Under the pieces are notes generated by a model. It saw only the letters and a program-made list of their open reading frames with translations. It did no database searches and was not told the DNA's origin. From a virus (lineage: Duplodnaviria; Caudoviricetes), in the IMG/VR virus record IMGVR_UViG_3300029288_000129, positions 25,810-89,809 of that record: a DNA stretch of 64,000 bases, one strand, 5' to 3'. Made by a program: the position numbers and the translations under genes. Position 1 is the first letter of the stretch; every line of letters starts with the position of its first letter. Positions 1 through 64,000 of the stretch are shown in pieces.

Positions 1-847
1 CTTTGCGAACCACGATGCCCGGATTGAAACCGTCATGGTTGACAAGGCTCTTCTTGATCTCCTCGGCATCCGTCATGTCGGCATCATAGAAGACCTTTTC
101 TATCCACTTGCCGTTCAGGTAAACATCCCATCCGGTCTGCGGATGTCCGGCCGCTTTTGTCTTCGCCGCCGCAACCGCCGGTCTCTGCTCCTCCTCTTGG
201 TCCGGAAGCATACCCGCGTCCATCTCTTCGGCCATCTCAAGGTTCTCGTCCGTAGGCGCGTCGCTCAACTCTTCCACCGAGTCGCCGAGTTCCTTCACGA
301 TATCCATGATCTGTTCCGCGCTGTCACGGATCAGTTCAACACTCGTCTTCGCGACCTCCACGGACTGTTCCGCCTCTTCTTGAGACACCGCGTCGTCCTC
401 CTCTCCTTCCTCCGCCGCGCCTTCCTCTTGGGTCGGCAACATCTCTTCGTCGGGCGGCAACTCGATGCCCCGCTCCTCGGCCAGCAATTTCATGGCACGC
501 AGACTGAATCCGTCCATGTCCACATCGCCTAGGTCCGGCAACTGCCGTTTCGCCACGGCGGCAAAGTATCCCCGGCCCAACTCTTCGTTGAAGCGTCGTT
601 CCGCTTCCACTGGGTCTTCTCCCGGCGTGTAGACACTGTGTTCCCCCTGTCCCCCCACCGCTTCCGCTTCGGCTCTCATCGCCTCGTCTCGCCGCCGCAT
701 CGCATCGGTGCCCATGCCGCCGCGTATCGGGGCTTCGTCTATGTCGCCAAGCACCGACTCGCGTGCCTCCTCGTCTTTCACGGTCATTGCAGTCGCGCCG
801 ATCCCGTTGATCCGTTCCTGCTCTTCTTTGGTCCAAGGATTAGGCAT
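1..847 (-). CDS. Acidic hypothetical virion protein, partial (runs off the left edge)
   Basis: Not in the ORF track. I translated it from ATG at 847 (RBS GGGAGAG): MPNPWTKEEQERING...WDVYLNGKWIEKVFYDADMTDAEEIKKSLVNHDGFNPGIVVRK, open to base 1. Confidence 0.8.
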   Translation of the reverse strand, partial: MPNPWTKEEQERINGIGATAMTVKDEEARESVLGDIDEAPIRGGMGTDAMRRRDEAMRAEAEAVGGQGEHSVYTPGEDPVEAERRFNEELGRGYFAAVAKRQLPDLGDVDMDGFSLRAMKLLAEERGIELPPDEEMLPTQEEGAAEEGEEDDAVSQEEAEQSVEVAKTSVELIRDSAEQIMDIVKELGDSVEELSDAPTDENLEMAEEMDAGMLPDQEEEQRPAVAAAKTKAAGHPQTGWDVYLNGKWIEKVFYDADMTDAEEIKKSLVNHDGFNPGIVVRK

Positions 848-857
848 GGTTCTCTCC

Positions 858-1256
858 CTACTCTATAGTTACGGTTTTGACACTCAGCAATGCCGCATAT
901 ACGATGCGCATCAACTCATACTCCATGCTTTGCCGTAGCAACGCAATAAAACTGTCCCGACCCCCCTTCCAGCCCCCGTTGATTCTCGTCACCTCTTCGA
1001 TCATTGGCACGGCTCGAACATCGTTGGTGACCCAATCCAGTATCTCGTGGTGGGTCCGCGCCGTAACCAGACTATGGGCCCGCGCCTCCATGTCGCGTCG
1101 CCGCATCGTCACCGAGCCGTCGTCCCGGCCCACCGCGCCTTCCATGCCCGCGCCGATAATGTCCTGTACCGTCCCTCGTATAGTCTCGGTAAGGTTCGGC
1201 ACCGAGGCTATGGCCGAGACACAGGCCGCGAGGCGTTCCACTTGCCGTTCGTTCAC
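858..1256 (-). CDS. Hypothetical protein
   Basis: 132-aa ORF, 4-bp overlap with the upstream gene, same operon. Confidence 0.65.
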   Translation of the reverse strand: MNERQVERLAACVSAIASVPNLTETIRGTVQDIIGAGMEGAVGRDDGSVTMRRRDMEARAHSLVTARTHHEILDWVTNDVRAVPMIEEVTRINGGWKGGRDSFIALLRQSMEYELMRIVYAALLSVKTVTIE

Positions 1257-2023
1257 AGTACGATTTCTCCGCTCAAGAATTTCCGATACGCGCCTTCCGC
1301 CAGTTCAAGAAGCATCCGGGTGTTCTGGTACTCCTGTGCCGTGACTATACCCAGACTTTGTTCCGAACCTAACTTTTCTTTCCGTGCCTTGATATGGTCG
1401 AGACACGACTGAAAATAGAACCGGACCCCCGCCTGTATGTTGTATTCGGGCACATAGCGATACCGCATCGCCTGTAGGGTCTTTACCCTATACTCGTGCA
1501 TCCACTGACGGAGCCCCGCGTGGTCCGGCAGATCAATGTCCTTGATCCGTCCGTGCCCATAGTCTTCCGCTATGTCGAGGAACCCTGCGGTGATCCGTTC
1601 GGGCCGTCCATCCGCGTTGGTGCCATGCGTACCCTCTATGCGTTCGATCAGAAACTCGCGGTCGTTCCAGTCGTTATAGACATGGACATCCTCTCCGACC
1701 CGTATCGTGTCTTCACTGCTTTCCCGGACCGGCACTACCTTTTCGACATCCTGCCCCAAGAAACGGGTGGTCACCACCTTCTTAAAGGTTACATCGCCCT
1801 GCGGGGTCTCCACCGTTTCCCCCTCCATCTCGGCACAGTCGGTGTGGCCCAACTGCTCCTTCTCGACCCCGCTGGCCTCGATGACCCGAGGAGCCTGTAT
1901 CTCATCGCTACCCTCTCTTTCCTCCCCCACCTCGACACGCGGACTCTCGGACTCCGTTGTCTCAACGGCGGGCTCCATGCGGGGGTCTTCCACGACCTTT
2001 AGTTTCTTCTCTTTCTGCGCCAT
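1253..2023 (-). CDS. Hypothetical protein
   Basis: 256-aa ORF with RBS GGAGG, tight operon packing. Confidence 0.75.
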   Translation of the reverse strand: MAQKEKKLKVVEDPRMEPAVETTESESPRVEVGEEREGSDEIQAPRVIEASGVEKEQLGHTDCAEMEGETVETPQGDVTFKKVVTTRFLGQDVEKVVPVRESSEDTIRVGEDVHVYNDWNDREFLIERIEGTHGTNADGRPERITAGFLDIAEDYGHGRIKDIDLPDHAGLRQWMHEYRVKTLQAMRYRYVPEYNIQAGVRFYFQSCLDHIKARKEKLGSEQSLGIVTAQEYQNTRMLLELAEGAYRKFLSGEIVL

Positions 2024-2032
2024 CTCTGCCTC

Positions 2033-2629
2033 CTACTCGTGTTGTGCCAACTCTATGACCCGCGCCATGTTCTGGCTCAGAGCCGCCCGCGCCTCATTGG
2101 CGTTGTGACTCAGCAGGTCGCGAAACACTTTCATCACCGATGCTTCGCTCACCTCGGGTTCGTTGGCGTTTACGGTATCGATCAGGTTGCCCCATATAAT
2201 GGGATTCATCAGATTGTCGTTGGTGTTGATGCGCTGCGTGAGTTGCGCCGCCGTTACCTTCCGGGCCTCAGTCTTTGGCACCGGTGCAACGGGCTGTACC
2301 GCGTGGGTCTTCTCGTATAGAGCCACTGCGTCCCGCAACTTCGCGATGTCGAGGCTGCTCATCACCGCCGTCGATTTGGTCAACAGTTCGGCGGTGTAAT
2401 CCACGATGCTCTGCACCTCGCGGGTCCGCGCATCAATATCGACATCCCAGAGTTTGGAAACTATTTCCAATTCGTCCTGTGACAGATCCCGCATCTGGTC
2501 CTCGGTCAGGTCGAGGAACTGGTCCGTATTCATGTCTATGCCCTCAAGGGGCTTCTTCTCCCCGATCAATGACTGGGCCGCCACATCAAACATGGGGTCG
2601 CCGGGTCCGTGGATCACGCGGTCTTTCAT
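2033..2629 (-). CDS. Hypothetical protein
   Basis: 198-aa ORF with RBS GGGAGA, tight packing. Confidence 0.75.
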   Translation of the reverse strand: MKDRVIHGPGDPMFDVAAQSLIGEKKPLEGIDMNTDQFLDLTEDQMRDLSQDELEIVSKLWDVDIDARTREVQSIVDYTAELLTKSTAVMSSLDIAKLRDAVALYEKTHAVQPVAPVPKTEARKVTAAQLTQRINTNDNLMNPIIWGNLIDTVNANEPEVSEASVMKVFRDLLSHNANEARAALSQNMARVIELAQHE

Positions 2630-2639
2630 CGCTTTCTCC

Positions 2640-5600
2640 CTACAGGTTATCCATCGTGTTTTTAAGAACCTTCAACTCGTCTTTGAGCCGGTGCGCCATC
2701 ACATTGGCAAGACCCAAGGGGAGCCGCAGTTCCCGAACCTCTCGTTCCAATTCGGTGATTGATGCGCGTATCGCCTTCGGGTCCCGGCTCATCGGCACAA
2801 GGCTTGCCGTGACCCAATTCTGAGTATGGGTCTCGTTATAGATTTGCCGCGCCTTTATGCCGATCCTATCCGCTATCGGCCGCATCACCGCACCGACCGG
2901 CCCCGCATAGACGGACTTCACGGCCTGCGCCAGTGACAGCACTTTACGGGTCAGTGCTTCCACGCGGTCCCCATGACTCGTCTGTAATTCGGCTCGTGTG
3001 GCCATCCGCTTCATCTCCTGCCGTTTCTGTTTGAGGAGCCCCAAGTCTTTGACGAGGTTGCGCACCGACAATATCTTGTCTTCTTCCGTTTTCAGCAATG
3101 CCGTGGACTCCGCGAGTGCGCCTCGTACCTCATCGGCCTGCGCCTCGGTCAGCGCGATGAGCCGTCCGTCGTCGCTGAACCAGAAGTTGTCGCCGGTCCT
3201 ATAGAACTCCGAGTCTCCATGCACCGCATAGGTCTCGTCGGTCATCGGTCCCTTGGACTTGGCCACGGCAGTCCATCCTTTCTTCATCAGTCTCCGCAGC
3301 CCTTCCTCATACTCCTTTCTATGTTCTTGTTCGGGTTGACTGTATTCTTCTGTGGCCATCATTCCTTTTGTCTTTTCGACATTCTCCATGTATTGTTCAA
3401 ATGAAAGCCCGTTCTTTTTTTCGTATTCCGCCTCTTCTTTACTCAAGGAAGCCTTGACGGACTTGGCGGTGGCCGCCATGTTCTTTTTCAGAAGGTCTTT
3501 GAACATCTTCACTTCGTTCTCCGAGCGGAGGCCGATATCGTATGTCTTCTCCGTGTCGTTGTCGCCCACCACTTCGTTGGCGGCAAAAGTGACAACATAA
3601 GTGGGCTCTTCGGTCCCCTTCTGTTTCTTTATCTCGTACCCCTTGCCGATAAAAGTGACCTTGCCACGGATATTCTCCGGTAAGTCGTCTTTCTCGGTCC
3701 ATGCCTTGATACGAGAGGCCGCGACATTGGCAGACTTGGCTTTGGCGGCAATCGGCTTCCCTATACCATGCTTCTCCATGAGCCGATCCAGTTCCTTCAT
3801 CACATAGGCTTCGTCACCGTTCACGATGTTGCCACCACCCGCATCGTCGAGGAACCAAGTCAACTTGCCTCGGGTGCCGGGATACTGCTGGATATACTCC
3901 TTCTCGATGCGAAACATGACCTTCCCGTCCGGCCCCTTGATCTCGGTGACTCGTTCGGCCCGAGCCCTTTGAGCCGTCACTTTCTCCATGTTGCTCAGTT
4001 GCTCCACGCGGCGACGCTCCGTATGTCCGTCCTCGAAACGCACCAGAGCCGTCTCCTTCCCGTTCTCGGGGCTACCGAGGACATAGACCTCGACCTCTTT
4101 GCCCACGCTGGTTCTTGCCCTGTATTTTGTCGCGCCCATTGTTTCGTTTAGGTTCCAATCGGTGTGGGCCGATGCGGTGGCCCGTTGCGCCTCGACCCGC
4201 TCCAACTCGTCGGCGGTGGCCCAACTCTCGGCTGCGGAATCGTCTATGCCCTCGCCTCTGACCTCATATACGGTTTCGATCTGATCCCAATCGGTTCTCT
4301 TCGTGTCGGTATCAACTATTTCTCCCACCTTGCCTTCAAAGTATGTTCCGGGGAGAAACCGTACCGTATCGCCTACCCTAAGGAACTCCACCTTCCTTGC
4401 CTCCGTCGATCTTGTCGCGTTGACATAGTACAGTTTCCTGCCCGCCTCTTTTGCGTTGGCGGCCTGCTCTTGCGCTCTCGCTATTTCCCATTCTTCGGAA
4501 GGCACATACCAACCATAGATCGCCTCTTCGTTTCCTGTATTGGGGTTCTCCTCAATCTCATAGCCCCCCATCAAGAGCGTACCGTCTTCCGCCTGCCCAG
4601 TAAACGCCGGATTGGATGCCGCCATCATTGTTTCGGTAGGCGACATCTTGCGATACCGTTGCCCCGGCTTGAGTGACGCGGCCTTCTTGGCTCCTCTCGT
4701 CTTTGCCAGCATCGCCTTAGCCTGCGCCAGCCAGCCCTCGGCACTCTTCGCTCCGGTAGCCGACAGTTTCTTCCACAACCGCCGCGCCGCCGCAAAGTCG
4801 GGTTCCTTCCCCGTCTTATCGGCGATGCGTGCCGCGAGTTCGGCAATGCTGGTTTCACTGTTGTTCGGGTCCGCCGGATACATGATGATGTCTTCGTATT
4901 GTCCCCGCACCCAATCGTCGCTGAACCGGTCCTCGTCCAGCCTTATGGCCCTCACCGGTTTATCCATATCGATCTCGGCCCCCGGTATATTGTCCTCTAT
5001 TGATTTGGTCAGCGCGTGCTCGACACCCCACAGCACATCCTCGGTGCCATACTCGCTGTTCACCGCGTATTCGTAGGTGGCGGTGCCCTGTATCTTCACC
5101 GAGAAGTCACTCTCCACGGTCAGGCTCTCGCGATCCAACGATACGGATTCAAGCCGCATATACGCCTCGGCTCCCGCCGCATCGGTCTCTTCCTCATCGT
5201 AGCGGTAAAACCTCGTGTCGATCTGCCCCATGATATAGTCGGCAGCCCAGTCACGGAACTGGTCCTGCGCCAAGTAGCGACCCGCCACCGTCTGTGGGTC
5301 CACATTGCCTTCACAGATCAAAGTGAAGGTTGCGGTCGCTTTGGTCCCCGCCGCCGTCACTTTACGGGCCGTTGGGTTCAGGACCATCTCCCTTTTAGTC
5401 GGGTCAACCCACACCACGATGAACGCGGGCTGTCCCGGCACTTTTGAGTCGTCGATCTTATAGGCCACCCGTTCCCCGCCCTTGGTGAGCCATCCCTGCC
5501 AGTCGGCTTCGAGCCCGTACCTTTTCATGTACTCGGCCATGGCCTGTCCATCGGCTCTCCACGGGATACGGTCGGTCTGTGCGTTATTGGCGCGAGTTCT

Positions 5601-6665
5601 CATAGGCGGCTCCTTAGTTATCGTAGTTGAAGTCCGTGAGCAGGTGCGCGTTGCCTTGGCTTCCGGATTCTTCTCCGCCTTCAGTTCCTTCTCCATCGCC
5701 TCAAGGGCTTCGTAGTAATCCGCGAATTCCTTGAGGTGGTCCGAAGCGATCCACTCGGTCACCATGTCAAAGGGAGGGAACTCTCCGTTCTCGGCGTAGT
5801 ATTCCTTGATCTGGTTATAGGTGGTGCCGTGTTCCTTCTCAACGGCTGCGCCTTCCTCAACCGCCTCGGGGCTCACGCCTTCGGGCACCGCAACGGAAAG
5901 GTCGGCGGCGGCTTTGGCTTTCGCCCGGTACATCCCGAAGTCTTTGGGGTTGGTCGATCCTTTTATCTCGGGGTTCGCCTCCCACAGCGCCTCAATGCTT
6001 TCATACTTGCCGCCCGTCTTGTTGATGCGGTCAAGCAATCCATACATTTCGTCGTAGGCACGCAACTCTTCTATGTCGGCGTACACATTCTGAACCTTAT
6101 CGTGCCAAAGGGCCGTTGTCTGGTGCCTCGCACGCACGCCTGCGCGGTGGGACTTGGATGGAATCGGAAGTTTTGTTCCGTTTCCCTTGTCAGCCGTAGC
6201 ACTTTGACCAACTTCCGAATCGGAAGTTTTGGCGGCGCGGTACTCTTTGACAAGATCGGGTATGTACTTCTCAAGTTGACTCAAAGCATCCGATTCTGTC
6301 TTCCCGCCCAGATGATCAAAATATCCCATCGCGCTTCTCGGGACTCTTTTGTCGGACTGCATCTGGGTTTTAAGCGAGGATCGGCTTGACTTGACTTTGG
6401 CGGCGATTGCTTTCCGCTGAGCCGTCGCCACTTCGCCACGCATCTCCGCAAGTTTCTCCTGCCTCTCCCGAGTCTCCTTGGCGAACCGCGCCTTAAAACT
6501 GACGCGGCGATCTATTTCGTCCATGAACTGTTCCGACCCCGTTTGGTCCAACACGATGCCGAGGCCCGCGACCACGCGCCGACTCGCAACCGTTTTCTGC
6601 GCTCCCGCTACCGGACGCTGCGTTCCCATCCGTTTCGCTTCGACGCGCCGCCTCAACATGCTCAT
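2640..6665 (-). CDS. Large multi-segment protein, probably an internal head/ejection protein
   Basis: 1341-aa ORF: small globular segments (SH3/KOW-like LRVGDTVRFLPG) separated by Lys/Arg/Ala-rich linkers. Confidence 0.8.
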   Translation of the reverse strand: MSMLRRRVEAKRMGTQRPVAGAQKTVASRRVVAGLGIVLDQTGSEQFMDEIDRRVSFKARFAKETRERQEKLAEMRGEVATAQRKAIAAKVKSSRSSLKTQMQSDKRVPRSAMGYFDHLGGKTESDALSQLEKYIPDLVKEYRAAKTSDSEVGQSATADKGNGTKLPIPSKSHRAGVRARHQTTALWHDKVQNVYADIEELRAYDEMYGLLDRINKTGGKYESIEALWEANPEIKGSTNPKDFGMYRAKAKAAADLSVAVPEGVSPEAVEEGAAVEKEHGTTYNQIKEYYAENGEFPPFDMVTEWIASDHLKEFADYYEALEAMEKELKAEKNPEAKATRTCSRTSTTITKEPPMRTRANNAQTDRIPWRADGQAMAEYMKRYGLEADWQGWLTKGGERVAYKIDDSKVPGQPAFIVVWVDPTKREMVLNPTARKVTAAGTKATATFTLICEGNVDPQTVAGRYLAQDQFRDWAADYIMGQIDTRFYRYDEEETDAAGAEAYMRLESVSLDRESLTVESDFSVKIQGTATYEYAVNSEYGTEDVLWGVEHALTKSIEDNIPGAEIDMDKPVRAIRLDEDRFSDDWVRGQYEDIIMYPADPNNSETSIAELAARIADKTGKEPDFAAARRLWKKLSATGAKSAEGWLAQAKAMLAKTRGAKKAASLKPGQRYRKMSPTETMMAASNPAFTGQAEDGTLLMGGYEIEENPNTGNEEAIYGWYVPSEEWEIARAQEQAANAKEAGRKLYYVNATRSTEARKVEFLRVGDTVRFLPGTYFEGKVGEIVDTDTKRTDWDQIETVYEVRGEGIDDSAAESWATADELERVEAQRATASAHTDWNLNETMGATKYRARTSVGKEVEVYVLGSPENGKETALVRFEDGHTERRRVEQLSNMEKVTAQRARAERVTEIKGPDGKVMFRIEKEYIQQYPGTRGKLTWFLDDAGGGNIVNGDEAYVMKELDRLMEKHGIGKPIAAKAKSANVAASRIKAWTEKDDLPENIRGKVTFIGKGYEIKKQKGTEEPTYVVTFAANEVVGDNDTEKTYDIGLRSENEVKMFKDLLKKNMAATAKSVKASLSKEEAEYEKKNGLSFEQYMENVEKTKGMMATEEYSQPEQEHRKEYEEGLRRLMKKGWTAVAKSKGPMTDETYAVHGDSEFYRTGDNFWFSDDGRLIALTEAQADEVRGALAESTALLKTEEDKILSVRNLVKDLGLLKQKRQEMKRMATRAELQTSHGDRVEALTRKVLSLAQAVKSVYAGPVGAVMRPIADRIGIKARQIYNETHTQNWVTASLVPMSRDPKAIRASITELEREVRELRLPLGLANVMAHRLKDELKVLKNTMDNL

Positions 6666-7051
6666 AGGTATCCTCCATCGTTGTTGCTGTCCGTGCTTTC
6701 CGCCAGTATCTCTTCAAGAGCCTTGCGTATCATGCCGTAGTAGTCAAGAGTCCCCGTCATCATTTTGAGCAGCGTGGTGCCACTCAGCGTTTTCAGGGCC
6801 GACATTATCTGCTCGACCTCTTCCGGTGTAGCGGGCTCCATGTCTGGTGGGCCCTTCGGCGTTTCGATCCCTACCGCTTCGGCCACAACGGTTCTTTTGC
6901 GTCGCGCCAATACGAGGTTTCCGCCCTCAATACGCGATTTCCTCTTGTATCGCATCGCGCTGTGCGCTCCCTTAATGGCCTCTTCCGGATGTTCTATCAA
7001 CGCTTTTTGTATGCGTACCAGCATGTTCGGGTCGATCCGTGATCGCGGCAT
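6662..7051 (-). CDS. Hypothetical protein
   Basis: 129-aa ORF with RBS, first gene after the leftward promoter, ATGA overlap with the next gene. Confidence 0.75.
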   Translation of the reverse strand: MPRSRIDPNMLVRIQKALIEHPEEAIKGAHSAMRYKRKSRIEGGNLVLARRKRTVVAEAVGIETPKGPPDMEPATPEEVEQIMSALKTLSGTTLLKMMTGTLDYYGMIRKALEEILAESTDSNNDGGYL

Positions 7052-7083
7052 GAGGTTCTCCCTGTAAAAAAACGGCTAACCCT

Positions 7084-7150
7084 ATTCTACAAACCGCACC
7101 CCATAAATCAAGTTTTCAGTAAATAGGGGCACTTGCTATTTTTTTCGCAA
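7084..7150 (-). promoter_or_regulatory. Leftward sigma70-like promoter with upstream TTCGCAA half-site
   Basis: TTGATT (7111-7106), 16 nt, TAGAAT (7089-7084), followed by AGGGTTAG. TTGCTATTTTTTTCGCAA at 7133-7150. Confidence 0.6.
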
Positions 7151-7167
7151 AATACCGTAGATAAGTA

Positions 7168-7196
7168 TTGACACGGCGGTAAAAGTATGCTATGGT
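7168..7196 (+). promoter_or_regulatory. Rightward sigma70 promoter of the 7.2-10.35 kb island
   Basis: TTGACA (7168-73), 17 nt, TATGGT (7191-96) with extended -10 TG. Confidence 0.75.
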
Positions 7197-7235
7197 GGCA
7201 AACAGATGCTGCGAGGTGCGGCGATGGAGGCTAGA

Positions 7236-7466
7236 ATGATCACGATGGAAAAAGCCAAAGCGGTGGTGAAAAACCCCGTGTCTGTGTGGTCGCCCGACAA
7301 GACCAGCGATGGGATCGGCGATCTTATTCTGTGCATCCACGAATCGGGACGGTACATGGTCGCCTCGGCGAATGGCCGATACGCTCCGTGCCCCGCCTAC
7401 ATTAAACGCAAGGAAGCCGAAAGGTATCTCAAGGAAAACCATTACCACAAGGTTGCGGAGCGATAG
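7236..7466 (+). CDS. Hypothetical protein
   Basis: RBS GGAGG at 7226-30, then ATG at 7236. Confidence 0.6.
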   Translation: MITMEKAKAVVKNPVSVWSPDKTSDGIGDLILCIHESGRYMVASANGRYAPCPAYIKRKEAERYLKENHYHKVAER

Positions 7467-7469
7467 ATC

Positions 7470-7754
7470 ATGGGGACCAAAAGAACTGGCAAGCAAAATC
7501 TTGGTTCATATTCATATTGTCGGGTTGGCGGACACACATATATGGCAGTTCGCATGGCTGACGACTCGTGGAGTATCTTTTTCGACAAGAAAGATTCCGG
7601 CCTTTCTTTTTCGACACTCCGCGATGCAAATGAGCATATCGCTAAAAATGCCATGCGGCTTGAGCAAGACCTGCTTTTGGTGGGAACATGCATTGTTGAT
7701 GCGAAAACTGGCGAAAGAATCGACCCGATGACGGTAACGGAAGTCGCCCAGTAG
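7470..7754 (+). CDS. Hypothetical protein
   Basis: 94-aa ORF packed in the operon. Confidence 0.55.
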   Translation: MGTKRTGKQNLGSYSYCRVGGHTYMAVRMADDSWSIFFDKKDSGLSFSTLRDANEHIAKNAMRLEQDLLLVGTCIVDAKTGERIDPMTVTEVAQ

Positions 7755-7809
7755 TGGCGATGGCTCACAATAAGTGCTAGTCGCGGGCCTTAATTGCGAC
7801 AGGTGATTG

Positions 7810-8490
7810 ATGACCAAAAGAGTGATGGAACAGAAAGCGAACCGGCGGATCAGCAGCAACATGATGGTCGAGGAGTCGGAGCAACACCTTGAGGTGCTGC
7901 GTTCCTACGGTTTTCAGTTCGGCAAAAAGACGGGGAGCCGGTTCATCGCGGCCGTACACGAGATCGTCGGGATCGTGGCCAAGGAACAGATCGCTGAGAT
8001 GCTCGGGACCATTCTCGCGCTTCAACTCGATGTCAACGACCTCAATGGTCGCCTGATCGAGCAGACCGAAAAAACGAAATCGGCCGAAAACCTTTACGAT
8101 GAGATTCAGAAAAAACTGGAGGTCGTCGAATCCGACCTTTCCTCGGCCCTTGAGGCAAAAGATGTTATCGCTTCCCTTCGGGACAAAGAAATGTCTCGTC
8201 TCAACGAAGAGATCGCCGAACTCAAGGCGCGGCCGCAGATCGTGGCGGAACACAACATCACCCAGTTGGCCTCTGCCGCCAGAAAACATGCGGAAAAGAA
8301 TCCTCGCGACCAGATGGCGCAGGGTGCTTACCACGCCTACTGCCGGTGCCTCCGCCTGTGTCGCGGCGAGAGCGAACCCGAGGTCACCATGTCGATGTGC
8401 GCGGACCGGGCCGACTACGAGGCCAAGACCGCCGATGCTACTCCGATGACCGAGGCCGAAACCGTCGAAGAAACGATGAGGAGGGGGTAG
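7810..8490 (+). CDS. Coiled-coil protein with C-terminal Cys cluster
   Basis: Heptad-rich central region, YCRCLRLC...MC motif. Confidence 0.7.
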   Translation: MTKRVMEQKANRRISSNMMVEESEQHLEVLRSYGFQFGKKTGSRFIAAVHEIVGIVAKEQIAEMLGTILALQLDVNDLNGRLIEQTEKTKSAENLYDEIQKKLEVVESDLSSALEAKDVIASLRDKEMSRLNEEIAELKARPQIVAEHNITQLASAARKHAEKNPRDQMAQGAYHAYCRCLRLCRGESEPEVTMSMCADRADYEAKTADATPMTEAETVEETMRRG

Positions 8491-8493
8491 GCC

Positions 8494-8775
8494 ATGGAAG
8501 TGTCGGCAACAAAATGTATGCGCACGACGCGCAACACCAAGTTCTGTCGCGCCGGAGAACTGCTGTTTGTGCAGAGGCAAGACAACGGCATCGCGACCTG
8601 TTACCGCACCGGATTCAACTCGTTGACCGGTGGCCTGACCCGCAGGGGCAAGCCGTTCGACATCCCCGTCTCCAGTTTTGATTCGGTCGATGAAAACGCC
8701 GTTGAGCCCGACACCGAGGCCGAGATCGAGAGGGAGATGGATGCCGAGATCAGAACCGAAGCGTCGGGCGACTGA
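8494..8775 (+). CDS. Hypothetical protein
   Basis: 93-aa ORF, RBS GAGGGG, acidic C-terminus. Confidence 0.65.
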   Translation: MEVSATKCMRTTRNTKFCRAGELLFVQRQDNGIATCYRTGFNSLTGGLTRRGKPFDIPVSSFDSVDENAVEPDTEAEIEREMDAEIRTEASGD

Positions 8776-8776
8776 T

Positions 8777-9049
8777 ATGAAGAACCCATTCACGCTGTCT
8801 CCGTCTCTGTGGCGAACCATGCGTGAGTTGCCACGCCCATCCGGTGTGGTGTGTCTGGCCGCATATATTCTCGCCAACGACGGGGAAGAGGTTACTTCGT
8901 CTCGACTCGCAGAAAAGACGGGGTACAGTATCGAGACCATAAAAAAGGCGTTGCGCCCCATCTTGAAAACTGGTATTCTTGTCTCGACTCAACGGCGCGT
9001 CTGTGGACGCATCGTTGGCGTTTTTTACAGCATAGGGAGGAAACCATGA
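8777..9049 (+). CDS. Putative winged-helix DNA-binding protein
   Basis: VTSSRLAEKTGYSIETIKKALRPILKTG is HTH-like. Start moved to ATG 8777. Confidence 0.6.
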   Translation: MKNPFTLSPSLWRTMRELPRPSGVVCLAAYILANDGEEVTSSRLAEKTGYSIETIKKALRPILKTGILVSTQRRVCGRIVGVFYSIGRKP

Positions 9050-9441
9050 ACAAAGACCCGTTTCTCCGCATGATGGAACAACGCTCCGTCAACTTGTGCG
9101 ACGACTTGGTGCGCCGCATCGTGGACCTGTTTTGTCAACAGGGTTTCGTGTTGCGTAGCCGTAACCGCACATCGGGGATTCGTGTCTTTGATCATTCGCA
9201 AATGCAGGGCATCCGAGCCGTGTTCGACCCCAGAAACCATAGGAGCGGCAAGAACCGGATGCCCTGTATCGTGATAGAACGCATCACCCCCTATCTCGCG
9301 GTGGAGATAGATCGTGTCAACTTCTTCTGTCTCGACATCAGCGACCCCGATGTGATCGTGTGGGATGCCGAGGATTTTCTGGCAGCCTTTGTTTCCAAAT
9401 ATACCAACCTTTTGGAGGATCGTCATGCAACCGCTGTTTGA
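9046..9441 (+). CDS. Hypothetical protein
   Basis: RBS GGGAGG, ATG 9046. Confidence 0.6.
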   Translation: MNKDPFLRMMEQRSVNLCDDLVRRIVDLFCQQGFVLRSRNRTSGIRVFDHSQMQGIRAVFDPRNHRSGKNRMPCIVIERITPYLAVEIDRVNFFCLDISDPDVIVWDAEDFLAAFVSKYTNLLEDRHATAV

Positions 9442-9658
9442 TCTATATGTCTTGATATGGGGCATCGGGATTGTCCTTAACCTTGTCGTCGTTTGGCGAT
9501 GGCGCGATGTCGTGGAGTGGCAGAAACCGGCCGCGTGGATCCTACTCGGCGTGTTCTGTCTCATCCCCTATCTGCTGTTCGGCTTCGTCGCGCTGTGCTG
9601 GCTCGGCTGGCGGATCGGCAAACACATAGCGTCTCGACACTGGAGGAACGATGTATAG
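9425..9658 (+). CDS. Small membrane protein (2 predicted TM helices)
   Basis: Hydrophobic stretches LYVLIWGIGIVLNLVVVW and AWILLGVFCLIPYLLFGFVALCWLGW. Confidence 0.65.
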   Translation: MQPLFDLYVLIWGIGIVLNLVVVWRWRDVVEWQKPAAWILLGVFCLIPYLLFGFVALCWLGWRIGKHIASRHWRNDV

Positions 9659-10352
9659 TCGGTTGTCTCTGCCCTTCGGCGACGACACGATTCTGCTGAT
9701 ACACGGCGACGACGCTTATGTGGACCCTTACGCTCTTGCCGCTGCGGTGGGCTTCGATTCCGCTGCGGTCCGGGCCCGAGTCTCAGCGGAGCCGTTTTGT
9801 CGCGCCACGCGCCGTTTCCGCGACATGGATACGGGACGCGGCACCACTCTTTTGCGCCTCGACTATGCGCAACTGCTTCTGTGCTCTATCCACCCGTCGA
9901 GGGTCAAGGACCGCGATCGCCTGTTGCGGTATCAACTAGAGTTCCGAAACTTCGCGGAGTCCGCGTTGTCGCGAGTGCGGCGACGCACCGAGCCCCCGAC
10001 CAACCTGTGGGACCAACCGCTGCCGCATCGACAACAAATGTTCCCGGAACCGGTCATTGTCCCCGCAAAGGATCCGCGTCGGGCCATCAGCCAACTGTTG
10101 CGGTCCTACTGTCACCGCGCAGAGACAAGCCACGAGATGGCGTGGCGCGACTTGTACCGGGAGGTGCGGTATCGTCTCGGCGTGGATCTGGTGTCGCGGG
10201 CCGAGAACCGAAAAATGGACCGGCTCGATGTGGCGGAACAGATGGGCATCATTGAGAAGGTCTACGCTATCGCCTACGATCTCTTTGCACTGAAAGGCAA
10301 TGCCGTGAGGGCAAGGTTCGGTGCAGTAGTTGTTCACTCTTCGGTGCAGTAG
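9651..10352 (+). CDS. Phage antirepressor (P22 Ant N-terminal-like plus ORF6C-like C-terminal domain)
   Basis: N-terminal AYVDPYALAAAVGFD...LLCSIHPSRVKDRDRLLRYQLE. C-terminal AWRDLYREVRYRLGVDL...RLDVAEQMG. Confidence 0.75.
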   Translation: MYSRLSLPFGDDTILLIHGDDAYVDPYALAAAVGFDSAAVRARVSAEPFCRATRRFRDMDTGRGTTLLRLDYAQLLLCSIHPSRVKDRDRLLRYQLEFRNFAESALSRVRRRTEPPTNLWDQPLPHRQQMFPEPVIVPAKDPRRAISQLLRSYCHRAETSHEMAWRDLYREVRYRLGVDLVSRAENRKMDRLDVAEQMGIIEKVYAIAYDLFALKGNAVRARFGAVVVHSSVQ

Positions 10353-10362
10353 TTGTTCACTC
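10317..10362. repeat. Perfect 23-bp tandem duplication
   Basis: TTCGGTGCAGTAGTTGTTCACTC at 10317-10339 and 10340-10362, at the junction of two convergent operons. Confidence 0.9.
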
Positions 10363-11099
10363 TTTTTCCTCTATGGCCGGAACCAAAGCGGCTTTTTGCT
10401 GCGCCTCTTCCCTCGCCTTTCGTCGCATCTCCGCTATGGCCTCGTCGAAGTTCTCGACCCTTGCGTTTCTCGTCTGTTCCTCGCGACGCTTCACCTCGGC
10501 GTAGACCTCGGGGTTGGCAAAAAATCCGCCGTACTCTATCAGGCTTTTGTCTTCTTCATAGTTTTCTTCGCGGTCCAGCATATCGTTGATGATCGCGTAG
10601 TGCCTACGAATCTTGTATAGCCACGCCGCGCTTACGCCCTTGTCGAGGCCCAACCAATCGGGCGTTACGGCTCCTCCTACTCGGAAGAGTCGCCAGAAAT
10701 AGCGGAAACTTGGTTGGCCAAAGATTTTTTTGCAGACTCTAGTATGCCGCTGAATCGTTGCTCCTGTGCGAGACGCAACTGCTCGTAGGCACTGTAGAGG
10801 AAATCGAGGATTCGAGGCGCGAGTTTACGAAGACTGTCGATTCTCTCGCTACTCGGTAAGTTGCGGATATCCAGAGGACCGATAGATTGTATGTTCTGTG
10901 ACAGTATCGCGATTCGCCGCATCCGCTCATTGTAGACACCGCCGTTGCGTCGCAACATGTCGATCTCTGCCTCGGCCTCGGCTCCGGCCGATGCGAGGTC
11001 AAACACAATGGCATACCGGTCAAATTCGATCCGCGCATTGTAGCGACCCAGCGCGATCAGGTCGAGCAGGTCTTGATGGTCCTGTGTGCTGATACTCAT
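10357..11099 (-). CDS. Tail assembly chaperone pair G/GT joined by a -1 programmed frameshift
   Basis: ORF 11099-10677 contains GCA AAA AAA TCT (slippery A AAA AAA at 10731-10725). The -1 frame is open and in frame with ORF 10653-10357, giving about 247 aa. Confidence 0.7.
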
Positions 11100-11151
11100 G
11101 GTGATGCCTCCCGTTCAGGGGTGTCTCGGAGCCGTTGCGGGGCTCCGGTGT

Positions 11152-12903
11152 CTATTTCTCCAGCATATCGGCGATAAACTGTATCTTGGCGGGGTCGCCT
11201 TTGTATTTGCGAAGAAGCGCGACCACCTGATTGGTACTCATCTCGCCCTTTTCGGGGATAATGTCGTTTTCGGGGATAAACACCATCACCTCGCTGGCCT
11301 TCACCTTGCGCCGCGCCTCTGCGTCGATACGAGCCACTTCCTCGTCCGGCGTGTTGATGGCCTCGTGGAGCATGGTCAGGGCAAAGTCGTCGGCGGCTTC
11401 GGGTTCGACCCCGAGGTCTCCGGCGATCTCGCGGAACTCTAGGGCCGACATGGGCCGCTCCGATATCTCTTCGATCAGTTTCTCGGCGGCTTCATCCGGT
11501 ATGTCGGATACCGGCTCCGGCGCGTCTTCGGCGCGGGTGCGCATGGCGGTGACATTGCCGCCCACCTTTTCGATAGCAGCGCGGAGTTCATTCCCGAGTT
11601 GTTTCAGTTGCGACTCGAACCACTGTATCTTTTCATCTTTCGACTTTTTGCCTATACTCGAAGCAATAGCAATTTGAGTCGTTGACAACTCGGCTTTTTT
11701 CAGAGCCGCAAGCATCTGTTTGATGATTGCTTTGTCATCCCCCTCGGCCTTCACCTTGCGGTTGCCCTCTGTAGTGATGCCTTCCGGCTTCTCGGTGGGC
11801 GACGCAAAGCCGCTATAGACCAGCGTGATCGAACGACCGTTGGCAAGTTCCTCGACAAAACCTTTGACGGCGTAATCGGCGAACCACCACACATTGCCGG
11901 TATAAAATTCGCCGTGTTCATCGTAATCGCCGTCGCCGACAAGAAGCCCGTCTGTTAATGCCCCGACATCCTCTGGCTGAACCGCTGTATACCCGTTGCC
12001 AAAAGCGCCGGAAGTGGATGGACCATCAAAGAGGTCATATATTTTATCGTCACCGGCACGCCCTTCTTCGTCAAGCATTTCTTTGATGTCGCCTATGTTC
12101 TCGGGATTGGCCGTCACCTTGATGTCTCCGTTTGGCTGATGCTCAAATCGGAGATATCCATAGTTGCGGGCTCCGCTTTTCGGCGGTTCCCACTCATCTT
12201 CGGCCTTCGCCCGCATCGCCGCCTCGATCTTGCCGGGAAGCGCATCCAGAAGCGACCGTGCGTGGCCCCTCGCCTCCTTCTCGTTGTCGTACATGCCAAA
12301 CACTTCCTTCGCGTCAAGGCCACCCTTGAACTGCCGCTGAAGTTCCTCGACATTGGCAGAGAACAGAATGTCGCTGATCTCGCTTTCCGGATTCGGATAC
12401 ATGACGACCCACACGCGGTCGATCCGTGCGGCTTCCACATGATCTTTATTGTCTCTGGCCCATGCTTCCGCATCTTCCGACTTGGAGAACTCTTCCATGA
12501 CTTTGCCATCGGGGGCTTTAACCTGCCACTTGCCGGAACCTTTGTCCTGCGCGATCTTCCATTTGTTTATGGTCTTGGCCGCTTCCGTTTTTTCCTTCTT
12601 GTCCTTGTCGCCGCTCAGCCGCTTCTGATAGTGATCGGCCTGATGCTCTCTCTCGCCGTTGCTGGGGCTACGGTACGGGTCCGCTTTGCCCCACACCGCG
12701 TCCATCGCCATCTGTTTCAGCGCGTCGAGTACGGTGATGCGCGGATAGTTCTGAGTCATCCAGATGCGGAAGTCGTGACGACCCGGATTCTGAACGCCCT
12801 TGTCCTTACAGAACTTCGCCCATTCCTTGGCAATGCGCTCAAGGTTCTCGCGCTCATACGAGGTGTTGGGGTCGTACTTTTTCTCAGCCGCTTGCGTCTT
12901 CAT
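11152..12903 (-). CDS. Multi-segment virion/internal head protein
   Basis: 583-aa ORF with segments delimited by KTQAA/KTEAA/KIEAA/RKVKA motifs. Confidence 0.8.
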   Translation of the reverse strand: MKTQAAEKKYDPNTSYERENLERIAKEWAKFCKDKGVQNPGRHDFRIWMTQNYPRITVLDALKQMAMDAVWGKADPYRSPSNGEREHQADHYQKRLSGDKDKKEKTEAAKTINKWKIAQDKGSGKWQVKAPDGKVMEEFSKSEDAEAWARDNKDHVEAARIDRVWVVMYPNPESEISDILFSANVEELQRQFKGGLDAKEVFGMYDNEKEARGHARSLLDALPGKIEAAMRAKAEDEWEPPKSGARNYGYLRFEHQPNGDIKVTANPENIGDIKEMLDEEGRAGDDKIYDLFDGPSTSGAFGNGYTAVQPEDVGALTDGLLVGDGDYDEHGEFYTGNVWWFADYAVKGFVEELANGRSITLVYSGFASPTEKPEGITTEGNRKVKAEGDDKAIIKQMLAALKKAELSTTQIAIASSIGKKSKDEKIQWFESQLKQLGNELRAAIEKVGGNVTAMRTRAEDAPEPVSDIPDEAAEKLIEEISERPMSALEFREIAGDLGVEPEAADDFALTMLHEAINTPDEEVARIDAEARRKVKASEVMVFIPENDIIPEKGEMSTNQVVALLRKYKGDPAKIQFIADMLEK

Positions 12904-12913
12904 GCCGATCTCC

Positions 12914-13246
12914 CTATTCTATGGTGTTTGGTGTCACTTCGACATTGCAACTCACGATAGCACCGGCACCACCTGCCGGAGTGAACACCATCTTGAGTTT
13001 CGGGTACCGCCACGAGTATATCTTCACCGGATGAATCGTTGCGCCGCCCGTGATCGGCAATGCATCGAACTGTTCATACGCGCCGCCGAGTTCCTTGTAC
13101 ATGGTCAGAACGCCATCGGTATCCGACATGAACGATATGGATATCCCCTTGGCGTAGTAGGGAATCTCTATCTCGGGGCTGGCCCATGTCGCGGCAGGCG
13201 CGATCACGGAATCTTGGAGATCATAAGGTGCGATAAAAATAGTCAC
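12914..13246 (-). CDS. Hypothetical beta-rich protein
   Basis: 110 aa, RBS AAGGAGG, GTG start. Confidence 0.7.
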   Translation of the reverse strand: MTIFIAPYDLQDSVIAPAATWASPEIEIPYYAKGISISFMSDTDGVLTMYKELGGAYEQFDALPITGGATIHPVKIYSWRYPKLKMVFTPAGGAGAIVSCNVEVTPNTIE

Positions 13247-13396
13247 GAAAGCCTCCTTCTATAAGACGATAATATGTTATCTGTTTTTGTTGCTTTTGCA
13301 ATCTTTCTAACCTTTTTTTCACACTTATGTGATCGTATGGTGCGATCTGACAACAATCACAACCGAAGCCATAATTGCTTTGCTCGTTGGTGCGTT

Positions 13397-14629
13397 TCAT
13401 CGTAGCACCTCCGAAACTGGCCGTGCCAGACGGCCCCAATCAAGAACCACATTGTGATCCCCAATCGCCTTTCTCATTATGTTTAATGCGCCGTTGACAT
13501 CGGCGTGTATCTGCTTCCCTGTAGAAGAGACAAATAATCCACGGTGTCTTCTCTTGCCGAGATACGGTTCGCGATGTTCGATGGGTTCAAGCGCAAGCGC
13601 ATCACACTTGCTGGTATGCGATTCTTTCTGCTCCACAACATCAATGCAAAACAATCCAGCCTTATACTTGATTTGGTCAATCAAGCGAGCATGAGGCATC
13701 TGCATAAATTTCTGATTGCAGCAATCGCCCATGTGGATGTTTTCCTTCCAGCCCTTGTTTTTGCCAACCACTATTGTGCCGATGTCGTTTTCTTTGCAAT
13801 AGTCAATTATGCAGCACGATGTTTTATGAAGAAAATCTCGAACTCGGTTGTTTCGCTTTAATGACACTTGTTGCAACTGCCGCGTTTTTCCTTTGCCTCC
13901 CGGCAAGCATGACTCAAGAAATGCCTTGCGCTTACTATACCATTGATTCTCGGCTTTCACTCTCCCGCCCTTGACTACAATCGGCTGTCTCTCGCCGGTG
14001 TTGTCTACCATAGTTACGAGATTTGCGACTCCCAAATCAATGCCCAGCACTCGCGATTTATCTAACTTTGCATCTTGGACCTCCTTGTTGTAGACTACCT
14101 CTATCCTGTAAACGCTGCCATACGGAAAAACCCATACTTGGCAGACATCTTCTGGCTTTATGTTTGTCTTAATCGGCGGGATAATGTTCTTTGCAAAATA
14201 TATTTTTCCGTTTTTTACTTTAATGCTGTTTTTAGCAAAAACAGCGGGGTGTCGTCCTTTTTCTTTGTCTTTATATTTTGGCGGGCGCGGTCTTTTTTGG
14301 TTTTTCTGTGGATTCTTATGATATTTTTGCGCGGTTCCAAAAAATGATTTCCATGCGCGATCTACCGAAAAAATTGTTTGTTGCGCAACGGCGGATGGCA
14401 ATGCGCGATAGTCAGGTTGATCTTCTCGCGCATATTGACTCATCAAATCAAACTTGCGCGGCATTGGCAATCGTTCTCTAATTCCCGCATTGTGTCGCTC
14501 CAAATTCTCAAAATAAATTTTTCGGTAATGGTAATTTACCGCATTGTAAAGATTCTTGGTCTTAAAACAAAGATCGTCTATTTCTTTTCCTTTTTTGCGC
14601 TTGATTTGATGAGTTTCCGATAACTTCAT
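13397..14629 (-). mobile_element. tnpB: IS200/IS605-family TnpB (stand-alone, no tnpA)
   Basis: 410 aa: KNLYN, RuvC-I GIDLGVANL, IVVGKNKGWK, ESHTSKC, RuvC-III HADVNGALNI. More AT-rich than its flanks. Confidence 0.92.
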
Positions 14630-14661
14630 TTTTTCAAAACAGCCTCTTCCTACAAAAAAGT

Positions 14662-14697
14662 CTAACCCTATGATAAGGAAAAGAAAAGTATAGGCAA
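14662..14697 (-). promoter_or_regulatory. sigma70-like promoter for tnpB
   Basis: TTGCCT (14697-92), 16 nt, TATCAT (14675-70), followed by AGGGTTAG as at the 7084 promoter. Confidence 0.55.
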
Positions 14698-14714
14698 GTT
14701 TTTACGATGCGAAA

Positions 14715-15047
14715 CTATTGCTTGTTGGCTCCGGCCGTGGTGGTGCCGCTGATGTGGATTTCGGTGGTGCAGGTATAGTCGCGGGGACCATAGATGACGG
14801 GACCGCATCCATAGCAGACCACTATGCCGGGAGGATACGGCGACGGGCAGGGAATCGTGTCGGGCCACGGATACGGTTTTTGTTCCACCGGCGGCTTTTC
14901 CGGCCTCGGAATATAGAGATCGTCTTCCTCGTTGTCCACCGCTTCGAGCAGTTTGGTGAGCAGTGCCAGCACCCGTGCATCCACGGCCCGCGAGAGCCGC
15001 AACACCACGCTGTCGCCTTCCATCCGTTCTATTCGTGATTTTTCCAT
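14715..15047 (-). CDS. Hypothetical protein, Pro/Cys-rich C-terminus
   Basis: RBS AGGAGG, then ATG 15047 (MEKSRIERM...). Confidence 0.65.
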   Translation of the reverse strand: MEKSRIERMEGDSVVLRLSRAVDARVLALLTKLLEAVDNEEDDLYIPRPEKPPVEQKPYPWPDTIPCPSPYPPGIVVCYGCGPVIYGPRDYTCTTEIHISGTTTAGANKQ

Positions 15048-15057
15048 CCTTGTCCTC

Positions 15058-15942
15058 CTAGTAAGACCAAGTGTAGGAACCGCTCCAATACGATGCCGAG
15101 GTGGTGGCGAGGCCACGCCACGCATACATGATCGGCCACTTGCGCCGACTAAATCCGGCTATCGCGCTACCCGCCTCTGACTTCTTCACCGCCGCCGCGC
15201 CTTCCTTCGCCTCTTTCAACGCGACATCGTACATTCTCAGATACTTCTCATACTTTTGTTGCGACAAACTGTGGGTGTCCGATATCTGTAGGTCGTTGTC
15301 AACGAAGTTTCGAGCCTTCGCAAACATCAGCATGGCCACGGCGTACTGTTGCACGATCCATTCGTAACTGGTCGGAAGAGACGACATGGTAAATTCGTCG
15401 CGACGCGGCCCCTGCACATTGATGAACTGTATCGCATCTGCGATAAAACCCAACACGGTCTGGGCCCGAAACTTGAGATACGGGCCTGCCGCCGCGATAT
15501 AGTCCTCAACATCGGTATCCGCGACTTGGTTCAAGACGCGGTGTGCGATGCGGTCGTAACGCGACAGAGCCGTTATCTCTATCACGCCGTCGAGCCTCAA
15601 GTTTATTGCCTCTGTGCCCAGCATCGTTTGGCCCAGAAATATCACTTCGTACCAACCATCTTCGATGCTCGTGGGGTCAATGTCCACACTATAGACTGTA
15701 TTCCCGCTGAGGGGCGGCACGAGAGTCCATGTCGTAAAGTCGGTTCCTATCGGTGTTGAACCGGGGGCGCGGAACGGCACATAGGATTCACTGTCCTTGC
15801 GCCGCAACCGCACCCGTGGATTCGTAACCGTTATCGCAATATCGTCGCGGGTGAACTGACACCGCAGAGTAAAGACATCGCCTTCCAACCGTTGTTCCGA
15901 TGCCAGTTGGGACGGCCCCGTAACCGTAGTGCTCTGCGTCAT
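15058..15942 (-). CDS. Probable head-tail adaptor/neck protein
   Basis: N-terminal Ig-like part. The C-terminal FINVQGP...AVAMLMFAKARNFVDNDLQISD...SLSQQKY resembles myovirus adaptor proteins. Confidence 0.55.
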   Translation of the reverse strand: MTQSTTVTGPSQLASEQRLEGDVFTLRCQFTRDDIAITVTNPRVRLRRKDSESYVPFRAPGSTPIGTDFTTWTLVPPLSGNTVYSVDIDPTSIEDGWYEVIFLGQTMLGTEAINLRLDGVIEITALSRYDRIAHRVLNQVADTDVEDYIAAAGPYLKFRAQTVLGFIADAIQFINVQGPRRDEFTMSSLPTSYEWIVQQYAVAMLMFAKARNFVDNDLQISDTHSLSQQKYEKYLRMYDVALKEAKEGAAAVKKSEAGSAIAGFSRRKWPIMYAWRGLATTSASYWSGSYTWSY

Positions 15943-15953
15943 CAGTCCCTCCC

Positions 15954-16814
15954 TTATTCGATACCCGCCGCTGTCGCCGCATCAAGAATTTCCTGATCCG
16001 GATCCGCTCCGGCCTCGGCCTCGTTTATCTCGTGTTCGCGCTTCACCTGTTGGGTCAGCCGTTTCATGTACCAATCGTTCTTGAGATTGATCTCGACCTG
16101 AAACTTGCCTTCCTTCGTCTTGCTGCCCATTGAATCCACGACTTCCTTGGGGCTGACCTTGCCGTCCCAATAGCCGTGACGCACCATCTGTTTCGGCGAC
16201 AGGCGACCCAATACGAGGATTTTCTGCGCCGCCAGTAGCGTGAGGCGGTTGCTGCGGTACAGATCGTTGGGGGTCTTAAAGGTCACCGACTCGCCGTTCA
16301 CGAAAACTTCGCCGAGTTTGTCGAGCCTCTTCACCTCGCCGGGGCTGAACACCATCGCAGTGCTCGGGTCGTTTTTGTCCATCCACACATCGCTGACCAC
16401 GATCATGTGGTCCGCGTAGCGGTTCGACAGGTATAGGCCCGAGGGGTCCGTGTCTTCTCGTGTCCCCACCGTGCCGCTCCTTGCCTCGGAGGCACGACGC
16501 TGCGCCTCCGCCGCGAAATCTTCGGGGCTCTCGGGAACCACATGCTCCTGCGCCTCTTTCTCGGCCAGAGCCATAACGGGAATCTTCGTCTCGTCAACGC
16601 CTTTCCGCGTCGAAACTTGCTGCTGCTTCTTTGCCATAACGGCCTCCTTCAATAAAGGGTGATCCAGCATCGGCACTTGTGTCACCACGAGACTATACGG
16701 GTCTCGGGTAAACTCTTCGGCAACCCCATGCTTCCTCAGTTTACGGGCCAATCCCGGATTGGCATAACCGATCACCTGATTCTGCATCGAATAGATTGGA
16801 ATCGCCGCCATCAA
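15954..16814 (-). CDS. Hypothetical protein
   Basis: 286-aa ORF, first gene after the late-type promoter. Confidence 0.75.
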   Translation of the reverse strand: MMAAIPIYSMQNQVIGYANPGLARKLRKHGVAEEFTRDPYSLVVTQVPMLDHPLLKEAVMAKKQQQVSTRKGVDETKIPVMALAEKEAQEHVVPESPEDFAAEAQRRASEARSGTVGTREDTDPSGLYLSNRYADHMIVVSDVWMDKNDPSTAMVFSPGEVKRLDKLGEVFVNGESVTFKTPNDLYRSNRLTLLAAQKILVLGRLSPKQMVRHGYWDGKVSPKEVVDSMGSKTKEGKFQVEINLKNDWYMKRLTQQVKREHEINEAEAGADPDQEILDAATAAGIE

Positions 16815-16855
16815 GCGCCTCTCGCCAGACCTCGGACACCTTGTCCGGTATCGCT

Positions 16856-16923
16856 ATACTACGCCGAATCGTTTGGCGTGTCAATTTTCTCCGTATTTTC
16901 GGCTAGTTGCGAAATTTTTGCTA
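16856..16923 (-). promoter_or_regulatory. Late-type promoter with upstream 17-bp palindrome
   Basis: TTGACA (16884-79), 17 nt, TAGTAT (16861-56). TTGCGAAATTTTTGCTA at 16907-16923. Confidence 0.75.
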
Positions 16924-17054
16924 GTATTTAATGCCGCGCTTGTGGTGTCTGCTTGCAAACACCACTACAGGTAGCGGTACAAATAATCTTTACTTTTATC
17001 TTGCTTTATGCCAAATAATGCGTAGTGTCGATTGTAGCGAACGGAGGTTTTCTC

Positions 17055-17309
17055 ATGGATATGGCTCTTATGACGATTAAAGACGCGGCTGAGTATTGCC
17101 GAGTCACAACCGATGGAATTTACCTGTGGCGATACACCGAATGGTTTCCGATCTTCTCGATTCAGCCGCCTCGTTACGAAAAAAACGCGGCCAACGAATG
17201 GTTACAGAAGCGACCCATCGGTGGTTACAAGGAAAAACCTGATCTTGATTGCTATTCGTATTGCACCACCGACCCTAAGTCGGACAATAGAAAGCAACTG
17301 GCGGAGTAG
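17055..17309 (+). CDS. Small HTH protein (excisionase/MerR-like)
   Basis: LMTIKDAAEYCRVTTDGIYLWR. RBS GGAGG at 17043-47. Confidence 0.65.
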   Translation: MDMALMTIKDAAEYCRVTTDGIYLWRYTEWFPIFSIQPPRYEKNAANEWLQKRPIGGYKEKPDLDCYSYCTTDPKSDNRKQLAE

Positions 17310-17312
17310 TTC

Positions 17313-17555
17313 GTGGAGTTCAAAACAAAACTTGGCTCCGCGATAGGCACTATCATTGACACGGCGACCGGCGCATTTTCTTCTGATGATGCGGTAGAAA
17401 CTCTGGAAGGACTTGCCGACGACCTTCTTATCATCGCGGCTGACACCATGAAGGGACCGGACATGGATGATCTGCGGCAAGATTTTATTGATGATATGGT
17501 TGCCTACGCTCTTGATAAACTAAAAAACAGGCCCGGTGGAACACGACCCCGATAG
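17313..17555 (+). CDS. Hypothetical acidic protein
   Basis: 80 aa, packed in the operon. Confidence 0.55.
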   Translation: MEFKTKLGSAIGTIIDTATGAFSSDDAVETLEGLADDLLIIAADTMKGPDMDDLRQDFIDDMVAYALDKLKNRPGGTRPR

Positions 17556-17563
17556 GAGGACTG

Positions 17564-18493
17564 ATGCATCGCTACGACTGGGAGCCGGAAAAGTATATGG
17601 TTGACACCGCGCATCTTGACGAGATCGAGGATTTGGTTTATCGTCGTCTTTTGGATTACGCATATCTTTTAGAGACTCCTTTGCCAAACAACATTGCCGA
17701 CATAACTAAAAAAATACGGCTTGGAAAGAATCGCATTGACACTGTTTCTGCTGTTTTGCATGAGTTTTTTTATCTAAAAAAATATGCTGAAAACGATATT
17801 GAGAAGGATGGGTGGGCTCACAAAAAGGTTGAGTTGGTGCTTGAAAAAATATATCAACGCAGTGATAAGGCTAGAGAATCTGCAAATGCAAAGTGGGCTA
17901 AATGGTATCGCGCAAATCCTGCGAACGCAGAGCGAACGCAGAGCGAACGCAGAGCGAACGCTATGCAAACGCAATGCGATGGCTCTGCGAATGCTCTGCT
18001 TATTCAAGTACTCAAGTACCCAAAGACTCAAATACTCAAAGACAAAGATAAAAATAATGGGGATACAGTATCGTCTCCTAGCGGAGACTCACCCCCGCAG
18101 CAACAAAAACTTTTTCCCGAAACACAACGGACATTAATTCCATACGATGAGATTGTGAACGAATATAATCGAATTTGCATCAGTCTGCGAAAGTGTCGTC
18201 CACATCTGTCCGATGTGCGGAAGAAAGGGGTTGCAAAAATATATCGATTGCTGGATAACGATATGGATCAAATCAGACTTTTGTTTACAAAGGCCCAAAA
18301 CTCTGCTTTCTGCCGAGGCGAAAGGCCCAACGAAAAGCATCCAAATTTTCAAGCAGATTTTGCATGGCTTATGAAAGAAGAGCCTGCGTTGAGAACACTT
18401 GAGGGTAAATACGACGACAAGAACCCCTACGATTCAGTAGATGAGTTCGGCGAGTCAAAGATGGAGGAAGAAGATGATCGACACCATGAGTGA
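17564..18493 (+). CDS. Phage replication initiator, DUF1376/YdaU-like
   Basis: N-terminal DTAHLDEIEDLVYRRLLDYAY...PLP, C-terminal QADFAWLMK...LEGKYD, internal iterons, and an adjacent DnaC-like gene. Confidence 0.8.
   Translation: MHRYDWEPEKYMVDTAHLDEIEDLVYRRLLDYAYLLETPLPNNIADITKKIRLGKNRIDTVSAVLHEFFYLKKYAENDIEKDGWAHKKVELVLEKIYQRSDKARESANAKWAKWYRANPANAERTQSERRANAMQTQCDGSANALLIQVLKYPKTQILKDKDKNNGDTVSSPSGDSPPQQQKLFPETQRTLIPYDEIVNEYNRICISLRKCRPHLSDVRKKGVAKIYRLLDNDMDQIRLLFTKAQNSAFCRGERPNEKHPNFQADFAWLMKEEPALRTLEGKYDDKNPYDSVDEFGESKMEEEDDRHHE
17921..18058. repeat. Iteron-like 11-bp repeats plus AT-rich 8-bp repeats; probable replication origin
   Basis: Seven 11-bp units (GCGAACGCAGA x3, GCGAACGCTAT, GCAAACGCAAT, GCGATGGCTCT, GCGAATGCTCT) at 17921-17997, then ACTCAAGT/ACCCAAAG/ACTCAAAT/ACTCAAAG and an A-rich run. 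Confidence 0.75.
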
Positions 18494-19478
18494 GGAAACA
18501 CGGCTCCGTGAGGCCATACAGGGCTACGGGAACAACGAGATGGTGCTCAGCGATGGGTATAGTACCCTCTCGGTCGATCCGGCGACCCTGCCGCCCCACA
18601 AAGCGTCTTTACTCTCGGCTCTGGGCAAACAGAATATATCGGTGACGACCTGCAAGAGTTGCGGATCCGATACGCCGGGTATGTTGCGGCCCGTCGAGGT
18701 GCGATGGAACGGTGACCGTTATGTGTGGCGTGACAATCCAATGGCATGCATCGAATACTGTTGCGACTCGAACCGTAGCGTAGTGGCAGCACTCGAAGAG
18801 AAGCGCAACGCCTATGCGAACCGCATTTGCGACGAGTCCAGCGACGCGGTGCGACAACAGCGGATGGCGAGCCTAGTATCGTTGAGTATGTTGGGGGATC
18901 GGTGGCAGGACCGGACCTTCGCCAATTTCCGCATCAACGATAAGAACCGGCGCAGTTATGATATGTGTCGCACCTACGCCGAATCGTTTCGACGCATGTA
19001 CAGTGTCGGGTCTCCACAACAGGGACGAGGGCTCGCCTTGATCGGCCCCGCCGGAACCGGAAAAACACATCTGGCCGCCGCTACGACGATGCATTGCCTC
19101 GAATATGGGGTCGCGGTAGTGTTTGCCAATTTTGTCGAGATGATGAACCTTTTGACCCGCCGAGGCAGGGAGCGGGACGAATATGTGGATAAACTCTGTT
19201 ATGCCGATCTGCTGGTCATTGATGATCTGGGCAAAGAGTTTAACACATCGGATGCGCACGAGGGCATACGGATACGGCAGGGGCTCTACCTTGTGGTGAA
19301 TACCCGATATGAGCGGAAGCGTCCGATCATAGCGACCATGAACGATACGAGCGAAACGCTGAAGAAGAAACTGGACCCTGCCGTGGTGGATCGGTTGCTG
19401 GAGGGCTGGTGGTCGAAGGAGGGGCGGTGGAACCATATTGTCAAGATGGACTGGAGTAGCGAGAGGACCGGACGATGA
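18474..19478 (+). CDS. DnaC/IstB-like AAA+ helicase loader
   Basis: Walker A GPAGTGKT, Walker B LLVIDDLGKE, VNTRYERKRPIIATMN. Confidence 0.9.
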   Translation: MIDTMSEETRLREAIQGYGNNEMVLSDGYSTLSVDPATLPPHKASLLSALGKQNISVTTCKSCGSDTPGMLRPVEVRWNGDRYVWRDNPMACIEYCCDSNRSVVAALEEKRNAYANRICDESSDAVRQQRMASLVSLSMLGDRWQDRTFANFRINDKNRRSYDMCRTYAESFRRMYSVGSPQQGRGLALIGPAGTGKTHLAAATTMHCLEYGVAVVFANFVEMMNLLTRRGRERDEYVDKLCYADLLVIDDLGKEFNTSDAHEGIRIRQGLYLVVNTRYERKRPIIATMNDTSETLKKKLDPAVVDRLLEGWWSKEGRWNHIVKMDWSSERTGR

Positions 19479-20023
19479 TAAAAGCAAGGGTATGGAGCGA
19501 ACGGTATCGGCGGCATTTCTATCATGGCGATCCTTTGGGGTCGGGTCGGGTCGAAGTACGCATGCTCGGCGACGGGGCGTGGCAACTCATCTGTGTCACC
19601 GAGGAAGGCGCGGCCACTTTGCTTCACGCCGCGATGCCCCTCAACGATTGCCCCGACGCTACACTTGAACTTGATATCGGTTGCGACGACGAGACTGGCG
19701 TACGGCTTTACGCCGGTGATGTGGTCTATGTTCCCGCAGGATATAGCGGCGACTACTACTATTCGGAACATTTTATGACCATAGAGATGGACCCACCATC
19801 AAAAGGCTTGACGCGAGAGTTTTCAAGACCAATCACGGATTCTTCTTTTGATTCTTGCCTGCGGGTCCGCACCATACACGATCCGGAAAGCGAGATGGAG
19901 CGCACCGTTACGGCTCGACGCGAAGAGAAAGAAAAGAGTCGGGCTGAAAAGGAGATGGCGCAGGAGCGTGCCGAATATGAACGGTTGAAGGCAAGGTTTG
20001 AGAAGGAGAATAAACATGGTTGA
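19475..20023 (+). CDS. Hypothetical protein
   Basis: 182 aa, ATGA coupling. Confidence 0.65.
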   Translation: MIKARVWSERYRRHFYHGDPLGSGRVEVRMLGDGAWQLICVTEEGAATLLHAAMPLNDCPDATLELDIGCDDETGVRLYAGDVVYVPAGYSGDYYYSEHFMTIEMDPPSKGLTREFSRPITDSSFDSCLRVRTIHDPESEMERTVTARREEKEKSRAEKEMAQERAEYERLKARFEKENKHG

Positions 20024-20243
20024 GAAAGGTAACGGGCCGAAGGTGCGGGAACAGATATTGGCCGTGATGCTGCCAGATCAATGGATGTCGCCGACACAGA
20101 TAGGGTTGGCTCTCGGCATCCCCTATGACCGCGCGTCCGGCTATGTGAATCGTCACCTTAAACAGTTGGTGGCGGAGCAGCGTGTCTCGAAGCGGTATCA
20201 TCCCAAGCCGATGTATTGTCTGTATCGTCGAGGCGCGGCATGA
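20016..20243 (+). CDS. Small winged-helix protein
   Basis: WMSPTQIGLALGIPYDRASGYVNRHLKQLV; paralogue of 21102-21320. Confidence 0.65.
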   Translation: MVEKGNGPKVREQILAVMLPDQWMSPTQIGLALGIPYDRASGYVNRHLKQLVAEQRVSKRYHPKPMYCLYRRGAA

Positions 20244-20575
20244 GCGGGCTACTTCTTTTTCCGTGGGATCGCGGCGAAGCACCTTTCTGGGTCAATCCCG
20301 AGAATGGATTGATGTGGTATCACGACAAGGATTCGACCGAGTGGTGCAGCCGTCCGATACACGATTTACCGCCGCTGGAAGCCGCCGTGTTCTTTGTGTG
20401 TCGCAAAGAGGGGGACCGTATAGAACCGATCACGCGCATCTTGATTGACACGCGGACCAATGAGCCGTTGGCGGAACATACCAGCCTCGAAGCAATGGGC
20501 GTGAAAATAGACGCTCTTCGTTTGGCGCGAGGCACGAATCGTACGAAGAAATCGAAGCGGAGGTCAACGACATGA
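20240..20575 (+). CDS. Hypothetical protein
   Basis: ATG 20240 overlaps the previous stop. Confidence 0.6.
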   Translation: MSGLLLFPWDRGEAPFWVNPENGLMWYHDKDSTEWCSRPIHDLPPLEAAVFFVCRKEGDRIEPITRILIDTRTNEPLAEHTSLEAMGVKIDALRLARGTNRTKKSKRRSTT

Positions 20576-20724
20576 GATGCCTACTGTTTCTTATCGTGGT
20601 GGCAATCACGGCCTGTTCCGCGCCGCAACGACCCGAACCGGTGGAAAAGAAAAAGCCGACGCGGGACGAGATGTGCGCGGACCCGAAGACTGCGCCGAGT
20701 GTTCGCAAAATGCTATGCGAGTAG
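20572..20724 (+). CDS. Small predicted lipoprotein (50 aa)
   Basis: Not in the track. MRCLLFLIVVAITACSAPQRPEP...MLCE: signal peptide with lipobox ITA-C; fills the operon gap. Confidence 0.65.
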   Translation: MRCLLFLIVVAITACSAPQRPEPVEKKKPTRDEMCADPKTAPSVRKMLCE

Positions 20725-20727
20725 GGC

Positions 20728-20931
20728 ATGAACATTGAAATTCACAGTCCGCGCATAGAGGGCCGATACTTTTGTCCCCTGTGCGGGAAAGCAATTTATC
20801 TGCGGACCGTTTCGTATGGACCCATACTGTTGCAATGCGACAAGTGCCGTCGTCGGGTCGAAGTAACGATACAGCCGTATGTTTTCTACAATCTGGGAAC
20901 AATAGGGGCCAACAACACAACGGGGGCATGA
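20728..20931 (+). CDS. Zn-ribbon protein
   Basis: CPLC...CDKC. Confidence 0.6.
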   Translation: MNIEIHSPRIEGRYFCPLCGKAIYLRTVSYGPILLQCDKCRRRVEVTIQPYVFYNLGTIGANNTTGA

Positions 20932-20932
20932 C

Positions 20933-21109
20933 ATGATTAGGTGTGACCACGCAGGAATGTATGTGTGCTGTGCCGATTGCGGCCACAGCGAGGACCATAC
21001 GGAGTTCAACGATTGCGCGACTCAACCGGTTTCGTGCGCGGCCTTGCTCCGCGAGTTCGGAGAGGCCGTGCTGGTAAAATGTTTGCCGGTGGAGAAGAGC
21101 GATGGCTAA
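20933..21109 (+). CDS. Small Cys/His-rich protein (58 aa)
   Basis: Not in the track. MIRCDHAGMYVCCADCGHSEDH...KCLPVEKSDG; fills the gap exactly. Confidence 0.5.
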   Translation: MIRCDHAGMYVCCADCGHSEDHTEFNDCATQPVSCAALLREFGEAVLVKCLPVEKSDG

Positions 21110-21320
21110 GAAGGGAGACGAGACTAGGGCGCGGATAGACGCGATCATGGCGGATGGTGAGTGGCGCACGCCCACGGAAATAGGTCTTGCGCTGAGGATA
21201 TGCAGGGAAAACGCTTCGTCGCGAGTCTGCGCTTACTTGAAAAAAATGGTGCTGTGTGGCGAGATGGAAAAAAGAACCGTGCCGATGCGGATGTACCGGA
21301 AGGTGGGGGGGAAACGGTGA
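21102..21320 (+). CDS. Small winged-helix protein
   Basis: WRTPTEIGLALRICRENASSRVCAYLKKMV. Confidence 0.65.
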   Translation: MAKKGDETRARIDAIMADGEWRTPTEIGLALRICRENASSRVCAYLKKMVLCGEMEKRTVPMRMYRKVGGKR

Positions 21321-21487
21321 GAAACCGCATATTGGTTGGCGATGCGATAGAGATGTTGCGACAGATACCGGACGGTTCTGTGCAATGCATCATATCTAGC
21401 CCGCCGTACTACGGGTTGAGATCGTATCTGGACGCGGAACATGAGGACAAAGGCAAAGAGATCGGTGCGGCAAGTAACCTTGTTTGA
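21317..21487 (+). pseudogene. Truncated N4/N6 DNA methyltransferase remnant
   Basis: GTG 21317: RNRILVGDAIEMLRQIPDGSVQCIISSPPYYGLRSY, then a stop after 56 aa; no SAM-binding motif follows. Confidence 0.75.
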
Positions 21488-21502
21488 TATGGGGGCAGAA
21501 CG

Positions 21503-21751
21503 ATGACCGAACCTTTACGCCACTGGATATTTATGGTCGATGACTTTGACGGGCCGCAGTTTCTCGACGCGCTCGGAAACGAAATCGACGAATCCGATGC
21601 GAAGCGAGATCCGTTTGTGGGCACGGATCTTGAAGCGTACAGCGAAGGCGAGAGGCGTACCGATTTGTGGGAAGAGAGGACCGGCAAGTGGGCCGAGCGG
21701 ACAACGCGGATGAGTCTGGGGATTATAAAAGCGGAGGACACCAGACGATGA
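21503..21751 (+). CDS. Hypothetical protein
   Basis: 82 aa. Confidence 0.55.
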   Translation: MTEPLRHWIFMVDDFDGPQFLDALGNEIDESDAKRDPFVGTDLEAYSEGERRTDLWEERTGKWAERTTRMSLGIIKAEDTRR

Positions 21752-22335
21752 GTGATGAAAGATGTTATGTCTGTAAAGAGCCGGTGGATAAGTGTGGGTG
21801 CGGGAACTGCATTCCCGGCAAGACAGAGGTGAGCGGCATAGAAAGATGCACCGATGTGTTTTGCGCCACCGTTACGCCGGGAGAGGCGATATCGGTGCCG
21901 TGCAAGACGGTTACAATCACGATGACGACACAGGGGCCGTTACCGCCGCGCATCCAGATCGTGGATGCTGATGGGTTTGCGGCTCTCGTGACGGATCGCA
22001 AGCGGCTGACCGATACGCTGCATCAAGTTGACGATCTGTTGGCCAACAATTTCATCACCGCAAGGGACGGCGACTACCGGACCGCGCTGATGGAGTGGTT
22101 GAAGCGGAACATTGAGATACACGATGACCCCGCCGTGTCTGAGGCGGCGCGGGATCGCGAGGAGTACCGCTGTGGGCTCGAAGCCACTATTCTCGCGATT
22201 AAGAAATCCTGCGGCATGGGACCGGACGCGCCGAACGAATTGGTGGCGGCTGTTATCGGCGATGCGTTGCGCCGCAAGAACGCTACCATAGATGCGATGG
22301 CGAAAGAACTAGAACAGATACGGGGACCGAAATGA
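21748..22335 (+). CDS. Hypothetical protein, N-terminal Cys cluster
   Basis: MSDERCYVCKEPVDKCGCGNC; RBS GGAGG. Confidence 0.65.
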   Translation: MSDERCYVCKEPVDKCGCGNCIPGKTEVSGIERCTDVFCATVTPGEAISVPCKTVTITMTTQGPLPPRIQIVDADGFAALVTDRKRLTDTLHQVDDLLANNFITARDGDYRTALMEWLKRNIEIHDDPAVSEAARDREEYRCGLEATILAIKKSCGMGPDAPNELVAAVIGDALRRKNATIDAMAKELEQIRGPK

Positions 22336-23450
22336 ACCGAACCGAAACTTTCAAGGCGATGAGCAGCAAGGACCGCATTATGCGCCTTATCGAGATCGGA
22401 GCCAAAGAGGTGCATGGCACCATCACGCCCGATGATATCGCGGACCGCGAGGCGATACAGGCGATCCGTTTCAAGAATGGCGAGATGGAAGCCGTGGTCA
22501 AGGAATGGGAGCGCGACCCCGAATATCATGGTCCCGAGACCACGAAGGCTGCGGACGAGTTCCGCGAGGAACAGGCGCGGCACCGGACACGGGAAGCGAT
22601 GCGGCCCAAGATCGTCGTGATCGGACCCGGAGCCGATGATGCGATAAAGAAATCTCTAAGAGCCATCCGCGCCGTGACCGCCGACCTTATTGACGACAAG
22701 ATCGTGGTCAGCCCATTTATGGAAGAGGGCATGGCGTTTGTGGCCCCTGCCGAGGATATGACGCTGAAGGACAAGCCGTATGGGGTGCCGGACCTTCCCG
22801 AGGCGACCGCTATACAGATGCCGTCGATCTCGGGTATCGGGCGCATATACGAAAGTATTTTTGGCGATCTTTTCAACGGAATTAAGGGTGCTACGCTGCG
22901 CAACTCCGGTATCATCGACATGCTGCTGGACGAATCCGCGTATGACCCGAAGCCGCCGCCGACACGGGAACTCGCCCAGTATTGGGCCGTCCGTAACCGC
23001 CGCTACACCAATATCCGGCGACTGAACCATTTCCGCAAGTACCTGCGTGAGCCGGAATGGAACGGCGAGCGTGCCGATGCGGTGTCTTATCGTATCGTTC
23101 AGAAAGCCATGGCGGTGATCCGCGCCTTGCCCGAGCAGTACCAGCCCTTTGTCGCGCCTACCGCTTGGGGCACCATACAGTTTGAGTACGGGAGCCTCAA
23201 GAAAGAAGAGAACCGTCTCGATATAGAAATAGATGGTCGTAAATCGCGGATGCGGTGGATGACCAAGATAACGGGAGGCGACGGATATAGTCGCGGCACC
23301 GAAACCTTCCGAACCAGTACCGCCAACCTTGTGCGGCGCATCCGCGACTGGCACGATGCGATGAAGCCGCCGATGTATGTGATGACGGCCGACATGTCAA
23401 CAACGGGCATGAACGATAACAACGATGTCTTTGTAGGAGAACAACCATGA
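22332..23450 (+). CDS. Hypothetical protein
   Basis: 372 aa, ATGA coupling. Confidence 0.7.
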   Translation: MNRTETFKAMSSKDRIMRLIEIGAKEVHGTITPDDIADREAIQAIRFKNGEMEAVVKEWERDPEYHGPETTKAADEFREEQARHRTREAMRPKIVVIGPGADDAIKKSLRAIRAVTADLIDDKIVVSPFMEEGMAFVAPAEDMTLKDKPYGVPDLPEATAIQMPSISGIGRIYESIFGDLFNGIKGATLRNSGIIDMLLDESAYDPKPPPTRELAQYWAVRNRRYTNIRRLNHFRKYLREPEWNGERADAVSYRIVQKAMAVIRALPEQYQPFVAPTAWGTIQFEYGSLKKEENRLDIEIDGRKSRMRWMTKITGGDGYSRGTETFRTSTANLVRRIRDWHDAMKPPMYVMTADMSTTGMNDNNDVFVGEQP

Positions 23451-23929
23451 GAATCTATTTCGATGTGACCGAGTTACAAGACGACGGCAAACGCCATTTG
23501 GTCCGGCACGATGGCAAAGGCGAACTGCCCCATGACGAGTTGCTGAAACACGCGCATTGCGTCAGCGGCGATCTTGGGTGGTGCGATATACCCGACGCGG
23601 ATTCGGCCAGCGGCGCGGAGGGTCATCGCGTGATGACCTGCGTTTACTGCGGCAAAGAGTACCCGCAGGATACGCCGGGATGGGACAACGGTGTGCTGAC
23701 GGCGCATATCAAGGTTTGCCCGAAGCATCCGTTGCGGCAAGCCGAAGAGGACATGTTTTTGCTTCGCAAAGCGTTGATCGGCTTGATCGGCGCGGAGACG
23801 CGGGAAGAGTTGGAGCGCATGGAAGCGATGATGCGGGCCTTGCCTGCGCCGGAACAAGACAAGGCGGTGTCTATCAACGCTATCCACGCTCTTCTCGCTA
23901 CGATGCCGGAGGCGACCCATGAGCATTGA
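23447..23929 (+). CDS. Hypothetical protein with C2H/C zinc motif
   Basis: TCVYCG...AHIKVCPKHP. Confidence 0.7.
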   Translation: MRIYFDVTELQDDGKRHLVRHDGKGELPHDELLKHAHCVSGDLGWCDIPDADSASGAEGHRVMTCVYCGKEYPQDTPGWDNGVLTAHIKVCPKHPLRQAEEDMFLLRKALIGLIGAETREELERMEAMMRALPAPEQDKAVSINAIHALLATMPEATHEH

Positions 23930-24521
23930 GACTATTGCGGAGCGTCTGCGGACCCAAGACAACCAGTGTACCGCCGACCCCATGTATGTCGTGTTTCGGA
24001 AACAGAAGGTGGTGACGACCGATGATTATTCATGCCTGTATCAATGGTACGATCACGATGGATGCTGCGAAGCGGACCAACGGCAAACCGCGATTCTGGA
24101 CCGGATGGAGGAGCGCGGGCGTGACACGGGGCCGTGGGAGAAACACTACTATCAAGAGGTTGACGAGTTCATATCCGTGTTTTTCACCGATCAGTCCGCC
24201 AAGGATTTCATAGCACGAAACAAACATCGGTATGGGGCTATGCATGTTTTCGTTGATTCTGGATGCCGCAACCCGGAGTGGCAGGAAGTCCGCGCATGGC
24301 TCGCCAAGCAGGATATCCGCTACGATTCGCCGCATATCTTGTCGCCCGAGTGGTATGCCAAGAACGCGGACGACCCTATGAAGATGTTGCGCCACCTACT
24401 CTGTGTTGTCAACACGATCACGGCACCGCATCGACACGGGAACCCGATACCGAAATCCCGGCTCGACGAAATGTGTGAGGTGCAGTTGAGAATAGAGGAA
24501 TCGATAGGGGATAAGATATGA
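23919..24521 (+). CDS. Conserved phage hypothetical protein (Ead/Ea22-region-like)
   Basis: RLRTQDNQCTADPMYVVF...F.SVFFTDQSAKDFIARNKHRY motif. Confidence 0.65.
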   Translation: MSIETIAERLRTQDNQCTADPMYVVFRKQKVVTTDDYSCLYQWYDHDGCCEADQRQTAILDRMEERGRDTGPWEKHYYQEVDEFISVFFTDQSAKDFIARNKHRYGAMHVFVDSGCRNPEWQEVRAWLAKQDIRYDSPHILSPEWYAKNADDPMKMLRHLLCVVNTITAPHRHGNPIPKSRLDEMCEVQLRIEESIGDKI

Positions 24522-24745
24522 GCCACACCACACACCTGCGCCTCAAGGCACAACGCGATCCGTCTCACTACGATGCGCCCGAGGTCAGCAACGAGGTCTT
24601 TGCGATCTCGATGGACACTATGAACAGCGCGGAACTCATGGCTCAACGCTACAACGAACTGCTTGATCTGGTTGATATTCTGCTGTCGGACCAGAAGCCG
24701 AGCGTTCGTGCGATGCGACAACTTGTGAAGATGCGGAGGCCGTGA
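24518..24745 (+). CDS. Hypothetical protein
   Basis: 75 aa, coupled on both sides. Confidence 0.55.
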   Translation: MSHTTHLRLKAQRDPSHYDAPEVSNEVFAISMDTMNSAELMAQRYNELLDLVDILLSDQKPSVRAMRQLVKMRRP

Positions 24746-26322
24746 TGCCTGAGTTCCGAATCATCAACAGCGACTGTATCGTGGCGATGCGCGAGATGGC
24801 CGACAACTCGGTCGATGCGATAGTCACCGACCCCCCCGCCGGAATTTCATTTATGGGGAAAAATTGGGACCACGATAAGGGCGGCCGCGATTCGTGGATA
24901 GCGTGGATGTCAGAGGTCGCCAAGGAATGTCTGCGTGTCATTCGGCCCGGAGGTCATGCGTTGGTGTGGGCGATTCCGCGCACCAGCCATTGGACCGCGA
25001 TGGGATGGGAGAATGCGGGATGGGAAGTAAGAGATCGTATCGCTCATCACTTCGGGCAAGGATTCCCGAAAAGTATGAATGTTTCTATAGCGTTAGACAA
25101 GTCTGCCGGAGCGGAAAGAACGGTTGTCGGAAAGAAAGATGTCGGTCCCGATATGCGCGGCGGCAACTTTGAAAATGCTGAGGGCCGCATGATGGCCAAC
25201 ATTACCGAGCCGACCACCGAAGCCGCGAAGCAATGGAGCGGATGGGGCACCGCGCTGAAACCGGCGACCGAGGACTGGTGGCTTTTCCGAAAGCCGGTTG
25301 AAGGTACGGTTGCCGCAAACATTCTCAAGCATGGGACTGGGGGGCTAAACATTGATGGATGCAGGGTAGAAACGGATGATCTAAAAGGCAAGGTCTACAA
25401 CAACAACAACACCGGCTGGAAATGCACTTCCGCGCCATCCACGATCCACGGCAATGAACAGGGCCGCTGGCCTGCGAACCTTGTCTTGTCGCATTCCGAG
25501 GGGTGTCGGTGTGCCGGGACAAAGAAGGTAAAGGGAGTTGCCGGTGGGACAGCCCCCGTTGGCGGGAATTACAAACTTGCCGAAAACAGAACGCAACAAC
25601 CATATTTCAACTACGCCGACCCAGATGGCACCGAGACCGTTGAGGCATGGGAATGCGTCGAGGGTTGCCCGATCAGGTTGATGGACGAGCAGAGCGGCAT
25701 ATCCTCCACCAAACGAACAGAAAATCCTTCAAACTGTAGTGGAAACACATGGGGAGGAACAATACAGACGAACAGGAGCGCAAGGGGGCACACCGACTCT
25801 GGCGGCGCATCCCGCTTCTTCTACTGCGCGAAGGCAAGTAAGTCGGACAGGGATGAGGGTTGCGAGGGGATGGACGAGATGGACAAGCGCACCATGAATG
25901 ATTTTGGCGACCAGTCCCAACACAGGTGTAGTGATGGAGCAAACAGAACACAAGGCACGGGCGTATCGAAAGCCCGCAATCATCATCCCACCGTCAAGCC
26001 TACCGCCCTCATGCGCTACCTATGCCGCCTCGTCACGCCGAAAGGTGGTGTTATCCTCGACCCGTTCATGGGTAGCGGGTCAACAGGCAAAGCGGCTAAC
26101 ATAGAAGGATTTAGGTTTATCGGAATAGAGCAGGATGCTGAGTATTGCAAGATCGCGGAGGCGCGGATACAATATGCGCGGAACAATGCGGGGAAAGAGC
26201 CGGAAAAGAAAAATCCTGCCCCAAGAAAACCGACAACATCCCAAGCCGCAGAGCAACCGACACCGGAAAAGCCTGCGACAGTATCGGCGCAAGTCTCTAT
26301 TTTTGAAATTGACAATTCGTGA
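24745..26322 (+). CDS. Orphan beta-class N4/N6 DNA methyltransferase
   Basis: SVDAIVTDPPAG, HPTVKPTALMRYLCRLVT, ILDPFMGSGSTG. Confidence 0.9.
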   Translation: MPEFRIINSDCIVAMREMADNSVDAIVTDPPAGISFMGKNWDHDKGGRDSWIAWMSEVAKECLRVIRPGGHALVWAIPRTSHWTAMGWENAGWEVRDRIAHHFGQGFPKSMNVSIALDKSAGAERTVVGKKDVGPDMRGGNFENAEGRMMANITEPTTEAAKQWSGWGTALKPATEDWWLFRKPVEGTVAANILKHGTGGLNIDGCRVETDDLKGKVYNNNNTGWKCTSAPSTIHGNEQGRWPANLVLSHSEGCRCAGTKKVKGVAGGTAPVGGNYKLAENRTQQPYFNYADPDGTETVEAWECVEGCPIRLMDEQSGISSTKRTENPSNCSGNTWGGTIQTNRSARGHTDSGGASRFFYCAKASKSDRDEGCEGMDEMDKRTMNDFGDQSQHRCSDGANRTQGTGVSKARNHHPTVKPTALMRYLCRLVTPKGGVILDPFMGSGSTGKAANIEGFRFIGIEQDAEYCKIAEARIQYARNNAGKEPEKKNPAPRKPTTSQAAEQPTPEKPATVSAQVSIFEIDNS

Positions 26323-26341
26323 TGCTCCCGGTGTTTCAAAT

Positions 26342-26383
26342 TTGCGAAAAAAAAGTTGACAGCCGTTTTATTTTCCGTATCGT
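26342..26383 (+). promoter_or_regulatory. Rightward sigma70 promoter with adjacent TTGCGAAAA
   Basis: TTGCGAAAAAAAAG directly before TTGACA (26356-61), 16 nt, TATCGT (26378-83). Confidence 0.6.
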
Positions 26384-26423
26384 GACGCATAGGTGGCTTA
26401 CCAAACATCTATGGGGAAAAACT

Positions 26424-26807
26424 ATGCCCAAACGAATTGATCCGACACGAGACTCGCGTTACGAAGCCCTGTTGAAAGAGTTGGGGTTTAACGACGATGT
26501 GATCAACCGGCTCCTCGACGAACACTCCAATGACCGCGTGGTTTCACAGGGGCTATCGGTCCGACTCAAGACCTTTACGCCGTATCGCGAAATTTGTCGG
26601 CGGCTCAACATGAATTTCTGCGCTCCGTTGCAGAGTTTCATGGAAATGTTTGTGGACCATTTTTCGCGTGGAAAGAACCTTCAGGATGCCCTGAAACGGT
26701 ACGGCGCGGAACGCGAACGGATGGAAAAGGCGGCTCCTCGCACATCCGAGGCCGCGAAACAGAAGCGACGCGAAAAACGAGAAAAGAAGCCGTGCGACCG
26801 CGTTTGA
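26424..26807 (+). CDS. Hypothetical protein, possibly DNA-binding
   Basis: ATG 26424 after GGGGA; basic C-terminus. Confidence 0.6.
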   Translation: MPKRIDPTRDSRYEALLKELGFNDDVINRLLDEHSNDRVVSQGLSVRLKTFTPYREICRRLNMNFCAPLQSFMEMFVDHFSRGKNLQDALKRYGAERERMEKAAPRTSEAAKQKRREKREKKPCDRV

Positions 26808-26829
26808 TCCACAACCATAGGAGAGAATC

Positions 26830-27981
26830 GTGAAGGTAGCGAAAGGTTCCGTTGCTTTGTCTGTATTCAGTCTGCCCAAAGAAATATCGTCTTTGTCGGT
26901 GTCGGAACTCGGCTCCGCTTTGGCGCAACACAGTTTCATTCCTATCGACCCGCTTTCGGTGCTGGATTCCAGCGAGGGATGGGTGGATTGGCAACGCACC
27001 TCACAGTCCTTTACCGCCGATTGCTCGGTCACGAATGGCCCCTACTCGATGCTGTGCCTTCGTTGCGATCAGTACAAATATGATGCGGCGACGGTCGAGA
27101 TGATGGCGGAAGCATATTGCGTCGAAAACGGCTACACCCAATCGTACCGCGAAATGAAGGGCAAGTTACGGCAACCCGTGATCGATGCGATACGCATTCA
27201 GTTGAGGGCCAAGACGATCCCGAGGGTACATTTCGTCGAGGCCGCTATCGACTATGCCGAGGGACTTATCTATGTGTTCAGCAAGGCGAGCGCGGACATC
27301 TCGGCGTTCAGCATGGCCATCATGTCCACTTTCGGGGTCGAGGCGCAATACATGAATTATGCCTACGACTGCCTACGGATCGGCGAGGACCGATGTGTAC
27401 CCGCCAAGATGTTGCTTCTGCACCTGTACCGGAGCGGCGAGAAAAAAGATGGATACACGACCCCCGATGATCGCGAGATATATTGCCTCAACGGAGACAG
27501 TATCAAGATGCATGGGGTCGCGGAGGGCAATCTCGGTAACGAGTACCGCGTGAAGATGGCCAACGAGAAAGAGGATGCGATTGCATCGAACCTGCTGGAC
27601 CATGATGCGGCATGGCCCGTTGAGATGCGGTTTAGGCTCGACTCCGATTTTGGCGATATTCAGTTCACGGTTCACGCCGACAAACTGGTGCCTTACGGCA
27701 TCGACTTGCCGTTCAGCAAGGAGAAAGAGGAGGAGCAACGCATCGTGGACCGGATCAACATGCTGTCGTGGCTCAACGGCGAGTGGGTCACACTGCTCAA
27801 GGCCGCGTCTCAACGCATCAAGGAGGAGCAGTTCGGTGCGGAGGATAAGCCCGCCGAAAAGGACGAGACCAAAATCACCTTTAAGATGGGTAACGAGTCG
27901 GTGACGATGAGTGGCAAACAATTCGATAAGGCGACAAAGACGATACTGAAAGGGAAGGGCGGGAAGAACACCAAAAAATAG
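26830..27981 (+). CDS. RdgC-like recombination-associated protein
   Basis: FIPIDP...SEGWVDW...LCLRCDQYK...LRAKTIPRVHFVEAAIDY...IYVFSKA resembles RdgC family motifs. Confidence 0.6.
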   Translation: MKVAKGSVALSVFSLPKEISSLSVSELGSALAQHSFIPIDPLSVLDSSEGWVDWQRTSQSFTADCSVTNGPYSMLCLRCDQYKYDAATVEMMAEAYCVENGYTQSYREMKGKLRQPVIDAIRIQLRAKTIPRVHFVEAAIDYAEGLIYVFSKASADISAFSMAIMSTFGVEAQYMNYAYDCLRIGEDRCVPAKMLLLHLYRSGEKKDGYTTPDDREIYCLNGDSIKMHGVAEGNLGNEYRVKMANEKEDAIASNLLDHDAAWPVEMRFRLDSDFGDIQFTVHADKLVPYGIDLPFSKEKEEEQRIVDRINMLSWLNGEWVTLLKAASQRIKEEQFGAEDKPAEKDETKITFKMGNESVTMSGKQFDKATKTILKGKGGKNTKK

Positions 27982-27991
27982 GAGGCCACCG

Positions 27992-28420
27992 ATGAGCCAG
28001 AAAACTATCGCCGACATTTACGCCGATCACATCACCGCGTCGCCACACGACACGATGGTCACGGATCGCATCCTGCTTCATTCGGGGGCCCGGAGTATCG
28101 CCGAGGTGTGTCGCGCCGCGATCAACGGATACGCCGCTGAACTGATACGGCTCAACCTCGAAAGCGGCATGGACGACACGCTGGCGGCTAAAACCGCAGA
28201 GGCCGACATGGAGGTATCCGCCGCCGCGATGCTGTCGGCCCAGAACGAAGCGTGCGCTCGCTGTGACCGCATCCTCTCCTGTTCCTCCTACGAAAGAATC
28301 ATGACCAGCATCATTCTTGACGCGGCTGTGGGTCCGCATTGCCCGATGTTCCACAACGCTTTTGAAACGGCGCGTGCCGATATCTCGCGTCGCACCATGG
28401 GCCAGTTCGGCAAGGCATAA
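27992..28420 (+). CDS. Hypothetical protein
   Basis: 142 aa, RBS GGAGG. Confidence 0.65.
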   Translation: MSQKTIADIYADHITASPHDTMVTDRILLHSGARSIAEVCRAAINGYAAELIRLNLESGMDDTLAAKTAEADMEVSAAAMLSAQNEACARCDRILSCSSYERIMTSIILDAAVGPHCPMFHNAFETARADISRRTMGQFGKA

Positions 28421-28437
28421 AATATCTCGCATTTTTC

Positions 28438-28465
28438 TTGACAAGTTTTTCGCAAATGCTATGAT
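28438..28465 (+). promoter_or_regulatory. Rightward sigma70 promoter with TTCGCAA in the spacer
   Basis: TTGACA-AGTTTTTCGCAAATGC-TATGAT (extended -10). Confidence 0.75.
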
Positions 28466-28503
28466 GGCGAAGTCTGTTGTTCTATAACCAAGGGAGAAGA
28501 TTG

Positions 28504-29463
28504 ATGAGCGAGAAAAAGCAAGGCGAGTTGGTAAAGGTGGAGCAGGGGCAGGAACTTTTACTGTCCGGCATGATCGACGAGAAAACGGTACGCGACTTTC
28601 TGGTTAGTAGCGGCACCGCGTCCAAACTCACCGAGTCGCAGCAAAACCTGTTTATGCTCACCGCGAAGGCCCTTAACCTTAACCCGCTGAAACGCGAGAT
28701 ATATGTCACGCCGTATCTCAAGAAGGGGGTTCGTGCCGAAAACGCGAAGCCGGGTGACTATGACATGAGCATCGTGACCGGATACGAGGTCTATCTGAAA
28801 CGGGCCGAACGCGCCAAAAACAGTAAGGGCGAGAGAATTTACGACGGATTCGACAAGCCGGAGTTCGAGGGCAAGATCAGGGCTGAAAAGAAGCCCATCA
28901 AGTACAAGGATGATCATGGCCAGTGGAAAGAGTATGAGAAAGATGTGATGTTGGACGCGGACCCGGACGATCCGTTCCGTTGCACCGTGAGGGTGTGGCG
29001 CAAGGACCGGAACCGGCCCACCATTCATACCGTGTATTGGAGCGAGTGTACACAGAACAATGCGATATGGAACGAGAAGCCGCGCACCATGCTTCGGAAG
29101 GTTGCGCTGTGTCAGGCGTTCCGGCTCGCGTTCCCCGACGAGTTCGACGGCATGCCGTATGCGGAAGAAGAGTTGCCGACGGATCGCGGCATTATAGAGT
29201 CTACGCCCGAACCCAAGAAACTGACCCACGAAACGGCGGCGGCGGCACCGAACCCCGACGAGGCGCGAATCGCCGCGTTGCGTCAGGAGGTAAAGGATAT
29301 CGCGCTGGGCCGCAAAATATCGGAAATAAAACTGAACCAAAGCATCGCCCGCAAATATGGGAAAGATGGCATGGCGGTCGAAGACTGCACCGAGGAACAG
29401 TTGAACGAAGTCAAGGATGCTTTGACCGAAACGAAGCCCGCCGACAAAGAGCCGAAGGAGTAG
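28504..29463 (+). CDS. Bet/RecT-family single-strand annealing protein
   Basis: LNLNPLKREIY, IVTGYEVYLKRAER, WNEKPRTMLRKVALCQAFRLAFP. Confidence 0.9.
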   Translation: MSEKKQGELVKVEQGQELLLSGMIDEKTVRDFLVSSGTASKLTESQQNLFMLTAKALNLNPLKREIYVTPYLKKGVRAENAKPGDYDMSIVTGYEVYLKRAERAKNSKGERIYDGFDKPEFEGKIRAEKKPIKYKDDHGQWKEYEKDVMLDADPDDPFRCTVRVWRKDRNRPTIHTVYWSECTQNNAIWNEKPRTMLRKVALCQAFRLAFPDEFDGMPYAEEELPTDRGIIESTPEPKKLTHETAAAAPNPDEARIAALRQEVKDIALGRKISEIKLNQSIARKYGKDGMAVEDCTEEQLNEVKDALTETKPADKEPKE

Positions 29464-29466
29464 CCC

Positions 29467-31428
29467 ATGAGCGGATTCGACTTTTCTCCGTCGCGGATGA
29501 TAGATTTTAACGAAAAGGAACACCGGTATTTCGTGGATGGCATCGAGCGTCCGTCCGTGTCTCACCTGCTGTCAGAACTCGGTGTCGCGGAAAAATTCGA
29601 TGGCGTAAACGCGGGACTCCTCGCGTATCGCGCCTCGCGTGGCAAGCGGATACACTTGGCGAGTCAATACTATAGCCAAGGCGTTCTTGATCTTGACAGT
29701 GTTGCGCCTGAAGATCGTCCGTTCGTGGACGCGATCATAGCGTTTCATAACGATTTCCCGCGATGGAAAAGCCTGATGCGCGAACGCCGGTTCTATGTGA
29801 AGTGCTTCGACGACGAGGAGCGCGGAGAACTGGGCTACTGCGGCACCATGGACGATGTGATGCTACTGGCTCCGGGACACTATGAGATTCGGGGTCGGGC
29901 CTACGATGTCGGCGAAGACGAGATCGGCCTTTTCGACGACAAGACATCCGCGAGCCTTGCGCCTGCGTATCGGTATCAGGTCAGCGGCGGGTATCTAAAG
30001 GGTATCCGAGAGGGTCTGGACGGAGACGATCTGGACATGCCGTTGATGCAGACTATCTCGACCCTTATCGGCCGACCGGTTCGGAAAATACATTGTTTCA
30101 TCCGGCATCTTCGGCAGGGCCATTACTTCCTCGTGCCGATTCAAGAAGACGAGACTTATCCGCAGTGGGAACAACTGCTTCGTAAGTTCTTCTATCCCCG
30201 CACCAAACTGGATGTCAAAAAAATGATGAGGAACCAGATCGACATGCCAGACACGGTGGCTCGACGATTGGTTCGCATCAAGGCCATGGAGGATGCGCTG
30301 AAGCCACGAAAGGCGGCGGCTCGGGAAGATGCGGTTAAATTGTTGACCCGTGACGGCATGGAGTTTAACGGAGTCGCCGAGATCGGTGGCCGCGAAGTCA
30401 CTTTCAGCAAGAGTTTCGGCGGCTACACGGAGTCTATAGACGACGCGGCGTTTGTGGCCAAACTGTTGGCATGGGACCAGCCGTCTATTACCATGACGGA
30501 ACTTCTCGCGCTACGGGCCTCGTGTAAGGTCAGCGGAGAAACCGAGGGAGCATGGCGGCTCAATGTGGGGAAACCGAAGAAACCGGAAACGAGCGCGGAA
30601 ACGAAAGTGCCGGAGCCTCCCAAAGCCGAAGTCATTCCGGCACAGAAGCCGGAAATGAAGCCGGAAGCGAAAACGGAAGCAAGCAGGGAAAGGAAGGTTT
30701 CCGAAACAACGACAGCCGCCACGACCATTGCCGGTAACACACCGACTCAATCGAAAGCCGTGTTCCCTGTCGGCGGACAGCCAAATTCCACCCCCGCCGA
30801 CTTCGTTGTCCCCAAGTCACTGGTGGACGATCTCCGCGAGGTCGCAAACCGCGTCTTTGAGCGGGCCATTATTCGTCGCACCGAGAATGAGACATTTAAG
30901 GGATGGTCTTTTTCTTCCGAGTTTGAGCATTTCCTGATGGGCCTCGATATGCTGGTCCCCGTAAACACATGGACCGAGGGCATGACAAAGAATTTGATCG
31001 ACGCTTTAATTCGCGAGGAGGTGCGTCGTGAAGAAACGGCGCGTCAACAGAGTCCTCGTTCGGTCAACGAGACTTTAGCCGATGTGCTGGTGCGTACCGT
31101 GATGAGCGCATACGGGGATGACCGGCTCGGCGCACAGAACCGCATCGTTGATTTCTGCCGTGCCAACAAGCGACCGCACGACTTCACTTCTTTCAGCGAT
31201 TCGGATCTCCGCGATCTTATCAATAAGATGGGGGCGGCGGCAGCGAACGAAAAGTTTGCGCGGAAGGACGCTGCAACCGTACCCGATGGGGCCGAATGCG
31301 TTCTTTCGGACGAGGGCCATTTGCGGCCACAGCCGGAACCTGCGCCAGAGCCGAAGCCAAGGCCCAAGACACCGGCCAAAACGAAGGCAAAGAAGGATGA
31401 CCCGAAACAGCCCGGACTTTTTGATTAG
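29467..31428 (+). CDS. PD-(D/E)xK exonuclease-like protein with long C-terminal extension
   Basis: HRYFVDG...PSVSHLL, RGKRIH, YCGTMDD, LFDDKT, YRYQVSGGY; directly after Bet/RecT. Confidence 0.75.
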   Translation: MSGFDFSPSRMIDFNEKEHRYFVDGIERPSVSHLLSELGVAEKFDGVNAGLLAYRASRGKRIHLASQYYSQGVLDLDSVAPEDRPFVDAIIAFHNDFPRWKSLMRERRFYVKCFDDEERGELGYCGTMDDVMLLAPGHYEIRGRAYDVGEDEIGLFDDKTSASLAPAYRYQVSGGYLKGIREGLDGDDLDMPLMQTISTLIGRPVRKIHCFIRHLRQGHYFLVPIQEDETYPQWEQLLRKFFYPRTKLDVKKMMRNQIDMPDTVARRLVRIKAMEDALKPRKAAAREDAVKLLTRDGMEFNGVAEIGGREVTFSKSFGGYTESIDDAAFVAKLLAWDQPSITMTELLALRASCKVSGETEGAWRLNVGKPKKPETSAETKVPEPPKAEVIPAQKPEMKPEAKTEASRERKVSETTTAATTIAGNTPTQSKAVFPVGGQPNSTPADFVVPKSLVDDLREVANRVFERAIIRRTENETFKGWSFSSEFEHFLMGLDMLVPVNTWTEGMTKNLIDALIREEVRREETARQQSPRSVNETLADVLVRTVMSAYGDDRLGAQNRIVDFCRANKRPHDFTSFSDSDLRDLINKMGAAAANEKFARKDAATVPDGAECVLSDEGHLRPQPEPAPEPKPRPKTPAKTKAKKDDPKQPGLFD

Positions 31429-31437
31429 GAGGAACAC

Positions 31438-31698
31438 ATGTTGCAGTTTAAGATCAAGGGCCAAGCCGCAATCCATACTACGCCGAGCAAGGCCGAGGAC
31501 GAGAAGAAAAAAAAGGCAAAGAAGATAAAAATGCAGGGCGAGGCACGCAAGATCACCCGTGCGGCAGGCAAGAAAAAAAAGAAAGCGAAACCTAACAGTA
31601 TCGTCAAGCCGCGCACGCCGGAACAGCGGGCAAAGAGTATGGCAAAGAAGAGCAACAAACCACTCAAGGCGGCAAGGGCCGCGAAGAGAAAGAAATAA
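31438..31698 (+). CDS. Small highly basic Lys/Ala-rich protein
   Basis: 86 aa, RBS AGGAGG, KKKKAKK/AARAAKRKK. Confidence 0.6.
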   Translation: MLQFKIKGQAAIHTTPSKAEDEKKKKAKKIKMQGEARKITRAAGKKKKKAKPNSIVKPRTPEQRAKSMAKKSNKPLKAARAAKRKK

Positions 31699-31704
31699 CA
31701 ACCA

Positions 31705-32331
31705 ATGGAGACTATGATGGCAAAGAAAAAGGAAGGCGCGTCCTGTATCGAAACAATCCGCAGAACGGTACGGCTCACCGGCATCAAGGATGCGATGTTT
31801 GACCGCTATGCCGGTGACAACAAAACGAAACTGATGTGGCACCAGAAACTGTACATGATACCCGGCACCAGCATTGTGGCAATGCCGACGATCAATATCA
31901 TGTCGTTTCTGACCGCGCACAACACGAACTCGGCTCCGAAGCGGCTTCGCGACAAGCGGGAGTACAAGGACATCTGCAACGCCTGCCTATCGTTTGTCAA
32001 CATCGTGGGGGGCAAGCAGAATCCCGCCTATATCCCGTTTCTCCGCGACGGAGAACCGATAGAGGTCGGCGACTTCGGCGATGAGAGGGACGAGAAGAGC
32101 GGAGTTTATCTTCACCAATCGGTTGCTCGTCTTCCCCTCGGCATACCGAATCCGAAAGAGCGTCCCGTGCTTCCGTTGCCGTGGGAGATCGAGTTCGGCC
32201 TTGAGATATTCCCCAATAAGGAAATCAAGGAAGTCGAGATACGCAATCTTTTTGAGGAAGGCGGGCTTGCTATTGGCCTCGGGACTTTCCGTGGCGTGTT
32301 TGGCAAATTTATGGTATCCCGTTGGGACTAA
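31705..32331 (+). CDS. Stand-alone RAMP/Cas7-like protein
   Basis: 208 aa with RAMP-like layout: beta1 RTVRLTGIKDAMFDRY, IVAMPTINIMSFL, hairpin HQSVARL...ERPVLPLPWEIEFGLEI, and a terminal G-rich loop GGLAIGLGTFRGVFGKFMV. Confidence 0.7.
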   Translation: METMMAKKKEGASCIETIRRTVRLTGIKDAMFDRYAGDNKTKLMWHQKLYMIPGTSIVAMPTINIMSFLTAHNTNSAPKRLRDKREYKDICNACLSFVNIVGGKQNPAYIPFLRDGEPIEVGDFGDERDEKSGVYLHQSVARLPLGIPNPKERPVLPLPWEIEFGLEIFPNKEIKEVEIRNLFEEGGLAIGLGTFRGVFGKFMVSRWD

Positions 32332-32341
32332 TACTTTTTCT

Positions 32342-32704
32342 GGCGTGGCTTGGCGTGGCTAGGCACGGAAAGGCAAGGCAAGGCACTGCGAGGCGAGGTT
32401 TTTTAGTGACGAAACCGGCATGGCGGGGCTTGGATTGGACAGGCAAGGCAAGGCACTGCGAGGCGAGGTATTTAGTGTGAAAAGCGGCGGGGCGCGGCGG
32501 GGCTCGGTGCGGACAGGAACGGAAAGGTGAGGCGAGGCGAGGTTTTTTAGTGACGAAACCGGCTTGGCGTGGCTAGGCATGGCTAGGCGCGGAAGGGCAA
32601 GGCAAGGCACTGCAAGGCGAGGTTTTTAGTGACGAATAGGGATCGGCATGGCTCGGCAAGGCAGTGCGAGGAGAGGAGAGGACAGGCAAGGCAAGGCGAG
32701 GTAA
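32342..32704 (+). ncRNA. Array of five GGH-NN pentamer units; putative guide-RNA array
   Basis: 61 in-phase pentamers (39 GGC, 11 GGA, 7 GGT, 4 TGC) in units starting 32342, 32417, 32486, 32561 and 32640, separated by TTAGTG(AC/TG)(G/A)AA linkers. The repeat is certain; its RNA nature is inferred. Confidence 0.75.
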
Positions 32705-32707
32705 GAG

Positions 32708-33340
32708 ATGAAACCAAAGAGTACCGACATCATTGACGGGACTCGCTACGAGTTCGACAGCCCCGAGGAGATGTGGTTTGCGTGGTGGCTCGAAGAGTTG
32801 CGACAATACGAGGAGATCGGAGAGTGGCGGTATCAAGCCAAGACATGGCAACTCTCGCGGTCCTGCGACCTCTTGTGGTCCGTACAAGGCGCAAGGAAGG
32901 TGTTGGAGCGGTCGAAGTGCCTGCTCCGTGCCCACTCGTATACCGCCGACTTCTCGGTGCGGTGGCGCAACAAGGATTGGATCAATGTGGAGACTGCGGA
33001 GTGGCGCGAATCGGACGGCAATGATCTTCGCATAGTGCCACCGTACAAACCCGACGCGGTGATGCTTGCCACTGGCTCCGATCTCACCGCGTATGTGGAC
33101 ATAAAGGGCGGCTTTGTTCGCGGTCATTCAAAGGCGGAAGCGTTTGAGGTGAAGCGCGGCATCGTGTGGGAACAGCACGGCGACTATATCAACCGTATCG
33201 TTCCCTATACCGCGAAGGGGCCGTGTCTGTTCAAGGCGACCTTTGTGCCGCAACGATTCTTTTTTACCGATAAGGGCCATCAGGCCCGCAAGATACACTT
33301 CCCGGTGCGGCGCATCGAAGAGTGGTTGTCGCCTTTTTAG
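32708..33340 (+). CDS. DUF1064-like PD-(D/E)xK nuclease
   Basis: FDSPEE, YTADF, YVDIKG motifs. Confidence 0.7.
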   Translation: MKPKSTDIIDGTRYEFDSPEEMWFAWWLEELRQYEEIGEWRYQAKTWQLSRSCDLLWSVQGARKVLERSKCLLRAHSYTADFSVRWRNKDWINVETAEWRESDGNDLRIVPPYKPDAVMLATGSDLTAYVDIKGGFVRGHSKAEAFEVKRGIVWEQHGDYINRIVPYTAKGPCLFKATFVPQRFFFTDKGHQARKIHFPVRRIEEWLSPF

Positions 33341-33351
33341 CGGAGGCTATT

Positions 33352-33618
33352 ATGAAAAAACCGTTCTCGTGGCTAAAGTTTTTCAATGTCGTTTTGTTTC
33401 AGTGGTTTTTTATCCGGCTTTCGAGGTGTGATCAGGAGGCAAAGGTGGGAATCGACCCAGAAATAGGGACGCTGCCTTTGCGTTGGTATTCTATCACGGG
33501 TCTGATGTGGCCTACTACCGGATGGAAAGATGACTATAAGATGCTTTTCAACATGGACCCGTTTTACTGGCGAGTCACGCCGATTATGAGGCACCAAGAT
33601 TCTGCGAGGGCGAGATGA
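33352..33618 (+). CDS. Hypothetical protein
   Basis: RBS GGAGG; Trp/Phe-rich. Confidence 0.55.
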   Translation: MKKPFSWLKFFNVVLFQWFFIRLSRCDQEAKVGIDPEIGTLPLRWYSITGLMWPTTGWKDDYKMLFNMDPFYWRVTPIMRHQDSARAR

Positions 33619-34019
33619 GCCGCTACGAAGAACTATTCCCGTATTGGCCGTTCGGCCGCGCCATACTGCCGTTTCTGATCGATTCAATGGGCCGCGAGAT
33701 CGACTGTGCCGCGATTATTCCGCTTAAAAACGCTCGTGGTGTGTTTTTTGTTTTGGACAAATCTTGTTTTTACAAACTATGCCAGCAGTATATTCCGCCG
33801 GATCATATAAGGACATTTCAGCGTTGCATAGATATGATGATATCTGAAATATATAAGAAGTGTCGTCAAGAGGTGACTGACATTCTTAATCATTGCGGAT
33901 GTGACGCTCTTGGCTCTACCATAGATGTTGCCGCCGAGAAAATGATGTCAAAAATGATTTTGAGCGGCGATCCTCGGGTGAAAACATCATTGCGACAACA
34001 CTGTGCATTGGAGGAATAG
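33615..34019 (+). CDS. Hypothetical protein
   Basis: 134 aa, ATGA coupling. Confidence 0.55.
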   Translation: MSRYEELFPYWPFGRAILPFLIDSMGREIDCAAIIPLKNARGVFFVLDKSCFYKLCQQYIPPDHIRTFQRCIDMMISEIYKKCRQEVTDILNHCGCDALGSTIDVAAEKMMSKMILSGDPRVKTSLRQHCALEE

Positions 34020-34307
34020 ATGGTGCCCATTGAACAATTCATTCTGCTTGTCCGTGATTCGTTTGTCGGAGCCGAGCATGTCTATATGAACGGGTCATGC
34101 TTTTGGTTCGCCAAGATGCTACAGGCTGTTTACGGTGGCACCTTGATGGAGAACCATAGCCATGTCTACCTCAAGATAGACGGGAACTACTACGATATCA
34201 GAGGCCGCGTTTACCCTTGTTGGTCCGATGGAGAATTGACCGTGGCAATAGAACCGACAAGTCACGGGAAATACGATATGCTTAAAAACTACCGAAACAT
34301 TCTATAG
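34020..34307 (+). CDS. Conserved phage hypothetical protein
   Basis: YMNGSCFWFAKML...HVYLKIDGNYYDIRG. Confidence 0.65.
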   Translation: MVPIEQFILLVRDSFVGAEHVYMNGSCFWFAKMLQAVYGGTLMENHSHVYLKIDGNYYDIRGRVYPCWSDGELTVAIEPTSHGKYDMLKNYRNIL

Positions 34308-34318
34308 GAGGAGTCTCG

Positions 34319-34987
34319 ATGGCCCATTCAAAGGTTCAGCGTATGACGACACAGTATCGCGGCAAGGAACTGACCGAAATGTTCCGAGCCTATGTCGCGG
34401 AAGAAAAGGATCTGTTCGAGGCGCACCTGCTGTCGTGGAAGCGCGAGGGCATGGCCGATCTGGTGGCGTGGCTCAACACCACATCGTTTTACCGCGACCC
34501 CGCTTCGACCCGGTATCATTCGGCGCACGATGCGGGACTTCTGATCCACAGCCTCGGGGTGGCGCATACCTTTAACCGGTTTGTGAAGGAAAACCCGATA
34601 TTCGAGATATCGCTGGAAACATCGCTGGTGGCGGGTCTGCTCCACGACCTGTGCAAGATCGGCTGTTACGAGCAAAAGGAGCGGTTCCGTAAGGACAAGA
34701 ACGACAGATGGGAGAAGTATCCGGGATACGAGTGGATACCCGAAGCCCTTCCGTTGGGTCACGGCGCGAAGAGCATAGAGATCGCGAGTCGGTTTATCCG
34801 TCTCACCGATCAGGAGAAGATGCTTCTGTTTTGGCACATGGGGCCGAGCACGACCACCGACATCAACGACTTCTACAATGTGTGTTCGCGGTTCCCCGCC
34901 GTCGCCTTCATGCACGCGGCCGACCTTATCCACAGCAAGTGCTTCGAGCCGCAGGAACTGATCGAGCCGTTGGTGGGGGTGCTATGA
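34319..34987 (+). CDS. HD-domain phosphohydrolase (YhaM-like)
   Basis: FYRDPASTRYHSAHDAGLLIHSL, LLHDLCKIG, GHGAKS, WHMG, MHAAD. Confidence 0.85.
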   Translation: MAHSKVQRMTTQYRGKELTEMFRAYVAEEKDLFEAHLLSWKREGMADLVAWLNTTSFYRDPASTRYHSAHDAGLLIHSLGVAHTFNRFVKENPIFEISLETSLVAGLLHDLCKIGCYEQKERFRKDKNDRWEKYPGYEWIPEALPLGHGAKSIEIASRFIRLTDQEKMLLFWHMGPSTTTDINDFYNVCSRFPAVAFMHAADLIHSKCFEPQELIEPLVGVL

Positions 34988-35379
34988 TTCCGCTATTTAG
35001 AGCATGGTGGCCGGAAGAAAAACGGTACTACGATGTTGGTTGTATTGACTGGCGCAACGGGGACATGCGGGTTTTAACGCACAGGGGATATGCCCAAGAG
35101 TTGATGTCGCCGTCCACCGTCCTTGAACTGTTCACCGGCGTGGTTGACACATCGGTCGAGCGGCGCAAGATATTTGACGGCGATCTGATTCAGCCCACCA
35201 CAGCATCCTATCGGATCGTCAAGGTTGTCCGGTTCGTGCCGGATCGTGCCGCGTTTATGATGGCGAATCAAGAAGACATTGAGAAGGATTTGCTGGACCC
35301 ATGGCAACCCCTGTCTCAGCGATGGGTGGATGAGTGCAGGGCCGTGGTGATCGGGAACATTCATGGAGTGCCGCTATGA
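34984..35379 (+). CDS. YopX-family protein
   Basis: IPLFRAWW...LELFTGVVD...KIFDGDLI...VIGNIH. Confidence 0.75.
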   Translation: MIPLFRAWWPEEKRYYDVGCIDWRNGDMRVLTHRGYAQELMSPSTVLELFTGVVDTSVERRKIFDGDLIQPTTASYRIVKVVRFVPDRAAFMMANQEDIEKDLLDPWQPLSQRWVDECRAVVIGNIHGVPL

Positions 35380-35957
35380 AAGCACGCTATCTCAAAAAAC
35401 TGCTCAATGACACACGATATATTGTAGCAGATCACGGCAAGTACATCTGTGTCGGATCGCCGCTATGCCACAATCTGATCGCCGTTGACAAGAACACCAT
35501 GAAGATCACCTACGCGCTCGACACTTGGCACGAGGGGCGCAAATCCTTGAAGGACAAGGAAGAGTTGGGCCAGATATGGGATACCCTTGCTGCTCTTATC
35601 GCGTCGGGAGAGATGCGGTCGATCATGGACGACAACGATGTACTGGAGCATCCGGTGCCGATCTGGTTCTGGGACTCGGACACCCTCACTGTGGTGGAGC
35701 GGCAGACCGAGCCGGATTCTTTCGAGTGGCCTGCGGTGGCGCATGACGGGACTCAGATATACGAGAACAACGGGTTCCGCACCAGAGCCGAGGCGGTGGC
35801 CTGTGGCGTGCGGAATCTTCGGGCGCGGAAAGAAAACTTTACCGAGCGCGTCGCCGAGAAAAGAGAAGAGATAAAAAAGTACGAGGGATGGCTTGCCGAG
35901 ACCGAAGCAGCACTGGCGACACTGTTGCCGGAGTATGTAGAGGAGGAAAAGGTATGA
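35376..35957 (+). CDS. Hypothetical protein
   Basis: ATG 35376; C-terminal coiled coil. Confidence 0.65.
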   Translation: MKARYLKKLLNDTRYIVADHGKYICVGSPLCHNLIAVDKNTMKITYALDTWHEGRKSLKDKEELGQIWDTLAALIASGEMRSIMDDNDVLEHPVPIWFWDSDTLTVVERQTEPDSFEWPAVAHDGTQIYENNGFRTRAEAVACGVRNLRARKENFTERVAEKREEIKKYEGWLAETEAALATLLPEYVEEEKV

Positions 35958-36391
35958 GAAAGATGGGGCTGTATCGGGGCAAGCGGATTGATACCAGAGA
36001 ATGGGTTCATGGATATCTTTTGAAGGACGACAGAGGATGCTTCATAATTCAGGATTGGACCGAATACAATTTCAACAATAGCGATCTTCGTTGTTCCGGC
36101 TTTGCGGTAGATTCCGAAACGGTCGGCGAGTTCAGTGGCGAAACGCTGCGGGGCCGAGACCTCTACGAAGGCGACATTGTGGACAAGGAGAATAATCACC
36201 CGAGGCGAATGATGATTGCGTTCATCGAGGGAGCATTCTGTCTCGCCGCTGTTGACGAGATACGGGATGACGAGACGGGCCGCGTCCAGTTTGAGAAAGG
36301 TGAGTATGTGATGGGTATCCACTACATCCATCACGCGGGACGAGAACAGGCGGAGATCGTCGGAACCATCCACGATGAGGCAAAGCCATGA
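35954..36391 (+). CDS. YopX-family protein (second copy)
   Basis: LYRGKRIDTREWVHGYL...ETVGEFSG...LYEGDIV...EIVGTIHD. Confidence 0.8.
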   Translation: MRKMGLYRGKRIDTREWVHGYLLKDDRGCFIIQDWTEYNFNNSDLRCSGFAVDSETVGEFSGETLRGRDLYEGDIVDKENNHPRRMMIAFIEGAFCLAAVDEIRDDETGRVQFEKGEYVMGIHYIHHAGREQAEIVGTIHDEAKP

Positions 36392-36666
36392 CAATGCTTA
36401 TAGGAACTCCGCAAACTCCGTATTGCGAAGCCATAGGGCGTAATCCGGGCGAAGAGAAGGGACGCAGCCACCTGTACTATGTGGACAAACGCGGGAACTA
36501 CTGGCCGCTCTGCATGTACGGCTGGAACCGGAGCGATGGGGAATCGCTGTCCATATTCCGTGGGCATAGGGGAGATCGGGGACTTTGCAAACTCTGCGCG
36601 AATGCGCGGGATGCTGGGTCAAAGGGGCTGCGCAAGCCGGTTCCTCACAAAACAAGGTGGTTGTAG
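36388..36666 (+). CDS. Hypothetical protein
   Basis: 92 aa, coupled start. Confidence 0.6.
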   Translation: MTMLIGTPQTPYCEAIGRNPGEEKGRSHLYYVDKRGNYWPLCMYGWNRSDGESLSIFRGHRGDRGLCKLCANARDAGSKGLRKPVPHKTRWL

Positions 36667-36686
36667 ATCGCGAAGAGGAAACAGGT

Positions 36687-36932
36687 ATGGCTCGTCACAA
36701 TAAAGAGTTTCGTACCAAAACGGAGTTGATGGAAGAAAATGTGAGTCTCAAGGAACATATACGCGAGATGCGGATGGCCTTGTCTCAAGTCATGGACCTG
36801 TGCGCCGGAGCCATCATAGGCAAGAAGAAGTTGCTTGAACTTACGGGGCATACCGATGTGATGTCGTCGATAACGCAAACAGCCTTGTTGAAGGCGGGGC
36901 TAGACGCAAAAGCACGGAGGAAAAAGACATGA
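36687..36932 (+). CDS. Hypothetical protein
   Basis: ATG 36687 after GAGG. Confidence 0.55.
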   Translation: MARHNKEFRTKTELMEENVSLKEHIREMRMALSQVMDLCAGAIIGKKKLLELTGHTDVMSSITQTALLKAGLDAKARRKKT

Positions 36933-37363
36933 CCGCAACGGTAAGAGAAAAAGACACCGCTAAGAAGGTTGTTGTAGATTTCCTTCGTCGCCACGAACGC
37001 GCCTTTGATCGCTCTCCCCACTGCGGCGGCATTCGATTCGACAAACTTGAGGAGAAACCGCTCGAACTTCTTGTCGGATATGTACGGCTGTATAATGCGA
37101 CATTTGAGAAAGACTTTGGTTCTCTGGAGTATGCGTTTCATCAAAGCCTCAAGTATGCCGAGGTGTTTGATATAGTGTCGTCAATCAAGATCGAAGTAGT
37201 GTATAACAATCCTTCGTATGCGCCGCCGGAAGGAATTGTCTACTATGAGATGGAGTTTACCAATATCGTTGGAGAGGCGAGAGGGGACAGGCCCGGAGTT
37301 TATGATACTGGGTTCACGAAATACGGCAGACTGATATGTTGGGAGGTGCCATGCGAACCGTAA
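36929..37363 (+). CDS. Hypothetical protein
   Basis: 144 aa. Confidence 0.55.
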   Translation: MTATVREKDTAKKVVVDFLRRHERAFDRSPHCGGIRFDKLEEKPLELLVGYVRLYNATFEKDFGSLEYAFHQSLKYAEVFDIVSSIKIEVVYNNPSYAPPEGIVYYEMEFTNIVGEARGDRPGVYDTGFTKYGRLICWEVPCEP

Positions 37364-37836
37364 AAGAAATCGTCCGCCAACATCTGGAGCGCGAGGGCTA
37401 CGACGGGCTGTTCAATGAGGCCGGTGAGTGCGCCTGTCTCCGCGACGACCTTGCCCCGTGTAACTGCATGACGGAACAATGCGAGGCCGGATATCGCGTG
37501 GACTGTGCGGACACCGAGTGTGAGTTTGCGAACGAAGGCGGGCATTGGCACATGGTAGACGAGAAGCCGGTGCCGCCATCCGGGTTCATCGTGGGCGAGA
37601 GGTATGTTTTTGTGCGCGAGGAACCGGCGCGTTTTGAAGCGGGGCATGGATTTCCTTGGGGGTCGCAACATCGAGATAACGAAGTACCAACCCATTATTT
37701 TGAAATCCGCAAGGGCGATATCGGAGTATTGATAAGGGTGGCTGACGATGCGCTACAGATGCGTTTTGACGATACCGAGTATCTGTTGCCGATCAGCCTG
37801 TATGCCAACTGTTTTAAGACAAAGGAGAAAAACTGA
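37351..37836 (+). CDS. Hypothetical protein, Cys-rich N-terminus
   Basis: EGYDGLFNEAGECACLRDDLAPCNC; RBS GGGAGG. Confidence 0.7.
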   Translation: MRTVKEIVRQHLEREGYDGLFNEAGECACLRDDLAPCNCMTEQCEAGYRVDCADTECEFANEGGHWHMVDEKPVPPSGFIVGERYVFVREEPARFEAGHGFPWGSQHRDNEVPTHYFEIRKGDIGVLIRVADDALQMRFDDTEYLLPISLYANCFKTKEKN

Positions 37837-38015
37837 TGGACGAACTAAAAAAGATGAGAAACAGGCTGATTTTTCGGTGCATCATGTTTGCGCTTGGGGT
37901 TGCGTTGCAAGTCGCGGGCTTCGTATTGTTGTGGCGGCACGATTCGATGGTTGCTTTAGGTGTCGGGATTTTTCTCTGGGGATACGGATGGTCGCGACGA
38001 GCGGGAGAAAAATAA
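37836..38015 (+). CDS. Small membrane protein (59 aa)
   Basis: Not in the track. MDELKKMRNRLIFRCIMFALGVALQVAGFVLLWRHDSMVALGVGIFLWGYGWS; one-base overlaps on both sides. Confidence 0.6.
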   Translation: MDELKKMRNRLIFRCIMFALGVALQVAGFVLLWRHDSMVALGVGIFLWGYGWSRRAGEK

Positions 38016-38758
38016 TGCCGACCAAGATCGATTGGTGTGACGAAACGCTGGGCGCGGTGTGGGGCTGCACCCATGCCTGCCCCTACTGCTACGGTCACAG
38101 CATCGCTCGCCGCTTCGCCGCGCCTATCGCGGCAAAGGAGGCTAAGTATCGGGGTTTGCCGCCGGGTTCGATTTTCGAGACTCTGTTGGCCAATAACCTA
38201 CGCCGATTTCTCCCCGTTTTCTTAGAGTCCAACCTTCACCGAAAGTTTCCCAAAAAGACTTTCCGCATCTTCGTCAACAGCATGAGCGATATCGCGGATT
38301 GGAGGCCCGAGTGGATCGACGCGGTGGCGAATCGTATCGCCAATGACCCGGACCGATACTATCTGTTCCTCACCAAGCGTCCGCAGGTGTATCAGGATAA
38401 CTTCTCGCCGTTCGGCATGAAGAACATCCTGCGCGGCATGACGATCACCGGAGTCAACGGGAGCGATTTTTCCTATAACCGTGGCACCGCACCACTTGCC
38501 TTTGTCCAGTTCGTCAGCATTGAGCCGCTACTTGGCGATGGCGCGCCGAAGGTGCTGCACCTGTTCCCCAACCTTCGGTGGATCATAGTGGGTGCCGAGA
38601 CCGGGAACCGTAGGGGCAAGGTGATCCCCCGCACCGAATGGATACGCGACATCGTGGCCTATGCCGAGTCAAAGAACATCCCGATCTTTATGAAGGAATC
38701 GTTGCGCACCTACTGCGACGGGAAGAACCTAGATTTCATCCAACGGCACTGCGTCTGA
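38015..38758 (+). CDS. DUF5131 / Gp37-Gp68 family radical-SAM-like protein
   Basis: MPTKIDWCD...GCTHACPYCY, IFVNSMSD, FLTKRP, SIEPLL, WIIVGAETG, IPIFMK. Confidence 0.88.
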   Translation: MPTKIDWCDETLGAVWGCTHACPYCYGHSIARRFAAPIAAKEAKYRGLPPGSIFETLLANNLRRFLPVFLESNLHRKFPKKTFRIFVNSMSDIADWRPEWIDAVANRIANDPDRYYLFLTKRPQVYQDNFSPFGMKNILRGMTITGVNGSDFSYNRGTAPLAFVQFVSIEPLLGDGAPKVLHLFPNLRWIIVGAETGNRRGKVIPRTEWIRDIVAYAESKNIPIFMKESLRTYCDGKNLDFIQRHCV

Positions 38759-38777
38759 AACTTTCTTAAAACTTTTC

Positions 38778-38806
38778 TTGACAAATTCTTCGCAATAGTT
38801 AATACT
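38778..38806 (+). promoter_or_regulatory. Probable rightward promoter with TTCGCAA in the spacer
   Basis: TTGACAAATTCTTCGCAATAGTTAATACT; perfect -35, imperfect -10. Confidence 0.55.
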
Positions 38807-38848
38807 CGTATTGCGCCCCACGGTGGGGTGTCTTGGAGGAAATTTGTC

Positions 38849-39769
38849 ATGGCAATCGAAGGAAAAGGCATTTTGGGTAGAGGAAACATCTATCGCGTCG
38901 ATCCCCGCGAGATACGGGTCATCGGCGGATGGAACCCGCGTACCGATTTCACCGGAGAAGAAGAGTTGATGAACAGTATCGTGCAGAACGGCGTGATCGA
39001 GCCGCTGCTGGTACGCAAGGCCGGAGACGGTATCGTTCTGGTCGATGGTGAGCGGAGGCTTCGCGCCACGATGAAAGCCATCGGGGCGGGGAACAATATC
39101 GTCAGCGTTCCCGCTCTGTTTCTGGACAAGAACATCAACGACATCGAGGCCCTGTTCTACACCTTTATCGCCAACGACGGGAAGCGTCTGGAGCCTATCG
39201 AAGAGGCCGAAGCGTTTCGTCGCTTCAAGGCATGGGGGCTCTCGGCCCGAGAGATCGGGGAGCGTATCGGACGCAGCGAGGTCTTTGTGACTCGTCGCCT
39301 CGAACTGATTCAAGCGGCTCCGGCGGTGAAGGAACAACTTCGGGCGAAGAAGATCGGTGTCAACGAGGCCCGCAAAATCGTCAAGAAAAGCGGCGGCGAT
39401 GTGGAGCGGCAGCGGACCGAACTCGACAAGGCCCGGAAGGAAAAGGACGAGAAGCCGGAGGGCCGTGGCCGTCTGCCCATGGCGATAGAGCAGGGCAAGA
39501 AGGTGGTGGAACGCCTCGTGGCGGAAAAGAAGGCAGTGTTCGCCATGTTCGATTCCGTGGTGATCTCGGGGGACGGCAAGGTGCTGTTTATGGTCTATCA
39601 CGAGAAGCGACACGAGAAGGCGATCAAGCATCTGGAGGCGAACAAGCACACCAACATTATCGAAGCGGTGATGCCGATGAGCCGTGACGAGTTCGAGAAA
39701 CATGTGGTGGCCAACGCGGAGAAATCGGGTGTCAACATCGTGGTATTCACGGTGGGAGACGGACGATGA
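38849..39769 (+). CDS. ParB/Srx-like protein with HTH
   Basis: WNPR, NSIVQNGVIEPLLV, LVDGERRLRA, AREIGERIGRSEVFVTRRLEL. Confidence 0.85.
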   Translation: MAIEGKGILGRGNIYRVDPREIRVIGGWNPRTDFTGEEELMNSIVQNGVIEPLLVRKAGDGIVLVDGERRLRATMKAIGAGNNIVSVPALFLDKNINDIEALFYTFIANDGKRLEPIEEAEAFRRFKAWGLSAREIGERIGRSEVFVTRRLELIQAAPAVKEQLRAKKIGVNEARKIVKKSGGDVERQRTELDKARKEKDEKPEGRGRLPMAIEQGKKVVERLVAEKKAVFAMFDSVVISGDGKVLFMVYHEKRHEKAIKHLEANKHTNIIEAVMPMSRDEFEKHVVANAEKSGVNIVVFTVGDGR

Positions 39770-40122
39770 TAACCCGCACGCAACGCGCCATGATCGCGCT
39801 GATCATTTGCGCCAGAATACCCAAATACTTTTCGGCCATTATGCAGATACTCCGGATGGGGGAGTTTTGGAATAGCGAAAGACCTTTTGTTCCCAGACAG
39901 GAAAGGGCCGAGGCGATAGATTATGTTTCCAACCAAGCATTGGTCCCGTTGCTGCGCGACATAAAAGCGATGCTGGATATTCCTATGGTCGCCGAGTTTC
40001 TGAAATACCCCGAGGAAAGCCCCGTTGCCATGATGGAGCGGCAAAAACTGGCGGAATACGCTTTTCAGAGACTCGAAAAGATCGAAGAACCTAACACCAA
40101 GGAGAATAAGGATGGAAAATAA
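39766..40122 (+). CDS. Hypothetical protein
   Basis: 118 aa. Confidence 0.55.
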   Translation: MITRTQRAMIALIICARIPKYFSAIMQILRMGEFWNSERPFVPRQERAEAIDYVSNQALVPLLRDIKAMLDIPMVAEFLKYPEESPVAMMERQKLAEYAFQRLEKIEEPNTKENKDGK

Positions 40123-41458
40123 ACGCTACCGCATCTTATCGCTGATGATCACCAATGCCCGCACCATCGAGGTGGTCGATATCACGCCTCGTGACGATGT
40201 TGTTGTCATAGAGGGGCCGAACGGGCAGGGCAAGACGACGGTTCTTCAAATGCTGGAATCCGCGTTCAAGTCGGATACTGACGACAAGATCGTGCGTGAC
40301 GGCGAGGAAACGGCCCAGAGCATCGTCAACCTTGGCGACTACACGATTCGGCGCACCATCAAGAAGGGGAAGCCCCCGACCATCGAGGTGCGGCGTGTCA
40401 GCGACGGGAAAAAGGCCGAGATGTCGGCAACCGAGTTCATTACCGATATTACCGGCAAGGTGAAGAAGCGGCCCATCGCGCTCGACATCGCCAGCATCAT
40501 CGACATGGACCCAAAGGAACGGCTCTCGACCCTTATGGAAATAGCCGGTATCGACGCGGGAAAGGTGGCCGAACTGGATGAGCGGTACAAGACGCTGTTT
40601 GAGACGCGGCGCGACGAGAAGAAAGATTTGGCGCGGCTCGAAACCGGCATGAACACGCTACAGGCCCACGCGGTCCCGGTTGCGGAGCCGCCGAGCACCG
40701 CCGATCTGGCGAAGCGGCAAAAAGAGATATCGGATAGCCTCGCCGCTATCGGGCGGATCGCTGACGAGAAGAAAAGAGAGGACGAGAAGATCGTTGCCGA
40801 GGATGCCGAGATAAAGCGGCTTGAAGGTCTTATCGCTGAGGCAAGAAAGCGGCGCGATATTGCCGACAAGAAAAGCGCGGAACTCGGCAAGCATCTCGTC
40901 AACAGCAACGAGGTGCCGCTACGCAAGGAAGCCGAGACTATCGCAGCGGAGATCAACGGTGTGGACGAGAAGCGCACCGCCTACACCAAGCACACGGAGT
41001 ATCAGGCTGCGAAGAAAGCATGGGCGGACCAAAACGCTACGCTGACCCGTACCGAGAAGTCGCTGCAATCGGTGGTGGACGAAAAGAAGGCGGTACTCGC
41101 GGCTGGGAAGTACCCGATCCCGCACCTCTCGGTTGACGATGGCGAGATATATTTCAAGGAGAAGCATTGGAGCCAACTCTGCGAGTCCGAGAAGTTGAAG
41201 GTTGCTCTGGGCATCGCGCAGGGCCTCGACCCGAAACTCCGCGTTCTCGTGGTGCGGAACGGCAACGCTTTCGATCCCGAGTCGATGCGAAAGGTCAGGG
41301 CATGGGCCAAAGAGAACGATTTCCAGATATGGATGGAGCGCGTTTCATCGGTGCCGCATCTGGGCGGATCCGTGTTTCTTGTCGAGGGCAAGCCTCTTTC
41401 CGAGGAGGAGAAAAAGGAACTGATCGAACAGAAAAAGGAGAATGGCGATGACGAGTGA
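40112..41458 (+). CDS. SMC/Rad50/RecF-like coiled-coil ATPase
   Basis: Walker A EGPNGQGKTT, short coiled coil, C-terminal WSQLCESEK...LVVRNGNAFD...FQIWMERV. Confidence 0.8.
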   Translation: MENKRYRILSLMITNARTIEVVDITPRDDVVVIEGPNGQGKTTVLQMLESAFKSDTDDKIVRDGEETAQSIVNLGDYTIRRTIKKGKPPTIEVRRVSDGKKAEMSATEFITDITGKVKKRPIALDIASIIDMDPKERLSTLMEIAGIDAGKVAELDERYKTLFETRRDEKKDLARLETGMNTLQAHAVPVAEPPSTADLAKRQKEISDSLAAIGRIADEKKREDEKIVAEDAEIKRLEGLIAEARKRRDIADKKSAELGKHLVNSNEVPLRKEAETIAAEINGVDEKRTAYTKHTEYQAAKKAWADQNATLTRTEKSLQSVVDEKKAVLAAGKYPIPHLSVDDGEIYFKEKHWSQLCESEKLKVALGIAQGLDPKLRVLVVRNGNAFDPESMRKVRAWAKENDFQIWMERVSSVPHLGGSVFLVEGKPLSEEEKKELIEQKKENGDDE

Positions 41459-41693
41459 AAAGATCATGTATATATTCGGCAGCGTGGGCGAGCGGGGGGT
41501 ACGGCACAGCATCTTTGCGCGGGACAAAAAGATTTATTATAGGGTCCGCGCCAGCGATGGAACCATTGTTTCGGAGACCGCCGTGTCGCCTGAGGAGGCG
41601 AATCGCATCAAGAAGGTACTGGGGACGCGGGACGAGGACAAATCTCCGGTCAGAGACGAAAAGCGAGATCGTCTGGCAGCGGCCCGATCCTAA
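41442..41693 (+). CDS. Hypothetical protein
   Basis: About 83 aa, overlapping start. Confidence 0.5.
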   Translation: MAMTSEKIMYIFGSVGERGVRHSIFARDKKIYYRVRASDGTIVSETAVSPEEANRIKKVLGTRDEDKSPVRDEKRDRLAAARS

Positions 41694-41812
41694 AAACTTG
41701 CCTTTTGCTTTTCTTTTCGCAAAATACGATTGTTCGTTGTTCGGATTTCTTGTGGTCCGGGGCCGTCTTGTAGTGGTTGGGGCGGCCCCTTGTTCTTTCA
41801 CAACCGAGAAGT

Positions 41813-42225
41813 GGGGATGAGTGGTTTCGAGGTTTTGCGTAGTTTTGTCACCGCAATTCGAGGTCGCCGCTGGCCTCGTAAAACTGCGGCACCAAAGAAA
41901 TGCGAAAGCCTATGCTTTCCTGAAGAACCTGTTTGCCAACCTTGTCGATGCGTTTGTTCCGCAGGCTAACCCCTGTATGGCGTGATCGACTGACAACAGC
42001 CTTCAAACCACCTCAGCGGCGCGGTTTCCTGTCTTGCCGCTGCGGAACAACAGGATAGGCCACAAGGGTCTCTTGGCGAACCTTTGTGATCCGAAACATG
42101 AATCACCAAGACCAGCAGGAAAGTTCTGCCCGTTGAATGCTCTTGCTGTACCGTAACGGGAATAATTGTATCGGTGGCCCGACGAAACAGGATCGACCCG
42201 GGTTCGACTCCCGGCATCTCCACCA
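41813..42225 (+). ncRNA. ssrA: tmRNA
   Basis: 5' GGGGATG pairs with CATCTCC-ACCA 3' (G3.U70 alanine determinant); T-arm CCGGGTTCGACTCCCGG; pk1 CGAGGTC-GCCGC-T-GGCCTCG-TAAAACT-GCGGC; tag ORF 41902-41985. Confidence 0.93.
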
Positions 42226-42246
42226 TTTTTTGACACAGAGGGATTT

Positions 42247-42693
42247 ATGACCGATATATCAAAACCGGAATTTCAAATAACGCCGGACCTTTCCGACAAA
42301 CTGGTGCGACTCCATATCGTGCTGGGGAAAGCCACCGAAAAATGCGACCCGAGGACGGTGCCCCAAGACATACTTGACATCGAAACTGCGGTCGCAAAAT
42401 GCTCGGTGGTGCGCCAGTATTTTTTAGGCGACGAGAACGGCGCGGACGAAAAAAACCGGTCGTGGGAAAAGGTTGTGCCGCGTCACGACCTACCGGTTGC
42501 CACTCCGTATCGCAGACGGTTTTGGGGCATACTACATAGCGCGGAAGAGATCGATGCGTTGCCGGTGAGCATGCACACAAAGGTGTCTCTGCTCGGCGCA
42601 CAGGTGCGGTTCGTAAAACTGTTGCGTCGATTCCGCTTTGTGGCCGCATACAAACTGTACACGGTGGTGATTCGTCCATGGTTCAAATCATAA
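42247..42693 (+). CDS. Hypothetical protein
   Basis: ATG 42247 after GAGG; overlaps the terminase start. Confidence 0.55.
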   Translation: MTDISKPEFQITPDLSDKLVRLHIVLGKATEKCDPRTVPQDILDIETAVAKCSVVRQYFLGDENGADEKNRSWEKVVPRHDLPVATPYRRRFWGILHSAEEIDALPVSMHTKVSLLGAQVRFVKLLRRFRFVAAYKLYTVVIRPWFKS

Positions 42694-45197
42694 AGCCGCC
42701 GCCCCTCATTATCCGCGACAGCCGGTTACGCGACATAACCGACATCTTGCTGACACAGGCCCTCTCCCCCCAAGATTTTGATGCGATGTCAAAGGTTCTG
42801 TGCGATGGGATATATGACCGCGAACATCCGGATATAGAAAGGTTTCTTTTCGACAAGGAGCGTTTCTTGGGTCTTTCGAGGTCCGATGTGTATCCCAATG
42901 TTCTCAAGATTCTGAAGGTGATTACCGAGAACCCGGACATCAATGTGGTTAAAATGCTGGTGGGATCCGGCGGCGGGAAGTCGTATCTCGTCTCTTTGAT
43001 TCTGGCCTACAAGATCGACGAATTCGTGTCATTTGTGAATCCGCAACAAAAGTTCGGGCTGTCATCGGGAACATCCGTTGCTATAATGAACCTCAGTGTC
43101 AACGCGGGACAGGCCCTCAATGTTATCTTCAAGAACTCGAAGACTTGGGTGAGCCGCGTTAAGAGTTTTCAAAACCTCAATAAAAAACTCATCGTGCGTC
43201 GCGACGAGATCGCGGAACGGTACAACGAGTCGAAGTATATGGTCGGAACGGATCCCAACATAGTACCGGAACCGTACCGCGAGGCACGCGCCGAAATAGA
43301 GTTCCCGCAGAAAAACCTCCTGTTTATTGCCGGTCACTCGAAAGCGGCTTCCTTTTTCGGCTACAGCGTCTTCGCGGGGACCATTGATGAGGCGGACCAT
43401 ATCGAGCGGGAAACGAAGTTTCGGCGTAAAACCGCTATTGAACAGGAGACCACCTATACCGAAGAACTCTTTGGCGGTATCAGAAAGGCAATCTTCTCTC
43501 GTTTTAAGCAACATGGACTTCTGCTGCTGATCTCAACGCCACTGGCCAAGTCATCGTTTCTGACCAGCCGCGTCATGGCGGACCAGATCGATGGGCAGGA
43601 GATCAGCCTCGACGACTGCCACCTCATTCTTGAGGAAGAGAAGTTGCCGGACGAGCGGCCCCGATGCTACTACAAGAAATCGAAGGAATCGGGTATTGAC
43701 GGATACGAGATCAGCATTGTCGCACCGACATGGGTGATGACCGGCGAGAAGCGCGACAAATATATCAAGAGTGAAAACGATGTGAAGGCGAAGCGTGACT
43801 TCGGCTGTGAACCGCCGGATGCCGCGAGCGGAGCCATGCCTGACCCCGACATCATTGCGCAGAATGCCAATCTGAACCGGGCAAACCCGTGGGACGAGCA
43901 ACGCAACACCATCGACTTTGCAAACCTTCCGCTTGACCCGAGAGCGATCTACTACTTTCACGCCGATCTTGCGTTGACCGGCGACAATGTGGGGCTGGCA
44001 CTGGCGCACTACAATCACACAACGGGCCGGTACACCATCGATCTATACGGCAACATATTCACATCGCCGCAGAAGCCGCTTGACTTCAATTTGCCGGAAA
44101 ACATTCTACTTTCGCTGGTGCAACGCGGGTTCCGTATCGGACAAGCGACCTTTGACGGCTGGCAAAGCGTGGCGTTGATACAGCGGCTAAATGCGTTGGG
44201 CATAAACGCGGGAATGCTGTCGGCCGACAAGAGCAAGGGCCCATACGATACGCTGATAGGTCTGCATCTTCAAAACATGATCGATTACCCGCCGCATCCG
44301 CAGTACGAGAAGGAGATGCGCTACCTCGAAGACATGGGAGACAAGTATGATCACCCCTCGAAGTTTCCGTCAGGCGAGATCGGATCTAAAGACATTGCTG
44401 ACGCAGCGGCGTGCTCCATCTATAATTGCACCCTGAACATGACGGGCCTTCTGATACCGTCCGATGATATGCAACGGGCCATAGAGGGTGTCCCGGATGT
44501 AAATAGTATCGTCGTGGTAGGCGACAAGGAAATGCCGATATGCACCATCACTGACGACTATGAGTTCGTGTGGTCGTTTCCCAACAAGATGCCGCCTCTC
44601 CACAATCGCTCCGCGTATATTGACGCGGTAGGGGACGATGTATTGCTGGTCATCGGGTATCGGCAGGTGTCTATCTTCATCGTTGATTTCATCGATGTGT
44701 TCGAGGCGACGGACCCCGACATGGTGCCGGTCGTGATGGCGAACCTGCGGGGGATGCGTTGCGGATTTGTTGCCTCGGCTCCCACCGCGCCGTGGACCGT
44801 GATCGATGCGGTGCGTCGAACCAATATGAAGCATATCAGCGCGGACGCGGCGGTGTCTGAAAAGAGTCGGCAGAAACATGTCCGGGCCGTTCGCTCCATC
44901 ACCTTCCAGCATCTTGAGGTGATGATTCAGGCGATACGAACCGGCACTCTCCGATTCTGCAACGAGCCTCGTCTTGTTCGCGAACTCTACGAGATCACGG
45001 AAAGCAACTACGACACGAAACCTTTCGCTATGGCTCTGGCAGGATGGCTCCACTATAACCAGCAGGAGCAACGGGGCCTGTCTCACATGCAGATGCCCAA
45101 GGCGGTGCTTAGCGGTACGGGGCAGAAGGCTCCGCGTCAAGCCACCGTTGCGAGCGGGGAAAAGAAGATGCCAAAATCGGTGTTTACTCGCCGCTGA
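42678..45197 (+). CDS. terL: Terminase large subunit with C-terminal extension
   Basis: Walker A LVGSGGGKS, Walker B GTIDEAD, motif III LLISTP, nuclease HADLALTGD...TFDGWQS...SKDIADA. Confidence 0.9.
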   Translation: MVQIIKPPPLIIRDSRLRDITDILLTQALSPQDFDAMSKVLCDGIYDREHPDIERFLFDKERFLGLSRSDVYPNVLKILKVITENPDINVVKMLVGSGGGKSYLVSLILAYKIDEFVSFVNPQQKFGLSSGTSVAIMNLSVNAGQALNVIFKNSKTWVSRVKSFQNLNKKLIVRRDEIAERYNESKYMVGTDPNIVPEPYREARAEIEFPQKNLLFIAGHSKAASFFGYSVFAGTIDEADHIERETKFRRKTAIEQETTYTEELFGGIRKAIFSRFKQHGLLLLISTPLAKSSFLTSRVMADQIDGQEISLDDCHLILEEEKLPDERPRCYYKKSKESGIDGYEISIVAPTWVMTGEKRDKYIKSENDVKAKRDFGCEPPDAASGAMPDPDIIAQNANLNRANPWDEQRNTIDFANLPLDPRAIYYFHADLALTGDNVGLALAHYNHTTGRYTIDLYGNIFTSPQKPLDFNLPENILLSLVQRGFRIGQATFDGWQSVALIQRLNALGINAGMLSADKSKGPYDTLIGLHLQNMIDYPPHPQYEKEMRYLEDMGDKYDHPSKFPSGEIGSKDIADAAACSIYNCTLNMTGLLIPSDDMQRAIEGVPDVNSIVVVGDKEMPICTITDDYEFVWSFPNKMPPLHNRSAYIDAVGDDVLLVIGYRQVSIFIVDFIDVFEATDPDMVPVVMANLRGMRCGFVASAPTAPWTVIDAVRRTNMKHISADAAVSEKSRQKHVRAVRSITFQHLEVMIQAIRTGTLRFCNEPRLVRELYEITESNYDTKPFAMALAGWLHYNQQEQRGLSHMQMPKAVLSGTGQKAPRQATVASGEKKMPKSVFTRR

Positions 45198-45836
45198 TCA
45201 TATCGCGAACGGATCGGGGTTGCCCAAGATTCGGTCCACTTCCGCCAGATTTTTGTTGTCTTGTGACCGCGCCATGGATTTGAGCCTATTTATCTGCTCG
45301 TCAACCAATACTCCGTTGAAACTGAAGTTATAGTTGAGCATGTACGGGTTGTTTGCGTCCTGTGAATACGCGGGAGGCGTGAGATCGCCTTTCAGGACCG
45401 GATAAATGTTGCCACTTGATATTTGCGCCACGATGCCATAGAAGCCGATGTAGAAGGGATATTTGGCGTTGTTACGCACAAAATCGCTGAATTCGGAAAA
45501 CCATACCCATCCGGGGCTTTCCTGCAACGCGGAGAAGTTTTCGACATCGAACTGTGCCGCATCGTAGGTTTCGGTCTTGTCTCCGAACCCTTCAAAGAAT
45601 ATGGGCATTTTCCCGGCAAAGTTCAGCGTTATCAGTCCTCGCCCAAAACCGATCTTTACATATCCGTTTTGTGTCCGTTCCAGTTTAGAGAGGTTTTGCT
45701 GACCCACCTGCATGGATTCCGGGTTGATGTAAAAGGTAAGATTTCTCCCCTTGATAAATCGCGCCTCGACAAGTTCGGCAGGATTCGGGTTGGCAGTCGC
45801 GATTTCGACCGCGTTGCGAGGATTGATTTTTTTCAT
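45198..45836 (-). CDS. Probable baseplate hub/tail-tube initiator-type protein
   Basis: LTFYINPESMQV...GYVKIGFGRG.ITLNFAG...YNFSFNG; directly downstream of the tape measure gene. Confidence 0.5.
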   Translation of the reverse strand: MKKINPRNAVEIATANPNPAELVEARFIKGRNLTFYINPESMQVGQQNLSKLERTQNGYVKIGFGRGLITLNFAGKMPIFFEGFGDKTETYDAAQFDVENFSALQESPGWVWFSEFSDFVRNNAKYPFYIGFYGIVAQISSGNIYPVLKGDLTPPAYSQDANNPYMLNYNFSFNGVLVDEQINRLKSMARSQDNKNLAEVDRILGNPDPFAI

Positions 45837-47869
45837 TTTTTGTATCCCGGAGTCACCACATTGCCGTATTGGTTCGCCTTTGACAGTCCTCTGTATTTTT
45901 CAAAATTTGCCGTGTATTCTTCCTTGAAGAGAATGCCCGCTCTCTGCAATTCGTCTGAAAGAATTCTTCTTATTTTTTCGACATCGCCGCCGTCTACATT
46001 TATGGTGATGCCCATTTTCCCCGCGCTTTTCGAGAGTTTGTCAACATCCCCGCTTGACAACATGTCGGTTGCTATAGACTGTAGGTTCTGTGCGCTGGTC
46101 CCAGCCGCCAATTCTTTACCATATATTTTTGCAAGCGATTCAAAGTCGCCAGAAGATATGGCCTTTTGCATCTGGCTTTGTGCCGACCCAACCCCATACA
46201 TCTTTTCTGCAACATAATTGATGAAGGTGTCTTTTATGACCCCAAGTTTCTCGTCTACCGTGGTCAGTTTTGAGGTAGATGTCTGGAGTTCCCTCAACTG
46301 CGCATCGGTCGGAGCCGCTGTGCCGGTAGGCAACGGCTTCCCGGCCGCGTCAAGTATTTGGCCCCGCGCAAAGGCTCCCTGCGGAGTCGCCATGCCGAAC
46401 AGCCCCCTAAACCTCTCGGACCACGCTTCGGCTCCATACGCGGTGCCGCCACGAGCCATATACATTGCGCTGGCAACACGCCCCGCCTCATCACGCATAA
46501 ATGCGGCAGCGGTCTTGTCGGTGAGCCCCGTCGCCTGTGTGAGTCGAGCATCAGGCGCACCCTCTATAAGTTTCTGCATCAGGTACGAATACTGCACCGG
46601 ATCGCCGCCCGACAGTTCGCGTACCGCCGACTCAACATCTTGCCCCCGTGCGCTTCCATATTGCTGCACGGCGCGTCCAAAGAACAACCGTTGTCCCTCC
46701 GTCGCATCTTTCATGCCCTTCGCATAGTCTATGATGTCGCTGAGGCTCATTCTACCGGCCTTTATCGCCTCGGCGAACCGGATGTTGAGGCCCACCACAT
46801 TTTCGATGCTGTAGCCCATCGTGGCGAGACTCTGGTAGGTGCTCTTGATGTTGTTGATCAGGTATCCTTTCTCAAGGTTCATTTCGCGCTCGGTCGCATA
46901 GATGCGATCCGCGATTTGCATCGCCCGATCTTTTTGTGAAATATCCATCTGGTTGGTGCGGGTCAGGTCTGCCACGGTGTCCTGATACTCGCGCAGCGCG
47001 ACTCCTGCGGCTCGGGCATGAACCGTCATTTCGGCCACGCTTTCTCGCATAGTCCCGGCATCGGACAATGATTCGCCGAGCCTACGAGCATTTACGATCA
47101 TGGCCTCCGAGAATTGTTCCGCCGAGACTCCGGCCGCGATAAAGAAGCGGTCGGTTTCCGCCATGTTCTGCGCGAGCCGCAACTGCTGTGTCTGGAAGTC
47201 GCCGGTGCCGATGCCGCCTTGCGCCGACAACGCAGTCTGCTGGTTCTGCCTCAAATTCTTATTCATGTTCATCGCTTCTTCTTTGATGCCGCCCCACAGA
47301 GCCTTCACGGCATCCAGAGCCATGCTGATAGCCATGATGCCGCCGCTCAGCGCGAGGCCCTTCATGGACATATCGCTTTTCAGAAAATGATCTTTGAGTT
47401 GAGACAGTATCCCCTTGTCGCCGCTTTGTTCCGGCACTTCGTACCCGAGGCTTTTTATCCGAGCGCGAGTCTCTGCCTGTTCGTTTGCGTACTGCGCCGT
47501 CAATATCTCGCGCTCTTTCTTCAACTGCTCTTCGTTCAGTTTTAGCCCTTCTTTGCGTAGCCGAAGTTCGTTTTCGATACTTTCATTGACCTGTCGATAC
47601 TGCCGAAGCAATTTAGAAAGTTCTTGGCTATTGTCTTTTTGTGTCGCCACTTCTTTCTTGGCCTCTTCGGCAACCGACTTTATTGATCTTGCAAACTCTA
47701 ACTGAAGTGCCGACTCTTCTGCGATTCGACCCGATGCCTGACCTGCCGCGACCGGATTCTGCGCGATGGTGTTGGTGGCAAACCCCTGTAGGTCGCGTGT
47801 AAGGTTTCCGATATTGTTGTTTAACGCCTCGATGGCGCGGGTCAACTCTCTGGCTTCGGCGTTTTCCAT
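45833..47869 (-). CDS. Tape measure protein
   Basis: About 678 aa, Ala/Gln-rich, helical, short hydrophobic patch LALSGGIMAISMAL; located among tail genes. Confidence 0.7.
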   Translation of the reverse strand: MENAEARELTRAIEALNNNIGNLTRDLQGFATNTIAQNPVAAGQASGRIAEESALQLEFARSIKSVAEEAKKEVATQKDNSQELSKLLRQYRQVNESIENELRLRKEGLKLNEEQLKKEREILTAQYANEQAETRARIKSLGYEVPEQSGDKGILSQLKDHFLKSDMSMKGLALSGGIMAISMALDAVKALWGGIKEEAMNMNKNLRQNQQTALSAQGGIGTGDFQTQQLRLAQNMAETDRFFIAAGVSAEQFSEAMIVNARRLGESLSDAGTMRESVAEMTVHARAAGVALREYQDTVADLTRTNQMDISQKDRAMQIADRIYATEREMNLEKGYLINNIKSTYQSLATMGYSIENVVGLNIRFAEAIKAGRMSLSDIIDYAKGMKDATEGQRLFFGRAVQQYGSARGQDVESAVRELSGGDPVQYSYLMQKLIEGAPDARLTQATGLTDKTAAAFMRDEAGRVASAMYMARGGTAYGAEAWSERFRGLFGMATPQGAFARGQILDAAGKPLPTGTAAPTDAQLRELQTSTSKLTTVDEKLGVIKDTFINYVAEKMYGVGSAQSQMQKAISSGDFESLAKIYGKELAAGTSAQNLQSIATDMLSSGDVDKLSKSAGKMGITINVDGGDVEKIRRILSDELQRAGILFKEEYTANFEKYRGLSKANQYGNVVTPGYKK

Positions 47870-50721
47870 CAAGCGTAGACCACTTCAGTAAAGTGTACGC
47901 TGCCGACCCATCGTATTGTGGTGGCCGCGATTCCTGTCGCCACTATTTCCAAGTTGTTCCCACTCACCGACACCGTTATGTCACATGCGGCAAGAGAAAC
48001 ATCTTCGTATTCTGTTGTTACTGTTGCCGGAGTGGGAAGATTCGCGGCGGCGGCCCCTACTCTTCCGACAAGACCGGTGACCCGGTATGCACCACCTAAG
48101 CCATTCGCCGTATTGACCATAACGATCTCTGCGGTGAACCGGAAAAGGCTGCTGGCGGGCAGGATCATTTCTTCAGTCGCATTTATTCTCATCTTGGTCG
48201 GAGTAGCGTCGGCTGTCGCTACCCGAATGACAATTCGTTCGTATTGAGCATCGCCGGTTGCTCCGAAAATGCCTTCGGCAGAGGCATGAGAACCCTGCCA
48301 GTTATTTTTGGAATATGCGCCTTCGGCATGAGCGTGTGGTTTTGAGTTTGTAGTTGTGTTTGATCCCTCGGAGTGACTTGCCAATCCCGATGCGGTTGTG
48401 TATTCTCCCTCCGCGTGACCAATCGCTCCAGATGCGTTGCAGCCATCTCCTTCGGCATGAGCGGCAACGCCGGACGCAGTAGTGTCTTGGCCCTCCGAAT
48501 GAGCATTGTTGCCCGAAGCCGTTGTGCCGGACCCTTCGCTGTGAGAGTAGTCTCCGCTTGCGGTGGTCTGATGTCCCTCTGCGTGCGAGGCGGTGCCGAG
48601 TGCTTTTGTGGCATCTCCCTCCGAGTGAGCATAAGACCCGTATTCAAGATCAACGATGGAACAGTTTGTGTTGTCGCCAATTCCTATGGTAAGGTCAAAA
48701 GTGGTGTTTGCGCCGCCGAATACCGGTGCGCTTGCAATAGTGTCTTGGTGCGGCAACATAGCGGTTCCGCCCGTTATGTTAAACAACAGAACGGTGTCTC
48801 CGTTGTTAAATCTCCCCGTTGCGTCACCCGCTATAGTTACCGTAAACCCCGGACCGGCACCAACGGTACAAGAGTCGGGGCTGTAGCATGTCTGAGAACC
48901 CTCTCCCTCGGCGTGTGAAGCAAAGCCACCGGCGAGAGTATCCGACCCTTCAGAGTGAGATTTTTCGTGATAAGCGGCTCCTCCTCCTTCTCCGTGTGCC
49001 TCGTCTCCGTATGCTGTGGCCACACCTTCCGCGTGTGCGTTTTCTCCAAAACTATCTGCGTGTCCCTCCGAGTGCGAATAGTCGCCGTATGCATCGCTGT
49101 CTCCTTCCGCGTGAGATGCGCGGCCATAGGCATCAGACCTATCTCCTTCCGCATGAGAATAGTTTCCAATTGATCGGCAAGTAAATCCTTCCGCGTGGCT
49201 TGCCGTACCGGACGCAGTTCCAGAATCTCCTTCGCAATGGCTATATGCTCCGGTCGCAGAGCCGTTGCTTCCCTCCACATGAGATGCGTTGCCAAGCGCA
49301 GTACCTCCATCGCCTTCCGAATGTGCTGCTTGCCCTATCGCATTTGTACCATCGCCTTCGGCGTGGGCATAAGTGCCTTTGCTGACACTCACGATAACGC
49401 CGGTTAGGTTTTTTAAGGTTGCCGCCAATGTAACATTGAATGTGGTGTTGGCTCCACCGAACGCGGGCACCGTTATAATTGCACCACCTCCGCCTTCGTC
49501 AACATAAATTCCAGAACGATGCAAAAACACAACCGTATCGCCACTGGTAAATTCCGCCGTCACATCGCCCGCGATAGTAATCGCATAGGTAGTCCCAGCG
49601 ACCAATGCGGCTAAACACGATTGTTCCGCATATCCGGTCCTACATGAATTTCCTTGCGACATACTGCCTGATCCCGCAGCGGAGCATCCGTTTCCGACAC
49701 AAGACGATCTGGTTCCGTAGGCTCGCAACGATTTCCCAAATGTCGAAGAGTTTTGCCCCACCGATTCATTGAGGTATCCGAGCGATGCAGACCATTCGCC
49801 TAGAGCCTGCGAACTTTCTCCATGAACAAGCGATGCTTCGCCAATGCTCCGTGTTCCCTTGCCGCCCGCGTTGGAATACGCACCTATCGCGTGCGTGGTG
49901 CCGTGTCCGTGCGCACGAGCGTATCTGCCCATATAGACATCGACTATGTACGCATTTGTCACGGCTCCATACGATAACGCTGCGGTCAGCGTAAAGGTTG
50001 TATCGACGGCAAAAGAAGGTTCTGTTGCATCTATTCGCGCCACCTCTGTAAGCGGTGTTCCGTCTATCGCGAATACCAACACATAGTCGTTTGCGGAAAA
50101 TTCAGTCGTGACATCAACGCCAGCGATTGTTACCACGCCCGCCGCGTCGATAGAGCATGCTTGCGGCGACCATCCAGTGTGCGCCGAACCCTCGGCAACC
50201 GAATACCGTCCCGCCGCCGAGGCGCTGGATCCTCTGGCAGAAGATCCCTCGCCGTATGCCTTGGTCACATATCCCTGCGACTCGGTATGCTCACCGATGG
50301 CTTCGCATGTTGCCAACGGCCCGACCCGCAATGTGTCCAAAGCGGGATGCGTATCCACTACCGTTCCGATAGGCGTGTAATCGATCTGAAACGAATCGTC
50401 GAGGGTGTCCACCCCGTTGCAGAAGAAAATGATGCCATATTCGTATGCGATGCTGACCTCTTTGTCCGCAGGGGTCTCGGACGGATATCCGGCGATAATG
50501 CTATATGCGCCGGTATTGTTTCCAGTCACGGTAACCGCTTGCGTCTTGTTGATACCTTCCTGTAGGTAGATCGCTTTCCATGGATTAAGTGCTGTGTCTA
50601 AACCATGTACTGGGTCTCCAGAGCCGGTGTCTATTTTTACCTCAGGAACGAGGTCTATTTCCACAATCGGTGTTGCCGCCGCATACGCGCCGGAAGGATC
50701 AATTCTTATCGCCGGTATCAC
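47869..50721 (-). CDS. Tail/head fibre with YadA-head-like (S/A)HAEG repeats
   Basis: Many 14-aa-period repeats (A.G.ASHAEG..T). Start likely GTG 50721 after GGGAGG. Confidence 0.8.
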   Translation of the reverse strand: MIPAIRIDPSGAYAAATPIVEIDLVPEVKIDTGSGDPVHGLDTALNPWKAIYLQEGINKTQAVTVTGNNTGAYSIIAGYPSETPADKEVSIAYEYGIIFFCNGVDTLDDSFQIDYTPIGTVVDTHPALDTLRVGPLATCEAIGEHTESQGYVTKAYGEGSSARGSSASAAGRYSVAEGSAHTGWSPQACSIDAAGVVTIAGVDVTTEFSANDYVLVFAIDGTPLTEVARIDATEPSFAVDTTFTLTAALSYGAVTNAYIVDVYMGRYARAHGHGTTHAIGAYSNAGGKGTRSIGEASLVHGESSQALGEWSASLGYLNESVGQNSSTFGKSLRAYGTRSSCVGNGCSAAGSGSMSQGNSCRTGYAEQSCLAALVAGTTYAITIAGDVTAEFTSGDTVVFLHRSGIYVDEGGGGAIITVPAFGGANTTFNVTLAATLKNLTGVIVSVSKGTYAHAEGDGTNAIGQAAHSEGDGGTALGNASHVEGSNGSATGAYSHCEGDSGTASGTASHAEGFTCRSIGNYSHAEGDRSDAYGRASHAEGDSDAYGDYSHSEGHADSFGENAHAEGVATAYGDEAHGEGGGAAYHEKSHSEGSDTLAGGFASHAEGEGSQTCYSPDSCTVGAGPGFTVTIAGDATGRFNNGDTVLLFNITGGTAMLPHQDTIASAPVFGGANTTFDLTIGIGDNTNCSIVDLEYGSYAHSEGDATKALGTASHAEGHQTTASGDYSHSEGSGTTASGNNAHSEGQDTTASGVAAHAEGDGCNASGAIGHAEGEYTTASGLASHSEGSNTTTNSKPHAHAEGAYSKNNWQGSHASAEGIFGATGDAQYERIVIRVATADATPTKMRINATEEMILPASSLFRFTAEIVMVNTANGLGGAYRVTGLVGRVGAAAANLPTPATVTTEYEDVSLAACDITVSVSGNNLEIVATGIAATTIRWVGSVHFTEVVYA

Positions 50722-50749
50722 AGCAGACCTCCCATGAAAAAGACCTGTC

Positions 50750-50778
50750 AAAAGGGGGAGGGACTAAGCCCTCCCCCC
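50750..50778 (-). terminator. Rho-independent terminator
   Basis: Minus strand GGGGGAGGG-CTTAGT-CCCTCCCCC-TTTTG. Confidence 0.85.
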
Positions 50779-50805
50779 GAGAATAGCCGAACCCTATCCT
50801 ATGGA

Positions 50806-51579
50806 TTAGGTCCAAGTGATCGCGCCGCTGGTCCACTTCTTGCCGTTGGCGAAAACATTCAGGTAGAATGTCGCGCCGATGTTGTGGGTCATCGTCACGG
50901 TGAGAAGACCCGCAGCCGTGGTCATCGCGGTGAACGACCGCAGAGCCGTATGCTGCTGAACCAGCGTACCCGCCGTGGCCGAAAACGCGGTGCCCAGCGA
51001 GGCCGGGGTTTCACCGTTGGCATCCGACGAGGCGTAGATGAACGCATTGCCCCGCTCCGCAATCGCCGCGCCTTCGCTGTCCTTAAAGGTCAGCGTGGTA
51101 ACGATGGGGTTGGTGGCGGCAACGCTCGCGCCGATCTGGAAATCGACATCGCTGAACACACTGGCAAGTTGCTCATCGTACTTCGTGATGCCTTCCAGCG
51201 TGAAGAACACATCGACGGTGTACGCCGCCGTGGTCTGCTTGCACTGGAGGGTCAGGATCACCTTGTCAGCCGCCTTGATAAGCGCGTGGGTGTGGCTGAA
51301 GGTGAAGTTGGTGTTGGTGTACGCGCCGAGCGCACCGGTCGTGGTGGTGCCGAGCAGCCGATCCTTGTTGTAGAAGTCGGCCTTGAATACCGAGTTGGCG
51401 GGCATCGTGCCGGTCACTTTGCAGAGAACCTTGCCATAGTCCGCTATCGGGCCACTGGTCAGGTCGAAAACGGGACTGGTCGTCATAGCCGGGAACTCGA
51501 TGGACAGGTCGGTGGTACTGGCACCGGCCGGGATAACCTGTTTCAGGAAATCCTTTCTGGTGAGCGGGTTGGTGATCAT
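50806..51579 (-). CDS. Beta-rich Thr/Ala-rich structural protein, monocistronic
   Basis: 257 aa, RBS AGGAG, own promoter and terminator, capsid-like codon bias. Confidence 0.75.
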   Translation of the reverse strand: MITNPLTRKDFLKQVIPAGASTTDLSIEFPAMTTSPVFDLTSGPIADYGKVLCKVTGTMPANSVFKADFYNKDRLLGTTTTGALGAYTNTNFTFSHTHALIKAADKVILTLQCKQTTAAYTVDVFFTLEGITKYDEQLASVFSDVDFQIGASVAATNPIVTTLTFKDSEGAAIAERGNAFIYASSDANGETPASLGTAFSATAGTLVQQHTALRSFTAMTTAAGLLTVTMTHNIGATFYLNVFANGKKWTSGAITWT

Positions 51580-51623
51580 GCCTTTCTCCTTGACATCATG
51601 TTAATAAGCCATGCTCAAAACAT

Positions 51624-51690
51624 ATTTTACGAAAGCGTCTTTGCTTGTCAACTTTCCCCGTATTTTCAAATACTTGCGAAAATTTTGATA
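51624..51690 (-). promoter_or_regulatory. Late-type promoter with upstream 17-bp palindrome
   Basis: TTGACA (51651-46), 16 nt, TAAAAT (51629-24). TTGCGAAAATTTTGATA at 51674-51690. Confidence 0.78.
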
Positions 51691-51693
51691 TTT

Positions 51694-52431
51694 TCATAGT
51701 GTTGCCATAGTGAATCGTACCGGATAGTAGTCTTGTATGCTCACCAGCGTGAATTCCTGTCCGATCAGTTCGTTGCCGAGCCTCTGGTCGCTTGTCTTTT
51801 GTATAAAGTACCTCTCGCCACTCCCGCGTTCCAACACATCATTGTCTTGTAAATACGGGAATGGGCCAGCGAAACAATTCGTGTATTCTCGCTGGTTCAT
51901 GGTCCCCGCTGCCTCTTTCTGATACCGCACGGTCTCTGCGTCCGGTATAACGGCTCGACTCCGTAGGCCCAGATGGCTCGCCACCACTCCGGTGCCACCA
52001 CAGACCGTGCATCCTGGATTCGAGTTCTCGAACGCCTCGTTGTAGCAGGAACACGGTTCTTCGCTTTGCCTCAAATAGAGAATGACTTCACCGGCCAACG
52101 AGAGCCGCCGATTCCGTTGCTCCAATACCTTTACCGTTTCTTGCCGTAACAGCAGGCTTTGATTCGTCGTGCCGCCCCGCAACGGCTTGGTGTCAACTAT
52201 CACTTCCTCGCCGCTCGGCCTCGTGCCGATCAAATAGATGTCCGCGATGTCGTTGGTGCTGAAACTGTATCGGAACAAAAGGTTGGGGCCCGGAACGCCG
52301 CTATACAGGCTGATGCCTCGTCGGTAATCGCCGCGTGCCAACACAACGGACAGCGTGGTATAGTCGGTCAGCGGTGCCTTGCATAGCACCTGCATCCGCG
52401 AGTTCTGTCGATCAACAAAGACTTCCATCAT
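51694..52431 (-). CDS. Head-tail connector/neck protein with Zn-finger-like insert
   Basis: ILYLRQ..PCSCYN...GCTVCGGTG...DNDVLERGSGERYFIQ...IGQEFTL. Confidence 0.6.
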   Translation of the reverse strand: MMEVFVDRQNSRMQVLCKAPLTDYTTLSVVLARGDYRRGISLYSGVPGPNLLFRYSFSTNDIADIYLIGTRPSGEEVIVDTKPLRGGTTNQSLLLRQETVKVLEQRNRRLSLAGEVILYLRQSEEPCSCYNEAFENSNPGCTVCGGTGVVASHLGLRSRAVIPDAETVRYQKEAAGTMNQREYTNCFAGPFPYLQDNDVLERGSGERYFIQKTSDQRLGNELIGQEFTLVSIQDYYPVRFTMATL

Positions 52432-53447
52432 AACACCACGAATTCGCGCCGTACCGGAACCGAGAAAGAGTTGTATTCGATGATAAAGTTTTCGGGCAGA
52501 GTGGATTGCGTCAGCGAGATCACTCCATTCTCGTCCGCACTTCCTGTAAATAATGTGATCCCGCTTATGCTCATCACGCTGTAGGCACAGTACGGCAACA
52601 CGGCTCCGTTTTTGTCCCGGACAATGCGCACGAAGGCGTTTTGTTTCAGGTTGAGATCGGCAATGAGGTTGTCGTCGCCCGTCGATGGTCCATAGGTGTC
52701 GCCGCCATATTCCATAAACGCAGTTTCGTCGTCGCTGTCAATGATGGCCGTAACGATGTCGCCACTGTACCAATAAAACGATTCCCCCGATATTTCATTT
52801 GTGCCGCTGACCGTAACAGACTGTGTGCCGATAACGGTGTCTCCACTGTTTAGGAACGAAAGCGTGATGGCTCCCGGCGTGGCTATTGCAGCCATTTCAA
52901 CGATAAGCCACGAGTCGTCAACATTCACGATGTCGAGTTCGTTGCTCTCGCTATCCACGACACGAGCCACGCTGTTCATGCCGGTGCCCTCTATGGCGAC
53001 GAGTTGGCCGCCCAGAGAGTGTAAGGAGTTGTTCCACGCCGCGCCGATGGCAAACGATCCGGCGGTGCGGGTCACATCGCGTGCCGTCACCGAAATGTCG
53101 GTATCGGTGACCCCATCGGTGATCGAAAGAGTCTGAGCCAGCGTTTCCGAATCGTATTGCACCGGTATCAGCACGATGCGGTTGGCCAACACGGTGGCCC
53201 GTTGCCACACGCCGCTCCACGAATATCCCACCGTTGCGGGAATAGCGGCGGACCCGCTTTTTAAGACCACATACGATTGCTGGCCCAGCGGGACGCTGGC
53301 GGGACTCTGCGTCAGCGATGACCAGTTGCCGTCTTTCGGGGCCACGGTTTCGTCCGCGACCACAGCATAGATTCCGCCGAGGCCGGAAACTTTGAGAGAC
53401 GCGGTGCCCGCACTCGCGAATCCGGGTATAACAAAATTGTGCCTCAT
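52428..53447 (-). CDS. Beta-rich structural protein
   Basis: 339 aa, Ser/Thr/Val-rich, Ig-like character. Confidence 0.65.
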   Translation of the reverse strand: MRHNFVIPGFASAGTASLKVSGLGGIYAVVADETVAPKDGNWSSLTQSPASVPLGQQSYVVLKSGSAAIPATVGYSWSGVWQRATVLANRIVLIPVQYDSETLAQTLSITDGVTDTDISVTARDVTRTAGSFAIGAAWNNSLHSLGGQLVAIEGTGMNSVARVVDSESNELDIVNVDDSWLIVEMAAIATPGAITLSFLNSGDTVIGTQSVTVSGTNEISGESFYWYSGDIVTAIIDSDDETAFMEYGGDTYGPSTGDDNLIADLNLKQNAFVRIVRDKNGAVLPYCAYSVMSISGITLFTGSADENGVISLTQSTLPENFIIEYNSFSVPVRREFVVL

Positions 53448-54238
53448 GTCGCGCCTCCCTCATCTAGTTCTTTGATATATTGCAACAGTTCTGTCGGGTC
53501 TTGCGTCCTGCGATACCGCATGAAGATGTCGGGCCTTTCCAGTTGCATCTTGTCCAGCAACAGTTTGCTTTGAGGATCCTTTTCCTTCAGTATCTCGATC
53601 CACTTCTTTTCGAGATCGCTCGGCTCTTTCTTCGGTGGCTCCTGCGGCTTCGGGTCGTCGTTGTTCCAGTTCTCGCGATCACGGTTGGCCAACAGGTATT
53701 TCCCGGCCACCATGTCCGGCAAATGAATCTTGTGTTTTCGTATCTCTTCGTATGGCACCGTGATATATTCTTCGGCTCCCGGAACTTTCCCAAAGTCGGG
53801 GTTCTTTTTGATCTGGTACTTTACATCCTTCTCGATCACGGTGGTCTGCTTTGTTGCGCGATCAATCATTGATTCGGTGACGCGGCCCAACACGGCTCGC
53901 GTCCCGCTTTCCGTAGCCTTTGCAAAATCAGGATGTTTCTTCAACCACTCGTACCATGTCTCTTCGTTGATGCCGAGTTCCGCCGCCATCTCCGCAATCG
54001 TTTTGTTTCCTACCGCGACCATGTACAGGACTTGATGCGGGATCGTCGAGTTGTATTTGTCCGGCACCGGAGGTTTTGCCGCAAACGCCTCCTCTATCTC
54101 GGGATGCTTCTTGGCCAGATCGTAGAGGGCGCGTACCGTTATCTTGAGCCCCCGCGCTATCTGCGCTCGTGTCTTTCCCGCCTCGACTGCGGCGCGTATG
54201 CGTTGGAGCGTTGCGGGGCCATATCGTAACTTTGCCAT
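53444..54238 (-). CDS. Terminase small subunit-like HTH protein
   Basis: Two HTH segments; PDKYN...IAEMAAELGINEETWYEWLKKHPDFAKA...PDMVAGKYLLANRDRENW. Confidence 0.7.
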   Translation of the reverse strand: MAKLRYGPATLQRIRAAVEAGKTRAQIARGLKITVRALYDLAKKHPEIEEAFAAKPPVPDKYNSTIPHQVLYMVAVGNKTIAEMAAELGINEETWYEWLKKHPDFAKATESGTRAVLGRVTESMIDRATKQTTVIEKDVKYQIKKNPDFGKVPGAEEYITVPYEEIRKHKIHLPDMVAGKYLLANRDRENWNNDDPKPQEPPKKEPSDLEKKWIEILKEKDPQSKLLLDKMQLERPDIFMRYRRTQDPTELLQYIKELDEGGAT

Positions 54239-54247
54239 CCTCGCCTC

Positions 54248-56767
54248 CTACGGATTCTCTATTTGCCGCCAATCAAAAGCCATGTATCCCAAGTTCATCC
54301 AGACAGCGGGGGTCAGTGGTGCCACCACGGACTCCGATACCGTTTCGCCCGGATTGGGAGCCACCGTGCCGAAGTCAGGCGGGACGCTGCCAGCGGTCCC
54401 GGCGGTAACACAGATGAAAGAATGTCTTTCCTTCAACGAAACGGCATTGAAGGGACGGCATATTTGCCCCACCAGCACCGGCTTATTTGCGTACTCGAAC
54501 CAGTCTTTGATGAATCCGCAACGATACAGGGATGTATCGACGGCGAAGACTTGCCGGAACATGTTGGTCAGTATGGTATCGGTCCTATAAGAATTTAGTT
54601 GAGTCGTAGCAAAGCCTCCTCTGGACCAAGTGGCATAGGAAAGGACATTGTTGGGCCATGTCACATAGGTCTCGGGCACCGGAGTAGGCAATGTGTAATT
54701 GATCGGGTCATACCCTATCACGCCGCCCCACAGCAGAAAAACTTGCGCCGCATAAACAAGCGGAATGCCGTTCTCGAATCGCGCCAACAGTGCAGGCACT
54801 TTGTTTTTCCGGCGTAGGTCCAGAACATATTGATCAAAAAGTACCTTGAGTGTCGCGTCTGTGCTGTGCCCGTACTGTTCCGTCTCGGTGTCGAACCACA
54901 TGTAGAGCCAAGTTCCGCCATATAGGGCCGTGCTGATCACATCCTCGTTGGTCTGCCGCGTCACCGCCATGGTGTAGTCGTCGTCGAACCGATGATGGAT
55001 ATGATCGTATGCCGCATATAGGTCACGGAAATTGTAGGTGTCGCCGCCCACCGGCAGCCCCTCTTTCAGTCCGTCCTCTTCGTAATCGACTGTGGCCGAG
55101 GCACTGGGGGTCGCGGCGGGGCCGAAGCAACGCCATGTCACGGTGTTGTCTCCCACATAGTCGAGTGTCGTGTAGGTCCACGCGGGGGCGAGGGCTCCCG
55201 TCGTCCCTTCGCCGGTACACTCAAATTCATACCATGCACCGGTTCCCGGGTCTTCAACATAAAGGATCGTGCCGATCCGAATGTCTGTTGCCGCAAGCCA
55301 TTCTTGCCGTGCCACGCCGGACCACCACGAGGTAACGCGCCGATGCGTCTGTATCTCTTCTGCCGCCACATCGTAGTGAAGCGGCAACCGCCCGAGCGGG
55401 AAGTTGCGTCGCCGATTGCATTCGTAGATTCCGGTCGGCGCGTCCCCGCACTCCAGCATCATCATGGTGCCCAACATGCTTCCCGCGACATCCCATGTCT
55501 CGCAAACATTAAAAGCCAAAACGCTTTTTATGTCGATGCCGTATCGTTCATAGTTGAAACTAAATCCTTCCGCACCGTATCGGCTATTCATTATGCCCTG
55601 TAGATACAGAAGTTTTTCGTTCAGCATATACGCATCATCGAACATGTTTTTCATATACCGTTCGATGATGTTGGGCGTATCGTATGTTTCCGCAATAGGT
55701 TCGTCACCGGCCACCGATCCGATGCAGAGCCAAGTCACGGTTCCATCCGTAACCGTTTCTCCGATGCCGGTGGGCCACAAAGCGGGCTCCGTAGCATCGG
55801 TGGTGCCGCCCACGATGCAACGATAGTAACAGCCCGTGGATGTGGTGGGATACACGAGGTCGCCGTATCGTTTATCGACCACGGCCATCCAGATCATCGC
55901 CGGGTTCTGTACCGTGGTTCCGATTCGAGTGCCGAGGCTCATCCTGTCTCGAAACACCGATAGGTCGCCGAACACGAACAGCCAGTCGTCGTCGGCATAC
56001 TCGTCGTTTACCTTCCCCGCAACATCCGGTCCCGTCTTAAATTGGATGCCGTTCAAGGAGTCGAGCGGTGCATAGAGAGCGTCGGTGCCGTACAGAAACG
56101 AAGAGGTTCTGTTTTCGGAGCCGCGAGAATAAAAGGAATCGCGCTCCACATCGGACATCAGCGTTGCAAATCCCAACTTGTCGTATATAGGCACGCGATA
56201 GTCTCTCATGCCTTCGGGTAGAATCACGCGGTTATGGTAGTACAAGAAGTCGGATTGCTGATACCAGTAAGAGTCGTCGTTGATGTCGATCTCGCAACAC
56301 AGGAACAGGTGGCGGTCCACGGCGCAATTCAATATGATGTTGCAGTGATAGAACACCTGTGGCTTCACATATTGTGCGCTGGGAGCAAGGGTATGCCATT
56401 CTCGATCCAAATGAACCGTCGCGTTGTCAAACAGGAGGCTACGCTCCGCAGGATCAAAACTGTTCGCGCCGATACTGGCCCGGACCCCGAAGAACCACTC
56501 GCCGTTCTGAATCATCAGCCGCGTGCTTCCCGGAACTATTTCGTCGATGGTACACCGCGTTCCGCGATTTGCCACTATCCTTATGGTCGGCGCGACCGCA
56601 ACGGACAAATCAATGTTTTGGGTCGAGAAGAGATCGGCCGACATCACGATCTCATCGTCACCCGAGATTCCGCAACTGACGATTCCCTTCTGTAGAGTGA
56701 GAAACGGAAGTTCTCGTGTCCCCAAATTTGTGTCTATACCAATGTCTTCGTCTATATAGTATCTCAT
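54248..56767 (-). CDS. Baseplate/tail-associated protein with three W-x-G-T-T-x-P-W modules
   Basis: 839 aa downstream of baseplate J; repeats such as YYRCIVGGTTDATEPALWPTGIGETVTDGTVTW. Confidence 0.65.
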   Translation of the reverse strand: MRYYIDEDIGIDTNLGTRELPFLTLQKGIVSCGISGDDEIVMSADLFSTQNIDLSVAVAPTIRIVANRGTRCTIDEIVPGSTRLMIQNGEWFFGVRASIGANSFDPAERSLLFDNATVHLDREWHTLAPSAQYVKPQVFYHCNIILNCAVDRHLFLCCEIDINDDSYWYQQSDFLYYHNRVILPEGMRDYRVPIYDKLGFATLMSDVERDSFYSRGSENRTSSFLYGTDALYAPLDSLNGIQFKTGPDVAGKVNDEYADDDWLFVFGDLSVFRDRMSLGTRIGTTVQNPAMIWMAVVDKRYGDLVYPTTSTGCYYRCIVGGTTDATEPALWPTGIGETVTDGTVTWLCIGSVAGDEPIAETYDTPNIIERYMKNMFDDAYMLNEKLLYLQGIMNSRYGAEGFSFNYERYGIDIKSVLAFNVCETWDVAGSMLGTMMMLECGDAPTGIYECNRRRNFPLGRLPLHYDVAAEEIQTHRRVTSWWSGVARQEWLAATDIRIGTILYVEDPGTGAWYEFECTGEGTTGALAPAWTYTTLDYVGDNTVTWRCFGPAATPSASATVDYEEDGLKEGLPVGGDTYNFRDLYAAYDHIHHRFDDDYTMAVTRQTNEDVISTALYGGTWLYMWFDTETEQYGHSTDATLKVLFDQYVLDLRRKNKVPALLARFENGIPLVYAAQVFLLWGGVIGYDPINYTLPTPVPETYVTWPNNVLSYATWSRGGFATTQLNSYRTDTILTNMFRQVFAVDTSLYRCGFIKDWFEYANKPVLVGQICRPFNAVSLKERHSFICVTAGTAGSVPPDFGTVAPNPGETVSESVVAPLTPAVWMNLGYMAFDWRQIENP

Positions 56768-57501
56768 CCCGTCGTTATCCGCTGACTATAGTGGAGTTCC
56801 CGTGAACCGGATATGCATTGCCATGTCGCGCCGCCGTCCGCTACCGTATCCCCCGGAACCGTGGGCCATGTGGGTTCCCCCGCGCCGGTTACTCCCGCGA
56901 CAATGCATCGGTAATAGTGGCCGTTGGCTATGGACGGACGCACAAGATATCCGATATGCTTCTGATATCCGGTTTGCCACACTATCGGGTCGTCGTGGAT
57001 ATAGACGCTTCGCGCCGGTAAGATGCGAACCGCAGAGACTTCGTTTGCGGTGCGGTAAAAGTCACGATCCGCCACTATGCCGCCAATCACGGGTTCGCCG
57101 GTGTCGTAAATATATGCGGCGATAGGATGGTCATGGTACAGCGTCATGTCCGAGCCCTTGTTGGATCGTTGCTGCCGGTAATCGAGGTCAAGCACCGATG
57201 TGGCTTCAGACACAACGGCTATCTGCGCTATCGCGGTGCGCCAGTAGCAGAACCGCGAGACATGAAGCAGCCCATCGGGGCCATTTATCATCGCCTCATA
57301 GTATCCCTCGGTTTTTATCAGCACGCCCAAGGAGCCGTCTATCATCTCTCCGTTCAGCATGAAATTTGCGCCGGTATCCGCAACGAGCAAGAATCGGCTA
57401 CGATAGTTTTTGAAATCTTCGACATTGAGCGTACCGGTTCCCATCAGCCCGACCCCTGTGCCGCGAAACGCTGCGGTTCTAAAAATGATGCCTCGAAACA
57501 T
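56764..57501 (-). CDS. Baseplate-associated protein with one copy of the same module
   Basis: Start likely ATG 57501 (TAATG overlap); YYRCIVAGVTGAGEPTWPTVPGDTVADGGATW. Confidence 0.65.
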   Translation of the reverse strand: MFRGIIFRTAAFRGTGVGLMGTGTLNVEDFKNYRSRFLLVADTGANFMLNGEMIDGSLGVLIKTEGYYEAMINGPDGLLHVSRFCYWRTAIAQIAVVSEATSVLDLDYRQQRSNKGSDMTLYHDHPIAAYIYDTGEPVIGGIVADRDFYRTANEVSAVRILPARSVYIHDDPIVWQTGYQKHIGYLVRPSIANGHYYRCIVAGVTGAGEPTWPTVPGDTVADGGATWQCISGSRELHYSQRITTG

Positions 57502-59018
57502 TATACCACCATCACGGAGGGAGTCGCGCAGACCCAAGTTTCGCCTTCGTCCAGAAAGATGGTTCCCGGTTCATCAAGGGTCGTGGTAACGCCGTCGCTG
57601 TCAGTCGTCGTTATCGTCATGGCATCTACGCTGTCAACCAAAACATCAATATCGTAGTAGATGCCGTACACCGCATTGATGACATCCGTGTAGTCCAGTT
57701 TTTCTTCTATCGGAATGTTGTTGATGAAGTTGATGATCGCAGCACGAATCATGTCGATTGCAATGTTGGGGTCTATGATGCTCTTGAGCCGCGCCGTCAT
57801 CGTTATTGTCACCGCACGGTCCGTGGTCTGATACACATTGATGTCACGGGTATATTCGTGGAACTTGGTGTAGTAGTAAGCCAGTTGTCGATACGCATCG
57901 ACACAGGATGTTACCACCAGAAGTTTGACATCTACGGTGTCGCCTATCGTCAAGGTAGCATTTGCTATCGCAACAGCAAAGTCGGCATAGGTGACTTGAC
58001 GCACCGAACCCACATAGTCGTCCACCACAGTCTGTATCTCGTATTCGGATGGGTCTATTTTGGTCGAGACAGCACCGACGACTTTGTTTACCAGCATGAT
58101 CGATGAGGGTTGATACGGGACCAAGATGCGGCCATCGTCGCCCACCGTTTGCCGCGAGGTCCACACCTCTCGAACCCCGCTCTTGATATAGATGTCGCTG
58201 CTGGCCTTGAACCTGCGATCCGCAGCGGTGCCTTTGACCAAATACTTGTCTATTCCGCTGACCTGCGACAGTACCGACGCTATGTTGGCCCGCGTTCCGA
58301 GTCCCGACACCGCTAGGGTTGCGTCAGCGAGGCGGTCCAGAAACTTTTCGTTGCTTTCATAGTCGGAGCCGCCGCTGATCTCTTCCTGCACAAAAGATAT
58401 GTTGCTGGCGGTTACTGCCGTTGATATCACGCTGTCGATCTTCAGGGTGTTTTGCGGCACATTGTATCGCGCCCCGTATCCGAGCGCGTAGATGATGCCG
58501 GTGACCTTTCTCGTCGATGGCGGCGGGTCCATGGGCCCGTCAAGGGTCACATCCATCCGGTAGATAAGCGACCCGTTCCGAAATATCACCGAAGCCGTTT
58601 CTGTAGAGCCGACCGCTGATGGATACCAGAGCCCGCAAGAACCGGTAGCGATCTGTCCGCCGTTCCTGCGGAATCCACGGTTTTCCCCAAACCTGTCGAT
58701 GTAGTACCACACAAAGGCATCAAAGTCGTTGTTGACAATAGCGGGGATGCCGACCCAAGTGCGGGTTCTCTGCGTCAACGATAGCCCGAGAACCGACGAC
58801 ATTTGTGCGCGGAAATCGGTGTCGTAGATCAGCCGCCGAAACCCCTCGGTGGTTGACATGGAGCGAGTCAGGTTTTCGACCACGCCACGCCGGTAATGTA
58901 TTTCCGCCACACCATCCAGCACATCGACTAGAGGCTCGCCAGTCTTCCAGATAAATTCCGACATGTTTTTTTGAAGATTTTCGATTATCTTCGCCTTGAT
59001 CGCCGATATGCTCAACAT
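57501..59018 (-). CDS. Baseplate J-like wedge protein
   Basis: GARYNVPQNTL...GGSDYESNEKFLDRL...GTRANIASVLSQVSGI; follows the gp25-like gene. Confidence 0.85.
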   Translation of the reverse strand: MLSISAIKAKIIENLQKNMSEFIWKTGEPLVDVLDGVAEIHYRRGVVENLTRSMSTTEGFRRLIYDTDFRAQMSSVLGLSLTQRTRTWVGIPAIVNNDFDAFVWYYIDRFGENRGFRRNGGQIATGSCGLWYPSAVGSTETASVIFRNGSLIYRMDVTLDGPMDPPPSTRKVTGIIYALGYGARYNVPQNTLKIDSVISTAVTASNISFVQEEISGGSDYESNEKFLDRLADATLAVSGLGTRANIASVLSQVSGIDKYLVKGTAADRRFKASSDIYIKSGVREVWTSRQTVGDDGRILVPYQPSSIMLVNKVVGAVSTKIDPSEYEIQTVVDDYVGSVRQVTYADFAVAIANATLTIGDTVDVKLLVVTSCVDAYRQLAYYYTKFHEYTRDINVYQTTDRAVTITMTARLKSIIDPNIAIDMIRAAIINFINNIPIEEKLDYTDVINAVYGIYYDIDVLVDSVDAMTITTTDSDGVTTTLDEPGTIFLDEGETWVCATPSVMVV

Positions 59019-59029
59019 GCGGAGACCCC

Positions 59030-59419
59030 CTATTTGTTTTCTATCGCGGTGGGCACCTGCGATTCTGCCCCATAAACTATGGCATCGACTCGCCCCGTCT
59101 CAATAGCGGTTATGCGGACTCCACGGATCGCCGCATTGCCAATGCCGCTATCGTTTTTGCGGAACCAGTTGTTGACGCGCTCAAAGACACGAGACAGCAA
59201 CGCGATGGAAACCGATTTTTGGGCACCGATCACGGAGCCGATATTTCCTCCATAATCGGGGTCAAAAAAATTCGGTTTCGAGCGAACGATCTTCTGAAAT
59301 CGCTGTTGCAATATCTCTTTCTTCTGAGAAGGGTTCGCGCTGTCAAGAACCTCTGGTTTGCCGTTGCTCATCACCAGATCGTAGCGGCCATCAACATATT
59401 GTAGGCGCAAGGTTTTCAT
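59030..59419 (-). CDS. Baseplate wedge gp25/GpW-like protein
   Basis: 129 aa; DLVMSNGK...LQQRF...NFFDPDYGGNIGSVIG. Confidence 0.7.
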   Translation of the reverse strand: MKTLRLQYVDGRYDLVMSNGKPEVLDSANPSQKKEILQQRFQKIVRSKPNFFDPDYGGNIGSVIGAQKSVSIALLSRVFERVNNWFRKNDSGIGNAAIRGVRITAIETGRVDAIVYGAESQVPTAIENK

Positions 59420-59430
59420 CCGAGACCTCT

Positions 59431-59466
59431 AACAAAAGGGGCGGGGGCATCTATATCCCCCGCCCC
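59431..59466 (-). terminator. Rho-independent terminator after the capsid gene
   Basis: Minus strand GGGGCGGGGG-ATATAGATG-CCCCCGCCCC-TTTTGTT. Confidence 0.9.
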
Positions 59467-59494
59467 AGAGCGTTTTCGCTACACCACGCCGGGA

Positions 59495-60394
59495 TTACGC
59501 CGCAGCGTTGAACTGTACCTCGACAACGCCGTGAGCGTTGTGGATCGCGATACCGTACAGGTGATAGCCGATGAAGCCGAAACGAGCCCGCTCAAGAGCC
59601 GGGATTTCGTCCACCAGTTGGTCGGCACGGACGAAATACTGACCCAGCAGTTGCGGGTCGGTCGCCACGAAGGCGGTGCCGGGTTCGGTCAGGACGGTGT
59701 TGATCATGCGGGTAGCGCCGTAGATGTTCCCGACAAAGCCGGTCTCGCGGATCTCCTGCATGCCCTTCTCGTCGATGTTGAGACGGCTGGTGGCCTGAAC
59801 GCCGCGCTCACCCGAGGGGTTGTAAACGATGGTGCTGGCCGGGAGGGTGTAGTTCTTCAGCAGCGTTTGCGCTCTGCTGATGGTCGAGAGGTCGAGTTTG
59901 CCAGCGGTGACGACCGGCGGATGTCCGAGGCCGCTGTTCGCGGCGACCGACATGAGGCTGTAGAGTTGCAGATCCTCGCGGATCGCCAGACCTTCCGACA
60001 GCCGCTCCTGCGCACGAGCCCACACATCGTAGGTCATCGTGTATTTGTACTGCCGCTGCACGAAGACTTTGCTCTGGAACGATTTCTCGTTCAGGAACAC
60101 CTTCGTGGGGCTCGCGTCGATACCGTACACGCCCGCGCCGGGAGCCGCCACGATGGCGGGGGTGCGGATGAGGTCGGTCTCGTAGAACATCGGCTGGCCC
60201 TGCGGGATGTCGCCACGGAACACGAACAGGGGCCGCGCCGTCGCCTTCAGGTCCATCGCGATCTTCACGGGGTTCGACAGGCTGGCCGCGACCGCTTTGA
60301 AGCCGTGCTTCTTCATCAGCGTGTCGATCTCGGCCTGAATCTGGATGCGTTTGGGGTCATTCGCGTTGCGAACGATTTTCGTGATTTTACTCAT
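59495..60394 (-). CDS. Major capsid protein (HK97 fold, Bxz1-like type)
   Basis: VAASLSNPVKIAMDL...DIPQGQPMFYE...AQERLSEGLAIREDLQLYSLM...GFIGYHLYGIAIHNAHGVVEV; follows protease, scaffold and decoration genes; strong codon bias. Confidence 0.85.
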   Translation of the reverse strand: MSKITKIVRNANDPKRIQIQAEIDTLMKKHGFKAVAASLSNPVKIAMDLKATARPLFVFRGDIPQGQPMFYETDLIRTPAIVAAPGAGVYGIDASPTKVFLNEKSFQSKVFVQRQYKYTMTYDVWARAQERLSEGLAIREDLQLYSLMSVAANSGLGHPPVVTAGKLDLSTISRAQTLLKNYTLPASTIVYNPSGERGVQATSRLNIDEKGMQEIRETGFVGNIYGATRMINTVLTEPGTAFVATDPQLLGQYFVRADQLVDEIPALERARFGFIGYHLYGIAIHNAHGVVEVQFNAAA

Positions 60395-60413
60395 AGCGTT
60401 TTCCTCCTTTCAC

Positions 60414-60992
60414 TTACAGAGTTTGTCTGGTGGTGAAGAACCGGACCCGGAGGCCCGTCGCCAGAGCGGGATCACCGAAAATCTCTTCGACCACGCCGTA
60501 CTCGATCTCGGCACCGATGGCGGTGTCGTCCCATTTCTCGGCGGCGGTCAGGAAGACATTCGCCCCGACAGCCCACGCACCCGAGGAGGGGGTCTGAAGG
60601 AACGGATAGGTCTCGGCCGCAACGCCGTCCACGGAGTCGGCATACATCTCGCACAGGAATTCTCCGGCGAGGCAGTACGCCTGTTTCTGCTGTTCAGCGG
60701 TGGCACCGGCCATGCTCGACACATCGATGCCGTTGATGCGTTCGGTCGCAATCGCGACATCCTTGTAGGAATTGGCGGCGATATACACGACATCGCACGC
60801 GCCGGTTCCGCCATTGACGGTCGCCAGTTTCAGGCCGTTCGCATCCACGGCAATGGGGTTGCCCGCCTGCCATTTCGATGCGATCAGCGCCGCGCTGACG
60901 GGAAGATACGCGACTTCTTGAACCGCCGTCGCGTTGTTGACCTTCAGCCCTTTCTTCAGACTGGAGATCTGATCAATCACAGGAATCGTCAT
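60414..60992 (-). CDS. Probable capsid decoration/cement protein
   Basis: 192 aa between scaffold and capsid; WQAGNPIAVD...WAVGANVFLTAAEKW...LRVRF. Confidence 0.6.
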   Translation of the reverse strand: MTIPVIDQISSLKKGLKVNNATAVQEVAYLPVSAALIASKWQAGNPIAVDANGLKLATVNGGTGACDVVYIAANSYKDVAIATERINGIDVSSMAGATAEQQKQAYCLAGEFLCEMYADSVDGVAAETYPFLQTPSSGAWAVGANVFLTAAEKWDDTAIGAEIEYGVVEEIFGDPALATGLRVRFFTTRQTL

Positions 60993-61018
60993 GTCTCTCT
61001 CCTTCTCTACGGTTGATA

Positions 61019-62011
61019 TTAAACCCTATCAATAACCACTTTTTCACCATTGATCACTTCCATCGCGAGGTCACCGATGCGTTCCACCGCGCTTTTCGGT
61101 TTCTCTTCGTCGCGGCCATTATAGCCCGCGATGCTCTGGATGCCCTGCGACACGAAGTTCGGCGTATTCGCCATCTTCCACGCCTTGATGTTCCGGCGTT
61201 CCGGCGCACTCATCGAGACGAGGCTGTCGAACTCGTTGAAGATCATGTCGGCCGGAATCTTTCGCGCCGTCACGAATTCCTGCACCGCCGTGATACTGTC
61301 GATGACCGAATCCTTGAAGTCGAGGTTCTTTTTCCAGAACGCATATTGGCGAGTCGCGGCTTGCGCATCACGCATCGCATTCGCTATGATGTTCCGGTGA
61401 TCCCCGATTCGGCCCGCCACCACTTCCGCGATAGCGTCTTCGGTCTTTTCCACCGCCATTTCGAGCAGTATCTTTATCTCGTCCAGATCGGTTTTGTCTT
61501 CCGGCGTAAGATCGACCTCTTCTTCCATCGCCTTGAGGACAAGTTTGGCCTTCGCCACCGCATCCATCTGGCGTTTCGCCTCTACGGTCGAGAGACGGTT
61601 CACCATGGTGCCGCGAGCATTGAACAACTTCTGCATCGCCGCGACCGGAAGGCCCGCTGCCTTCATCATGTCGTTGAACCGCTTGATCACGGCCTCGTTG
61701 ATCTCGGTTTCCTTCGACAGGTCGTTCATCTGCTCCGTCATCTTGACCAGTGCAACCGCGCTCGAATCGGTAATGGCGACGGGCGGAGCGGCTTCTGCCG
61801 GAGCAGTCGGCGCATCGGCGGCGGGGGAGGCGGGCTGATCGCCCTTGGCCGTATCGAGTTGCTGCTCAATCTCGCCGTCTTCGGCGGGCTTGCCCGTTGT
61901 TTCCGGATCAGGCGCACCGCCGATCTCCTGAACGCCTCTGGAATCGGTCTCTGCGGCTTTCGCCTTCATTCTGTTGGCCCGAGCCTTTGCGATGAGTTCT
62001 TTGCGGTTCAT
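61019..62011 (-). CDS. Probable scaffold protein
   Basis: Acidic, Pro/Ala-rich N-terminus then helical; between protease and decoration genes. Confidence 0.6.
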   Translation of the reverse strand: MNRKELIAKARANRMKAKAAETDSRGVQEIGGAPDPETTGKPAEDGEIEQQLDTAKGDQPASPAADAPTAPAEAAPPVAITDSSAVALVKMTEQMNDLSKETEINEAVIKRFNDMMKAAGLPVAAMQKLFNARGTMVNRLSTVEAKRQMDAVAKAKLVLKAMEEEVDLTPEDKTDLDEIKILLEMAVEKTEDAIAEVVAGRIGDHRNIIANAMRDAQAATRQYAFWKKNLDFKDSVIDSITAVQEFVTARKIPADMIFNEFDSLVSMSAPERRNIKAWKMANTPNFVSQGIQSIAGYNGRDEEKPKSAVERIGDLAMEVINGEKVVIDRV

Positions 62012-62024
62012 GGTATCAGCCTCC

Positions 62025-62843
62025 TTATCGTTTTTCCAAACTTGCCCGTATCTTTCGAGTCAGCGATGACGCGCCATACTTTCGTTCGATCTCTCGTACC
62101 GCGTACCAGATTTTGTCACGATGCGGCTCCGTGTAGCGTTGACGAGACGCGGCGATCTCGAATATCTTCGCGTTGAGGTCCGCCCCTTCTCCGCCGTCAA
62201 TGATCGTATTCTCAACAAAGTTCACGCCGAAATACAGTTCGCCGACAATCACATTATGCGTCGAGCCGGTGATCGGGCTGAACGATGCCACCACTTGGCC
62301 CTTCATTGCCTTACGACCCATCTTGTCGAGTTTCAGGTGGTCGCAGTATTCCACCGCATCATGGGCGATGTTGCCACACGCGGTACAAACCGAATAGTCG
62401 GCCCAGCATCCCATTGATGTGTCGGTAACGGCTCCCGACTTTATATCGGCTTCGAGGCCGGGGCGTTTCCGCTCCGCACGGGCGCGGTCAATACCCATAA
62501 TGACCTCTACATACCCATCGGGAGTATAGATCGGGCTCTGGTTCTCACCGATACTGTCCTCTTCCTGCTCCGCCTTATGGTTGATACAGACCCAACACGG
62601 ATCGTCGTCGGTGTGATGGAAGGTCTGATATGCTTTGCGTAACTCTTCGTCGGTGAATCCGTCCGCGTTGCTGTTGAGCCCCCACCGCTCCAGAGCGGAA
62701 ACGGCCCAGACCCGCAGGTAGAAATAGTCGTCACGGAGCGCGATGGTGTTCTGTGCGGCACGAGCCACGAGACCCTTCGGTTTCGTTTCGTACCTTATCG
62801 ACCCGTTGTGGCGAGCCGTGATGAAAAATCCATCTTTTCTCAC
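62025..62843 (-). CDS. Prohead maturation protease with C-terminal Zn finger
   Basis: NSNADGFTDEELRKAYQTF, INH, VEVIMGID, TSMGC, SVCTACGN...YCDHL. Confidence 0.85.
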   Translation of the reverse strand: MRKDGFFITARHNGSIRYETKPKGLVARAAQNTIALRDDYFYLRVWAVSALERWGLNSNADGFTDEELRKAYQTFHHTDDDPCWVCINHKAEQEEDSIGENQSPIYTPDGYVEVIMGIDRARAERKRPGLEADIKSGAVTDTSMGCWADYSVCTACGNIAHDAVEYCDHLKLDKMGRKAMKGQVVASFSPITGSTHNVIVGELYFGVNFVENTIIDGGEGADLNAKIFEIAASRQRYTEPHRDKIWYAVREIERKYGASSLTRKIRASLEKR

Positions 62844-62880
62844 CGGACAATCCTATCCCAAGAAACCATTACTAAAACCC

Positions 62881-62947
62881 ATTTTACGAAACACCGTATT
62901 TATGTCAACTTTTACAATGAAATCGGGGGTTTGCGAAATTTTTGCTA
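62881..62947 (-). promoter_or_regulatory. Late-type promoter (head operon) with upstream 17-bp palindrome
   Basis: TTGACA (62908-03), 16 nt, TAAAAT (62886-81). TTGCGAAATTTTTGCTA at 62931-62947. Confidence 0.8.
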
Positions 62948-62948
62948 T

Positions 62949-63998
62949 TTATGATTCGGCGAGACGATGCCGACGAATCTCGTTCCAGAGGAATTCTATA
63001 CCTTCTTCTGATGCGTCCCATCCCGCGTCGTTGAGCCGCGACATAATCGCGGATTTGCTATGATCGGTAAGGCCGTCGCCGTCCTCAATATCGTTGTAGG
63101 CATCGATCACGGACTGGTAGTTCTCTAGCCCGAACGATGCTTTCTTTTGGTGCAGATAGTCAGCGGCCATGAACCCGACATAGGCGAGGAGCCCGCGCTC
63201 CACCGCTTTCTCGATGCTGCCCCACAGGTCATACGCGCCCTTTGCGGACTCTACTTTTTGTTCCGGCATCACTTCCTCCACGCAAACAACTTCGTCTCGG
63301 TCCTTCACCTTATCGACAAAACTCGGCGACATATTCTTGAACTCAATATGACCATCGCTGTAGGTGATCTGGTATTTCTTCACCGTTGCGGCCTCAACCT
63401 TCTTTTGGTCCGTATCCGTCGTCTCAACCTCTTTCCAATCCGTGATCACCGGCTCGTCACCGTTAAAGGTTCCGGTATCGCCGATGTCGGTCCAGTTGGT
63501 GTCCGGTATTGTGAGTTCGAGCCGATTGTACTTGGAAAGCGCCTTGAATAATCTTTCGACCGATTCTTGCGCCGCGTCGTTACAGTACACATGAATTGTC
63601 TCGGTGCTGCTATCCTCGTAGTCGGCGGTATCGCACCAGAACTTCATGGAGCCGTCACCATCGAAGTCTATCTTGATCGGCTTCCCGTTCTCCGGCGTAA
63701 CCACGATCTCGCGGCTCATGCCGCTGTTGTAGACCTGTATGCCACGGAACGCTGCATCAAGACTGCCGCGAGTATCAAAGCCCCGCGTCTCTACCTCGTA
63801 GTGGTGTTGGCGATCCATTTCTCCGGCCATGATGCGCATCGCCCTTATGTCGTTGCTGGCGGAGTTGAACCGTTTCGAGAGAGGGATGATGTTGCCGGAG
63901 TCATCGCGGGTGATGGGGTCGGCAAGTTTTACTTGAGATGGAGATGTCGCCAGATATTGGCTTGCCGGAAGTTTTGATGCCCCGCTGGACAGGAAACA
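62949..63998 (-). CDS. C-terminal part of a large polyvalent-type protein (runs off the right edge)
   Basis: The track ORF at 63839 is open further upstream: ...SQVKLADPITRDDSGNIIPLSKRFNSASNDIRAMRIMAGE... Confidence 0.75.
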   Translation of the reverse strand, partial: CFLSSGASKLPASQYLATSPSQVKLADPITRDDSGNIIPLSKRFNSASNDIRAMRIMAGEMDRQHHYEVETRGFDTRGSLDAAFRGIQVYNSGMSREIVVTPENGKPIKIDFDGDGSMKFWCDTADYEDSSTETIHVYCNDAAQESVERLFKALSKYNRLELTIPDTNWTDIGDTGTFNGDEPVITDWKEVETTDTDQKKVEAATVKKYQITYSDGHIEFKNMSPSFVDKVKDRDEVVCVEEVMPEQKVESAKGAYDLWGSIEKAVERGLLAYVGFMAADYLHQKKASFGLENYQSVIDAYNDIEDGDGLTDHSKSAIMSRLNDAGWDASEEGIEFLWNEIRRHRLAES

Positions 63999-64000
63999 GC

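Follow-up and report, generated by a model that had tools for sequence, protein, structure and literature searches.

A probable phage-encoded VIPR system with five guide units packed directly behind a single RAMP gene

Results

The locus and its phage

The locus described here lies on a viral contig of 89.8 kb (IMG/VR record IMGVR_UViG_3300029288_000129, GC content 54.5%, estimated completeness 77%). It was analysed within a window, by which we mean the whole stretch of 64,000 nucleotides corresponding to positions 25,810 to 89,809 of that record, and all coordinates below are those of the window. Genes for a terminase, baseplate and head-decoration proteins, a methyltransferase, RecT and an exonuclease are found on the contig. 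Around the locus, the order is a promoter-like site, recT, an exonuclease-like ORF of 653 aa, a lysine-rich ORF of 86 aa, a gene for a RAMP protein of the Vipr family (vipr, 31717..32331, plus strand), an array of pentameric repeats (32342..32704) and an ORF of 210 aa (orf210, 32708..33340, plus strand). The promoter-like site (28438..28465, plus strand, ahead of recT) is of the sigma-70 type, with the arrangement TTGACA-16-TATGAT (11/12) and a TG extension. Probably an early transcript carrying both vipr and the array starts here, and no terminator-like site was found on the plus strand between this promoter and position 33468. Neither Cas1 nor Cas2 gave a match anywhere on the 89.8-kb contig, and the contig contains no CRISPR array or CRISPR-like spaced repeats. 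The absence of both, stated in a preliminary description made from the sequence alone, thus holds for the entire contig.

Several other features of the window deserve mention in their own right. ARAGORN predicted a tmRNA of 413 nt (41813-42225, plus strand), whose cysteine-rich tag peptide of 27 aa is unusually long. An ORF of 410 aa on the minus strand (13397-14629) matched the transposase family phrog_506 (E 8e-41), and an IS-type element may be inserted in the phage contig at this point. Two large ORFs on the minus strand, of 1341 aa (2640-6665) and 583 aa (11152-12903), had no PHROG match at E<=1e-5. Two adjacent short tandem repeats, an 11-nt unit in about 5 copies and then an 8-nt unit in about 4.6, are found at 17920-18043, in an intergenic stretch before the ORF at 18441.

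A RAMP protein homologous to the Vipr of phage SUSP1

The longest reading frame of the vipr gene (31705..32331, plus strand) encodes 208 aa, and we have kept this numbering for all residues. Its C-terminus contains a glycine-rich stretch, GGLAIGLGTFRGVFGKF. The true start is probably the ATG at 31717, which gives a protein of 204 aa, since most homologues have this length and a GGAG (31707-31710) is found 6 nt ahead of this codon. The 208-aa protein did not match any Pfam family at E<=0.1, the curated RAMP models included, and the PHROGs collection returned only a weak match of the Vipr C-terminus to a family of unknown function. The family is nevertheless large in the databases searched: at E<=1e-3 it has 2,732 clusters when members are grouped at 90% identity, and grouping at 50% leaves 264 representatives.

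Among solved structures, the best sequence match of the family profile was Vipr and not any Cas7; a profile of 86 diverse members hit one of them, the chain PDB 36pp_D, the 'SUSP1 Vipr protein', with an E value of 2.1e-9. A direct hhalign comparison with the Felixounavirus Vipr (the same protein, read from a Felixounavirus genome) gave a probability of 97% and an E value of 8.6e-11. The part that can be aligned covers the C-terminal 58-115 residues, from the base of the thumb to the C-terminus. Within it, R153 of the thumb corresponds to SUSP1 R138 and is invariant across the family, R196 corresponds to R179 and is at least 90% conserved, and F195 takes the place of W178, so that the aromatic character is kept. 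T194 replaces the essential aspartate D177. The motif of the G-loop, GLGTFRG, aligns with GVGDWRP of SUSP1, while H17 and K33 of SUSP1 belong to the N-terminal half and fall outside the alignable part.

The AlphaFold (AF2) model of the protein (pLDDT 96.7, pTM 0.88) consists of a single RRM core with a thumb formed by a beta-hairpin (residues 135-156) and a G-loop (186-200) just before the last strand. All the top Foldseek matches of this model were Csm3/Cas7 subunits (73 matches at E<=1e-3). An exhaustive VIA-align search gave a Z score of 12.8 to Csm3 over 158 aligned residues, and nearly all of the 34 chains with Z>=8 were RAMPs of the Cas7 type. The 208-aa product with its glycine-rich end and the RAMP/Cas7-like fold proposed in the preliminary description, for which structure prediction and Foldseek had been suggested as the check, are both borne out. 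Profile alignment and structural model together make it a homologue of the SUSP1 Vipr of known structure, with a predicted single-RRM RAMP fold, thumb and G-loop.

VIPR systems are known from three 2026 preprints (bioRxiv 10.64898/2026.04.26.720920, 10.64898/2026.04.26.720927 and 10.64898/2026.10.15.759431), a discovery of only months ago that introduced RNA-guided DNA recognition by a gapped code. They consist of the RAMP protein Vipr, of vrRNAs with tandem YNNGG repeats (at least 4, typically 9-16) and an invariable 3' tail, and of accessory vap genes. Seven types have been defined, admitting consensus motifs related to YNNGG/GGY-NN; the only characterised system is of type II, and VIPR has been proposed as the ancestor of the CRISPR RAMPs (2026 VIPR preprints). 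The target is double-stranded DNA, in which two bases out of every three are read. The cryo-EM structure from SUSP1 has one protomer per repeat, with each GGY sequestered by two adjacent protomers and the NN displayed. The simpler arrangement envisaged in the preliminary description, of one GGH bound by each protomer, is a simplification when set beside this structure. The residues that hold the GGY are R138, D177, W178 and R179, of which D177 is essential and hydrogen-bonds G1, and the pocket for the third base excludes purines (2026 VIPR preprints).

Five vrRNA-like units in 363 bp

Between the vipr stop codon, which ends at 32331, and the first GG of the array at 32342 there is a gap of 10 bp. 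From here to 32704, a stretch of 363 bp is organized into five units with 61 pentamers in total (12, 11, 12, 13 and 13). The units measure 58, 53, 58, 63 and 65 nt and are separated by four linkers of 17, 16, 17 and 16 nt; in units 1-4 the final pentamer counted is a 3-nt GGT. Fifty-seven pentamers start with GG, four with TGC and none with GGG. The position, length and pentamer counts given in the preliminary description were reproduced to the base, as were the proportion of GG starts and the absence of GGG. Its wording that the pentamers are in phase is right inside each unit and wrong across units: the phase is constant within a unit and shifts from one to the next, because the linker lengths are not multiples of 5.

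All units share a layout of 5-9 variable pentamers followed by constant ones. Unit 1 (32342..32399, plus strand) has 12 pentamers, six variable ones at the 5' end and then the constant block GGCAA GGCAA GGCAC TGCGA GGCGA GGT; this block, with TGCGA or TGCAA in fourth place, is common to units 1, 2 and 4. Unit 2 (32417..32469, plus strand) comprises 11 pentamers and ends in the same 3' constant block. Unit 3 (32486..32543, plus strand), with nine variable pentamers out of 12 and no TGC pentamer, is the most GC-rich guide of the array. Unit 4 (32561..32623, plus strand; 13 pentamers) is a paralogue of unit 1, shifted against it by one pentamer and sharing 77% of the NN bases. Unit 5 (32640..32704, plus strand; 13 pentamers) reaches the ribosome-binding region of the next ORF, whose ATG is at 32708. 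Over the whole array, the third pentamer position is a pyrimidine in 79% and A in 21%. Nowhere else on the 89.8-kb contig are there phased GG runs of at least 8 pentamers, and none arose in 20 shuffles of its sequence.

Linker 1 (32400..32416, plus strand), TTTTTAGTGACGAAACC, is a candidate processing site. It and linkers 2-4 (32470-32485, 32544-32560 and 32624-32639, plus strand) combine a U-rich start with a TGACGAA motif conserved in the sub-clade. An Rfam search of the array including its linkers found no family and no hammerhead ribozyme at E<=1, and among 14 related loci no ribozyme or other family reached the gathering score. The constant block together with the linker did not fold significantly when compared with shuffled sequences (z between -0.5 and +2), and a small GGUUUU/GAAACC hairpin is present in only 2 of the 4 linkers. 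A hairpin or pseudoknot formed by the constant block and the linker thus finds no support in the folding scores or in the comparison of the four linkers.

Pentamer arrays accompany vipr throughout the clade

The comparison set comprised 99 related loci, of which viral contigs supplied 80 and genomes the other 19. In every one of them (99/99) a run of at least 8 GG pentamers was found on the strand of the gene and no more than 1 kb from it, lying upstream in 78 loci, downstream in 57 and on both sides in 36. Close to the gene there were 1.16 such runs per kb, compared with 0.03 per kb at greater distance and 0.004 per kb on the other strand. The preliminary description had asked whether arrays co-occur with homologues of the protein, and they do so in a strand-specific manner.

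Across 3487 pentamers of the clade, the third position was C in 85%, A in 7.6%, T in 5.7% and G in 1.7%, with positions 4-5 mixed. TGC is the commonest degenerate pentamer of the clade. The 21% of A in the window is at the high end of a range that reaches 63%, and the GGA content showed no association with G-loop residues, the GLGTFRG motif being unchanged whatever the GGA content. GGA triplets and TGC had been suggested as marks of a variant peculiar to this copy. This idea has to be abandoned, given that A is about as frequent as T at position 3 clade-wide, that TGC pentamers are widespread and that GGA does not track any change of the G-loop. The departure from the type II pattern belongs to the whole clade and not to this copy.

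The arrays change faster than their surroundings. Two near-identical phages (L103 and L104) differ at 3 array positions, all of them position 5 of a pentamer, and at 0 of 609 vipr bases. The closest relative of the window (L101, Vipr 87% identical) has an array of fewer units; at the nucleotide level vipr is 83% and orf210 82% identical between the two, whereas only 48% of the array is identical or alignable. NN variation and array turnover amid conserved flanks make this a guide-like pattern, in which the scaffold is fixed and the specificity changes. Across the clade, the end of a unit reads GGCRA GGCGA GGKyT and leads into a series of Ts. Only 16-21 nt separate this end from the next unit in the window and its near relatives, with the consensus GGWTT-T(n)-A(G/T)TGACGAA-NNN, whereas the spacers between units of many other relatives measure about 60 nt and contain hairpins. 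Gaps between units of 30 nt or less make up about a quarter of those in the clade.

Some loci have other arrangements. Unbroken series of 40-65 phased pentamers, far above the size of one vrRNA, are found beside vipr in four viral contigs (L073, L087, L055 and L053) and may be the 'staggered' overlapping arrays of the published work. In L035, L048/L049, L081, L094 and L096, extra pentamer runs on the same strand, 1-4 kb from vipr, may be dispersed or solo vrRNAs.

The clade also includes cultured phages. Homologues in Burkholderia phage vB_E436 and in Paraburkholderia and Burkholderia prophages, with 67-75% protein identity, are located in the phage early region, a few genes from an exonuclease, and are annotated as hypothetical proteins. 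The one from vB_E436 (PQ789831.1, vBE436_00039, record 30424-31038) is 67.5% identical. The gene is flanked by pentamer runs in L001 and L002, both from Paraburkholderia. Compared with the window, these loci have their vrRNAs mostly upstream, single or double and followed by longer spacers that contain hairpins.

Neighbouring genes

The product of orf210 has a weak match to phage proteins of the Holliday-junction-resolvase type. We regard it as a neighbour of the putative VIPR system. Synteny of orf210 is limited to closely related phages (L101-L103), and none of the genes next to vipr in the window recurs beside vipr in 100 other loci. Clustering of the flanking ORFs from 101 loci did not reveal any universal partner. 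The neighbours that do recur are a YqaJ exonuclease (17 loci) and an ERF annealase (11 loci), in 20 loci altogether. With no universal partner among these loci, the clade has no fixed vap, and its vipr genes tend toward the phage recombination or early region. A functional coupling of Vipr with the recombination module next to which it recurs is a further possibility, weaker than the streamlined form considered in the Discussion.

Searches for targets

Targets were sought with the published pattern in which one base is skipped after every two (NNx). No self-target was found on the contig at >=80%, and published VIPR systems have none either (2026 VIPR preprints). Exact NNx scans of the viral collection with units 1, 3 (both in full and with the variable part) and 5 did not return any match. 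Unit 4, with 20 specified bases, had one match, in a 107.6-kb viral contig of 38% GC, which extends to 23 of 24 NN bases; two composition-matched control patterns gave 0 matches. We consider this site a candidate only and not an established target, as the skipped bases fall on codon position 1 and not on the wobble position, the GC content of 38% is far from the 54.5% of this phage, and the only other guide that matches is unit 1, the paralogue of unit 4. In metagenome contigs, a 22-base pattern of unit 3 had no match, and an 18-base pattern retrieved 9 unrelated sites without extension and with scattered codon phase, i.e. at chance level. Compared with 106 VIPR-bearing loci (rival vipr genes or vrRNAs), none of the guides scored clearly above shuffled guides.

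Discussion

Taken together, the data indicate, with a probability that we put at roughly 0.86, that the locus is a phage-encoded VIPR system, in which vipr (31717-32331) is followed on the same strand by an array of five vrRNA units (32342-32704). The assignment is based on the homology to SUSP1 Vipr, the RAMP fold, the NN-variable array on the same strand and a phage context free of cas genes. The preliminary description had named such systems; they are indeed described in the 2026 preprints, and the locus displays those of their defining features that can be computed. It is a new member of the published VIPR family and not a new kind of system. On the other side of the balance are the replacement of D177 by T194, the 21% of A at position 3, the lack of a structured tail or ribozyme, the lack of a conserved vap, when SUSP1 depends on vap1 in natural infection, and target searches that yielded one candidate at most.

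The natural reference is the type II system of Escherichia phage SUSP1 and other Felixounaviruses, which comprises Vipr, vap1 and four vrRNAs (PDB 36pp). In common with it, the window has a Vipr that stands alone, measures about 200 aa and combines an RRM core with a thumb and a G-loop, including the RP motif of the thumb and the G-loop pattern G-x-G-x-aromatic-R-x-x-F-G-[KR]-F. Both systems are phage-encoded without cas genes and have units of 10-13 pentamers on the strand of the gene. The differences are as follows. D177 and W178 have become T194 and F195, and the pentamers are GGC-rich and tolerate A, while those of SUSP1 are GGT-rich. The pseudoknot tail of about 40 nt is absent, and constant terminal pentamers with a linker of 16-17 nt stand in its place. 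There is no vap1, the array following vipr directly, and no upstream vrRNA; instead, all five units are gathered in a single compact array downstream. Hammerhead ribozymes are reported between the vrRNAs of some type I and V loci (2026 VIPR preprints); in contrast to these ribozyme-interspersed arrays, the one described here had none in the Rfam search.

The fold is also that of Csm3/Cas7 of type III CRISPR-Cas systems, as is the expected polymerisation along a guide RNA with a fixed period. However, sequence identity to these proteins is only about 10% and second subunit types are missing, as are Cas10, Cas6, Cas1, Cas2 and a repeat-spacer array. The period differs as well, being 5 nt with 2 read in the locus described here and 6 nt with 5 read in Csm3/Cas7. 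A solo Cas7/Csm3 left in a phage by a degenerate CRISPR-Cas system, next to unrelated repeats, might have been suspected because Csm3/Cas7 have the most similar folds among the solved structures of the fold library, but this reading is close to refuted. Not only do Pfam RAMP models fail to match and Cas1, Cas2 and CRISPR arrays fail to appear on the contig, but the best sequence match with a solved structure is Vipr instead of Cas7, and the solo architecture is shared by more than 2,700 clusters of homologues, arrays being present in 99/99 loci. Only slightly less improbable is that the RAMP gene is real and the pentamer tract is no guide at all but a DNA or RNA element with a different role, for instance as a G-rich, structure-forming regulatory element or as a non-programmable array of binding sites for the protein. 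That no target is established for any of the five units and that the 3' part of the units is constant rather than variable would fit such a role. Variation specific to NN beside a conserved GGC, along with turnover of the array, is however what a guide predicts, and the homologue displays its NN for pairing with DNA in the cryo-EM structure.

A further alternative accepts the VIPR assignment and gives it a destructive outcome, with orf210 (32708-33340) acting as a vap and the targets being cut. Predicted nucleases are carried by types III-V, for which destruction of the targets has been proposed (2026 VIPR preprints), and a nuclease here would fit that scheme. The gene starts 4 bp past the array, and its product, like the orthologues in L101 and L103, weakly matches the Holliday junction resolvase family phrog_190. 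We nevertheless hold this to be unlikely, given that an orf210 homologue stands beside vipr in 0 of the 100 other loci and that its synteny is confined to near-relatives in which the whole early region is syntenic. It fits the surrounding RecT/exonuclease recombination module, and modules with YqaJ or ERF recur elsewhere.

For the VIPR system proposed here, a mechanism can be outlined by homology to SUSP1. One transcript, which probably starts at the early promoter at 28438, would carry both vipr and the array, and cuts in its U-rich linkers would release RNAs of roughly 70-80 nt. In the light of the searches that found neither an Rfam ribozyme nor a fold above shuffled sequences, we infer that a host endonuclease or another activity cuts within the U-rich, single-stranded linker. 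Vipr protomers would then polymerise along each RNA, one per pentamer, with the GG and the third base sequestered and the NN displayed, and the filament would bind double-stranded DNA, reading it as NNx NNx with one base skipped after every two. Once bound, it would silence the transcription of a competing phage, satellite or prophage. Since vipr has neither a nuclease nor any other vap as a conserved neighbour in the clade, binding and repression are to be expected rather than cleavage. In the natural infection by SUSP1, both vipr and vap1 are needed to hold off the satellite (2026 VIPR preprints). The last two to five constant pentamers and the linker probably replace the structured 3' tail of type II. 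Going one step further, we tentatively suggest that the clade represents a streamlined form of VIPR, with neither accessory protein nor structured tail, in which the roles of cap and processing signal would both fall to the constant pentamers and the U-rich linker, and the pocket with T194 and F195 would accept C, A or T; among the possibilities considered, this one is plausible without being probable.

The locus documents a well-populated branch of VIPR that differs from type II at precisely the points where mechanism and use as a tool matter. Both vap and the pseudoknot tail are missing, another residue stands in place of the essential aspartate, and the third base may be a purine. Five guides with linkers of 16-17 nt fit into 363 bp. 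Owing to these differences, nature itself provides in this branch a test of what VIPR can do without and of the way in which compact arrays are processed. If the streamlined form proves true, no smaller self-sufficient RNA-guided DNA binder would be known than this protein of 204 aa with its RNAs of about 70 nt, expressed as a compact multiplex array. Genes annotated as 'hypothetical' in cultured Burkholderia phages and in Paraburkholderia prophages belong to the Vipr family, which places the clade in tractable hosts, and Burkholderia phage vB_E436 offers a tractable experimental model for it.
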